Source: Adineta vaga
Lineage: Eukaryota > Animalia > Rotifera
Length of the DNA: 64,000 nucleotides
Direction: 5' to 3'
Assembly: GCA_021613535.1 (NCBI GenBank)
Contig: CP075494.1
Span: 7,998,001-8,062,000 of the forward strand
Position numbers and translations under genes: made by a program. Numbering within the stretch: the stretch's first letter is position 1; every line of letters begins with the position of its first letter. The notes under the pieces were generated by a model. The model was given only the letters and a program-made list of their open reading frames with translations, did not search any database and was not told the origin of the DNA. Shown here one piece after another: positions 1 to 64,000 of the stretch.

Positions 1-3000
1 AATAAGATTGAGCAGTATGAATTGTATTTCGAGCGTTTTCTACGGTTGCAGAAAGAATTGTATTGGTATGATTCGAATGATTATCAGATGATATTCTTGG
101 TTGTTCCTTGACAAGAGAAAGAGAGAAAAAAATACAAGGTTAATTTGAAGATAAGACAAGTATTGACGATTCAATTACATGAATTTGTGAGATGAAATAA
201 CCTTCTTGCTGTTGAAGTTGATTGGAAGGATTCGTACCGTCTGAAATAGATGTTTTATTGTTAAGATTAAGTATCATAAAAAATAAATAATGAAAAAAAG
301 GCGTTAAATTTATTTATTTCGTTATCAAATCTTGTTCAAAGATATAGTGATGTTTAGATGATTATTGGGAAGTGGACATTAGAAGCATGAAATAAGCAGA
401 AATTTAGCATAATTCTCATTCCTAATACAATTTGCATCTGAAGAAAGCTATCAGATATGTTCAGGGACAAATCTGAATAAGAAATTTGATTGACATTAGC
501 TGATAAATTATGCGATATTGGTAATCTAACATGTCTGATTCGTCATTTCTATTCTACTCAATTAACATCGATAGGAAAAAAACATATTCAGATTATGAAA
601 GATGTCGTTGTCACAATATTTTCTGTCAATATGGAAGAAAAAAAAACAATCAATGCAATGCATTCATTCGCTTCTCATTACTCTCAGAAGTCTAATTCTT
701 TTAGATAAAAGAATCTTTACCTGAAAATGTTCCACGAATCAATGGTGGTGAATAAACATTTTCTTGATGTACAAAACCTATTTGTGGACGATTTGGTTGT
801 ATAATAGTCGCTCTAGAAATCAAGACAGACATATTCATATCGTTTACCTTTCTTTTTTCATGAATAACTTACTTTCCTGGTGCGATAATATCTTCGATCA
901 TTGTAGATTCTTCATCAGCCATTCCGTCACGACTTGCAGTACCTTCTCGATCTTTTCTCTAGACAAAATTTCATTGTTATATTTTAGAAAGAAAACAACA
1001 AGATAATTTCACACTTTTTTCAAAATAATATCAATATAACCAGCAATTAATTGTGAGATTTGTTGACCTTCATGAGTTTGTACTGAATAATAAGCAGTTG
1101 CATAATCTCCAAAATCCTATGTTAATAAAAGTACAAACGTTAACTTTTGATCAAATCGTATTTCTTACCAATGTAAATGTATTTGGTGATGCTGTCCATC
1201 GTTTTACATGTGTTAATGGCCATACTTCTAAGAACTAAACAGATCAAACACTTCCAATCAATCCATGAATGATAAACAAATAGAATATCTTACGTCTTTT
1301 GTTCGTTCATCAACTCGAACAATCGATTCTTTCGTTACACCAAGAAGACGTGGCACAAGTTTATTTTTCCCTGCCATTTTTTCCTGAAAAATGTTTCGTT
1401 TATAAAAAGAAAAGTCTCTTCATTTTTTTTCAAATTTTAATTACTTTAACAAGAAAAAATGTCACACCATACGTTCGTAATGAACGACACAATTGAGTAT
1501 ATTTCACTTTTCCATCAAGTTCCGAAACGTTCGAATGTTTCTTATGTTCCTTCAAATAGAAAATCAATAAAATTAATATCAAATAACTACAAAAGAAAAC
1601 TTACAATAAAAATTTTTCGTTCCGCGTTTTTTGTTTTCGCATATTCTTTTGGTAATAAATCACGTATACTAAAATAATATCAATCATCAATTTCTCTCTA
1701 CGTAATCGGAAGAATCAATGTTCCGACCCACTTTTTCTTTATTGTCTCTAGAATCATTATTTAGAAAAAAAATCACTTGATTACATTAGAAACAATTCTT
1801 TTTGTTTCATTAAGTACCACCAACACCGTTGGCAATACGGGAAAGAAAATTCTAATCAACTGACAAAAATCAAATGTAAGTAGTAGATTATTCTGAATAG
1901 GAATGTTTCCGTTGATTGTAAAATTAACTCGGTTATTACACATTTGTAAAGAAATTTTTTTTTCTTTCTTTGTTTGAAATATTCTAGTACAAACAAATGA
2001 CCTTACTCGATAATCCCTGGCTTATGTTTTGATTCTTCATAATCACCAAATTGTATTTGACATTGTAAACCAGCGAATTGAATTGCTTCATCATACGTCA
2101 CTGGATGTGTTCCATCGATAATTCCATTTCGACACTAAATAATTTCATTAAAAATTCGTTTTATTTGAAAATTTATGTTATCTACTTGAACATAAAGTAA
2201 ATTTAATTGAACTGGATCACGTTGATCAATATTCGTATCGGAAAAGAAATATTTTCGTCGTAGAACAACTGTTGATTGTTCATCGATATCTTGTTGACGA
2301 AGAGTTTTTGATTGATCAAGCCATAATGCTAGAATAGACCGATTGATAATTATTTCTTAACTTTCCATTTAAACTTACTATCATCATCTGTATGACATTT
2401 TTTTCTTAATTCTTCCATTTTTTTGTCTGTTCGTTGCAATGATCGATCCTATTGAAGATTCAAACGAGTAAAAACAACAGTCTTGTTTATTATTCATATT
2501 AAATTACTCGAAGAAGAGTTGCCGTCTTCGTATTATTACTTCCATCGTCAGCTTCAAGATCATAAACTAATGAATATTCATCATAATTTGCAATGCCAAA
2601 TTTCGTACATATATAAACCATCAATTGAGCGACAATCAATGAATCATCGATAAGAATTGTTTTAACAGTACCGTCAAGTAGTCGAATTTTAAGTGGACGA
2701 TATCGATTTTTATATTCAACATGATCCTAAAGAAGAAAGAGAATTGTTTTAAAGCTTCAAGCTATTTTCTTTTTTCTTTATTTAAGCATACTCCATTTTT
2801 TAAAGGATAATAATTCAATATTTTGGTTGAATCAAGCCAATAACCTCTCGATGAATGTTGTACATCATTAACAAAAAGTCCATATTCCGATACTAAAATA
2901 GAATTTCAAAACAAAATCTTAATTTTTTTGTTTTTCATTTGATTGAAATCTCTTACGATCATTTTCAACAATAAGTGGTAGATATTGTTGAATATTATGA

Positions 3001-3128
3001 ATTATATCGCTAACAAACATTTGAACATCGAATTGCATTGAATGCACACTACTATCACGTGGAATATGGATATTTAATGTCATCATATGTCCACTCGTAT
3101 GATGATTTTCTCCATTACTTGTTACCAT
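1..3128 (-). CDS. TLN: Talin, 5' part (FERM F0-F3 head plus linker); multi-exon, continues beyond the left edge of the window
   Basis: Spliced minus-strand exons give RPLKIRLLDGTVKTILIDDS, ICTKFGIANYDEYSL, WLDQSKTLRQQDIDEQSTVVLRRKYFFSDTNIDQRDPVQLNLLYVQ, GIIDGTHPVT..A.QFAGLQCQIQFG, CRSLRTYGVTFFLVKEKMAGKNKLVPRLLGVTKES and DFGDY..YYSVQTHEGQQISQLIAGYIDIILKK, all hallmark talin-head sequence. ATG at 3128. Confidence 0.95.
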
Positions 3129-3896
3129 TTTTCTTTTATTTAACGTTGTATGTTGCTGTTCTGAGTTGTAAATTGTTCGTTTATAAACATACTTCTAAAA
3201 TCAAATGATAAAAGAAGAAATTGAATCTGATTTCAAGAATGTTTTAGAAGCGAACAATAGAGAGAACCGTCGATCGTACTGATTATTATTACTTTTACTA
3301 TTCTTTCAGGAAATCGATTCTATTGCAAATAAATGAGGAAAAAAAACGCACGCAGTAAATCAACATACACATATACAACATACTCGATCGACAATGAGAG
3401 TAGTGTATGGCCGCTATTTTGTTGCGTTCAATGGTTCAAAAGGAAGAAGAGAAGAAGAAAAAAAGAAGAAGGAAAAAAAGTCTATTCTTCTTCTTCTTCT
3501 TTTCTCTACGCCTGTTCTGTCCAGTCAACAATGAACTGCATGTTTTTTCTCTCGTTCTCTTCTATCCGTTGAGTATACTCAAGCGAATAATGACCATCGC
3601 AATGGTCAGATCGAGATGACGAGGTATACATGGCACTCAGTTGCGTTTAGTATAGCAGATGTTTAACGTATGGCTACATTCGTATGAATGATAACGATCG
3701 TTTCCTAATGAGCAATCGTCATACCATTTAGTAACGTTATTCTCATCTTGACACAATACTTCCTTTCAATGATCTTCTCTCTTTCTCTCTGTACACATAC
3801 GGAAGAAGAATTGATTCAATAAATATCTTCTTTATATTCAACAATCAATAACAATACATGAACTTAATCGAAAAAGAAAAGAAAACTAACTAGGTT

Positions 3897-5309
3897 CTAA
3901 TTCATCACAGTCAAATATCGATGTAATAACTCCATATGTTCATTCGGTTCATCATTGAACCATTGTTGACGTATATTTAATCGAATTTCTTCGTTATCTA
4001 TTAATATATAAGCTATCATTGCTTTTTCGTAATGAATTTTTTGAAAATTTTGAAAATGAAATTTTCTCCATATGGACTTTCTTATCAACCAATTGTCTTG
4101 AATACATCGAATAACATCTTTTTCATTCATATCAAATGTTAATAAATTCGTTAAGAATAATTTCCATCCATGTACATCATTTCTATTCTTGTCATAATCG
4201 AAATAATCAAATAATCGATCAAATATTTCAATAAAATTTCCAATTGTTTGACAGTAAATTAATACATACGGAGATGAACTTGGATCTAATTCGATTAATC
4301 TCTTCAATATACTTAAATTTGAATCAAACCAATAATGATATTTATATGCATTGATATATGTTGAATGTTGTTGAATATATACTTGAAGAATCGATGGAAT
4401 TTGTTCAACATTTGTATCCGTAATATAAAGAAAATATAGATATTTCAATAGATATATATCATAATTATCGAAATATTCATTGGATAGAAATTGAATTTCA
4501 TGAAAATTTGTTGTTAATTTAAATGTCCATAATTCTAAATCACGTTCATTTTCAATAAGAACTTTAATTGAATTGAAAAATGGATTGATATTTGTTTGAA
4601 ATAAACCATAATCATGTAACCATTGTTGATAATCATATAAAAAATGAAGATTATTGAGCATTAATTGTTCAAATTTTGGATTATATTTAGAAATATATGA
4701 AACATGTTTACATCGACCGGAATAGAATGGTGGTGGAAGACTTTTATAACTTGTTTCAATATCATGATAGAGATGGATGGTTTCAGGATTCAATAAATTC
4801 AAACAAAGATAAGAATAGAATGTTTGAGTTCGATTAATTGTTGGTGAATGAAATAAGATTTCGAATATTTGTAATAGAAATGAACTATCAATTTGATTAT
4901 TATCATGCAAATGTTCAATTAAATAACGAAAAATTAATTGCCAATAGAGACGCATATAAGCTCGACAAAAAGATGATTGAAGAAGTGATTTTAAGTATGG
5001 TAAAATTTTTGTCCATTGATGTTTCATCGAATAATGACGTAGAGTTAATAGTAATGAACGAATTTGATCATCATGATGAATAGTAATTAATTGTTCAAGA
5101 CGAGTAAATGGTTTACCATTGGAATAGAGACGATTGGATGAGATTAAACCGGTATAGATATCAGATTGATATCGACCGGATGATTTGGTTCGACATGGAA
5201 TGTGAGTTGATAAAGAAAGTAAATTGAGCTCATCATTCTCGAGAAAAGATATTTCTGATGATGATGACGATGATGATGATGATATTGAACGATGAAGACG
5301 TTTCGTCAT
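3897..5309 (-). CDS. TAF1A: TAF1A/TAFI48-like RNA polymerase I SL1 subunit (470 aa, single exon)
   Basis: Intact 470-aa helical ORF. C-terminal motifs FDYFDYDKNRNDVHGWKLF, NWLIRKSIWRKFHF and EKAMIAYIL parallel, in order and spacing, the recalled TAF1A segments (LDFAGC..N..AWKYL / WNSRKNWWPGFHF / EKAFVAGLL). Also KHQW near the N-terminus, NAYKYHY and LIELDPS. Confidence 0.7.
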   Translation of the reverse strand: MTKRLHRSISSSSSSSSSEISFLENDELNLLSLSTHIPCRTKSSGRYQSDIYTGLISSNRLYSNGKPFTRLEQLITIHHDDQIRSLLLTLRHYSMKHQWTKILPYLKSLLQSSFCRAYMRLYWQLIFRYLIEHLHDNNQIDSSFLLQIFEILFHSPTINRTQTFYSYLCLNLLNPETIHLYHDIETSYKSLPPPFYSGRCKHVSYISKYNPKFEQLMLNNLHFLYDYQQWLHDYGLFQTNINPFFNSIKVLIENERDLELWTFKLTTNFHEIQFLSNEYFDNYDIYLLKYLYFLYITDTNVEQIPSILQVYIQQHSTYINAYKYHYWFDSNLSILKRLIELDPSSSPYVLIYCQTIGNFIEIFDRLFDYFDYDKNRNDVHGWKLFLTNLLTFDMNEKDVIRCIQDNWLIRKSIWRKFHFQNFQKIHYEKAMIAYILIDNEEIRLNIRQQWFNDEPNEHMELLHRYLTVMN

Positions 5310-8300
5310 GAGAGAAAGAAAATCTATAAAAGGCCTATCACTCAGATATATTGCAAACGGATCATTGAATTATTCATATTGTTTAGTCGCGCATGAAAAA
5401 CAAAAGTGTCTAATTTCAAATGAAATCTTACCTCATTGAAAATTTCTTTGTCGACAACCATGAGAATTTACATATAAGAAATAGTGTAAACTGAGAACTA
5501 ATGTAGAATAAGAATAACAATAGGAGATAGATAAACAAGCATTTGTTTTTAAGAATGAGAAGAAAAAGAAAAAGCATAAGATTTTTTCTAATATTGTTCT
5601 TGATTGATATGCTTGTTTGTATTAATAGAAATAGATTCACTCAAATCAAATTATTCTATGTATTATTGCTGCTTTCATCTGTCAAATAGACAAAAGAAAA
5701 AGAGAAGAGAAGTTAACTATCTTGAATAATATAATATGAAGTATATAAACAAAAGTGAATGATATACAATTTGATTAGTTCTTAAATGAAACATAATCAT
5801 CCGATTAAATAATAACACTATCTTTCCATGAACGACAGATAAACTTCAGATATATATTGTTCTCAATCAATTCTTATGTAAATAATATCTGATTTTTTTA
5901 ATCATTGGAACATATGTGTGATGAACATGTTCAGCAAGTCTTGAGGGATAGAATATAAACCATATGCTCTATGTTCATTCTCCTTCTTCTTCTTCTTCTT
6001 CTTTCCTAATAAACGAGCAGGAAGGATCACCTATTGCAATATTTGCATGCAATCTAAATCACGAACTTTTCTTTTAACTATATTACCATCATGTAACTCT
6101 GGATATTTGATCCTATTGATGAGTTTCATTGAAGATGTAATCTTCCTTTTGTTTGTATATCAAACGATACGAATACTAACACTAGTTAGAAATCTTTAAT
6201 GACAAGTTATTCAACAAGATTACTATTTCTATTGAGATTTTCCTTATCATTTATTCGCGGAAGAAGTTCACCTGCTAACTGTCAATATTAACATATTGTA
6301 CATACGATTGTTATCTTTGAATAACATCGATTCTAAGTAGAAGAAAAAACTTGCACATGATGTTCTAAATCGAGTTAATTGAGTCGATTTTAACAGCAGC
6401 ACTTGACGGTTCAGCTTTTCATTTCATTTCCAATTAGTTAGGCAATTTTCACTAGTTAAAAGCATGAACCAACGAATACTAATTAATTAGAGAAAATTTA
6501 TTTTGAAAATTCAAAAAAATCAATTTTCTCTAATTAAATATTTCGATAAAATGAACAAAAATAAATGAAATTTTTATAGATGGCGTTGGTATCGGTGGAG
6601 AAGTTTTCAATTTTATGATCCACAGATTTAGCATTATTGACTGGAACAATGATCGATCGATCCAAACAAGATATTGTGTTGAAATTAATTGTTAACTTTT
6701 AGCAAGAATTCTTTTGCCTTGTTTTGGTATGTGAAATTGACAGAAGAAACAAGTTCTCATATTGATGTACTAACGAACAGACGTTACTGTCACATAAATA
6801 AGAAATAATTGTAAGTTCGCAGAGCGAGCAAGCGTATTCTAGGTCGCTTATTATATATAACCGTTCTTGATATCACATGGTGAACAGCAACATATTTGGT
6901 GAAGTCATTACGCATAATGGTAGGATGAAAACTGCTTATATTTTCGAGAAGTTTCCAGTTACGTGATAAAAAACTCAAAAAAAGAGCTTTTTTTTAAAAA
7001 ATAGTTCAAAACACAGCCAACAGCTATTGCTGTCAGAAGTTAATATAATAAAGAGATAGAGACCATACACTTCATTTCACTCAAGATATACTAACGTTAT
7101 TCTAACGACATCGTAAAGAAGGCTTAAAGAAATAAAGTTTAATGAATCTTTTATTTTTCTAGCGACTCCGACTAAGAAAGAAGCAGAAACAGTAAATGTT
7201 TCTATGATGTCAAAACGCATATTTTGACATATTAAGAATTTTCTGTTCTTTTTTAATAAATGAATTTGCAAGCATTCATTCGAAAAATCTTGTTTTCTTT
7301 CACGCTAAAACGTTAAATCTTCACTACGTGTACAACTGAATAGTTTCTTCAAAAGATTAGAAAATTTTGTAGCACCACAATTCTAAACATTATCACCCAC
7401 ACTCTAACTTTTTGTATTTAAAGTTATACATTGAAAACAAATAACATTCTTCCAATATCAATCGGTTTAGTAAATGCATTACTTTTCTTATGAAATGATT
7501 AGTTTTATATAGACACTGGTCTGCAATATGGAAATCCAATAACCAAAAATGATTCCATCTTGCAGTTAGAAAAGAAAGCACAAAGGAATATTAGTTAGAG
7601 CTTTCGAATGACGATAAATATCTTGAATAATCAGGAAGAAAAATCTATTTATTCCATCTGAATGCTTATTTGTTAGTAAACATTTTATTTATATTTTTTC
7701 GCTTACATGCGATGGCAATGAAAGTCTATGTATAGACCGAGAAAATCTTTCAAAATTTGAATTTCATCTGTCTATTATCTTCAATTTATAAAAAAAATAG
7801 TGCTCGTCATTAGTAGAGTGTATATCAGCAACGATATTGCTGTTCCTTATAGGCGAGGTACTGTTTTCTTGTCTAACTCTTTTTTTCTTCCTTCTGTTCT
7901 TGCTTTTCTGGAGTTTTTCTGCAGACATGACCTAGTTACGATTGGTCTTCTAGAATTCACTCTCTTTCTTTTTTTTCTATTCGCCTCTTCCGCCATCGCA
8001 GTAGTAGTAGTAGCAGCAGTTTACAACAAGAATGAATATGCATCCTGCTCAGCTATGACAAACAGTTCTTTTTATATATAGACAACAAATTTTTTTTCTT
8101 TCCTATGGTTATTTTCCTACTTGACTTCAGTTTGCCTATTATATCAATCCGATGATTTATCGACGAATATCAATGTTTTTTCACTATATATATCTAATAT
8201 TTAATTAACGTAGAACATCTTTTTCTAGTTAAGGCATAAAAACTATAGTATAGAAATCTTATTCCAACTAATTTCTTGTTTTTATTTATTCTCTGAGAGA

Positions 8301-8938
8301 AAATGTCCTTGTAGCAGTGAAATCCTAGAATGTTTGCCATCGAAGAAAATATTCTAGAACATACGATGATCTTTTTTGTTTTTATTTTAATATTACTCGA
8401 GCAATTTATACTACAATACGTACTAGTCTTTTTCTTTTATTTATCATTGATTTTATACTATACTATTGACGTCATTATAGACGCAAAGCTTAATACATAT
8501 GTATAAACAATTTTTTTGTAATTCTTTTGCGATGTCTGCATATAGAATCTGTACGTGAGCAGGCATGTAGATTATGTTTTCTTAGACCTAACGAAATGAA
8601 TATGGAAACTACGCAAAATTCTTTTATGCAGATTATTGTTTGTTTTTAGATAATCTACTTTCTAATCCTATATCTGCTTTTTCTAAATAGTAAACGTCGT
8701 ATTCAGTTTTTTTGTAGAAAATAACTCATAATTATTTCTTTAATAGATATACACAATCAATCGTAAGATCGTGAATGGTCTGCTACTTGAATTGTTTTTT
8801 TAAGTGTACGTTGATTTTTATTCGATTATGTTAAATATAATCGAACAATGACATCATTTGCTTTCAATTTCTTTTTTTTTCTTCATATACTTCAAAGGTA
8901 TTATGTAATCGTTCTGTTTTTTAGATTGTTAAAAAAAA

Positions 8939-9987
8939 ATGGAACATGATCATTTATGTCGATGGATGTATTTCTTATCAATCATTTCATGTGAGATATT
9001 TATTTTCTTTATATGATTAATGAAAATGTTTTGATTAATTAAGGCATGCTGTTATTTTCCTTAACGGAAAGTAAAGGATTTGGTGGCGGTCGTGGCGGTA
9101 TCAAAGGTGGTTCACGAGGAGCAGGAACGTTCAGTGGAGGTTCAAGTTATAGTCGAGGTAGTTATAAGGCCCCAAGTCAATCGTAAGTGATATCATTATC
9201 TTTCATTTGTTACTTGAATTTAGTTCTTTTGTTTGATATTTCTAGTCGATCTGGAAGTAGTTTCAAAAGTAATGCTATGAGTTTTGCTGCTGGAGCTGCT
9301 GGGGGCGTCGCAGCATATTCATTGATGAGATCAATGTCTGGATCATATCGTAGTCGATCTGACGGTTATTATGGTCCAGGTTATGGAGGTAAGAATTTGA
9401 TTTGATTAAAAAAAATCTTTTGAAACAAATCATTATTTTATATCAGTTGGAGAAACGTGTGTAAATAATCAAGATATGAATGGAACTACTTTTGGAACAT
9501 TTCGTTGTCCACTTTATGGATTTTCTCAAAATGCTAGACATTGTTGTGGTGATTATGGTGAACAATTCTGTTGTCAACGTGAAGGAAACAGGTTAGAGTT
9601 TTGGAATAATCAATATCTCAACATCATTTGATTCTTTTAGTTTTTATCGACGTAGTAGTGCTCATTTTGGATGGATCGTGTTAGCCATTGCCATTCTCCT
9701 TCTTATAATTCTCTTATGGGCTCGACGTCGACGACAACAAAGTATGTTAATAGAATTTATCTTTTAGCCTACCTATGATCATTAATTTTGTCTTTATAGA
9801 AGATATAGTTATGGTTCCAACAGAACCACCACCAATGAATCAATCATCACCATTCTATAATCCACCACCACCTCCAATGGGTTATCCATCACCACCGGCA
9901 GGAAATCCATATGCATATCCACCACAGAATCTACCAGGAAATTTTAATCCATATGCACCACCACCACAACCATTCAAATCATATTAA
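8939..9987 (+). CDS. Shisa-like single-pass membrane protein (signal peptide, Gly/Arg-rich region, Cys-rich ectodomain, TM helix, Pro/Tyr-rich tail); 6 exons
   Basis: In-frame splicing: MEHDHLCRWMYFLSIISCMLLFSLTES-KGFGGGRGG...AAGAAGGVAAY...ETCVNNQDMNGTTFGTFRCPLYGFSQNARHCCGDYGEQFCC...FGWIVLAIAILLLIILLWARRRRQQ...PPPMGYPSPP. The C..C..CCG....CC pattern followed by TM and a PY-rich tail is the Shisa/Shisa-like layout. Confidence 0.8.
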
Positions 9988-10667
9988 TTTACAAGAAAGT
10001 AAGTCAAGCATGAATACTTTTTCGAGAGAGAGAGAGAATATGCATAAAATGTTGCACAGTTCCTGTGAACGAATAGACAAACTTTGATGGTTGTCAGAAT
10101 AACTTTTCTTTTTGTAAAAATGTCAATTTATTAGTATTCTTTTATATTTAGATAGTGAATAGAATATGAATGATGTTCTATATTCATTAAGAAAGAATGA
10201 TTGACAAATTGTAAATGTCACGGAATCTTATTAATATCATTTTCAAATCTTTTATTTTTTGTCTGTATATTCATCAGTGATTTGATATTTTAAGCATGCT
10301 TTTTATGTATTGTATATATATGTATGTCTACGATTTGTTAATGTTGTTATTTTTCCTCGAAAAAAATATACTATCATTTAATCAAGAAATAAACGTGATC
10401 TTCTGTATAGATTTATTTCAATCAATACTATTCAAAGAGTGGCGTAGAAAAGTTAGATCTAAAACTACTCGATGCCTTCATATATTCCATTCTTAAGTTT
10501 ATCACTTGGATAGCAATCTGGAATGTCCTTTTCAATTTGACAACAGCGAGCTTCTTTTGAAAAAATATAATGGTAAAGGTAGACATCCTTTTTGGTATAA
10601 TTCATTAATTTCTTAGTAGTTGAAAATCTCTCACATTACTGTCTGTCAAATCCTTTCGGAGGATATT

Positions 10668-10689
10668 TATATATATATATATATATATA
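10668..10689. repeat. (TA)n microsatellite
   Basis: Uninterrupted TA run read directly; similar runs at ~30306-30325, ~34708-34722 and ~44053-44072. Confidence 0.9.
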
Positions 10690-10913
10690 GAAAAATAATG
10701 ATCTTCTCTCTAATTGATATCATCTCACTTGTGTATAACAAAGTATGGGAAAGATAGGTAGTATAATTAGTTTGTATTAAAGTACATGGTAATAGTAGTC
10801 AACTAAAGTATCATGAATGTCAGAGTCTAAACAAGAACATGCCCGCATTTTTTAGACGTTATTTATATTTATATTTGTATTATTAAAAGAGAATATACAT
10901 ATATATCATATAA

Positions 10914-12300
10914 TTACACACGAATAGCATACGGAACTACTTGACTTTTTTCAGTCAATTGATCGTCACGTGAAGTTATCGGTATCTTTTTCATTGCTGA
11001 TCGTCGACAAGTCATTGTTGACTCATGATTTGACCGAAATGAAATAGGTTGTGAACGATTCGGTAATGCTGCTGCTGTAATCAATGTACTACTTGGTTGT
11101 GTTAAAGATGTTAATGAGACAACTGACTTATACGTCATATGCACATCAACTTGTCTCCATATTCGAATAATTTTATTTAATTCACGTTCATAGTCATTTT
11201 TATCGGTTTTATTAGGTAAAATATCTAAAACTTTCCAATTGATTGTTAAAAATGATTTCAAATCATGAATAATCGGTAAACCAATTCGAACACGTAGGAC
11301 TTTATGACCATATCGTTGATATGAACAAATGAAATCATCGATAAGATCAGAGAGATGTTCGTATTTTCCATCCAAAGTTTTATATGCTAGATCTTCGCGA
11401 CGACTTAAACCTAATGCACCATAGAATTGTTGATATTTAACACCGAGAACAACATGACGATAGATAACTGAATTGAAACGAGTCTTGAATGATATATTGA
11501 AACGATCAAGACCAATAATTCCAGTCGTTAAATATAATGCAATTAGAAATGCTTCAAAACATTTGATTGGTAATGCTTCTGTCATCCTAAAAAAACGGAT
11601 TTTTCTCTATATTAAAGTAAATTCTTACAAGTAAATGTCTTACATCTGGCGAGTCGTATCCATGAGTCCATATATTGATCGAGCAGGATTTAGATCGAAA
11701 AACTGCATGCCAGTATAGTTATATTCCAAACGATAAATATAATTTTGTATTTGTTGTAATTTTTCATGAACTTTTAGACGAGAACTAGAAGCGGTGTGAT
11801 ATGGTGGATCAGGATGAGATTTGGGCGGATAATTGATAACTTTATCACGTAGTGTTTGAATTTCGTTTTCATCTATGAAAATATATGTGATGTTCAGTGG
11901 AAAAACAAATAACTAACAAACAGAAAAGCTATACCAAAAGTGCAAGTGGATTGTAATTTCTATTTATAATCTCGTTTTTACATGTTATCATTGTTGTGAT
12001 GAAGAAAAAACAACTTTTTTTCAACTGTGTACAATATGATTGCATTATTTCCTTCATTCTCAAAACATATGATTACGGTATATTTAAAATCTACATTTTC
12101 GCTAAAAATGATTCTCTTGAGACTCACAGACTTCAAATGCTCGTCGGTAACCAATACCTACGTTTTGGATATTGTTCCTTGCAAAATGTCCACATACGAT
12201 CATTACATCTTTCTGATAATGGTAAACCATCTCGATTTACAAAATATAAAATAGTATCGCCACTTCGCATCGTATCATAGCCGCATGTACTTGCCGCCAT
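10914..12300 (-). CDS. VASH: Vasohibin (tubulinyl-Tyr carboxypeptidase), 3 exons
   Basis: FVNRDGLP, IQNYIYRLEYNYTGMQFF, EALPIKCFEA (catalytic Cys), RFNISFKT, YRHVVLG (catalytic His), GALGLSRREDLAYK; ATG at 12300. Confidence 0.95.
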
Positions 12301-12736
12301 CGATAATCAAACAGAACTGTCAAGGTTTTCAACAACAGCAACAAAAATAAACTACGCACTAATGATGCAATAGAAAAACAATCTTTTCAAAGCAACTATT
12401 GCCAACATCTAGAAAATAAGTGAAAAAATATCTCAAAATTGTTTTCTTCTAACGAACAAAACAATTCTGATAAAACACCTGATTGTCAATCATTTGAAAA
12501 CAAGCTTCCTTGGTGATCCTTTATATACATATATAAATAAACATTACTAAAAACATAGAGGGCAGTATTATCACTTCAGATGTATAGCGTATAAAGAAAT
12601 AGTTCTATATTGTTTGAAAACGACTTAATTCGTATTCGAATTAAGTGAAACTATTTATTATTGAAGATAAACTGGACAGATTTAATTCGTTTGGTTTTTA
12701 TGTTTGAAAAATCATGGAAAGGTAAGATACTGTGTA

Positions 12737-12754
12737 TGTGTGTGTGTGTGTGTG
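12737..12754. repeat. (TG)n microsatellite
   Basis: Read directly, just downstream of the SLC7 stop codon. Confidence 0.85.
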
Positions 12755-12822
12755 TTCAGAAGAAAAATAAAACAATCCATTTAATCTACTGTGAGAAAAC
12801 AAAAGTATTTTGATTTTAAATA

Positions 12823-14609
12823 TTAATCCGTATGTTCATCATGAACAACATGAAATAATTTTTGTAAAGTAAGTGCAAATGAATTATATTTACGATTGAA
12901 ACTACTTGGTTTCTTTTTCCACATGACACCAAATACATAAGCAGGTATAGCAGTACCAAGAAGAATTAATGATGCTTTAATATTCTCAAGATCAGTCACA
13001 GCACTTGCAACAATTAATGTGACTAAAACTGCTATGAATAGAATTGGTATTGCTAATGGAATTTTTATTGGTCGTTCTCGATCGGGATGTTTATAACGAA
13101 GAACTATTAAACCAACTGCTGCCAATAAGATACCTACAATATATAATATATAAGTTATAATGAAATGAATGATATATATTATGTAATCATACATGTCCAA
13201 TTGATCATGCCAACACAAATAATTAACTGTCCGATATTCGACATAAAGAAAAGAAAGATAAAGCTAATTATAATTTCGAACATAATTGCAATCATTGGAA
13301 CATTTGTTTTATAATGGCGCATAGAGAATATAAATGGCATTAGACCATCGCGTCCAGCAACTAAAATACAATGTCAAATGATTTAATTTCGAAGTTAATG
13401 AATCAATCAAATCAACTTATTTACCATTAAACATTTGTACAACAGTAAAAATATTTCCCGATGCAGCTAAATATATTCATATTGATAATTAATAAATATA
13501 AATTCTCGAGAATACTCTACCTCCGACACAAGACATCGTTACACCAACTGGTATTAAATATAAAAGAAATGGAAATATTCTTTCAGCAAATGTTACTGCT
13601 GTTGCTTCAGAAATTAAAATATCATATGTTGATAGAGCTGTAAAATATGAACTGAATGTTAAAAAATAAATTAGAATACATAAGAAAAGGGATATGACAA
13701 TTGAACGTGGTAAAAGTCGTTTTGGATCTTTTAAATCATCGATAGCATTGTTCAAATAATTCCTAAAAAGAAAAAAAAGAGAAAATTTAGATAAGAGAAA
13801 AAGAACAGATGGTTCTACCATCCAGCATAGGGAAATAAACCAGCATATAATGCACTGGGAAGTTTATCGTATGTCGAACTTTCAAATGGTTCAGCAAAAT
13901 TTTCTACTCGACCAAGAAATATTCGATAAAATCCAGCACCGATAACAATCAATAATGAAGCTTAAAGAATTGAAAATAAACGAAAAACGGAAATGATCGA
14001 TTGTTATCTTACCGATTTTAAAATAATTACAAATTTGATGAAGTCGATTAGTCCAAACAGCTGATGTTAAATTAATAAATCCAACAATTAATAAAAGAAA
14101 TGAAGCTAAACATTTAACTAATAGATCTGGTGGTGTACATGTTTCATAAAACCAATACACTAGATAATTTGATGCAGTTAAAACACTCAACACAACAATC
14201 ATTGGTCGAGATAAAACAACTTCAATCCAAACACGAAGAAAACCAAGAAAATTACCAAATGCAACTCGTAAATATGTATAATCACCACCTGATGAAACAT
14301 AAGCACAACCAAGTTCAGCATAGCATAATGCACCCTAGAGAAAATTTCTGATTTGTAGTCTACATAATATTCATTACTTAATTGAATTACCATTATACAA
14401 AGTAATCCACAACCAATCCATACAACAATCGACAGACCATAAGAACCCGAATATTCTAAGACAGCTTTAGCACTAATAAAGATACCTGAACCAATAATAC
14501 AGGCTAGTAGTAGATTAATTGCATCCAAAAGACCCATCGTTGGTTGTCGATGAATCCCTTGAGATAGAGTTGGTACATTTGCCTTCGATCCATCTTTTGG
14601 TGAAGCCAT
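12823..14609 (-). CDS. SLC7/LAT-type (APC superfamily) amino acid transporter light chain, multi-exon
   Basis: IIGSGIFISAKAVL..SGSYGLSIVVW, GALCYAELG, GGDYTY, ALYAGLFPYAGWNYLN, LKDPKRLLPRSI, AVTFA and LRYKHPDRERPIKIPL are LAT-family motifs. Confidence 0.93.
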
Positions 14610-16448
14610 CTATAAAGAAGACAAAATGACATATACGAACGATCAGAATTAATTTTCTCATTGCTAAAATTTCTTAATAATTCTCTAGATTAGAAATCAT
14701 TTTTATCAGATTACATCTATTCTTTTTCACAATGTTATTGATGTTGATGATGATAGAAATAGAAGCAAAAGGAAGGCATATATTGAATGGATGGTAGACT
14801 GTTCGTTATTGACTAGCGTCTTTTTTTTTCCTTTTTTCCTCCCTACCCTACTAATTTCTACCGATTGCGTCTCGACACAAAACAAATGATGGCAGACAAA
14901 GTAGGCCACCAGCAAAGAAGAAGTCTGCTAAGAGAAAAAACCCATCGTTATCGATTGAAAGAAACAACATATCGTTCTTTTCCCAATGCCATCGTCTCCA
15001 ACAGTTCGTTCTATGGTGACTATCGATATATAATTCTTACTACTGATGTATTATGTTAGTTTATTTGTAAGATATAATGTCTGAAAGATTCATTGGTGTT
15101 CAATACGATTTAATCAATCAAATCATTGTAAGATGATCAATTTATAATATAAATAAACGATCGTAAGAAGAAGAAAAAAGCGTATATAAATAGAAATAGA
15201 TTATTACAAATATTGACGATCATACCAAATCCCCAGATATCAAAGCAAATAACAGTTTGATTTGATTCTTGACTATAAAATAAATGAAATATCTTCGTAT
15301 GTTATTCGAAACTGGCCTTGTTATAAAGAGAGAATGCAGACTATTGGGAATTATATTGATAAATATCAATTCAATGCGATTTAGAACCGAGGATTTGCGT
15401 TTTTTTTTTAATAAAATATACAACAAGACAAAATCTCTTTCAATTCAAGTCTCGTAACTGCTGAAAATACAGAAAGACAAAATGAATTATATATAATGAC
15501 TATGTATTAGATTTAATAAAAATGAATAAAAGACCTTGTGCTTTTGATATACAAAACGAACAGATGTATATTAGTACACGATTCGCTGACAAATGAGTGG
15601 TAAATGCTGATAAAACTTAAATCAATCAACACGAAAATCATCCATAACAGAAATGAAGAGTCAGGTGAATGAAACCTAAATAAAGTTTCGTCTAATTTAT
15701 GATGATCTGTTTCGAATTGAAATCTCGTTTCACTTATAAAAAGCGGTACAATCTTATATATGTTAAGTCATGTAACAGATGTATGAAAGCATGATTCCTG
15801 CTGAAGTATTCTTGATTCTTATGCTAACATGTTCAATAAATATTGAATAAATCTACACTTCATAATTGATAGTATCATCGTCAAATTGTAAAGATCCATG
15901 TTCTATCTCAGTGGATTGTTAGAAATCAGATAAGTTCATCTCTCTGCGATAATTCTATTTCGTCACTGTATTATCATCAATTCAGAGTTTTCTTTTCGTC
16001 GTTTATTGAACGGAAATTCTTATTTGAAGTATGTTGTATCCGGTTGTCATTGATGTTTATAGTCTCTGATCAAACACTCTTTCTTCTCATGAGAATAGTG
16101 TCGATGATCACCATCTATTAATCTATTGGAAAGCATTCAAACAAAAAAAAAGAAAAAAAGAAGAAGAAAAGAGTGACGCTAAAGATTCTCTAAAGAAAAA
16201 GATGATCAACTCGACTAGTTAGGAGTTTCTTTTTCTCACTACTACTAAACTGATTAGATTTTGTCATTTCATCCATCTCTTGAGATTTTCTCTTCTATTC
16301 TTAATCTTGACTAGGCATATGAAGGCAAGTGCAAACCGACGAATGGAATGTCTAATCTAATTTATTCAGCGCGATCTGAAGATGAAGGAAAAATGTCCAT
16401 TTATTTTGTTCATATTTAGTTTTTCTTGATTCTTATTAAAACACCAAC

Positions 16449-19400
16449 ATGTTTTCCTATCAACTGTTGATGATTTTTTCTACAATGGTTTTGTTCACAT
16501 CTTCACAATCGACAATATCAATTGGAATTATCGATGATAATGATTCTCCCCGTGGAGTTCTGAATATAGCCATACCAAATATAACCTTTTGTTATCACCA
16601 GGGTTTGATCTTACAAATCCGATGGATTAATCCATGGAAATCTTTATTAAATCTTCTCAATGAATTAGAAGTACGAGCAAATCAAACACATATATATCTT
16701 GCACGTATGGATCATTTTTCAACAAAATTAATTCAAGGTTTCTGTCAAACATATCGTCTTCCATTGGTAATCATGAATTCACAAGGAATTATTACCACAC
16801 CGTTTGTATTTCGTTCATATGTTTTCCTTTTTTTTTATCTTGTTCTCTTTCTTCCATAGATCATTTACTCAAACTTACTTTGTTATGCCAAATATTCTTC
16901 GTGTATTAATTAGCTATTTAAAATATCATTCCATACGAAAAATAGTTTACATCTATGATAATGAAGAAGCTAAACATCGCATCTATGAATTTCTTCAATT
17001 AGCAAATTATGATGAATATTTTAATAATTTCTCCTTAGATATTCGAACAACACGACATGAAGATGTTTATTCACTTCTCTATAGTCTTGATATACATTCG
17101 AATAATCGAGAACAACCACCAAAATATATTCTTCTCGATTTAGAATTATATGTTAATTATGAAAATATGTTCGAGAAAATTTCACATATGGGTTTGTATT
17201 TCGATGATTTCTTTTTCTCTTAGAAATTTAGAGGTAGAAGCAATCATTCGCGTTGAGCAGGACACTGTCTCAAGAATGAAACAGGATCGTTGGGAGGTGT
17301 AGATTTGAAAAACATCTCTTTTCTATCTTTTAGGTCTTACGAGTGATTTATATTATTATATATTGCTGTCGGGTTTTGATGTGTGTACTTGGATGCACAA
17401 AGTCAATTTAACCGGTCATTTAATCTACTTCGATTATCATCAACATGATTGTAAACTTGACGAACAACGATTTTCAACTTCTGATAATAAATCTTCATTC
17501 ATATCCAAATCGAAATATCATAATACATATTATCAAACCACATTAACATTTCGAAATGAAATTGATCGATCTAATTTAAGCAATTCGAATCGAATAGATT
17601 CTAATCAAGGATCAAATCTTGATAATACAAAAGATAATTCATGTCAAGATCAACTTACTCGAACATTAGAATATTTTTCCTATTCATATTTTCTTTCTCA
17701 AATACCGAAATCATCACAAATGCGTGCTCGTTCTTTGTATGATGCATTTAATTTTATTCTACGTATACTCAATTCGAATATAATGGATTGTAGAACATTA
17801 CGTTTAAAACAAATGAAAACAAAAACATTTAAACCAAGTTTAACTGATATAGATATTTATACAATAAGAAAGCCGAGAAAACATCCGATTGAATTGACTG
17901 GAAGATATTCTGCTGAACATGATGATTATCGTCCCTGTCTCGTGGATAAACGAAAAGAATCTGGAAAAAAAGAACGAGAATCATCATCGAGAACTTATTA
18001 TATTACAAGTATTTTCGATGAACCATTTCTTATGTTACGTAAACGAACAGTTTTACATACGAAATATAGTCAACCACAAGCAGATTTAAAAGAATTACGT
18101 GGTCATGTATTTGATTTTCCTGAATTGGAAGGTTTTTGTGTTGATTTGGCAGAAAAAGTGTGTTCAATTTTAAATATTACATGTAAATTTCGTATCGTTC
18201 AAGATGGAGGTTTTGGAAGTAAAAATTCTTCGACAGGCATTTGGAATGGTATGAAAGATAACAATATTTTCATTCAATTTGAATAGTTTCGTTCGTTAAG
18301 GAATGGTTGGTGACATTGTAGCTCGTACAGCAGATATGGCAATTGCTCCATTAACAATCAGTCAAGTACGCATGGAAGCAGTCGATTTCAGTAAACCATT
18401 CATGAATCTAGGCATTTCAATTATGGTATGTATTAGATAAAAACAACACGCGTATACTATAATAACACTTGTTTTATAGATTCGAAAACCTGATGCTCAA
18501 AAACCAGGTGTTTTCTCATTTATGCATCCAGTTTCTATGGAAGTTTGGTTATGTTTTTCATTAGCATATGTTGCTGTTAGTGTTGTTTTGTTTCTTACAT
18601 CACGTGTGGTGAATTCGTCTTGGCGTCGACGTGTAGTTCGACAACCATCTTATCGAACATATACTTATCCGAAAAGTGTTAATGATAAACATAAAAGTGA
18701 AATGGAATTGAATCGTCAAAAACGAGATTCAATGGATTCACGACTCTCATCGGAAATAGCAGTGATGCCAGCACCGATAAAACCATCAATTCGTCGTCGA
18801 CATCATCATCGCGTACGACAACCAGTTTCGACAACAATCACCGAAGATATTAGAGATAAAAAATCACGTGAAAATGAATTAGAACAAACAGACATAGATT
18901 TATTTGGAATATCCAATGCATTATTTTTTTCATTTGCATCATTTATGAGACAATCGATTAATCTTGTACCTAAATCATTTTCGGGTCGTGTAGCTGCAAC
19001 ATCATGGTGGTGTTTTTCATTGATTTTTGTCTCATCATATACAGCTAATTTAGTGGCATTCTTAACTGTAGAGAAACTAGTAGCACCCATTGAAAGTGTA
19101 GAAGATTTAGGTATGTATATTTGTTTGGAAAGTATATCATGATTTTATTGTTCAATTGTTTTAGCTAAACAACATGATATTAAATATGGATCTGTAAGAA
19201 ATGGTACGACGTCGGCTTTCTTCGAAAAATCGAATGTTTCTGTTTTTCCACAAATGTGGGCAGCAATGCAACGAAATTCTGAGGAAGTATTTGTCGCTAC
19301 AAATGACGAAGGTGTAGCTAAAGTTCGAAATTCTAAAGGCAAATATGCTTTCTTTATCGAGTAAATATCGATTTTTATCATCGTGATTTTGAATAGAAAA

Positions 19401-20065
19401 GGATTTTCGACAATTTTAGATCAACAAAAAATGAATATGTCAATGAACGAGTGCCATGTGACACGATGAAAGTCGGTTCTGATTTAGATTCTAAAGGTTA
19501 TGGTATAGCTACAAGATTAGGTTCAGATTTAACTGAAGCAATCAATATGATTGTAACGAATCTTCGTGAATCAGGTTTTGTCGACAAATTAAAACAACGT
19601 TGGTGGTATGTTTAGATTTTGTCTCAAATTAATAATCATTGAGAAATACTTTATTTTATTTCAGGTATGAACGTTCAGAATGTTCGCTATCGTCGAAAGA
19701 TAAACGTTTTAGTGAACTAAGCCTTTCCAGTGTGACCGGTCTTTTTTATATATTTTTGTTTGGTATCATTGTTTCATGTACTATTGCATTTACGGAATTT
19801 TTAATAACTGCAAAATCCGAATCAGAAAAATTAGAAATTAGTTTTCGTGAAATTCTTCGTATTAAAATGATCGAGTATGTTTCTTTCAAAATGAAATTGA
19901 AGTTTATTTTGTTTTTAAATTAGAAATTTCATTGGTATTACAATAAATGCACAAAAACAAGTGGAATCTGATCGTGATGATACTGAATATACTTATGCAC
20001 CACCACAAGAAGATAATCAAATCAATGAAAATTATATACAACGTAAACCGCATAGTGATGTTTAG
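16449..20065 (+). CDS. Ionotropic glutamate receptor, AMPA/kainate-like (signal peptide, divergent ATD, S1, M1-M3, S2, M4), 8-9 exons
   Basis: [14 protein letters not shown]...[116 protein letters not shown]; ends ...HSDV*. Confidence 0.95.
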
Positions 20066-20459
20066 CTAATTCTTCTTTGTTTTCAAAAATAATAATTACG
20101 AATGATCATTTGACATGTCTATGTACGTTATCTCTGTTGTATTGTTTGAAGAATAAATATTTTGTAATTAACAAAAAAATCAATGATAAACTAATTATAT
20201 TCCAGTATCGTCAATTGAACGTAGGATATTTTCGATTAGAATTCATTTTTTGTTCTTTATATTTTTTAGGCCAAAACTTGTTTCAATTTGATTACTGTTG
20301 AAAGGACATCTTTACATAATAAAAACGACAATATCCATATAAATAGTCAAATTTGATAACGAATCGGCGATAAGATTTTTTTGCTTTTTTGCTATACATA
20401 ATATGTATATTCTTTCGTGTTCTATTATTTTTTTATAGAGTGTGATCTTAGTATAGTAA

Positions 20460-21095
20460 ATGTCGTTCATTAATCATCTATCAGACGTGACTAGTCTTCG
20501 TAATCAATACTGTGCTGTACGTCACGGCGAATCGGAAGCAAATGTAGCGCATCTTATTAGTAGTAATCCACAAATAGGAAATGAAATACATGGTCTTTCT
20601 CCAAATGGTCGAATACAAGTTGTAGAAAATACGAAATCATTTCTTCAGAATCATTCATTCAATAATTCATATATCATTATTTCAAGTGATTTTCGTCGGG
20701 CACGTGAAACAGCTGAAATACTTGCATCAAATCTTCCAGATTCTATTGAAAATAAACCAAATATTCAATTGGATTCACGTTTACGTGAACGTTTCTTTGG
20801 CATCTACGATGGCACAAGCGATGATAATTATCCTCTGATCTGGAAGACTGACGTAGATAATCCAATGAAAAATATTACTGATCAAGTAGAACCTGTGGAA
20901 AGTGTTCGAGAACGAACAACAGCTTTAATTAAAGAACTTGAAGAAAAATATGAAAATCAAACAATTTTTCTTGTTAGTCATGGTGATTCATTACAAATTT
21001 TACAAACAGCTTTTCAACGTCTACCCAACGCAAATGAACAACGATATTTAAAGCATTTAGAACGAGCAGAATTTCGACCTTTGATCCTTAAATAG
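20460..21095 (+). CDS. Histidine phosphatase (phosphoglycerate mutase-like) family protein, intronless
   Basis: RHG motif (AVRHGESEAN), GLSPNGRIQ, SSDFRRARETA, LRERFFG, ESVRER, LVSHGDSLQIL. Confidence 0.92.
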   Translation: MSFINHLSDVTSLRNQYCAVRHGESEANVAHLISSNPQIGNEIHGLSPNGRIQVVENTKSFLQNHSFNNSYIIISSDFRRARETAEILASNLPDSIENKPNIQLDSRLRERFFGIYDGTSDDNYPLIWKTDVDNPMKNITDQVEPVESVRERTTALIKELEEKYENQTIFLVSHGDSLQILQTAFQRLPNANEQRYLKHLERAEFRPLILK

Positions 21096-21764
21096 ATTAT
21101 AATTCAAACTATAGAAACATTATTGAATATGAACGAAAACAAAATTTTAGTACCAACTTTAACAATCCTATATTATTAAGCGTTGAATTTGTTTTGTAAA
21201 ATTACCTCAATAAACTTCAGTCATAGGTTATACATTGCCTTTGTTTATCGACATTTTTAATAAAACTACTGTAAAATGTTGAAATGATTGTAAACCAATA
21301 TTTTTCTCTTCTGTTAAGTAGAAACACAATGACAAATATTCTAAAAATGAACAACAAACGATATCAATGTGTGAAGTCACACATTCAATATGTACAATTC
21401 TCTGTGAGACTAGTCTATATTTAAACTTATTAATTACTTATTTATTTGTTTTTCTTCGTTAATATTCATCGTTCTGATCAAAAAATATACATGTGTATAC
21501 GAATCGGTAAATGATAAACGAAATATTTACCTTTAAAAGTAATATTATAGGTAGTAGTCATTCGTTTCATACTCGCCCATTTTTCACATTTTCTGATCTG
21601 TCTTATATACCTACACCTAGCTACTCACATCATCATCAATCAATATAATCATTGGTATGTTTATCAGATATGCACTTTTTATAGACATAGTTCGACGTAC
21701 AACATTGAAAAAAGAATGTGATTTTGTATTTAGAAAAAGTTGATTCTTTTCGATTTTCGCTATA

Positions 21765-23607
21765 ATGACAGATCTTTTCGAAGATCCAAGTAAAGTTCCT
21801 CTTGCAACATTTCTCATGCAAGTGTTTATCACGTTAGTTGTATGTAAAATTCTTGCGAAGTTACTTTCATTTATTCGACAACCTCAAGTTATTGGTCAGA
21901 TTATTGCTGGAATTATCTTTGGTCCTTCGATTCTCGGTTTGAAAGAGATAACAACATATTAAAAAAGAATAATTCTCTTGTTTATTTCGATAGGTAATAT
22001 TAGCGGATGGTCCGAAGCTATTTGGCCAAGTTCAAGTCTTCCAGTATTTCAACTCATTGCGAATTTGGGCTTAATTTTTTTCATGTTTTTCTTGGGACTT
22101 GAACTTGATTTAGAACAGATTAAAAAAAGTTGGAAAACTACAATACCAATAGCTTGCGCAAGTATCATCATTCCAGGTGAGTATCTTTACGTTATTTAAG
22201 AGAAAAAAAGTCATCAATGGATTATTGAAACAGTGGGTATTGGTTGTGCCGTTGCTTTATGGTTATCTGATATGAATGACAATTTTCATCCGAATCAAGC
22301 TGCGTTTATATTGTTTATTGGTAAGATGAAGATAAAATTCAAGATGAAAATATGAAACATCTATTAATGTAGCATCTGGTTTTGGTTTTTCTGCTTTTCC
22401 TGTTCTTGCTACCTTACTCAATGCAATGGATTTATTAAATAAACCAATTGGTATTCAAACAATTTCATTAGCTGCCGTGGAAGATATTGTCGTTTGGATA
22501 ATTTTAGCTATTGCCAGTGCATTTTCGTCAGGTGGTTCAGCACTTAAAGGTCTCTATACATTATTATTGACATTAGGTTTTATTGCAATTATGATTCTTA
22601 TCATTCGACCTATTCTCAAACGAGTTCACGGATATTATTTACGACGTAATAATGATACGAATGTTTATTTAGTTGTTGGATGTTTTTTATTACTTGTTGT
22701 TTCAGCATTTACGACAGAAGTTATGGGTAATAATTGATAAATATGTGAGAAAATAACGTTTATATTTAACACAGGTATTCATGCTTTCTTTGGTGCTTTT
22801 ATCAGTGGTTTATGTATTCCACGTAAAGGAGAATTAACAGATTTTCTAGGTGTACGAATCGAACTTATTATTGTCGAATTTTTCTTACCGTAAGACGATT
22901 CTCTTCAAGAGCAATTGAAATTATTCATTTTCTTTTATTTTAGTCTTTATTTTGCGAACAGTGGCCTTCAAACACAACTGAATTTACTCACATCCGGAAA
23001 AGTATGGTGGACATTAGTAGTTCTTCTGATTATTGCGTCAACCGCTAAGATAGTTCCTGTTTCATTGATGACAAAACTCTGTACGAAGAAACCTTGGTCT
23101 TATTGTTTTTCAATTGGTGTCTTAATGAATACACGTGGTATTGTACAATTAGTTGTTTTAAATATTGGTGTAGAACTGAAAGTTATTTCGCCAATTATTT
23201 TTGCATTATTTGTCTTAATGGCAACAATTTTGACATTTGCAACATCACCTATCTTGTATTTACTCTATCGAAAGAATTTTGACAGAAAAAAACTTTCAGC
23301 TCCTCATCTAGCCGAAGATCTACAACTTATTAGAGAAGCTGATGTAAATCCAAATGAAATGAGAGATTCAATTCAAACAATTTCTAATGATGAAATGGAG
23401 ATGGTGGAAAAAAACCGTAGTTCATCAGTTTTTATGACCCAAATGTCTAGAAATACATCTGTTGTTGGTCCACCTGTTACAATTGATGAAAGATTCAATT
23501 ATCCGGAAATTAATCCAAATTCAGATATTGAACAACTAGTAGTTATTGGTAATATTGTAACAATGCCAACATGTCCTCGACGAGTACCCACTATGACACA
23601 CTTTTAA
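21765..23607 (+). CDS. CPA2-family cation/H+ antiporter (KHA1/CHX-like), 6 exons
   Basis: RQPQVIGQIIAGIIFGPSILG, ANLGLIFFMFFLGLELD, SAFPVLA, GIHAFFGAFISGL, EFFLPLYFANSGLQT and GVLMNTRGIVQLVVLNIG...FALFVLMA; five GT-AG introns keep the frame. Confidence 0.93.
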
Positions 23608-23993
23608 ATGGATTACTTCATGACAGTATCCATTCAATTTTTTGTATTTATCCTTTTCGAAATAATCATTTTCAAAGATGACTATAATTAGAGAAAAAGA
23701 CGATCAATTCAAAAGAATAATATTTATTATATTCAATATATTCACGATTTTCATATAATTTTTCCCAATTTCTATACTTTCTATCATTTCTCTTTGAGTA
23801 GAAGACATTGACAGATACACAGGAAAAAAAAATATATGTAATAAGAAGAATTGCACGGAGACCATAAACACTAAAATACATGTTAATATTGTTCCCCAGT
23901 CAGTTCAGTATGATACACATAAACAAATAAACATAGACACACACGTACAGATAAAGAATTTTTATCTTTGCTCTTAAACAAATAAATAAGTTT

Positions 23994-24676
23994 TCAACGA
24001 AATTGAAAAACACTCGATGTTTTTTGTGGAACATGTTCTAAAGTTAAACTTTGAAACCATTCAGATGAATTATGATAATAATAACCTTGTAATTTCCCTG
24101 TACTTAATTGTAGACAAATATAATAGAAACCAGCAAAAGATGCACCTAGACAATAGAAAAGAAAACATCATGTCTATATCATCAATGAAAATCAATTCAT
24201 TTCAACACACCAGTTATATTTCGAACAGTATGATCAGGAACAAGAAAATGTTCTTTCCATCTCATGAAAACAAAATCTGAATTCACTCCACGTAGTAATT
24301 GATCATAATCAAATGAATCATTATTAAATGTGTCTACGTAAGGTAAGAATGCATCAAATTTACTCCAATGTTGTCGATCCACTTCTTCATCAGCTTCCCA
24401 TTTACGTGTTAGAAATGGATAACGTTTCGAGATGATTTCTGCATCGAAAAATGTCGATAATTTTGGATATTCATCAATTAAACCAGTAATTCCCAAATAT
24501 CCACATATATATGAACGTTCTAAATCTACATGATGGAAAATAACATCAACATTATAAGATTTGCCTTTCGATTTTTGATTGCCAGTAAACCGAGATGATG
24601 GACAGAGGATTGAAATATTTTTATTTGTTGTACCCAAATTCATATCGGAGAATTCCAATGAGCCTAATAGTTTCAT
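23994..24676 (-). CDS. GID4: GID4/Vid24 (CTLH complex Pro/N-degron receptor), 2 exons
   Basis: [80 protein letters not shown]|[26 protein letters not shown]. Confidence 0.96.
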
Positions 24677-24957
24677 TTTTTGTTTTGAAACTTGATTTGT
24701 GAATAAGGGACGGATATTTAGGCAATAAAGAAAAGAAATCAAAAAGAACAGAACAGAACAAATAAACAAAAACTAGGTAGAAGAAATAGAAAAATCACCA
24801 ATGAGATCTTTCCAATGAATAGAGGTCGCTAAGTTTCTGCATGAATAATCGAATATTCGTATTAATTCATTTATTAATATCAAAGTAGAAAATGTTGTCT
24901 AGATCTGTACACAAAATAAAACTAGAAAGGAGAAAACACATGATAAAATATTGAAAT

Positions 24958-26223
24958 CTATTTCGAAGTAATAGGTCCACTGTTTTTCGATGACATTTTT
25001 CGTCGATGAGCTAAACGTACTAGAATATCAAAGATATTATCAAAACGATCCTCTTGTTACAAAAATACTTACAAGCATCTTTTAATGATGGGTGTGCATA
25101 GATCATTGCTTGTTCATAAGTCATTAATTTATCAGGTTCAGGTGGAGGTACATGGTGATGTTGTTGTTGTTGTTGAGGATTTGGTGATGTTCCAATAACC
25201 ATTGGTTTTGTAACTGATGAAGAATGTTGATTGATTTGTTGTTGGCGTTGTTGTGGTCCAAAATTTAATGATATCGATGAAGCGACAGATGCTGGTCGTG
25301 CCGGTAGATATTGTCGAGTATCTTGATGATTCATTTGTTCGTTTTCTTGAAAAATTTTGCTTAATTCTTTATTAATACGTTTAGTTTCATCTAATTCCAT
25401 CATTCCCTTTTTGATTTTATTCATTTGTCTTAACTATAAATCAGATCAAAAAGTATATTAATTTTCAATGAGAAATCTAAACTTGGGTTTTCTTTTCATT
25501 ACATATTCAATTCTGTGCAACATTAATTGATTCCATTTTGAATCTTGATAATCAAATACCTAATGGACAAGAATATTCTTTAGGGAAAATTTAGAATGCA
25601 ATCATTAATTTTACATCAAATAATTGTTTGTACATATTAGCATAAAGTTTACAGATTTGTTCGCGTACTTGAACTTCAGTCACATGAATTAATTCATAAC
25701 GTGGTAGAAATAAAACTTTTATCTGTGGTGGTAACTAAACAAATTCTTTCAATCAAGTCAATACTCGTTCGAATAACTTACATTCGAATTAATTGGATAG
25801 ATATGTGTTGATTTCGAACAAATAATACCTAGAAAAACATAGGTATATTAGAATAAGAGATTTTGTTTTACAATTATTATTGTTCATTGTATGCATGGCA
25901 CAATCTCGACAAATAATATGACCACATGGATGACAATAGGCTAGTGGTAATCGAGTGTTATTTGTACCATTATGTTCACGTCGTTTACAAACTTCACAAT
26001 AAACCCATTCTGGTATTGTGAAAGTTTGCATTGGTACAGGTGTTTTTGTTGTCTCCGATTGAACTAATTTTGGTGTTGGTGCACCAATACTATTGTTCAA
26101 CATAGATGAATCCAAATCCTATGAATTGTTTAAATGATGAAAATGAAAACGATTTAATGGAAACTATTTTACCACTGAAGCACGACTCGTAGTAGTGGAT
26201 GGTAAAATTCCATTGAGATTCAT
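24958..26223 (-). CDS. RNF212: RNF212/Zip3/ZHP-3-like RING finger + coiled-coil protein, 7 exons
   Basis: Spliced protein: ...PEWVYCEVC..CGHIICRDC..NCIIC..PINSNLPPQIKVLFLP..VFDYQDSKWNQL.. then a coiled coil and a Q/P/S-rich tail. The W-V-x-C-x2-C start of the RING and the post-RING 'I..FF..P' and 'F.[FY]Q' pattern match the RNF212 family. All junctions are GT-AG and in frame. Confidence 0.7.
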
Positions 26224-26696
26224 TATTCTTCTAAAGGAGATAATAGATTGAACTGAATCGATAATGATGATGATAGATTGATTTATTTATTTTGAGTTTA
26301 CCGCTAAAGAGGTTGATCATACTTAATTTGAACAGATTGTTATTTATCGATCGATATTAAATATACAGATAATTATTTAATGCAAAGAATAAATCACAAG
26401 TGAAATATTATTTGAGAATATAATTAGAAATTTATAGAGGACAGCACTGAACAATCAATCAATCGAATAGAATCGATTCTTTCACTGAAATTTGATAAAA
26501 TGATAAGATGGATGAAGATATGCTGTGATGTTTATATAGTCGTGAAAACACAATTTTTATCGAAATACAAAACACATCACATATGATAAATATGAAAAAT
26601 AAAATGAATAAAAAAAAGAACTTTGTGACTTTCTCAAGATTTCATTTTGTTTGATCAGAAAAAAACAAAATAAAATAAAACGACACCGGAGATAAT

Positions 26697-29562
26697 CTAG
26701 GATTCGTTATCAAGAGATATAGCTGTATGTTGTTGTTGATTGAGTAGAAAATTGATTGTATCATTCATCATTTGTAAACGTGTGCGAAACGATAGAGAAA
26801 TGAACGCATTATATTGAAGATGTGCTTCAATAGGCAATACATTCAACATTTGCCAAGCCCAACTAGGTCCATCCGCTAGGAAAGACATAAAAATTGAATT
26901 AAAATGTAAGAAATTTCGATAAAATGGTTTACTTAATTCATGATTGAGATCATCACATATTGGATATTCTTCTAATTGACGAGATATTAATGTTCGTCGA
27001 CCTATATCAAGTTGGTCAAACCAATGACGAACATTTTGATAAGTATTTCGATTTAATTGAAACAAATCTAAGAAGAGGAAAGGAAAGAATGCTATTAACG
27101 ATAAATGAATAAACTTAAACAAACCATCAAATTCTTCTTGTTCGATAGGATGATCTTGTATAAGTTGAACACGTGCTGTATAATATTGATCTCTCATTCC
27201 TCGATCAATAACACGAAAACGTTGTCGACCAATAGTATCCACAATAGAACGGCCATCTTGAGTGTATACAAGACCACGAATGTATAATAGCGTTCCATAA
27301 TCAGCAAATGTTCTATATCAAATATATATGTAAGTACAAATGAATAAATAGAACTTTTTCTCTTTTCTTCTTTCGATGATAGGCTTTTCATGATACTACG
27401 TTCTTTTGACTTCAAAGAGAGTGTGCTATGCATGCGACAAGGAGAGAAATGTGAACAAACAAACATGGTTTGTAAGATAATGTCTATGTATTTGTTCATG
27501 ACCACTTTAATTAAAAAGAGAGATTTTATCGATTTAATTGTCTTACTCTGTTTGTTCATCGTATGTACACATGCCAAAAGTTCTTGATTGAGTTGACATT
27601 GTTCGTCGTATCATTAATCGATAACGTGGTTCAAAGACATGTAGTGGACAAGAACAAAACGGTAGAGCTAATACACACATAAATATCGGTATTTCGAAGA
27701 TCAATGATTCAGTACTATTTGGCAATAACATCGGAATTAATACTCTAAAAAATCAATTCGATTTCAATGAAAGATCATGTTCTTCTTCTGAAGAAAAAAA
27801 GATCTTTTACCCTTGACTATTTTCTTGTTCATATAATTGTCGACGTTCTTGATATTCCTCAGGAAAATAACTTTCGATTAGTTGTGAAATTATTTCTGTT
27901 GTATTCACATATGACTGTATTAACATTGGAAAAAACTTCAAAAATGAAAAAATAGAATTAAAGATTTTCATAAAGATTATTGCTTTCGTTGGCCAACAAA
28001 ATTCGACAATTCTTACTTGTTCTAACGAATTTTTACACATTGGACATTGAACATTTGTATTATCTATCGAACGTATAAGACATTCTCGACAGAAAACATG
28101 ACCACATGGTGTTGTCACTGGAATCCATAGTAAACTAAAACAAAAGGTCAAAAGAACAAAATGATAGAAGTATGTTATATCATTTTCATACTTTATACAT
28201 ATGGAACATTCATAATCTTTCGCAGATATTTGTTCATGATCAAATAATGTACAAAGACAAGACGTTGACGCTACATTTCAAACGGTAAATACAATATTTT
28301 TCAATGAAAGCTTAACGTACTTGTTGATCGGCATGCAAGTAATTTCTTATCACATAGATCTGCAAGAATAAGAAGATTACATCTCATTTATATAATTCTT
28401 CAAGGCATTTAGATTATATATTCTTACCAGAAGCAACCGGTTCTTTAGCTTTATCATTCGACGATGATGAACATGTCTCTACACTTGTTTCTGTAGATAA
28501 TATATTTTCATTATCGTCATTATTATGTAAAACCGCATGAAGATGCTAGAATAAAATAAACTAATCAATCAAAAAAAAGACTATCAACCAAACTATCACG
28601 TACTTGAGCCATGATTTGTTTGCCTGTTTGATCTTCTGGATCTAAAGTAAGTCCTTGTAATGATGATAATAATGCTGATGTAAAACGTTGCATTTCAAAT
28701 AGTATTTGACTACGGCAATAATAACCCTAAACAAAACAATTCGTTTTTATCCCTAAAGCAATGTATTTCTTACTTTTCTCCAAAATGGCTTCAATCGAAT
28801 AACTTGTTCAATATCAGTCACAGCTTTATCAAATTGTTTCATTGTTTTATACGTTTTTGCTCGACCATAGTATGCCAGATGTTCATTATCATCTGAATAA
28901 TTTTCATAAAAACAAGAGTGAAAAAAAATGGTATGAAGAATCTTACATTTTGTAATAATTTGAGAATAAATTTCAATTGCTTGTAGATAATTCTCATTGA
29001 AATATTCATTTCGTGCTTGATGGCATAAGATAATATTTTCATGTTTGAATTTCAATGTTTTCGAATGGTCAATTATTTCTTTAAGAAAATGATTCCGATT
29101 AAAACGATTGTCTAATGCATATTGAATGGATGACGTAATTTGTCCTTGAATATTTTTTGGACAACGTGGGCAATCAATTGATCGTTTTCCTTCATCTTTA
29201 ATACATTGTTCACAATACGTATGACCACAATAAAGTGTTAAAGGTTCGTAAATTAAATCTTCACAGAAAAAACATATCCATGGACAAGCTATTATCGACG
29301 GTGATGATGATGATGATGATGATGATGCAGACATATGTTGTATCGCAATTTGTTGACAAATAGGTTCAAGTTCCGTAATTGTATAAGATAAAAATTGCGT
29401 ACCTGTTTTTTTCAAATCAGTCAAGAATGCTTGATAACAGTGGGTCAATGTTGATGCTTTACTTTTGCGAAATATTATTTTCTTGTGACCGGCTTTTAAT
29501 TTTTGTTTTCGTAAACGAACTAATGGTTTCTCTGCTGATAAATGACGAGAATTTGAGTACAT
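26697..29562 (-). CDS. LONRF: LON peptidase N-terminal domain and RING finger protein (RING, TPR, RING, LON/PUA-like)
   Basis: CFFCEDLIYEPLTLYCGHTYC; TPR (AYYGRAKTY..AVTDIEQVIRLKPFWRKGYYCR); ECSICI.LLWIPVTTPCGHVFCRECLIRS..CPMCK; IPIFMCVLALP..CPLHVFEPRYRLMIRR; DGRSIVDTIGRQRFRV; DGPSWAW. Confidence 0.95.
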
Positions 29563-30443
29563 GGTTGATATATTTGAAAGAAATTCAACATGTGAATAGA
29601 TATATGTACGTAAATGTTAAAAGTTTATAAATGTTCTTGATAAAGAAGAAAATATCGACTTCAATAAGACACAACTGATTACGTGAGCAACGTCTATTTG
29701 CTCGTTCTCTATTTTTTTTTCTTTCAGTTCCTTTCGTCTTTTCTCCCACACAATCTGAATGACGCGCTTTTTCTGTTCTTCCTCGGTCGCTTTCGGTTCT
29801 TTCTATATCTATCTTCGACTGATTACAACATCGCGAATCGTGCACTCTATAGAAGAGTTATGTAACTGTTTTTTTTATGATATACACATTGGAAAGAACG
29901 AAATAACCTACTTACTCCATTCGAAGTTAGAAGGAATAGGGTACATTGATTGCAAAAAAAGGCAATATATTCCAATCGATATTAATTTTCATTCTCATAT
30001 TTATAAATCATTTCATCGAAGAGAAAGAGTGAGAAACGAAAATAATTTCTCCACTGGATCAATCTCAAGATTGTTTTTGCTTATCTATCAGTCAAGGTAC
30101 TTGAAATACAATGTATGTTGGTGATGTTAACAATGAACTTTCGCAGTGCGTGTATCTTCAAAAACACTGCACTCTTCATAATTAGTATTACGTAATTTCT
30201 GCTAATTTTTGTTTAAATAGATGGAAAGAATTAATTTCATCACTATAAACTCTCATTCATTTCGTTTACAGACATTCAAAAGTGCATGCACTTATTCTTC
30301 AAATCCATATATATATATATATATATTTATAAATATATAATTAAACAAAAAAGGATAAATGTATCTACAATAACTCGATATAATTTTTAAAAAAATGAGA
30401 AAAGCCACATCGTTTCTTTGTTTTTTTTCGCACAAACAGAAAC

Positions 30444-33400
30444 TCATTTTCGTAATTGTTTGCAGAAATTCGAAGCTACATGGCAAGTTTTCGAGATTAT
30501 TTTATTTTTCTTTACATCAGATCTTTTTCTCGTTAAGACAGGTGGGGATGCTTGATAATTTTGTAATGGTAAATAACTAATACCATCCGGTAGTGCTCGA
30601 GATGCTCGACGTGTCCATTTATCATGTCCATTATTATGGACTAATTCCAAATACCATGAAAACATTTGATTACGTTCATCAAAACGAAATGAAAAACCAA
30701 ATGGTGTTTGACTAGGATTTTCGTCAGCAATTTCAGGAGGTAAAATCGTTAAAACTCGATATTCATTCATATCAAATGGATTCACAAAGCGACAATCAGC
30801 TCCAATATAGAGAAATATTTCTTCAATTGACCAAGATTTAATTAATGTTTGCTGTTGAAAAACGATACTTGAAGTTAAATCTTGTTGATTATTATTCGAT
30901 TTCCATTTTACTGATTTATCAGTTATGTTAGGTGGAATTCGATGAATTTGAAGCTGGATAAACAAGGGGAAAAAATTAGAAATAACAACAAATTAATTAA
31001 CACTATATTCATAAATAGAACTACATGAAGACAGAGGAGTGTGTGTGTGTCGTTTCTTATCTGTTTGAATTTTCAAAATTTGAGTCAGCTATTATCGCAT
31101 CACATTCTTTTCAATTCATTTCAAAAGACTGCTGTATATAGAAAACAGAAAGGGAATTTTCTAATTTCTGAAGTATTACATTACAACTCTGACCAGAAAT
31201 TTTCCATACATATTTCTGTTATAGATAGATAAGTTTAATTTATCCTGTCACATTGAAGATATTCTCAGAGAGACATAGACAACACGATTTCACTCACCAT
31301 TGCTTTTTCAAATACCCATAAACATGGTATCCATCGTTGATTTGATATATCAAAGTATTCACATTGAATAGAATTATTATTAAAAATCGATGGTCGTTTT
31401 TCTAAACGTTCTTTTTCAAATTGAATATAATTAAGTTTAACAACAAAGGTTGCTTGACGGTTTAATTCATGTGATAAGTATGTTCGATAACGATATAAAA
31501 CTTCCGATATATTTTCACATGAATACATTGGTCGTTCAAGATTTTGATCAATAATAACTTCGAATAAACTCCAAAAGAAGCAATCATTTTGATTTATTTG
31601 TTTGAGTAATTTATCGATAATCATATCGGCAGTTGTTTCTTGTCCGGAAATATTCATCGCATAACCATTGAATTCATCAGCACGAGATTCAAAATAAACG
31701 GAAATCATTGCACCATCTAATAATCGTGGAATGGTTTGATTTTCACGAACAGAAATCAATGTTTCTATACAATGTTTTTCATGTTCAATTTCCTCATAAG
31801 TTACATCGAATAGTTCACGATAATATTTACAAAGATTCGTTAGAATGATAAGATTTGCTTGAAGTGAAGGTATAACATGAGCATAGGATGATGATACAGG
31901 GTATTGAGAGAGAGATGAAACAGATGCTAAGGATTGACGACGAGATGCTAAATAAATAGAATTCTTTTAGATCAATAGTTTATGAGTAGAACAACATATC
32001 GGATACTTGCCAAAGATTATAACATTACCTTTAGAAAGTATTGATTGATTTCTTTTCACATTCGATGACATTGGTCTATTATTCTGCTCGAATATTATTT
32101 CCGATTCGTTATCCATATCTTGCAAGTCAAGATTATCGAGCGATCTATTACGATATTCAAATCGATCATCTTTGTAATCTATCGGTACGGATATATCTTG
32201 TGATATAAGACATGGTGCAAAGGTTGAAATAAGATTTGATAAAGTCATGCCATTTCTATCAGCTAAAGCAGCAACTGTATGAATATGTAATAGCATTGTT
32301 CTTAATGTTGAATAATGTATAGGAAAATGTTGTTTTAAATCTTTAATCAAACCACGATAATATTGTATCATCTGTTCTTCTGTCATTGTTTTCTCAACAG
32401 TTGAACGTAACCATGCATGATAATTTTGACGTGTACCAAGTAATGGAATATCTAAATGACGTAGAAATCGTTTTAAAGCATTTGCAACATCATGTTCACT
32501 ATAGATTTCATGTGATAAGAGATGAGTAAATGGATCCGCTAGACATTCAGATAATAATTGTTTTACTTTGGATTCTTGTCCAGCTTGACGGTAGATACCT
32601 ATATTAAAGAAAACATTCAATAAAATGTCAAACAATTCAATCATCTTTACCTTTCGTTTGTAAACCATGTTCAAAAATGAAATTAATAAATCGTTCAACG
32701 ATAACCGGTATATTTTGTGATGTTAATATTTGTTTATTTAAATCAGTTAATGTATGAACTTGAATTGCTTGATGAAGACATGAATATAACATATTTGTTA
32801 ATTTAGTTATTGGTGAGGATAAATAAAGAAAACGATTGGAAACAAGACATAAAACAACACCTGTAAATTCTGGAGTTTTTTGATGAGCTAAAACAAGAAC
32901 AAAAGATATATGAAAAGAAAATCTTTTTTTTTAATTTTTATTTACTTAAACTTGAATATTTTCTTAGATCAACTTCATCAAATGTCGTATCCGAACAAAG
33001 AACAAATCGTCCTGAATAAACCATAGCGATAACTTGTTGTTTTTCCGCATTTATTCCTTCTTGTACATTTAATTTCATTAATAAAATAAAATCTGAATAG
33101 ATTAATTGATGATATGAATATTCTCGTTTAATTATTTCACGTATCCATACAGAACGTTCAAGTTCATTAGGAAATACCCATACATATTCATTCGTAGATG
33201 TTTGCTCATCAACAATCAATGTACATTGACAATTGACATTCGCTGTACTTGCACTTGATAATCGACATCTCAATGAAACACCATGTACAGATTGATTACA
33301 AATAGCAAGAATATTATTTAAATCAATTTCAAATAAACATCGTTGAGATTTTTCACAATTTGTTGATGAAAATGGAAAGATTTTCAAATGATTATTTTCA

Positions 33401-35660
33401 TAACGTGTTAGAAATTCTTTCAAAACACCATGTTTAGTCGATAAATAAACAGTTGTTTCATTAATATCTTCTAAGTTTGTCTTCATAAAGTCAAAATCAG
33501 AAAAACCTATGCATAAAATATTATACACACATAAATGTTGACTAATTGGTTTAAAAGATGTGAGTATGGTACAGAAATTCTGACTACGATTGTTTTCTTT
33601 CTTCTAAATACCCCTAAAACTATCAGACATAACTACGAAAAGAAAGAAGTACTTGATACAAGGTTGTCCATTATTTCAAAATGAAATCATGATCACAGTA
33701 GTACGTCTCAACTACTTGTCAACATACACATTCTCTGCACTGTATTTGTAAAATAAAAGAGAAGATTCGATATCATTTCGTAATGAATTGTACTAGATTC
33801 TTGTACTTTTTTCAATCGATTGATAACGAATAACTACATACTATGCAACCCAAAATGCAAACTACGGATTTATTCCAAACGTAGAAGAACACGTTTAATG
33901 TTAGTCAATCTACTAGGTTTTAGTGAATGTACATGCTGTTACTACCGATTTATTATCTCTAACAATTCGATAATCTTCTTTCGTAAATATATACATGAAA
34001 TAAAACAACAAGACTAAATAATATTTATATATAAAGAGAGGATCATTTACTTTTCTCAAGCGAATAGACTTACCTCCATTTGCAAGAATAATTTTCATTT
34101 GTTTCATTTGTTGATGTCGTTTGGCATGATCAGTTATAGCAAACATCTTTTCCGAATAATTTGGATTTGCTCCTAACATTAATAAATGTAATGTTTTACC
34201 ATAGTCGGATGTTTCAACATTTTCATATAGCATCCTATTCAATTCATCTTGTGGTATCATTTGATTTTGATGATAGGGTTGAAGATAAATCTTTTCAATA
34301 TATTTCTTTCTTATATATTGTTCACGTTCGAAATCAGTGGATTGATCAGTTGGTTTAACACGATATGAAGATTCATTTTCTAATAAACTATTCGAAAATT
34401 GATTTCCATATTCGAAAAGTAATTCAATTAGATGAGGATCACATGCAATAGTAAGTAATGATTGAAGACGAAGAAAATCTGATGTTAACAAACGATGAAT
34501 AGCTATAAGAGACAAATGAACGCGAAATTTAATTTAATCAATTGAACACTTACCAGCACATCTTTTACAAATAACTAAAAGCCATGACATAATCGCAACT
34601 GTTGGATGTTCTGCATTACAATCAGCACATTCACGATTACTCAGATTTTCTTGTACTCTTTCGAGATATATTGTAGTTCGTTCTTAATAAATAGGAATAA
34701 ATACCTCATATATATATATATATGTATTATGATCAATTATATTTTTCTTACTTGGAACAACCGGACCACCACCTCCACCACTATCACTAGTACTTATTGA
34801 TGTATTGGCAAAATCATCGATTAAAACTGAAACTGGACTTGCTTTTTGAGACATTGGCTCTGCTAATGATCTAGAAGACAACTTCTTTTTTTCATTTTGA
34901 TAGATTACATTATTTATACATACTGATTATCATTTTGATTATGCGGTAATAATTGTTGTTCTTCTTCAGGTGCCTAGATGAAAGTTAATTATGAGAACTT
35001 TTCAATTAAATAATAATCTCAAATCAACTTCGAATAATCATCTTTTATTTTATTTTCTTATCGAATGTCAAGCAGCGAGCGAAGACATAGCATACTTTTC
35101 TTTTTTCTTATTCTTTCGTTCCTATGATGTAAAAGATGACATTGAAATATACACATTTTCTTTTCTATTCAAGTAAAAATAAAACATATTCACAAGAAAT
35201 TATTTACCGATAATGAAGGTTGATCTGAAGTGATTGACGAATTTGAATAGGTCATTGAATTGTCATCAGGTGTCGATGATGTAATATAGAATAAAGTTGT
35301 ATTTGATGGATTAAATGAAATTGAACGATGAATGGCATCGATTTTTGAAAGACTGGTAAGATTATTGATTCGATTGACAGATGCAATACTCGGTACACGA
35401 AAAATAACATCATTCTCTGAATTCATTGTAGGTTTTTCAACGGGATTGTTAGTGACTAAGAAAGAAGAAAACGAATTTTGCAAATTTTCAATCATTGAAT
35501 TTCGATATTTACCATTCATAAGTGTAGTATCATTCGAACTGATAGCAATCGGTTCTTTTACATTTGGTTTGATTTTTCTATTTGGATTTAGTACAGGTCG
35601 ATTTTTAAAAATGGAATTCGATAGACGAGGTTCACAGGGTATATCAAAAGAAGGATCCAT
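30444..35660 (-). CDS. ARAP: ARAP/centaurin-delta-like protein (ArfGAP, ankyrin, PH, RhoGAP, RA, PH)
   Basis: NRECADCNAEHP..VICKRCA.IHR (ArfGAP), REQYIRKKY, LLMLGANPN (ankyrin), IPVIVERFINF..GLQTKGIYRQAGQESKV and NGMTLSNLISTFAPCL (RhoGAP), WSLFEVIIDQNLERP (RA), TPFGFSF (PH). 3' end approximate. Confidence 0.88.
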
Positions 35661-35753
35661 CTAGAATAAAAATCACCGTTTTATCGCATAGAAAAAAAAG
35701 ATGAAACTAGAAAAAACAAACGAATATCACATAAATTTCTGAAAATTTTTCTA

Positions 35754-36843
35754 TCAGTCTTTTATCGACTGATTATCTTGCAAAAGAAATTGATTACGAA
35801 TACGCTGAGCATCGAATGAATGAGGATTCATAATACAAACAAGATCTTGCCAACGTTCATCATCACGCATTTGACGATAATAACTATAGGATTGAAGACG
35901 TTTCTTTTTATGATAATCACTTTCTTTTTTAGCAAATTTCATTGTTACTAAACTTGCAATCGGTTCAGGTTTATTTTCTTCACTTTCACTGCCTGATTGT
36001 TCACCATCACTACCATACATTGGATCATCTTCAATCAAATTTGCATCTTTGGTATTTGCGGAACCTGATGTTGATGATGTTGTATCGAGATAATTGAATT
36101 GTGGTCGAAGTTGAATAATAGATTTCAATGGACATAGAACTAAACGACGAGTTATAGTGTCAAACAAACCGACAAAATAACGATCACCTGAAAGAATATG
36201 AAATAGATAATCATGATTCAGTTTTCGAAAATTATCAATTTCAGACACAAAAAAGTGAGTTGCCTGCGAAAATACGTGAAGAATTTACATATAAACGTAG
36301 GTGCGTCTATTCACTTTATAATTTATAATGTTTACGAAAGAAAAAATGTTAGAATATACATTCTTTCAAGGGTTGCACAAAAACCCTTCTCTTTCTTACG
36401 AAAACAAAATATTGTCACGTATTTTGTTAACATAACATTTTTGAGACGAAAAATCGACAAAGGTGAAAGGCTATTTCGGATAAGTTCTCGTTTTTGCTCT
36501 TACCATCTGACGAAATTGTTGATGCAATCGTTTGTTTATCCATACGATCACTATTGAAAAATTGTTTTCCGTTCTCATTATTTGTACTATCCGCAAATTG
36601 TTTTCCACGAGCTGGATAGTAATTAGTTGATTGTGAATCAATTAATAGATCCATTTCAACTAATGATTGTTTTTCTTTAATTCGTGCACTTGTAAATGAT
36701 GTTTCATCATACGAACGGTAATGGGGTCGAATAGGATATTGAAATAAGTATATGGATTGTGCTGTTCGACGAAGTTCTACATCGACTTCGTAGAGAAGTT
36801 CATCATCTTCATCGATATCCATTGATGTATGACCATTCGTCAT
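35754..36843 (-). CDS. POLR3E: RNA polymerase III subunit RPC5/C37 (Sin_N domain only, ~258 aa), 2 exons
   Basis: DDELLYEVDV, IYLFQYPIRP, ARIKEKQSLVEMDLLID..STNY, MDKQT, RYFVGL, LCPLKSIIQLRPQFNYLD, VTMKFAKKES..RLQSYSY, DERW. Confidence 0.92.
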
Positions 36844-37065
36844 GATGAAAAAGAAAACTAATTGATGAATAAATAAAATTAAAAAAAGAACAGTTTCTTT
36901 TTTTTTACTTCTCGACTAAAAACGAACGAACAAGGACGAAGCGTGAATCATTCAATAAGGATTTCAATGTGGCGACACATAGGAAAAATTTTATTTGTAG
37001 GTAGAATTTGACCATTAGGAACATTTCGTGATTCAACTTAATTTATTATTTATTTCTGATTGAAA
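36844..37065. promoter_or_regulatory. Putative bidirectional promoter between head-to-head POLR3E and REP/CHM
   Basis: Only 222 bp separate the two divergent start codons (36843 minus, 37066 plus). Confidence 0.55.
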
Positions 37066-39256
37066 ATGCTTGAAGGATTGCCACGCGAATACGATGTTAT
37101 CATCGTTGGAACTGGTAAGGAAAATATTTGATATGAATTTAACATGGAAAATTTTTACGTATCTAGGAATGGTGGAGAGTATTCTTGCAGCTGCTTGCGC
37201 TCGAATTGGTAAAAGTGTACTTCATATTGATATGTAAGATAAAATTTAAAGACGAGATAATGATGATAGAATTGTTTTAGAAATGATTATTATGGTGCAG
37301 AATGGGCATCATTTTCATTGGATGCTCTGACAGAATGGATTCAAAAACAAGAAAATCTGCCAGTATGTCTTTTAAAAATCTAAATGAAAGTTAAAGATTT
37401 GTCATTGTATTAGACAAATGTCATTCCAGAAGATCAAAATGAAAAAGTTGTACCAATTAGTGATCCAAAAAATCTTTTTCGTAATATACAATTGAAATGG
37501 AATATTCAGTAAGATTGATAAGAAAAGATATACTTCATTCAACTGATTGCTTTCTAAGAGAAACCAATGAAGAAACATCAACAGTAGATAGTGATTCACC
37601 AAAGTCAATTACATTGACTGAATTGAAGAAACAATCAAGAAAATTTAATATTGATTTAACACCTAAAGTTAGAATTATGATTTGTGAAGGAGCTCTTTTA
37701 AACAATTGATTTTGTTTATTTAGCTTTATTATGCATCAGGTGGTCTTATTGATCTTCTTGTTCAATCTAACGTCGCAAAATATTGTGAATTTAAACTTGT
37801 TTCTCGTCTTTTATTAGAACGTAATGGTCAACTTGCGAATGTAAGAAGAAACTATTCGAATAAAATCTCACTTATTTTATCATCTAGGTTCCAAGTTCTC
37901 GTGCCGATATTTTTAATTCCAATGATATAAATCTTATTGATAAACGTCTATTAATGAAAGTAATCATGAATTGTTCATCCATGTCTATCACTGATCTCAA
38001 TGAAGGTAACTTATTTCTCTAAAAGAATATATTCGAATTCATTGAATTATTCAAGATCAAAATCTTCCATTTATTGATTATTTAAAAAAACAAAAATTAA
38101 ATGATGCACTGTGTCATTTAATTATCAACTCAATTTCAATGGTAGATTACAATGCTACGACAGAAGAAGTATTTTCTTTTTCTATTTATTGATCTTTCAT
38201 TATTGAAAATCATTTTTTCTTCAGGGTTTTATCAAAGCTAAACGATATTTAGATTCGCTTGGTCGGTATGGAAATTCACCATTTCTTTTCCCGTTGTATG
38301 GAAATGGTGAAATGACTCAAGCTTTTTGTCGTCTATGTGCAGTTTTTGGTGGCATTCAATTTTTACGTTTTCCATTGGCTGGTTTTACTATTGATTGCTC
38401 GACAAATCAATGTTCTGGTATTGTTGCAACAACAGGAGAAAGATTTCGAGCGAAAGATATGGTTATTTGTAACAATGCTTATATGGAATCGATTTCAGAA
38501 AACAAGCATGTAAATCATCGAATTGTTTTATTCACAAATCAATCGATTAAAACAAGTGAAAAAGAAGAGGTAGCGAAAATCTGATTTTCTAAGGAAAATT
38601 TCGATGTAAAATGAATTATTCTAGATTACATATCTTCGTCTAAGTAGTCCGAATGAAACAGGTATTCATGTGATCGAAGTTGGCTATGGACCTGGATGTG
38701 CTCCAGATGGATTTTGTATGTATTGATAAAACTCTAAATGACTCGAGTTTTTTTTTGTCGTTTAGTTCTTTTATATCTATTTCCAGAAAAATCACAAATT
38801 GGTACATGTGAAAATACAGATCAAATTATCGAACGTTTATTAAAATTAACAGGAGGTAAACTATTGACATAAGTTCCTATTGAATTCGCTTTTTTTCATA
38901 ATAGATCGTTTTAATCGAACAAATATTCTTGGACAATTTACATTCGATCAAGTCGAAACAATATCTACATCATCAGCATCATCTGTTTCGAAACTTTTAC
39001 TTACTCATGGACCTGATGGGACAATTCATCATGACAGTGCTGTGAACACGGTTTGTATTCATCTCTTTTTCAACATAAAAATGTCTGAGATTCAATCTTC
39101 TAGGCACGAACTTTATTCTATGAAATCTATTCTAATCGTGAAGAATTTTTAGAACGGGCACCTGATCCGGAAGATATAGTTATTGAAGATTCAAGCAATA
39201 CTGATGAAACTTCTACAACAAATACAAATGCAAATACAGAAAACGAAGATTCATAA
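37066..39256 (+). CDS. CHM: Rab escort protein (REP1/CHM, GDI family), multi-exon
   Basis: [134 protein letters not shown]. The insert after the first conserved region distinguishes it from GDI. Confidence 0.94.
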
Positions 39257-39774
39257 ACGATTTGATTACATTTTTTTTGTAATAATAAATTATTCTTTTA
39301 CCTAGTCACGAGCAGATCAAAGTTTATCGAAGTGATAGTCAAGATGATGTTTGAGATATAAACAATCTTCTTATATCTTTAATTTCCACTTATTGTCGAT
39401 AGTGGTGAGGAGTACTAAAAGAGAAAATTCGATCAAATATTTAGATTAAATATGCAAAAGAATTATTTGTACTCTCAAAGTCATGCTTTACTGTTTGAAA
39501 TTTCAGTAACTTCAACAAATAGGTAAATGATGAAACCATAAATTTCACATTTGTTTTCAAAATAATAGATTTTCAATGAACTACTTAGCCTATATGTGTC
39601 ATACGAAACCATATTAGATTGATATATTGGGTAATTATTATCTCATTTCAGAGTTTCGTTCCTGATATCAAACTATCATAAACGACGCCTTCAGAATGCG
39701 TGCTATTTCTAATATATAATATTACTCTCGATGAAAGAGCTATATATATGCCTCTGTAATTCTATTGAAGTAAA

Positions 39775-40499
39775 ATGGTATCAATGACTTCGATTGTACG
39801 TTTAGCTATTATAGTGCTATTACCAATTCTTGTTTCAAGTCAAAAACAAGGTAGAATCATCGCCAAGAAACAGTCATAGATTTTCTTTTGAATATAATTT
39901 GTTTAGATATATTGACGTTGTTATTTCGATGTCGTCAAAATGAAGTATATAAATGTGGTTCAACATGTATTGAAACATGTAATTACAAACCAGAGATATG
40001 TTCGTTAATGTGCAGTTATGGTTGCTTTTGTACAGATGGATATGTTCGCCAATCAAATGCAACTGATAGTGCTTGTATCAAACGTGAAGAATGTAAAAGT
40101 GTTAGTGATTCTCTACCAGTTTGTGGAGATAATGAAGAATATTTAACATGTGGTTCACCGTGTACTTCAACTTGTGATGATTTACGTTATCCTTTACCGA
40201 AACCACCTCTAGCTTGTATGACAATGTGTAAGTCAGGTTGTTTCTGCAAGAAAGGCTATTATCGAGATGGAAATGGCAAATGTGTTCCACCCGAACAATG
40301 TTGTGGAAAAAATGAAAGATATAAAACTTGTGGTTCACCTTGTGTCGAAACTTGTAATGACAAAGCAGCAACTATATGTACAACACAATGTATTGCTGGA
40401 TGTTTTTGTGGATGTTCTGATTACGTTCGACAGAATAGTACTGCGAATAGTCCTTGTATTCATCGTGATGACTGTCCAAAAGAATGTACTGATGATTAA
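39775..40499 (+). CDS. Secreted protein with three trypsin-inhibitor-like (TIL) cysteine-rich domains, 2 exons
   Basis: Signal peptide MVSMTSIVRLAIIVLLPILVSS, then three C.NE.Y..CGS.C..TC...C...C..GCFC...YR....C....C units. Confidence 0.92.
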
Positions 40500-41147
40500 C
40501 TACCGTTGTTTTTTTCTTTTAAATTTAAAATAAAAGTAATACATTATATCCACTTCTCATGTAAACTTATTATTTAACTCTCTTCGAATATCATATTAGG
40601 CATTAAACAATACAATCGATATAATGTATAATTATGATCAAATTTTAATTTGAAAATGCAATTCTTTTTCTTGTTCTGTGAAACATGCAGTTGCCATTGC
40701 AATCAATGAATAACAAATATGTTTAAAGATTGCACTACTTCCTTCTTGACTTATGGATTGAATTGCATGATGATATTTCAGAGAGAGAGAGAGAGAGCAC
40801 GTTCTTCTACGTTTAATCAAAGTTCAAACTAGAATAAAGTATTTATCTATATGCAATAAATTATCCTTTTGTCATTTCATTCAAATTCAAACTATTAAGA
40901 AGATAATGAATTCTCAATTGAAAAATGTCTCGACATTTTTTTATCATATTTAAACAACTAGACAATTGATACTATATTAAATAAATTTATTTTACCTGCG
41001 AATGTAAGTAAGTGCCATCTGTTGTAATTGTATCTATGTTAGTTGGTTGGTCGATATTTTCGTGACTCATAATTGTTTGATTTGCCGGTGTATTACATCG
41101 TGTTATTTCATTTTATTTCCAATTGATCATAATTTCACAGTAGTTAA

Positions 41148-42726
41148 ATGCCGAGTACAATCTGTGTGTCATGTCAGGGCCAACGGCCAGCTGCTCTTGT
41201 ACGTCCAAAAACAAGTGAACCATATTGTAAACTATGCTTTTTCGAAGCATTCGAGCGTGAAATACATGAAACGATTGTTAAAGAACAATTATTCAAATCC
41301 GGTGAAACTATCGCTGTTGCTGCAAGTGGTGGCAAAGGTATTTAAAAGAAAAAAAAACGAAATTTATACTTGATTATAATCACTAATGGAACAATTTAGA
41401 TTCAACTGTTCTTGCTCATGTAATGAAATTATTAAATGAAAGACATTCGTATGGTCTTAAACTTGTTCTACTATCTATTGATGAAGGTATTACAGGTTAT
41501 CGAGATGATTCACTTGAAACAGTTAAACGTAATCAACAACAATATGATTTGCCCTTAATTATACTTACGTATAAAGAATTATACGGTTGGAGTATGGTAA
41601 TGAACTGTAAAATTCGAATGAGCAATATACATTTATATATGTGTCTATTTTATAGGATGAAATTGTTAAAGCAGTGGGACGTAAAAATAACTGTAAGTGC
41701 TTAGCTTTTTTTTCTACCAAAGACAAAATATCAGAATTTTATTTTGTTATAACAAATTTCTAAATCAGCATGACTATCTATTTTTGAATGTAAGTTTACA
41801 AGGTTACGACATAAAAAGTAATGTCCTTTCGAAGGTTAGATGAAAAAAAAAGTAGGAAATAGTTGAAGTTTCTCGTGATTAAATGGTTATGTATATTTTT
41901 AATGTCATTTTATATCGAGCTAATGTTCTTGTAATAGAAAAAAGATAGATTACAAAACTTGATTTAAAATTTATCGATAGAAAGAGTTCAATTCTCTCAT
42001 TTTATCTTTCATAGGTACATTCTGTGGTGTTTTTCGTCGTCAAGCTCTTGATCGTGGTGCAATGAAGTTATCTGTTAATAAAATTGCTACTGGTCATAAT
42101 GCTGATGATATTGCTGAAACTATTCTAATGAATATTCTTCGTGGTGATATAGCACGATTAAAACGTTGTACATCGATTATAACCGGTGATGAAAATGATG
42201 AAAACGAAGGATCTGTAATACCTCGATGTAAACCATTAAAATATGCTTATGAAAAGGAAATTGTTCTTTATGCATTTTACAAACGCTTGGATTATTTTTC
42301 GACTGAATGTCTCTATTCTCCTAATGCATATCGTGGAAATATTCGAACATATATTAAAGATCTAGAACGTTTAAGACCATCATCTATTATCGATATAATT
42401 CATAGTGGTGAACAATTATTAGTTAAACAAACAGCAAAAATGCCTGTTCAACGTGTTTGTGAACGATGTTCTTATTGTTCATCGATGCCAGTCTGTAAAG
42501 CATGTTTGTTAATTGAAGGTTTGAACAAAGGTGTACCAAAATTAGGTATTGGAAAAACAGAACGGTATCGAAAAGAAATGCAAAAGAAAGATGAATGTTG
42601 CAGTAAGTCAATTAACTATATTCATATCAAATGAGAAACGTTTTTGTTTTTCTTCTTTTTTCATTAGATGATCAATCTTTGTGTCATTGTATGAAAGAAA
42701 AACTAACAGTGAATGAAGATAAATAA
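41148..42726 (+). CDS. CTU1: Cytoplasmic tRNA 2-thiolation protein 1 (Ncs6/CTU1), 5 exons
   Basis: [25 protein letters not shown] (PP-loop), [67 protein letters not shown]. Confidence 0.97.
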
Positions 42727-42836
42727 GATAAAATTGAAAAACAAATAAACAAACACAAACATGTGTTTTCCTTTTGTTTTTCGAGTCATATATTTTGTTT
42801 GATTTTCAGATAGATTTGAGTATTTTATTTTTTAAA

Positions 42837-45800
42837 ATGTATGGTGGTAGGAACAGACGATCTTCATCTACATTGTCTCAATCTATCTATACTGACGAAT
42901 CAAATACGAATACATCTACATTAAGTGAATCAGCATGCCTTCCAATCGGTTGTTCCGTGAGTGCCAAATATCGAGGAGCATTTTGTTCAGGTAAATCTAT
43001 AAAAAAAAACGAAAAGAAAACTTCTTCATCAAAGCTTTGTTTTGTTCTAGCTCAAGTGAAAACAGTAGCAAAGGAAGTGAAAGTTAAAGTAACATTATTG
43101 ACTACAAATGATACGATAACTATTTCTGACGAACAAATTGTTCAACCTGCTTTATTACGTGTTGGTCGTATCGTAACAGTACGTTTACCAATATCGATTC
43201 GTCATGAAGCTACACCACATCTATCACGTAGTGGTCTAGCAGCAATTATAAATGCGAGTAATAACTGCGAAGAAAAACAAGCAACAATTAAACGAATTTA
43301 TGATAATAGTATTTATACAGTCGTATTCAATGATGGTGATGAAAAATCTTTAAGACGTTCATCACTTTGTTTACAAGGTATTCGTTTATATCAAAATCAA
43401 ATTGATCAACAAAAACTTCTCGAAGACATTCCAACACCAACCATATTTACAAATAGTAATGATATGACATCCATTGTTGCTGTTCAACGTAATGGAACAA
43501 ATAATCATCATGCATTTCCAGCTTTAATACTTAAACGTAAATCATTAGCAGATTATATGTGGATAAAAAGTTTTCTCGATGGTCGAGAATATATTGTTCA
43601 TAAACGTGATGATGTTCATTCGTATAAGAATAATTCCGAAATTCAATCATTATGTCGATCAACATCGAAACAAGCAACGAAAGCGTGTGAAAAATTTATT
43701 AAATATAATCAAATCCCAGTTATTTGGCAAAAGAAAAAGAAGAAAATTGTGATAAATGATTCTAATGAAGAAAAAAATCAAAGTGATAATGAATCGAATA
43801 CGAGTGTCACAGATGTTGATGATAGTGATGAAGAAACAACGAAAGAAAAAGATTCATTTGTAGCACAATTATTTGCTTTTATGGATGATAGAGGTTAATT
43901 TAATTAGATCTTATAGAAATTCTTTATTAATAATATCTTTTTCTAGGTACACCAATAAACAGTATTTCAAAAGTTCATAATTATGATATTGATCTTCATC
44001 GTTTATTTAAAATTGTTCGACAATATGGAGGATATAATAAAGTAATTACTACATATATATATATATATATATTTGATGAGAATTAGTCATGAATCTATCT
44101 ATTCTCTTTTTTTTTATACAGGTTATGAAAAATGATCTATGGGGTAAAGTATACATCAAAATGGGTTTGCCCGATGAATCATCACCTAAAAATAATCGAT
44201 TGATTGAAAATGCTTATAGAAAGTTTGTAGATATATGTTTAATAAGTAGAATATCTATCATTATTAATGTATATTTATCTAGATATTTATTTGCTTATGA
44301 AGATTTATCAAAAAAATTAGGTACAATAACTGCTCCAAGTGCATATTTTGGTGGACGAACAAGTCTAAGTAGTGATTCAAGACGAAGTTTAATTCGTGTT
44401 CGACAATTATCGGATGAGAAGAATAAATCAAAATATAATTTAACTTTAAATAAACGTCAAGTATATAGATTTGAAAATGATTCGTAAGAATAGAATCAAT
44501 TGTATTCTTTAATTTAGTCTTCAAAAAGACAATCGGTTGATTCGAAACCAATATTAACTTCAATAAAACCTCGTCGAAAAAGGTTGGTGATTAATAAAAC
44601 TAGATCATCAAATGTTCTTTCATCGAGTACTTCCGATTCGGATACATCTGATAATGAAACAACTAATTCATCGACATTTTCAAATAATAACAAAATCAAA
44701 AAACAACCGATAAATTCACCATTGAAAAAATCAATATTTCGTTCAGATGAGAAAAAACAAATAATTGATCATAAGAATTTATCTTCATCAGGAAATCCTA
44801 CACAAAAATCAACATCGATGAAAAAGATCAGTGCAACGAATGATACTGAAAATGATATGAAACCAGTTATAAAAATTGCGAAAATATCTGATGAAATTTT
44901 GTAAGTTAAACAGTTAAATAAATTTTCATTTCCTATCATCAATCATTTTCTTTTAGAAAAGAATCAATATTAGCAACACCTAAACTTCATCGAAAGGAAC
45001 CAACGAAATTACACGATCGAGAACAAACAAAACCCTATCCATTATTATCAGAAGACTTTAAAAAAACGGGAACACATAATTTAACACCTTTACCCGTTAC
45101 ACCTGTATCACCATCACCTCCGCCTTCCAATACTGACGAATCACCGAACTTCTCTTCGCTTCCAACGACTAATCAACATAACAATCATTCATTTGATGAT
45201 ATGCCAGGTAAATCAACTTCTTTCTTTTCTATAACTTCTAATTCATTCTTTATTCAAAAAGTTCTTGATGTTCCTATGACATTGCCAACTTTAATTCCAT
45301 CATCAACTACCAATAATACCGAATTTCTTTCATCATGCTCAACTAAACGATCGTATTCCGAAGATAATTTTGATTTTACTTACAAAACTGATGAACAATC
45401 AACTCCATCAAAACGCTCAAGATCATCTTTAGATAGTAATGATACAAACAGGTAAAATATATCATATTTTTAAAACAAATAATACTCAATTATTCCTTTC
45501 TATCTAGTAGTAGTAAACAATCTACAAATCGATTCACATATGCTGACGTTCTTGTGAATGATATATTATCTATAAAACGAGATATTAATCGAAAGAAACA
45601 ATATTCTGTTCGATGTCTAGAAAAAAATGATCGTACCAAGGAATTACGTGTTCAGTACATTGATTTAGATTCAAAGTAAAACGATTGAATTGAATATATA
45701 TGATTTGTAACTGATTGTGTTCTATTGATTTTTAGAAATGATGAATGGATTGAATTCGAACAGATTGTTAAACGTCAATATAATTCTAATGAAGATGAAA

Positions 45801-47257
45801 TCAATGATAAGTCAAATGTATCATTAATAACAATTGAAGATGATCAACGAAAAGTAGAAAATAAGAAAGTCACTACAAGTGAACAAGATGATGGAAGTAA
45901 GTTTATTTCTCAAATTGAATTTTATACCAAATCATCTATTTTCGGTATTTAGTATGGAAAAGTTTAGAAATAATATCATTAAGTGAAAATGATGTTGTCA
46001 CAAATTCAGCAACGAATCAAATTAATGAAGTGAATCATCAAGATATTCTGTAAGTTTGCTAGATGCCTACTTGATGTATCTTATTATGATGAGTCAGTTA
46101 AAATTATCTTTGAATCACGATCTACTCTGTTTTTATTAATTCATATTTCATATATTTGTATAAATGAATAGTTCATCCGATCAAACAACAGAATTTCAAC
46201 AAATTACATCTCCAACTGCTAGTGAAAATATCATCATCATTAATATCGATGATGTCTTAGAATCTACAGATGATAATCATGATCATCAAACATCGAATTT
46301 AAAGATTATTTCTACCGAAAGCGTTCATATTGATGATAATATAAATACATCTGATATGTAAATATCTTCTTATATCTTCGAAATATATTCTTTTATTCTC
46401 ATTCTTTACTTTAGTTTTCTACATCCAGTATATGATAAAGAAGAGATTATTGATAATTCTCCAATAGATGCATTTCTTCCAAATATTCAACAACCAACTT
46501 CACCTATTGATAATCGTCGTGCTTTAACACGTCAACAAAAACGACGTACATTGAGAGAACCATCTGTATCATCAAAGAAACGAACGAGATTAGATACAGA
46601 TTTAAATAGTAATTATTCTATGGATAATCTTTCCAATAATAATGAACAGAATTCATGTTTCAATGAACAACAAACGATCGAAAGTATGTCTCATTTTTGA
46701 ATGTTAATATTGATTTAACTGATTGTTCTAGTAAAACGATATCGAATAGGAGGAAAACGTGGAGGAAAACGAACAGTTAATCAAACAGGTATATTAATCA
46801 TGTGTTTGTATTCTTTTCTATTTAAAATAATTCATTTTAGATAATGAAAACGAAGATTCTCATGTGAATTCTTTAGTAAATTCTACATTGAGACAACAAT
46901 TAGAAGATATGTTTAAAAATCGAACGAGTCGTTACAATTTTCTTGATCTTAGTAAGAATTTCTTTTACATACTTCTCAATTATAACTCTCTTCATGTAAT
47001 TTAGACAATGATATTACAGGTGACGATCGTTTAGCACATTTAAAAGATCATATGCGCCAATGCCAAAAAGTCTTTCTCAATTTAAAAAGTGCCTTAACCA
47101 AAATCGAAAAACAAAGAAAAGTATTTCTTCGACGACAAAAATCTATAGGTATGTCAAATCTATTGGAAATAAATCTGTAATACAGTCTTTGATTTCATCT
47201 TTTCTAGTTTCTCAGCCAACAACAAACGACCTTCTATTGCCATCTCCATGTAAATGA
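42837..47257 (+). CDS. ARID4: ARID4/RBBP1-like chromatin protein (Tudor, PWWP-like, ARID, chromobarrel, C-terminal coiled coil)
   Basis: LPIGCSVSAKYRGAFCSAQVK, DNSIYTVVFNDGDEKSLRRSSLCLQG, FPALI, KSFLDG, EKDSFVAQLFAFMDDRGTPIN..DLHRLFKIV..GGYNKV..W, NAYRKYLFAYE, LRVQY..NDEWI, DRLAHLKDHMRQ..FLNLKS. Confidence 0.93.
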
Positions 47258-47451
47258 AAATTTCATTCATCGATTTTTGTTTTCTTGTTTGTTTTTTTCT
47301 TTTTTGTTTTGGTTATTATTTGTTACGTAAAAATCCGTTACAGTGCGTTCTTTCTTCAAACTGTTCTTGAAAATGAATAGATATATTTTCATTTGTTTTA
47401 TGAATAGAAACCGATTTCTAATAATTGTGATTTTTCTAGTTTGTAGTTTTC

Positions 47452-48300
47452 ATGGAGGTTTATAAATTAACGAATCTACCTGATTCACTTTATTACATAC
47501 CAAATTTTATAACCAATGAAGAAGAAGAACAATTACTTTCACATGTTAATAATGTTCCACGAACTCGTTGGGTACAACTAAGAAATCGACGATTACAAAA
47601 TTGGGGTGGACAACCACATGCGAAAGGAATGATTCAAACTGAACCATTGCCTAATTGGTTAGAACCATATACAGAACGAATACTACAACTTGGAAAAGAA
47701 ACGATTTTTTCTGATAGTTTTTTTCAATTCAATCATTGTTTAGTTAATGAATATGAAGCAGGTCAAGGTATTATGCCACATACGGATGGACCTGTTTATT
47801 TTCCAATCGTGACAACCATTTCTTTACAATCACATACAGTTATTGAATTCTATCGACCGATAGATAGTCTTAATACAGAGGTGAGATAAGATCGAGTGTT
47901 AAAATACTTCAGACTATTGATCTTATCTATAAAAACACTACATTTCGCAATAATTTTTCGTTCGAAATAGTTTAAAACTTCGAGTGATGATCATAACTAT
48001 TCCTTTTTCTTATCTATTTAGGAAGTATCATCGTTGTCGGATCGTTGTATTGCTCGAGTACTTCTTGAACCACGTAGTTTATTTATTGTTAAAGATAATA
48101 TGTATTCATATTATATGCATGGAATTGAAGAACGTCACGATGATCAAATCAATCGTGCATTGATTAGTAATTTTGATCGATGTAGTGAGAATATTCAAAG
48201 TAAAGATGAATTAGTATTAGCACGTACAACGCGAATATCTTTAACAATTCGACGTGTTGAAAAAACATCAAAACTACCACTTGGAATGATACGTAAATGA
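47452..48300 (+). CDS. ALKBH6: AlkB homolog 6 (2OG-Fe(II) dioxygenase), 2 exons
   Basis: YYIPNFITNEEE, WVQLRNRRLQNWGGQPH, NHCLVNEYEAGQGIMPHTDGP, LLEPRSL, YMHGI, RISLTIR. Confidence 0.96.
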
Positions 48301-48334
48301 AAATGACATTTTTTTATTTTTATTTTTATTTCAG

Positions 48335-49298
48335 ATGTTATTCCTTGGACGACTATTGACCAGTCGTTCATCATCTACCGTACTTCTACAATGTCGTTCT
48401 CGCATTTTTTCTTCATTGACATATAATAAACGATTATTTCCTCTACAAATAACGTCAGCAGCATCATTATCAAAAAGTCTTTTGCGATACTCATCAGATT
48501 CACTAGAGCAACCAAAAACTGATCGTGTATGGACTATACCAAATATTTTAACATTTGCTCGAATTGGTACATCGCCAATTCTTGGTTACTTGATTATAAC
48601 TCATCATTATCCAGCTGCATTATCACTTTTTCTCATCTCAGGTTTTACCGATTTACTTGATGGTTGGATTGCTCGTCGTTATCCATCACAAGCATCAGCA
48701 TTAGGTTCATTTCTTGATCCATTTGCTGATAAAATGCTTGTTGGAATTGTTGTCATATCACTTGCTTATGTTCATCTTATACCTTTATGGTTACTTGCTT
48801 TGATTCTTGGTCGTGATATAGTAATTATGTGTGTTGCAGCCTATCTTCAGAATTAAATCTGTACCACCACCAAGAACATTGAAGAAAATCTTAAATATGA
48901 AAAATGCAACTGTACAACTTTATCCAACATTTGTCAGTAAAGTAAGTTACGTAACGGAGACGCGTCTCAGATTTCTAATATCACTGAATACTGATCTATA
49001 TTAATTGCAGATAAAGCCTAAATGTCTATCCCTATGAGAATATGCTCGGCAGGATAACAAACGAAATATGTCTCTTTACTTTCAGGTAAATACTGGTGTT
49101 CAAATTGGATTGTTAACCTTATGTATGGCAGCACCAATTTTTGATTATCATCACACTGGTTGGATGTCAGTTATTTACGCATTGTCTGCTCTTTCTACTG
49201 GAGTATCATGGCTTTCTTATACGGGAAAAAGTGGTCGAGCAACATTTAAAATGCTTTCGCAACAATCGAAGACACCTCCTCCTTCATCTTCTTTGTAA
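48335..49298 (+). CDS. CRLS1: Cardiolipin synthase (CMP-forming); reading frame broken by a +1 frameshift at ~48848 in this sequence
   Basis: Mitochondrial-type presequence, WTIPNILTFARI, DLLDGWIAR..S.LGSFLDPFADK (CDP-alcohol phosphotransferase motif), LILGRD. The conserved continuation RIKSVPPPRTL..LYPTFVSK|VNTGVQ lies in the +1 frame. Confidence 0.92.
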
Positions 49299-49384
49299 TT
49301 ATATTTCTTTTCTTTTTTATACAAACAAAAACAAACAAGCACGTAGAATAAAACAGACAAAAAGAACAAAAAGATTGTTTTTCT

Positions 49385-51994
<2,610 letters not shown>

Positions 51995-54371
51995 GTTAAC
52001 AACAAATTGATAATCATTCTGTTGAAAAGAAAATGAGAATATGTAATTGTTTTCTTTTGATCAAGATCAAAGAAACCGACTGTATGAGTTTCTACTTAAG
52101 AAACGTAACTATGTTTTCGTTTTTGTTATTAGAAAATGAAATGATACCCAATGGAATTTGAAGAGTACATAAGAAGAAACATTTAAAATGATAAAAAATA
52201 CTCGATAATGTCATAAGTTGATACAAGAAAGTGTATCGAGATATTTCAAGGCATAGATTTGATTTAACGACTGACCAGCAGAGAGACAAACACTTTCTAG
52301 AGAATATGTTTTTCTTTATCCAAAGCAAAATATGACTATATAATATGGATGTCTCAATTATCCTGTTGTACACGATTGCAATATATAGAATTAAATCAAC
52401 TATTATAGTAGATCTACTGCATAAGTACTTAAAATCTTAGAAAAAGAATCATTTACCCAGAATGTCATAGCATATTGTCTCCAATCCATGTTAATACTGA
52501 TGTTTGATAATGAAGTATTGAAACTGTGAATAGTAAATCATGATCATTTTCTCTAGTCTCTCTTATATAGTAGATTTTTTTCGTGTCAATTTGCATTTTC
52601 GCCCCATTATGTTTGTTCAGAAAATGTTCTTGAAATACATAGACATTCAGGTAGAATAAGAAAAAGAATAGGGGCGTGTATTTGTCTTTCAAAGAGTATG
52701 TATCTTATCATTCATACATTCTCATTTTCAATGATGAAAAAAGGAGCTGCTACTGTTCCTTTTCAGACACACATACACATACACACACTTCAATCTTTGA
52801 TAGGCAAACATCTTTATGTTGTCTAATTAAAAATGAGATACATATATATATGCACATTCATTCCTATATGTATGTATGTATATGTGATGACGATGATAAT
52901 AGATGTGTGCTAGCAATGATCACAATGGCAAATAGAGAAAGAAAGACAGAGAGAGAGAAATGAAGTAGAATATGCTTCCTTAGAAAATGAAAGTGAGATG
53001 AGACACATTCTTCAGTGTTAAAAGCAAATAAATCGTATCATGAAGTTTGACATGAATCACAATGGTAAACTTTTTTCTTATGAATGTGGAGAGCCATTGA
53101 ATATGAATAGATACTTTCTACATTTTCGAGTCTTGTGACATTAGTGTCATATATCAGATAATCATGAACGAAAACAGAACACAACTATTATTTTCAGCAG
53201 TTCGTTCAATCATGACTGGCTGTAGTAATGCTTAAAGAAATGTCGATCTTTTTAAGTATAAGTTGAATAATTTTTCAAAACTGATCATCAATAGAATTTA
53301 ATTAAAACTAAAACCTGAATTCTTCTGACCGAGAAATGTATGTAAGATACTTCTTGTATCTGACCTGTAAAATGAACATAGTTATATCACGACGAAAATA
53401 TGTTTTTGCCTGATGATTTCATACTTTGATTGCTATAGAAAAAATATTACTAGATATTAATTGTCCAAGATACCATCATATACATTCATCAATCACTTTA
53501 ATTTTCGATTTCACTCGCGCATCATACTATTTGTGTCTTGTCTTTCTCTAATATCTAATCGGAATGCTTTTTAGGGTTTCATCTAACGTTAAAACTGGAA
53601 ATAAGTGAATATTAATCAAGTTCGAACATTCATTGGTAGCTATTTTAGTAGTTCAAAATGACTCATTTTACTGTCTAGCTTAGTACTCAGCTCATTAATC
53701 AGATCCCAGTCGAACATTAGACTAGAAAGAGCTTTAACATAGATAAAGCTCCATTCGTCAATTTCATGTGAATATGAATATTTTGAAAAACATCTTTCTA
53801 TCTTCGTATATGTTTATTATGCTTCAGAATCAACAAGGAATTTATTTATATTTCTGATTCTAGGTCTGGATTATATATGAGGAAAATATGCTTGTTATCA
53901 CTTTCAATCAGTTGATGTGATCATTTTTCTTTTTCTAGACAAATGAAATCGATCCAATCCAAAGTGTTTTGTCTTATTAATGTTTTATTATTTCTTTATA
54001 TGAATGCAGTAGACTGTGACCTCGACGTATTTGAATTATACTTTTGTATTCGAGTATGATCATAAAGAACGACCAGCGTCTATCTTTGAATACTTAAATA
54101 ATTTATTAAGTATTGAAATATTATCTCCCAAATTCTCTGCATGCTCACGGCAGATTTTATCAGATAGGTATTCTATATTTTCTCGTGCTTTTCTAATTCA
54201 ATCATGCTTCATTCTCTCACTTTAGACCACCGATCGTGACAAGAATAGTGATACAAAAAATTGAAATAGAAGTGTTTTTTCTTTTGAAAATAAATTATGC
54301 CCAAACATTTCTCGGAATTATTTGTGTTTCATTCATCGAAAAAAACAACAACAATAACATATGATCAGTAT

Positions 54372-54770
54372 TTAAAAAGTTAGATTATCTTTTTCAACGG
54401 AATGATTATTCGAGCCTGTTAAATGTTGATATCGTGCTCGTATCGATGCAAGTAATTCAGCATATCTTGGTACATCAGGTACTAATGTTCGAAATTCACG
54501 ACATGATTCTATAATACCATTAACTAAACGTTTCTGTCGTGGATTGGAATCATTCGTTGTTGAAAATTTTTGATATAAATCATCACAATAAGCAGCAATA
54601 AGAGCAATTTCACGATGATTTTCCCATGCATAATCGAGACCACGAATAAAACCTTGCCGAAAACCACGTTGATATCCATACTGACGACCTTCTTGTTGAC
54701 CATTTTCCATCACACGATCGTCGAGTGATGAAGCAAAATCCAAAACATCAATATTTCGATCGTTTGTCAT
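54372..54770 (-). CDS. LTO1: LTO1/ORAOV1 (Yae1-family deca-GX3 protein), single exon
   Basis: GxxxG repeat (GQQEGRQYGYQRGFRQGFIRG), REIA.., IRARYQ and a C-terminal L-T-F reminiscent of the LTO1 CIA-targeting tail. Confidence 0.8.
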   Translation of the reverse strand: MTNDRNIDVLDFASSLDDRVMENGQQEGRQYGYQRGFRQGFIRGLDYAWENHREIALIAAYCDDLYQKFSTTNDSNPRQKRLVNGIIESCREFRTLVPDVPRYAELLASIRARYQHLTGSNNHSVEKDNLTF

Positions 54771-55000
54771 CTAAAATCAATCGATCTGATTTCAATAATA
54801 GATGAAAACAAAACGAATCAACTATTTATTATATTCAGAACGAAAAGAAAAAAAAAAGATTTCTTTATTTTCGAATGACATTTAAATTTAGCACCGCAAA
54901 AAATATCCATTCATTTACACAGCAAACAAAGTGTGATAAAAGAAGAGAAAAGTCTATATGACTAGAAAAACAAGTAAAACATATGTGCAGAAAAAAACAA

Positions 55001-55779
55001 TCAATCGGTTTCTTCAAAACCTTCTTCACTTAATTTTTTAATTAATGCTCGTACCATTCTCATACAATCATAACAATCAGGAGAATGTGTTTCATGTCGT
55101 GAACAATGATCAAATTCATCATTATATCCAGGTAAATCTTTTATATTACGAAATTTTTCATTTGCAGTTGTGACTTTACGTTTATAGGAATCTAAAACAG
55201 TTTCTAAATGTTTAACACGTGATACTAATAATAAATTAATTGTTTTTAATGATAATTCATTGAGACGTGGATCACCATTACCACAATTAGGTAAAAGATT
55301 TAAATTAAGATTGTGTTTTAAATGATCAGCACAACGACGAATAACATCGTCAAAATTATATTTTTGAGCTATTAATAATGAATCAACTGTACCACGTTGT
55401 TGCATTAAATAAGCTTGACAACGTTTGGTTAATTCGATCATTTGATATTCCTAGAGAAGAAAAATGAAAGATGAAGTTTTCTTTTCTAATATATTGTTTG
55501 ATTTACATCAGCTAATTCGAGTAAACGTTGAATATTTGTTGCAACAATAGGTCGATTTGGTGGATAAATAACAGCAAGTAATTCTTTAATATCATCAAAT
55601 GATTTTCCCGGTAAAGTTATTTCCATTGAATCACGTTCACGAAAATTTGATTTGAACATTGTATCAAATACAGGTGACCATATGGCAAGTAATGCACGAT
55701 TACCATATAATTTTTTATCTTCAACATTAAGAACAACATCATAAAACGGTATTGGTTTTGTAAAATCAAATTGTTCCAT
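55001..55779 (-). CDS. BTB/POZ domain protein (BTB + BACK-like helices), 2 exons
   Basis: DVVLNVEDKKLYGNRALLAIWSPVFDTMFKSNFRERDSMEITLPGK..ELLAVIYP..NIQRLLELAD|EYQMIELTKRC. Confidence 0.9.
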
Positions 55780-56323
55780 TTGAAAAACGATATTTGTAAT
55801 TGGAGATTTCTGTACGATACGTACAAACAAATATGAGTACTATAAATAACTATTATATCTATCTATCATCAGCGGATAGAAATATCAGGATGATGGAAAC
55901 GAAGAATTATCCATTGTCGGATATACTAGCTAGATGTCTCTAGTTCTTTAAGCTAATTATGCTTCGTTTAGAAAGCAGAATTCATCGATCTGAAAGTATA
56001 ATACAAAAACTAATATTTACTTCTCATCAATACGCAAATAAGTATTACTAAGAATTTAATTATATCCAATTAGGCACATATTTATTCTCAATAAATTTAG
56101 TTAGAAACATTTCCATTGAAATTTTTATTCACAATTCACACAAATAAAAACAAAATCGTCTAATAGTTAAAAAAAATCAAAGTAAACGACAAATTATACA
56201 ATTACAAAACAACATTGAACTAAATTAAGACGAAATCTAATCTACATGAATGCATTTAAATATAAATAAAACCCTCCCTGAGATAGAAAACAAAGTAATT
56301 AAATGAGCATCGAATCACAGTAA

Positions 56324-59040
56324 TTATGTATCAGGTTGATCTCCATTCGTATTCTTTTCTACACCAACAAAACGTAAATGATGATTAGCTCCATAACGAT
56401 AATCAAAAAACAATTCTTCTCCTGCATTTATTGAACGTTTCGAATAAATTCCAATTCTATGATCACCATTAACCATAATTACTTTTGCATAACAATTCGG
56501 ATTAATAGAATGATTAGCAAAACGAATTTTATTACCACGACGTGTTGCATCAACCATATATTCTTCATTAAGATCAAATAGAAAACTTGTTCCAATTGTA
56601 TCATACATTCTTCCACGTAATTCACCTTCATCTTGAGTTAACTAAAGGTAAGAAAATAGAACAATTCAATTACATTTTCCATTCAAAACTTTGTTTTTTC
56701 TTTCTTACCACTTCGCCACTATATTCGGCGATAAATTCGTTTCGTTGAATATTCACTTGTGTAAATATTCCCCAACCAGCTACATCTGATTCTGCTAATA
56801 GAAGTGGTTTGTGTAAACTACGTTGTATAGCTACATTATGACATGAGCATGATGTACTGGTTTTCAATTCATTGTTAACACTACGAAAATCATCAGCACC
56901 ACATTGTGTACAAAGATCTGGATCACATTCACGTGCAGCAGCATAACATGGACATTGTTTTGTTGTACATGATGAACGACAACGACAACCAGGAAAACGA
57001 TTATCACATTTTGTCGATAAACAACAGCAGTATTTTTCACAAAAATTACCCGAACGAACACAATAACAATCTTCATTACATGGAATTGAATGATCATGAT
57101 CACAAGGATAATAGGTATGACGTTTCTTTTCAGAAGAATGATTATGATGATGATTTAATAAGATTTGTTGATGACTTCGTTGACGACGAAATGATGAGAA
57201 ATGAGTACGACGTGACGATGATGATCGATGATTGTTATTCTAAATAAAAAATTAGTATAGAGGAATATTTCTTAAGATTATTTTGAAACATCTATATATG
57301 TGTTTGAAAGCAAATGCAAATAGTCAATGAACTCTTTTATATACCATATTTTGCTCCTCTTTTCCATTGCACATTTTCCCATTTTGTTTGCTTAATCCTT
57401 CTATGTGATCAGTCGTTGTTGCTTTTACTCCATTGATTTTCTTCTTCTTCTTATGTTCACCATTTATTTTCACATCACTAGAATCAGATGATATCGATGA
57501 AACGACGCCAGAAAACGATCCAAGTGTTGATGTGCTCGCGGATGAAGTTTGTCGTTGAAAGAGAGAATTCTTTTCATTGGCTTGCATTTCATTTGTATAA
57601 AATACATAAACTTGTGAACATGGCTTATCAAGTAAATTCGCAATCATACAAATATTATTACCATAAATCGTATGAAAAACTCGAAATAAAGATTTGTCAC
57701 TTGGTGACCATTCCGAGACTTCATCAGTTAATTTTCGTTTTAATGATGGCTTGAAATGGAAACCATTGGTGAAGCCATTGGAATCTGGCGAGAATGGTTC
57801 GGTTTTGACGGTATTCAATTTTGGGCGTTTTGAATGAAAACCATTGAGAGGAGGTTTGAATGTTTTATGATCAACTATGTCACTGAAACTTCGTTTCAAT
57901 TCGAGTTTTGTTCGTCGTGATGAAACAGAATTCATTCGATAACAATGATGACTACATGGACAATAAACAGCATTGGAATTTTTAGGTTCAATAGTTAAAT
58001 CAGGTGTTGCTTGTTTATCTTTATGTAGAAAACAATCATATCGATGACATCGACGACAAAATAACATAAAATATGAATGTAAAGTATTGTCAACAGTTGT
58101 ATCCAAAGCTAATGATGAATTATCAATATTTGGAGTGAATTCTTTTGGTGGTAATCGTTTCGATACAAATATAGTACCGAATCGATCTCGAATCAGATCT
58201 GCTGATAGTGGATAAAGTTCTAAAACAAAACGAAAAATATTTGAGACTATTTTTTCTATTCAAGAAATGTCTGTTTACTCAGTAATGTTTCCATTAAATT
58301 CGAATCATCATCTGCCGTCATTGGTACTGATGCATGTCCTGGTTGTTGTTTGAGACGTTTTAATAATTCTAAAAGATGTTCTTCATCGAAAACATATTCA
58401 TTATCTTTATCGTTGATGGCTGCTGTTTTTGAACAACGACGTATACGTTTTGATGTCGATGATGATGATGATGATCGTGCATCTTTTGTTGATGGTAGAA
58501 TTGATGAATCAGATTCAACTGAACTAAGAAGATTTTTAATATCTTCATCCTCTTCTTCTAATACTAAATCGGACAAATTGGTCATAGTGTCACACTAAAA
58601 TATATAATTAGAAAATTTTTCTTCTTCAAATTAGATTTCTTACAAGAAAATTTCGTTGTAGCGGAACATAAGTAAACATATGAGGTATTTTATCAATTTG
58701 AGGTAGAATTGAAAGTGGACAAGTTGATTTCTCACCCGTTATTTCATCATACGCACAATTTGTATAGAGTGTGAATCGTTTTTCAACAGATTTAGGTTCA
58801 GAAATAATCATTGGACGTCGTAAATCTTTGTACTGCTCAGCAATAGTAGAAAAAAGTGGCCTTTATACATTAAAAGAAATCATTTGAAAACAAAATGAAA
58901 GAATGAGAAGAAAAAACTTACACAGCATCACGTCGTTGTCTTATATCAACTGTACGACAGATATGTTTCAATGCTCGTTCAATTCGATCTCTCCAAATTG
59001 GATCGACTGAGCTTTTATTTTTTACAGCATCAGTCGTCAT
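56324..59040 (-). CDS. EZH2: Enhancer of zeste / EZH2 (PRC2 H3K27 methyltransferase), multi-exon
   Basis: [46 protein letters not shown]2 ([11 protein letters not shown]), CXC (CEKYC.C...[27 protein letters not shown]), SET ([48 protein letters not shown]). Confidence 0.97.
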
Positions 59041-60743
59041 TTTATTTATTCGAATAAGACAGATTTCATCTGCTTATTCTATAAATTCCTATGATGAGAT
59101 CGAATTGTACAGAAAGAAATATTGTTCTTTCTTTAACAGCTGTAAACAGCTGAGAGTATAGGAGATTGTTTTTTTTTCATCAATCATCCGGTGAACGAAC
59201 AGTATGGAAGGAAAAATAAATACATATACCTAGCGCTTGATTGTCAATGGTTGATCATGTTCAGACGAAGCTAATCAATGATAAAACAAAAGAAGATGAT
59301 TATGTCGTACGAACTAGTATTTAACTGTATAAGCATCCTTCCAATTATAAAACTACGTATTTTTCTGAGAAAAATACCTTCGTTTTCATCTAGTTTCTAA
59401 TTGTTTTACGATAGATGTCGGTAGTTCAGCACTAAAATAACGGTTTTCAAAATGAGACAAATGTAAACCTATTATCCGATAATTGCGTTACAAGCAACCT
59501 AGATAAATAACAGTCCGACGATGTATTTATCAAATGATTTGTATGTGGCATGAAAATTTTCAAAACTATAAATAACAATTAATACAAGTAATTGTTAATA
59601 TCCACCGACATAACATGACACTTAATAGACTTAAACGATCTCGAGCTTCACAAAAATCTTCATTGATTATTGAATCTGAAGTATGATTAAGAGAATATAA
59701 TTGAGGGACAATAAAATACTCATAACATAAGCAAGATCAATTCTTCGCTGAGAAAAATAAGTATCATATTAAAAATTGAATCAATTGTACTCAAAGTAAG
59801 TAAAACTGATTCAGCACATCAAACAAGAACAATTTGACAAAAAGCTTATGTAATAACTAGAGAAAAAGTCATATGATTATGATAAATATAAATTGCAGAG
59901 TTGCGAATACCAGAAGATTAACGTATGATTGTTGCAAAAAAAAAGAGGAAGAGAATCCTTTAATTAAATAAAAGCAATATGATATTTGTAAAGATTTCAA
60001 ATGTGCCTATAGTTTTCTCTAATTAAATTCTTATGTTTTAGTAAACAATGAAAAGAAAATTATTTCGTTGTTGCGAAAATGTTATCTTCAGTTTTGTAAA
60101 GAAACCGAAGTCTAACTCTGTTTATTTCTTTTCTGCAAATCACAACTTTATGATCATAACATCGCAACATCGTTCATAAAAAAGAAAAAAGATATCAAAT
60201 GACTGAATTATGTTTATGATCAAAAGGAAAATTGTCTCTTTTCATTAAACATACCTGCCCTTCGAATTGCCTGATGATAACAGTTCGATCGATGTTGGCA
60301 AAACATACTCGTCCGATGAAAATGACCATTCATCTACAAATAAGATCATGTCTATCTCTAATTACATTTTACAATGAAATGGACTATGAGCACGGAAGGA
60401 TCGAAAGATAATATAAAAGAGCAAAGAAAATGAGCGATGTACTCGAATGGTATCATGAAAAGAAAAATATTGACTTATGGTGGGAAATAATCCAGCAAAA
60501 GAGAGTGAAAAAAAGAAATACACCGTAAATAAGACGATGTCGCACATATAAGCTATGGATTCTATCGAGATATTATCAACTAACATTTGACGCAGAATAC
60601 AACATAGTATTCTTCGACGAATTCATCATTTATTGATCTTTTACTTGCAATATAAAGATTAACTCCCAACAGATGAAGCAGTAAAGTATCAAGTTTACGA
60701 CTTTTTATTTAATAGTAAGTTAAAAAAACTAACGGTCGATATC

Positions 60744-60827
60744 TTGAGGGTGAGGGTCGGTGAAGATAAGATCATCACCCCACACCCTTAACCTTACCTT
60801 GATCCTCACACCCACCCTCACCCTCAA
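60744..60827. repeat. Short inverted repeat built from TGAGGG-type units (TTGAGGGTGAGGGT ... ACCCTCACCCTCAA)
   Basis: Perfect 14-bp inverted repeat 60744-60757 / 60814-60827 enclosing degenerate CACCC/ACCTT units; GC-rich against an AT-rich background. Confidence 0.75.
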
Positions 60828-61486
60828 AATTTTTAAAAATAAGAAAAAGACCGGCCGGTCCGGTTCCAAGTCTGATCAGGATTCTCCACCAGCGATTACT
60901 CCTGATGAAAATTTTTTGTTAAAATTCTTAGTTAATAATTAGTTAATACTTGATGATAGTTAATAATTAATTAATGACTAATCAATCTATAAAAAGTAAC
61001 ATCAAATTTAGATTTCGCGTCCTCAATTGCCCTTAGTTAAGCTTTGTCGGGCCTATTAAACAATGTTCTTATAAATTTCCACCCAGCTGTTTTCTGATTG
61101 GTTTGAGACACAGAAACATTATGGGATTTAACGCGAATTTTCGCCATATAACTCTTTCTTTCAGAAGAGAGGATTATGTTTATTAATTAAAGAAGAATAG
61201 TGTGAAACTTTTTGTAACGATCCCGGCTAAGTGCATATCGTATGCATGATGTTTACTTTATTCTTAAATTTTGTCGTTGTGTTTCGCACTTTGTTCCTAT
61301 GCATTCATTTCTTTCATATTCTTTCCTTCTCTATGGTGCGCGTGTATATAAGCGCATGTTTTGTATGAAAGTGATGTGATTGTAGATAGAAGCAAATATA
61401 ATAGAGACGGATTCTATCAGGGTTAACGCTCTTTCTATCGAAAATCATCAGACTCTTTTTTTAAACTGTTATTTTAGATAATTACA

Positions 61487-62948
61487 ATGGTGAATATTTC
61501 ATTGGAAAATGCATTGTCCAGATGGGGACCATCTTTTGAAATAAAAAAGAAACGCATATACGGAAGAACTAGTGCTGATCAGAGATATGCAATCACTACT
61601 TGTAAAGCAATAGATGGAATCGGATGGTACAAAATCGGTTTGTATCTGGAAGAAGATCACATGGACAAAGAAAAGTTGACTCCGTATCATAATGATCGGC
61701 TTTTTTCACAAAAAGATGTTAATGAGCGAGTAAGTTATTCGTATTCAATAAGATTAATAGTTTTGAAACTCAATCAAATAAATTATTTATTTCTTTTGTA
61801 GATTGAATGGTTGAAAAATCGCCTCAAACGCGTTCCTTTGCTTACTTTTAGTGGCTTTGAGGAATGTGGTCCACATGCAGATTACTATTTGAAAATAATA
61901 AATTTTCCAAATGATTGTAAAACAACACCCGAAAAATATCTTACTCGTGGAGATCATGTTCGAGTAGGTACAATTCTTTATCTTTATTTGAAAATAAAAC
62001 ACGTGTTGTATCCAATGATTATTGTGTTTGATTCAAACATATGTTAAGACCAAATGCACTGTAGGTTATATGTTGAGATATTGGGAAATGATTTTATCGA
62101 AAAGTAGGGGACAATTCTCAGAGTATTCTGCTCTTGGCTAAAAATTTGTTTCAGTCGAAACTTTTCATTTATTTCAACTTTATACTAATTAGATTGCATG
62201 CACTAAAAATAAAATCATTTTCAGTCTTTATCTACTACATATCTTCTATCTAAATGCGAAACTATTTTACAATGTATCAACATATAACTTATAATATATT
62301 TCGTCTTTGAATTGATATGCATATAAAATACGCAAGAATTCAGATTTATGAGAAAGTTTTGGAGGATCAGTAAAGTGAAACACCTTTACTTATGTATATT
62401 AATTATATGCAATATGACGATATTTTAGATTTCTCGAATGGCTGGTTTGTACACGCATGATGCAATCTACATTGGTGAAAACAAGGTACGTTTCTTTAAT
62501 TTATGTACAAGCTGATTGCCACTGAAATATTAATTGTAAATTTGAATATTTTTAGGTTATTCATGTATTTGGTGATAATAAACAAAATTCGGCTGTGCGT
62601 GAAGATGATTGGAGTACATTTATTGGAGATCCAAACTCATGGTGGGGTACTGTATCAATTGTGATATACAGATTGCGCATACGATCACGTGACGAGATCG
62701 TAGCTGCAGCGAGGAGTTATCTTGGAATTAATCATTTGCAGGGTCAATATGATTTTCTTACACAAAATTGCCAACATTTTTCCTCATATTGCTCTACCGG
62801 AACTGAAATATCCCATGGTGCTAGTTCAGCAGGAGACAGTGCCTACCAAGTGATTTATGGAGTGGCTTCTGGATTTGGTGGTAACGGTCCTCGACCTGGT
62901 AGAGCTTTTGGCCAAAAATTTGATTCTCCATTGGACTATGAACCGTGA
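61487..62948 (+). CDS. LRAT/HRASLS (PLAAT)-type permuted NlpC/P60 domain protein with N-terminal extension, 4 exons
   Basis: LTRGDHVR|ISRMAGLYTHDAIYIGENK|VIHV (two catalytic His), IVAAARSYLG..YDFLTQNCQHFSSYCSTG (NCxHF catalytic Cys); all junctions are phase 0 GT-AG. Confidence 0.88.
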
Positions 62949-64000
62949 TAGTAGGAGTATATTAATGTCCAGAAATGTTACCCAACAGCGATCATTTTCT
63001 TTAATTAACTTCTATTGACATCACACTCTCTTTTTTCGTATCATTCTTAGTAGTTCTCTGGTTATTATTTTCATTATCGTTTAGTTCTCTTTTTTTGGCT
63101 CTCTTTTATATGCTAAGTAACTTTTAATAAAACTAAATAGAAAAATTGAAGCTGACGTTGAGAATAGCTACCGTGATCCAGATTTCACTCCAGCTACGGA
63201 GACCGACCGACGGAAAAGAAATCCAGATGAATATGACTAAGTCAATTCACAGGACCAACTAAAAACTATTAGATATCTTGATGGACAAGGCTACCTAATG
63301 ATAAGTTCGGGACACAATGGTGAGAATAGCTATTTTGAGGGTGAGAAAAATAGACCGTTCCACGACAAACTGATGTTTCTGTTTTGCGAGGACTCTATCA
63401 GGTGGATTTAAAGATATTATATCGAATAGTAATTCAAGATACATTGAAATTACTATATTTGGTACAATAATCAATATTACTGCTGCGCAAATAATTGTCA
63501 AATAGAATGAAGCATAACTATATATAATAAATATAACTATACATGTCCATGTCTATTTAATGAAAATTAATGTTTAAGTTAATATAGATGGATAGACCGT
63601 TATTTGTGTCATATGTGAGGTTTGGTCGTCTAGAAATTGTTTTGTGTTATTGTTTGTGATGTTCTGCTTTCATTATTTGAATAGTAATTTTATCTAAAAA
63701 GTGAATAAACTCATTTTAAGTATCCTGAAGATTTGAAAGATATCGGTTTTTGAGCTGACAATTAATTTGATAGAAAACGATCGTCATGCATTTGCTTGTA
63801 TTGTTCTTCAATAGCATACTTTTCGAATTGATTCTGTTGCCATTGTTGTAGTTTAGTTGTATCTGTTCGGCATTGTATCGCTATTGTAGTTCCTCCGTTT
63901 CCAGGTTTTCAATTGCATTAATTTGATCGATTTGTTCTATTTCATTTTGTATTAATGTTAAGTGTTCAAGAACAGCAAATGCTTTGATGGGGGTGGGGTG

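Follow-up and report, generated by a model that had tools for sequence, protein, structure and literature searches.

[quoted passage not shown]

Introduction

[quoted passage not shown] The question is raised by a 64,000-nt stretch of Adineta vaga contig CP075494.1 (positions 7,998,001 to 8,062,000, the whole of which is referred to here as the window), in which four functionally unrelated genes, CTU1, ARID4, ALKBH6 and CRLS1, are arranged head to tail on the same strand, with gaps from stop codon to ATG of 111, 194 and 34 nt. A preliminary description, made from the sequence by itself, had identified this tight, co-oriented arrangement and described it accurately, except in giving the first gap as 110 nt.

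SL trans-splicing was reportedly established in bdelloids by Pouchkina-Stantcheva and Tunnacliffe in 2005, and monogononts are reported to lack the SL. The status of rotifer operons is given as ‘not determined’ in one overview (PMC2481426), and operons and polycistronic mRNAs are stated to be unreported in rotifers in a 2021 methods paper (PMC7986045), in keeping with the earlier remark that operons are not well characterised in this lineage; our literature search found no later report of operons in rotifers, nor of a gene layout of this kind. Were the run an operon, Rotifera would take a place beside nematodes, tunicates, flatworms and chaetognaths among operon-bearing animals, an independent addition to a small number, with a bearing on whether SL trans-splicing leads almost automatically to operons, and bdelloids and monogononts would provide a close pair in which to study operon origin. 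Operons here would also be relevant to annotation: fusions and distortions of these genes are already present in public models, ARID being joined to ALKBH6 in one Rotaria assembly and eight residues being omitted from the A. vaga CRLS1 model.

Results

Gene identities and surroundings

Features of the run are listed in Table 1. Assignments were made with single exons or ORFs, rather than joined spliced models, as protein queries. In an exon-wise Pfam scan, CTU1 exon 42017–42601 matched PF16503 (zn-ribbon_14) and PF01171 (PP-loop family), ALKBH6 matched PF13532 (2OG-FeII_Oxy_2) and CRLS1 matched PF01066 (CDP-OH_P_transf; 3e-26); RBB1NT in ARID4 scored 23.2 bits, slightly below the cut-off, and ARID (PF01388) was found on products of relatives. 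The same CTU1 exon shares 96% amino-acid identity with bdelloid contig L010, ALKBH6 shares 53–59% with named ALKBH6 homologues, and CRLS1 shares 99% with A. vaga protein I4U23_024446 and is single copy, no second copy being present anywhere in the A. vaga genome searched (6 contigs, 101 Mb). Exact-protein look-ups with the first CRLS1 ORF of the window and with the ALKBH6 product of L018, a relative's RNA contig, yielded no entry, in a collection from which the records of A. vaga itself appear to be missing. RNA contigs lack the last CTU1 intron (42603–42667) and the ALKBH6 intron (47881–48021), and ARID4 is spliced in them at 13 listed GT..AG joints, from 42988/43049 to 47145/47205, and at three further joints. 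Upstream of the run, two plus-strand ORF blocks lie approximately 600 nt apart (measured between ORF blocks, not exon ends), making the run unusually tight for its surroundings. Downstream, the gene after CRLS1 is a convergent Su(H)/CSL gene, and a convergent LAG1-DNAbind gene is found in relatives too. An Rfam scan of 40500–50000 detected no RNA family.

Table 1. Positions of the four genes and of the features between them, in window coordinates.
Feature	Position	Strand	Details
CTU1 (cytoplasmic tRNA 2-thiolation protein 1), first gene of the run	41148..42726	+	ATG 41148; stop TAA 42724-42726
CTU1 3′ end region	42722..42751	+	Stop TAA 42724-42726; AATAAG/GATAAA variants at stop; AATAAA 42744-42749
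ARID4 SL trans-splice acceptor, GATTTTCAG	42801..42809	+	Exon start 42810
ARID4-like gene (RBB1NT and ARID domains)	42838..47257	+	ATG 42838; stop TGA 47255-47257; many short introns
ARID4-ALKBH6 spacer, 194 nt	47258..47451	+	Conserved against Rotaria and other bdelloids
Conserved non-coding block	47380..47439	+	CTAAT branch-point-like motif, then TTTTTCTAG (ALKBH6 acceptor)
ALKBH6 (2OG-Fe(II) dioxygenase)	47452..48300	+	ATG 47452; stop TGA 48298-48300; 2 exons
ALKBH6-CRLS1 spacer, 34 nt	48301..48334	+	T-rich tract ending TTTCAG at the CRLS1 ATG
CRLS1 (cardiolipin synthase), last gene of the run	48335..49298	+	ATG 48335; PF01066

Processing signals at the junctions

Each downstream gene has a splice acceptor 0–28 nt 5′ of its ATG, and the pyrimidine tracts and AGs previously proposed were all found, at 42809, at 47439 (where TTTTTCTAG ends, a second TAG ending at 47446) and at 48334, where the TTTCAG of CRLS1 directly adjoins the ATG. 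Among 5,635 AG sites in the window, the three acceptors fell in the 93rd to 98th percentile of a 3′ splice-site matrix, which is only moderate evidence, the matrix having been trained on 15 RNA-confirmed introns of the locus, all ending TAG, and penalising CAG acceptors; the stronger evidence that these acceptors are real comes from SL RNA at 42810 and from conservation across bdelloids, both described below. Candidate poly(A) signals follow or overlap the upstream stop codons. The AATAAA attributed to the CTU1-ARID4 spacer is present at 42744, AATGAA overlaps the stop codons of ARID4 (47253–47258) and ALKBH6 (48296–48301), and an overlap of poly(A) signals with the ALKBH6 stop is common to all bdelloid lineages compared. 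The 34-nt spacer contains neither GT nor AATAAA, as had been observed.

A spliced leader on ARID4

The predicted ARID4 acceptor is a genuine SL trans-splice site. RNA contigs of runs X10 and X13, from two separate studies, carry a loose end, CTTACCAAG, before 42808, which together with the genomic AG at 42808/9 is exactly the last 11 nt of the 23-nt bdelloid SL, GGCTTATTACAACTTACCAAGAG (PMC3795323, Table 1); the SL tail is thus joined precisely at 42810, where addition had been predicted. A search allowing ≤1 mismatch found at least 42 SL RNA gene copies in the genome, each with the SL followed by a GTAAAT donor. All 42 share one SL exon, of which the tail on ARID4 is the canonical form, and no specialised, SL2-like second leader was found among them at this threshold. 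Since more than 50% of bdelloid mRNAs bear the SL whatever their gene context (PMC1925144), its presence on ARID4 is by itself no proof of an operon.

That generality suits an alternative in which the four are independent, closely packed genes, each with its own promoter, situated in the spacer or in coding or 3′ sequence of the gene before it, and each losing a short outron by SL trans-splicing; contigs that bridge two genes would then be outron-containing pre-mRNAs, or read-through tails merged by the assembler with the upstream message. The first junction is compatible with this account in that no RNA contig of any run covers 42751–42807, so that RNA bridging CTU1 and ARID4 was not seen, and in that contig depths in X1 are unequal (CTU1 49.5, ARID4 18–24). 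Against it, the CTU1 RNA contig in X1 appears, by depth accounting, to end at about 42750, approximately 59 nt before the ARID4 acceptor. CTU1 and ARID4 are predicted to be co-transcribed.

RNA joining ALKBH6 to CRLS1

The evidence for common transcription is more direct at the third junction, where five RNA contigs from three species run continuously from spliced ALKBH6 into CRLS1. In A. vaga, record 3 of X1 (1,806 nt) comprises 47579–47878 joined to 48020–48540 and beyond, such that the ALKBH6 intron is removed, the 34-nt spacer is bridged and CRLS1 is entered. Four further RNA-derived contigs from two other bdelloid species (L017 from one; L018, L019 and L020 from three samples of the other, 99.4–99.6% identical) join the two genes across spacers of 44 or 21 nt, and comparison with genomic contigs L014, L015 and L016 shows that both introns have been removed precisely. 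The claim that the 34-nt junction is transcribed through is therefore upheld by intron-free RNA in all three species. Overlapping molecules can be merged in De Bruijn contigs, and what a bridging contig demonstrates is therefore read-through over the junction, rather than one full-length bicistronic molecule. L018 starts 1 nt before the position homologous to the ALKBH6 acceptor and reaches the CRLS1 3′ UTR; L019, nearly identical to it, terminates in a poly(A) run at a place where genomic contig L016 has none. Together the two look like one mature, polyadenylated two-gene RNA, which weighs against independent genes. A fusion protein made by read-through of the ALKBH6 stop codon was ruled out, the two genes being in different frames (37 nt from stop to ATG).

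The same RNAs could instead represent a stable bicistronic mRNA that is rarely or never resolved. Translation of CRLS1 would then depend on reinitiation or leaky scanning, and the acceptor beside its AUG would see little use. Besides the resemblance of L018 and L019 to such a molecule, 4/4 RNA-derived contigs of relatives with full-length CRLS1 also contain ALKBH6, and 0/4 start with the SL. We nevertheless consider this very improbable, given the strong acceptor kept at the CRLS1 AUG in every bdelloid lineage examined, beside a spacer that is not itself conserved, and the poly(A) signals lying over the ALKBH6 stop in all lineages. Moreover, A. vaga RNA contigs break near 48335, and in X10 and X13 those of CRLS1 are 2–5 times deeper than those of ALKBH6 (70–76 and 8–36, respectively); being contig-wide, these depths are a weak indication of separate CRLS1 messages, and their inequality would also be expected of independent genes.

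No SL-bearing RNA contig was seen for ALKBH6 or CRLS1; placement of the RNA contigs masked 48302–48338, around the CRLS1 acceptor, and loose ends there were dropped. The SL|ATG-CRLS1 junction, represented by the CRLS1 start preceded by 8 nt of SL, had no match among metagenome contigs, in a collection evidently without short rotifer RNA contigs; the CRLS1 start alone matched 25 loci, rejected as chance matches because tblastn found no CRLS1, ALKBH6, ARID4 or CTU1 in them.

Conservation of gene order

Gene order proved to be conserved in Rotaria and other bdelloids, in a comparison made at this one locus. Rotaria sp. Silwood1 and bdelloid contig L007 retain ARID4-ALKBH6-CRLS1, L014 and L015 retain ALKBH6-CRLS1, and L010 retains CTU1-ARID4-ALKBH6. 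The rearrangement breakpoint coincides exactly with the 5′ edge of CTU1; the adjacency of ALKBH6 and CRLS1 is absent from the monogonont Brachionus calyciflorus. Gaps in relatives are similarly small (about 53 nt for CTU1-ARID4, 21–103 nt for ALKBH6-CRLS1). In L007, L014–L020 and Rotaria the CRLS1 acceptor always adjoins the ATG, although the sequence of the spacer that it terminates is unconserved. Spacers of 21–44 nt cannot hold a promoter, and because the ALKBH6-CRLS1 spacer is so short, a promoter private to CRLS1 would need to sit within ALKBH6 coding sequence in every lineage, a further difficulty for independent genes. For ALKBH6 and CRLS1 the case for an SL operon is strong.

The ARID4-ALKBH6 spacer

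The second junction differs from the others. The spacer is approximately 190–212 nt in both Adineta and Rotaria, its length and sequence being conserved, in contrast to introns and the other spacers; between A. vaga and Rotaria the block at 47380–47439 is identical at 52/59 positions (z 3.1 against shuffles; introns, z approximately 0). A 27-nt core of the block is unique in the 101-Mb genome. A general operon element comparable to the nematode Ur element was rejected on the ground that the block occurs once; it is possibly a processing element or an internal promoter, and the 194-nt gap could still house a promoter of compact form. Conservation well above that of introns is what a promoter would show, and the genome-unique blocks could be a core promoter, as independent genes would require. 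Taking the three junctions together, we regard independent genes throughout the run as rather unlikely.

A conserved spacer with a possible internal promoter also means that the run may be two operons, or a hybrid one, in place of a single four-gene polycistron: one unit of CTU1 and ARID4, and a second of ALKBH6 and CRLS1 with a promoter in the spacer, corresponding to what in C. elegans is called a hybrid operon. By depth accounting, 47350–47471 is uncovered in X1, X5 and X13, and L018 begins at the ALKBH6 acceptor without ARID4. On the other side, an X10 contig from which the last ARID4 intron has been removed extends to at least 47345, with coverage through 47471, past the ALKBH6 acceptor and ATG, suggested by depth accounting only; and at its 3′ end the conserved block has a canonical branch point followed by a pyrimidine tract and AG, such that splicing explains part of its conservation. 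A division into two units is possible, with a probability that we consider low but appreciable, and would make the claim of a four-gene polycistron wrong in extent and right in kind.

Discussion

The run is probably an SL-type operon or a closely linked pair of such operons. RNA polymerase II would read on from each gene into the next; upstream messages would be cut and polyadenylated right after the stop codon, by signals overlapping or closely following it; and the single 23-nt bdelloid SL, trans-spliced to an acceptor 0–28 nt before the AUG, would provide the downstream 5′ ends. ALKBH6 and CRLS1 may additionally have a promoter of their own in the conserved 194-nt spacer. The preliminary description had proposed a polycistron resolved by trans-splicing, of which SL addition to ARID4 and read-through from ALKBH6 into CRLS1 are now seen in RNA; the four-gene extent of the unit is a prediction, as is SL addition to ALKBH6 and CRLS1, which is suggested by the conservation of their acceptors among bdelloid families, that of CRLS1 directly adjoining the AUG, and for ALKBH6 by the start of a relative's RNA contig, L018, at the acceptor. 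Whether bdelloids in general have true single-SL operons, with spacers of 21–44 nt, older than the split between Adinetidae and Philodinidae and absent in monogononts, of which this run is an example and ALKBH6-CRLS1 a part that persists to some extent as polyadenylated bicistronic mRNA, is a proposition for and against which we see even chances.

The run shares with the bdelloid SL trans-splicing system at large its 23-nt leader and the GT donor of the SL RNA genes. In C. elegans operons, the order is poly(A) signal, U-rich spacer, trans-splice acceptor, and in the SL1-type operon of that species the sites of 3′ end formation and trans-splicing nearly coincide. The 111-nt CTU1-ARID4 junction is like the former and the 34-nt ALKBH6-CRLS1 junction resembles the latter, and an internal promoter, if present, would parallel those of C. 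elegans hybrid operons. From the SL2 type, however, the run differs in the one SL exon shared by the 42 copies found, in poly(A) signals that overlap stop codons and in inferred 3′ UTRs of about 20–25 nt. Tunicate operons have very short or near-absent spacers, acceptors just before the AUG and functionally unrelated housekeeping genes. The run is like tunicate and chaetognath operons in all three respects and, as in Ciona, Oikopleura and chaetognaths, one SL class would serve operonic and non-operonic genes alike, no operon-specific SL having been found in a chaetognath (PMC12460157). It is set apart from them by lineage (Rotifera, Bdelloidea), by SL sequence and by an SL seen on ARID4 alone, yet in layout it appears to resemble the operons of tunicates and chaetognaths more closely than the SL2 type of C. 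elegans.

Gene layout and identities

Four genes, CTU1, ARID4, ALKBH6 and CRLS1, follow one another closely along the forward strand, and direct reading of the sequence agrees with the preliminary description on their anatomy: they are co-oriented, the gaps are short and acceptors stand ahead of the downstream ATGs. These acceptors end at 42809 (ARID4), at 47439 and 47446 (ALKBH6) and at 48334 (CRLS1), the last adjoining its ATG. An AATAAA lies at 42744–42749, and the ALKBH6-CRLS1 spacer holds neither GT nor AATAAA, as had also been claimed. The four names are backed by Pfam scans made exon by exon, protein searches being run on single exons with spliced models never joined; that of ARID4 comes from a near-threshold RBB1NT match together with ARID matches on the products of relatives. 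Adineta vaga protein I4U23_024446 matches the CRLS1 exon at 99% identity. The assembly searched comprises six contigs (100.8 Mb), of which contig 5 carries the window; the window is AT-rich (30% GC), with GT..AG introns of approximately 50–140 nt. Upstream of the run lie two + strand ORF blocks with ~600 nt between them, and directly downstream of CRLS1 is a convergent Su(H)/CSL gene.

AG sites resembling acceptors also stand closely ahead of the ATG of CTU1, with which the run begins (window 41138–41147; CAG ending at 41140, TAG ending at 41143); none of these is found at the homologous place ahead of CTU1 in L010, from a bdelloid relative. CRLS1 carries an apparent 1-nt insertion at 48843–48856 (CTTCAGAAT versus CTTC-GTGTT in L007 and L008, from relatives), and the resulting frameshift leads to a TAA at 48854. 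CRLS1 has one copy in the genome and is intact apart from the insertion. To pass it, the A. vaga model in the public record (P0121, 265 aa) omits eight residues, MCVAAYLR, and the proteins of A. steineri and Rotaria run across the site without a break; judged from sequence, the insertion is probably an assembly indel.

Coordinates of the four genes, of the conserved spacer blocks and of the SL RNA gene copies
Feature	Position	Strand	Remark
CTU1	ATG 41148, stop 42724–42726	+	gap to ARID4 ATG 111 nt (sequence reading)
ARID4	ATG 42838, stop 47255–47257	+	gap to ALKBH6 ATG 194 nt (sequence reading)
ALKBH6	ATG 47452, stop 48298–48300	+	gap to CRLS1 ATG 34 nt (sequence reading)
CRLS1	ATG 48335, stop 49296–49298	+	convergent gene next (sequence reading)
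Conserved non-coding blocks, Adineta to Rotaria	47380–47439; 47340–47352	+	alignment
SL RNA gene copies	contigs C1, C2, C4, C5, C6; e.g. C5:9884356–9925969, C5:10912931–10934587		loci L001–L006; genome search

Spliced leader at the CTU1-ARID4 junction

The published rotifer spliced leader (SL) is GGCTTATTACAACTTACCAAGAG (PMC3795323, Table 1). Forty-two copies were found in the A. vaga genome; in every one a GTAAAT donor comes next, leading into an SL RNA body of ~85 nt. These copies begin with T where the published sequence has G, and many of the SL RNA genes form divergent head-to-head pairs ~154 nt apart, in arrays on contig 5.

RNA data were Logan contigs of four sequencing runs from four studies (X1, X5, X10 and X13), aligned to window 42550–48540 (5,991 letters); statements about individual aligned pieces hold among the pieces listed, alongside 80 others. 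Loose ends, where contig letters depart from the genome sequence, were taken outside the masked stretches 44040–44081, 47274–47320 and 48302–48338, the last of which contains the CRLS1 site at 48335. Because the GT..AG introns of the locus are removed in all four runs, these derive from RNA. Among the pieces listed, a 539-nt contig in both X10 and X13 opens with nine non-genomic letters, CTTACCAAG, and follows the genome from 42808. Together with the shared AG these letters read CTTACCAAGAG, which equals the final 11 nt of the SL, and the genome follows from 42810; ARID4 mRNA thus receives the SL by trans-splicing exactly at the acceptor that the preliminary description had predicted.

Depth accounting over the same interval places the CTU1 contig end at ~42750, and thus the intercistronic stretch is ~59 nt. 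The junction fits the classic operon layout, in which a poly(A) signal is separated by a U-rich spacer from an SL acceptor, and here the use of that acceptor by the SL is proven. The polycistron previously claimed was not seen at this junction, 42751–42807 being uncovered in all four runs, with no CTU1-ARID4 precursor among them. The main rival explanation is that independent promoters are embedded in the upstream genes and that the SL merely trims outrons; in its favour, SL use is common in bdelloids, reaching >50% of transcripts (PMC1925144).

Acceptors ended in TAG in 15/15 RNA-confirmed cis-introns of the locus (window 42600–48100), while CAG stands at the proven SL acceptor (42807–42809) and at the CRLS1 acceptor, a contrast that in so small a sample may be due to chance. 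At 43882, ~10 nt ahead of the exon end, a contig of X5 (organism B) parts from the window and goes on with 22 letters unrelated to it; divergence between the species may account for this, or else an alternative 3′ end.

Contigs bridging ALKBH6 and CRLS1

It is at the ALKBH6-CRLS1 junction that the claimed polycistron finds support. An X1 contig of 1,806 nt covers 47579–47878, skips the ALKBH6 intron, resumes over 48020–48540 and continues for ~980 nt beyond, spanning the 34-nt spacer from ALKBH6 into CRLS1. Among relatives, contigs L018 and L019 (two JGI samples) and L020 (a Logan run), with 99.4–99.6% mutual identity, hold ALKBH6 (complete or 5′-truncated), a 44-nt spacer and complete CRLS1; in L017, which comes from a different species and run, only 21 nt separate the C-terminal end of ALKBH6 from a CRLS1 without its intron. 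The RNA origin of L017–L020 is taken from intron removal and a poly(A) tail rather than from metadata: set against near-relative genomic contigs (L014, L015 and L016), the relatives' RNA-derived contigs have the ALKBH6 and CRLS1 introns both cut out precisely at GT..AG, and L019 terminates in an A-run ~25 nt past AATAAA, where genomic L016 differs in sequence.

ARID4 (window 47250–47261) and ALKBH6 (48293–48304) end in an identical string, GTAAATGAAAAT, in which AATGAA overlaps the TGA stop. AATAAA overlaps the ALKBH6 stop in most lineages (L014, L015, L018–L020 and Rotaria), L007 has an ATAAA-rich tract there, and L017 has neither within the stretch read; in L010, AATAAA overlaps the CTU1 stop. 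Poly(A) signals so placed imply 3′ UTRs of only ~20–25 nt. For the run as a whole, poly(A) sites are predicted at ~42750, ~47275–47285 and ~48315–48325. With the poly(A) site ahead of the acceptor, and SL addition directly at the AUG, mature ALKBH6 and CRLS1 ends would not overlap, and the bridging contigs therefore need RNA unprocessed at the junction. The pair is quite probably co-transcribed, although the contigs, as assemblies, cannot prove a single molecule spanning both genes end to end. A minor rival is that ALKBH6-CRLS1 works as an unresolved bicistronic mRNA. The CRLS1 acceptor, reading TTTCAG, TTTTAG or TTTAAG, adjoins the ATG in every lineage.

A conserved spacer between ARID4 and ALKBH6

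Positions 47350–47471 were uncovered in X1, X5 and X13. An X10 contig from which the final ARID4 intron is spliced out reaches at least 47345, and bin depths in that run fit continuous coverage to 47471, past both acceptor and ATG. L018 starts 15 nt ahead of the ALKBH6 ATG, at most 1 nt from the acceptor position of genomic relatives, as would be expected if assembly halts at a trans-splice branch.

The spacer is conserved in length, with ~212 nt in Rotaria and 194 nt in A. vaga, and also in sequence. Over the last 60 nt before the ALKBH6 acceptor, Adineta and Rotaria agree at 52/59 positions (z 3.1 versus shuffles); for introns and for the ALKBH6-CRLS1 spacer the likeness stays at shuffle level (z ~0). 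The 27-nt core, GATTTCTAATAATTGTGATTTTTCTAG, has a single occurrence in the genome and holds a branch-point-like CTAAT, a pyrimidine tract and AG, and conservation goes on upstream to the block ACAGTGCATC. On sequence grounds these blocks could serve as a promoter or act in splicing or in 3′ processing. ARID4-ALKBH6 is open to two readings, either a third intercistronic junction or an internal-promoter site, the latter making a hybrid operon.

Conservation across rotifers

The synteny comparison suggested by the preliminary description found the gene order kept in relatives. ARID4-ALKBH6-CRLS1, then convergent Su(H), is shared by three Rotaria sp. Silwood1 assemblies, L007 and L008; ALKBH6-CRLS1 by L014 and L015; and CTU1-ARID4-ALKBH6 by L010, whose CTU1-ARID4 spacer of ~53 nt follows the AATAAA over the stop with TTTTTTTTCAG and an ATG 14 nt further on. 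The monogonont Brachionus calyciflorus does not share the ALKBH6-CRLS1 pairing: the genes on either side of its ALKBH6 are a sugar transporter gene and a TTL gene. In L010, a GID4/Vac_ImportDeg homologue stands next to CTU1 on its upstream side, on the same strand (L010:319–1080); that of A. vaga lies at window 23994–24679 on the − strand, 16.5 kb from the run. This difference in position indicates a rearrangement with its breakpoint at the 5′ edge of CTU1, and hence of the run.

The public Rotaria models (L046–L048) are distorted: one assembly fuses ARID and ALKBH6 (1,324 aa), and in the others the ARID4 model stops ~1.4 kb early, missing a last small exon that lies ~212 nt upstream of ALKBH6.

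Comparison with known operons

The run is best read, with some reserve, as an operon, broadly understood, whose messages are resolved by the SL. Co-transcription of the ALKBH6-CRLS1 pair is well supported; one promoter common to all four genes is a tentative and rather doubtful proposal.

The SL was reportedly discovered in rotifers by a 2005 paper, and SL-type operons are known in nematodes, tunicates, flatworms and chaetognaths. Rotifer operons were entered as ‘ND’ in a 2008 table (PMC2481426), and according to a 2021 methods paper neither operons nor polycistronic mRNAs had been reported in rotifers (PMC7986045). No later report of them was found in the literature searched, which did not cover the 2005 SL-discovery paper; this agrees with the earlier remark that operons did not seem to be well characterised in this lineage. 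In chaetognaths, which have no operon-specific SL, 18% of genes lie in operons (PMC12460157).
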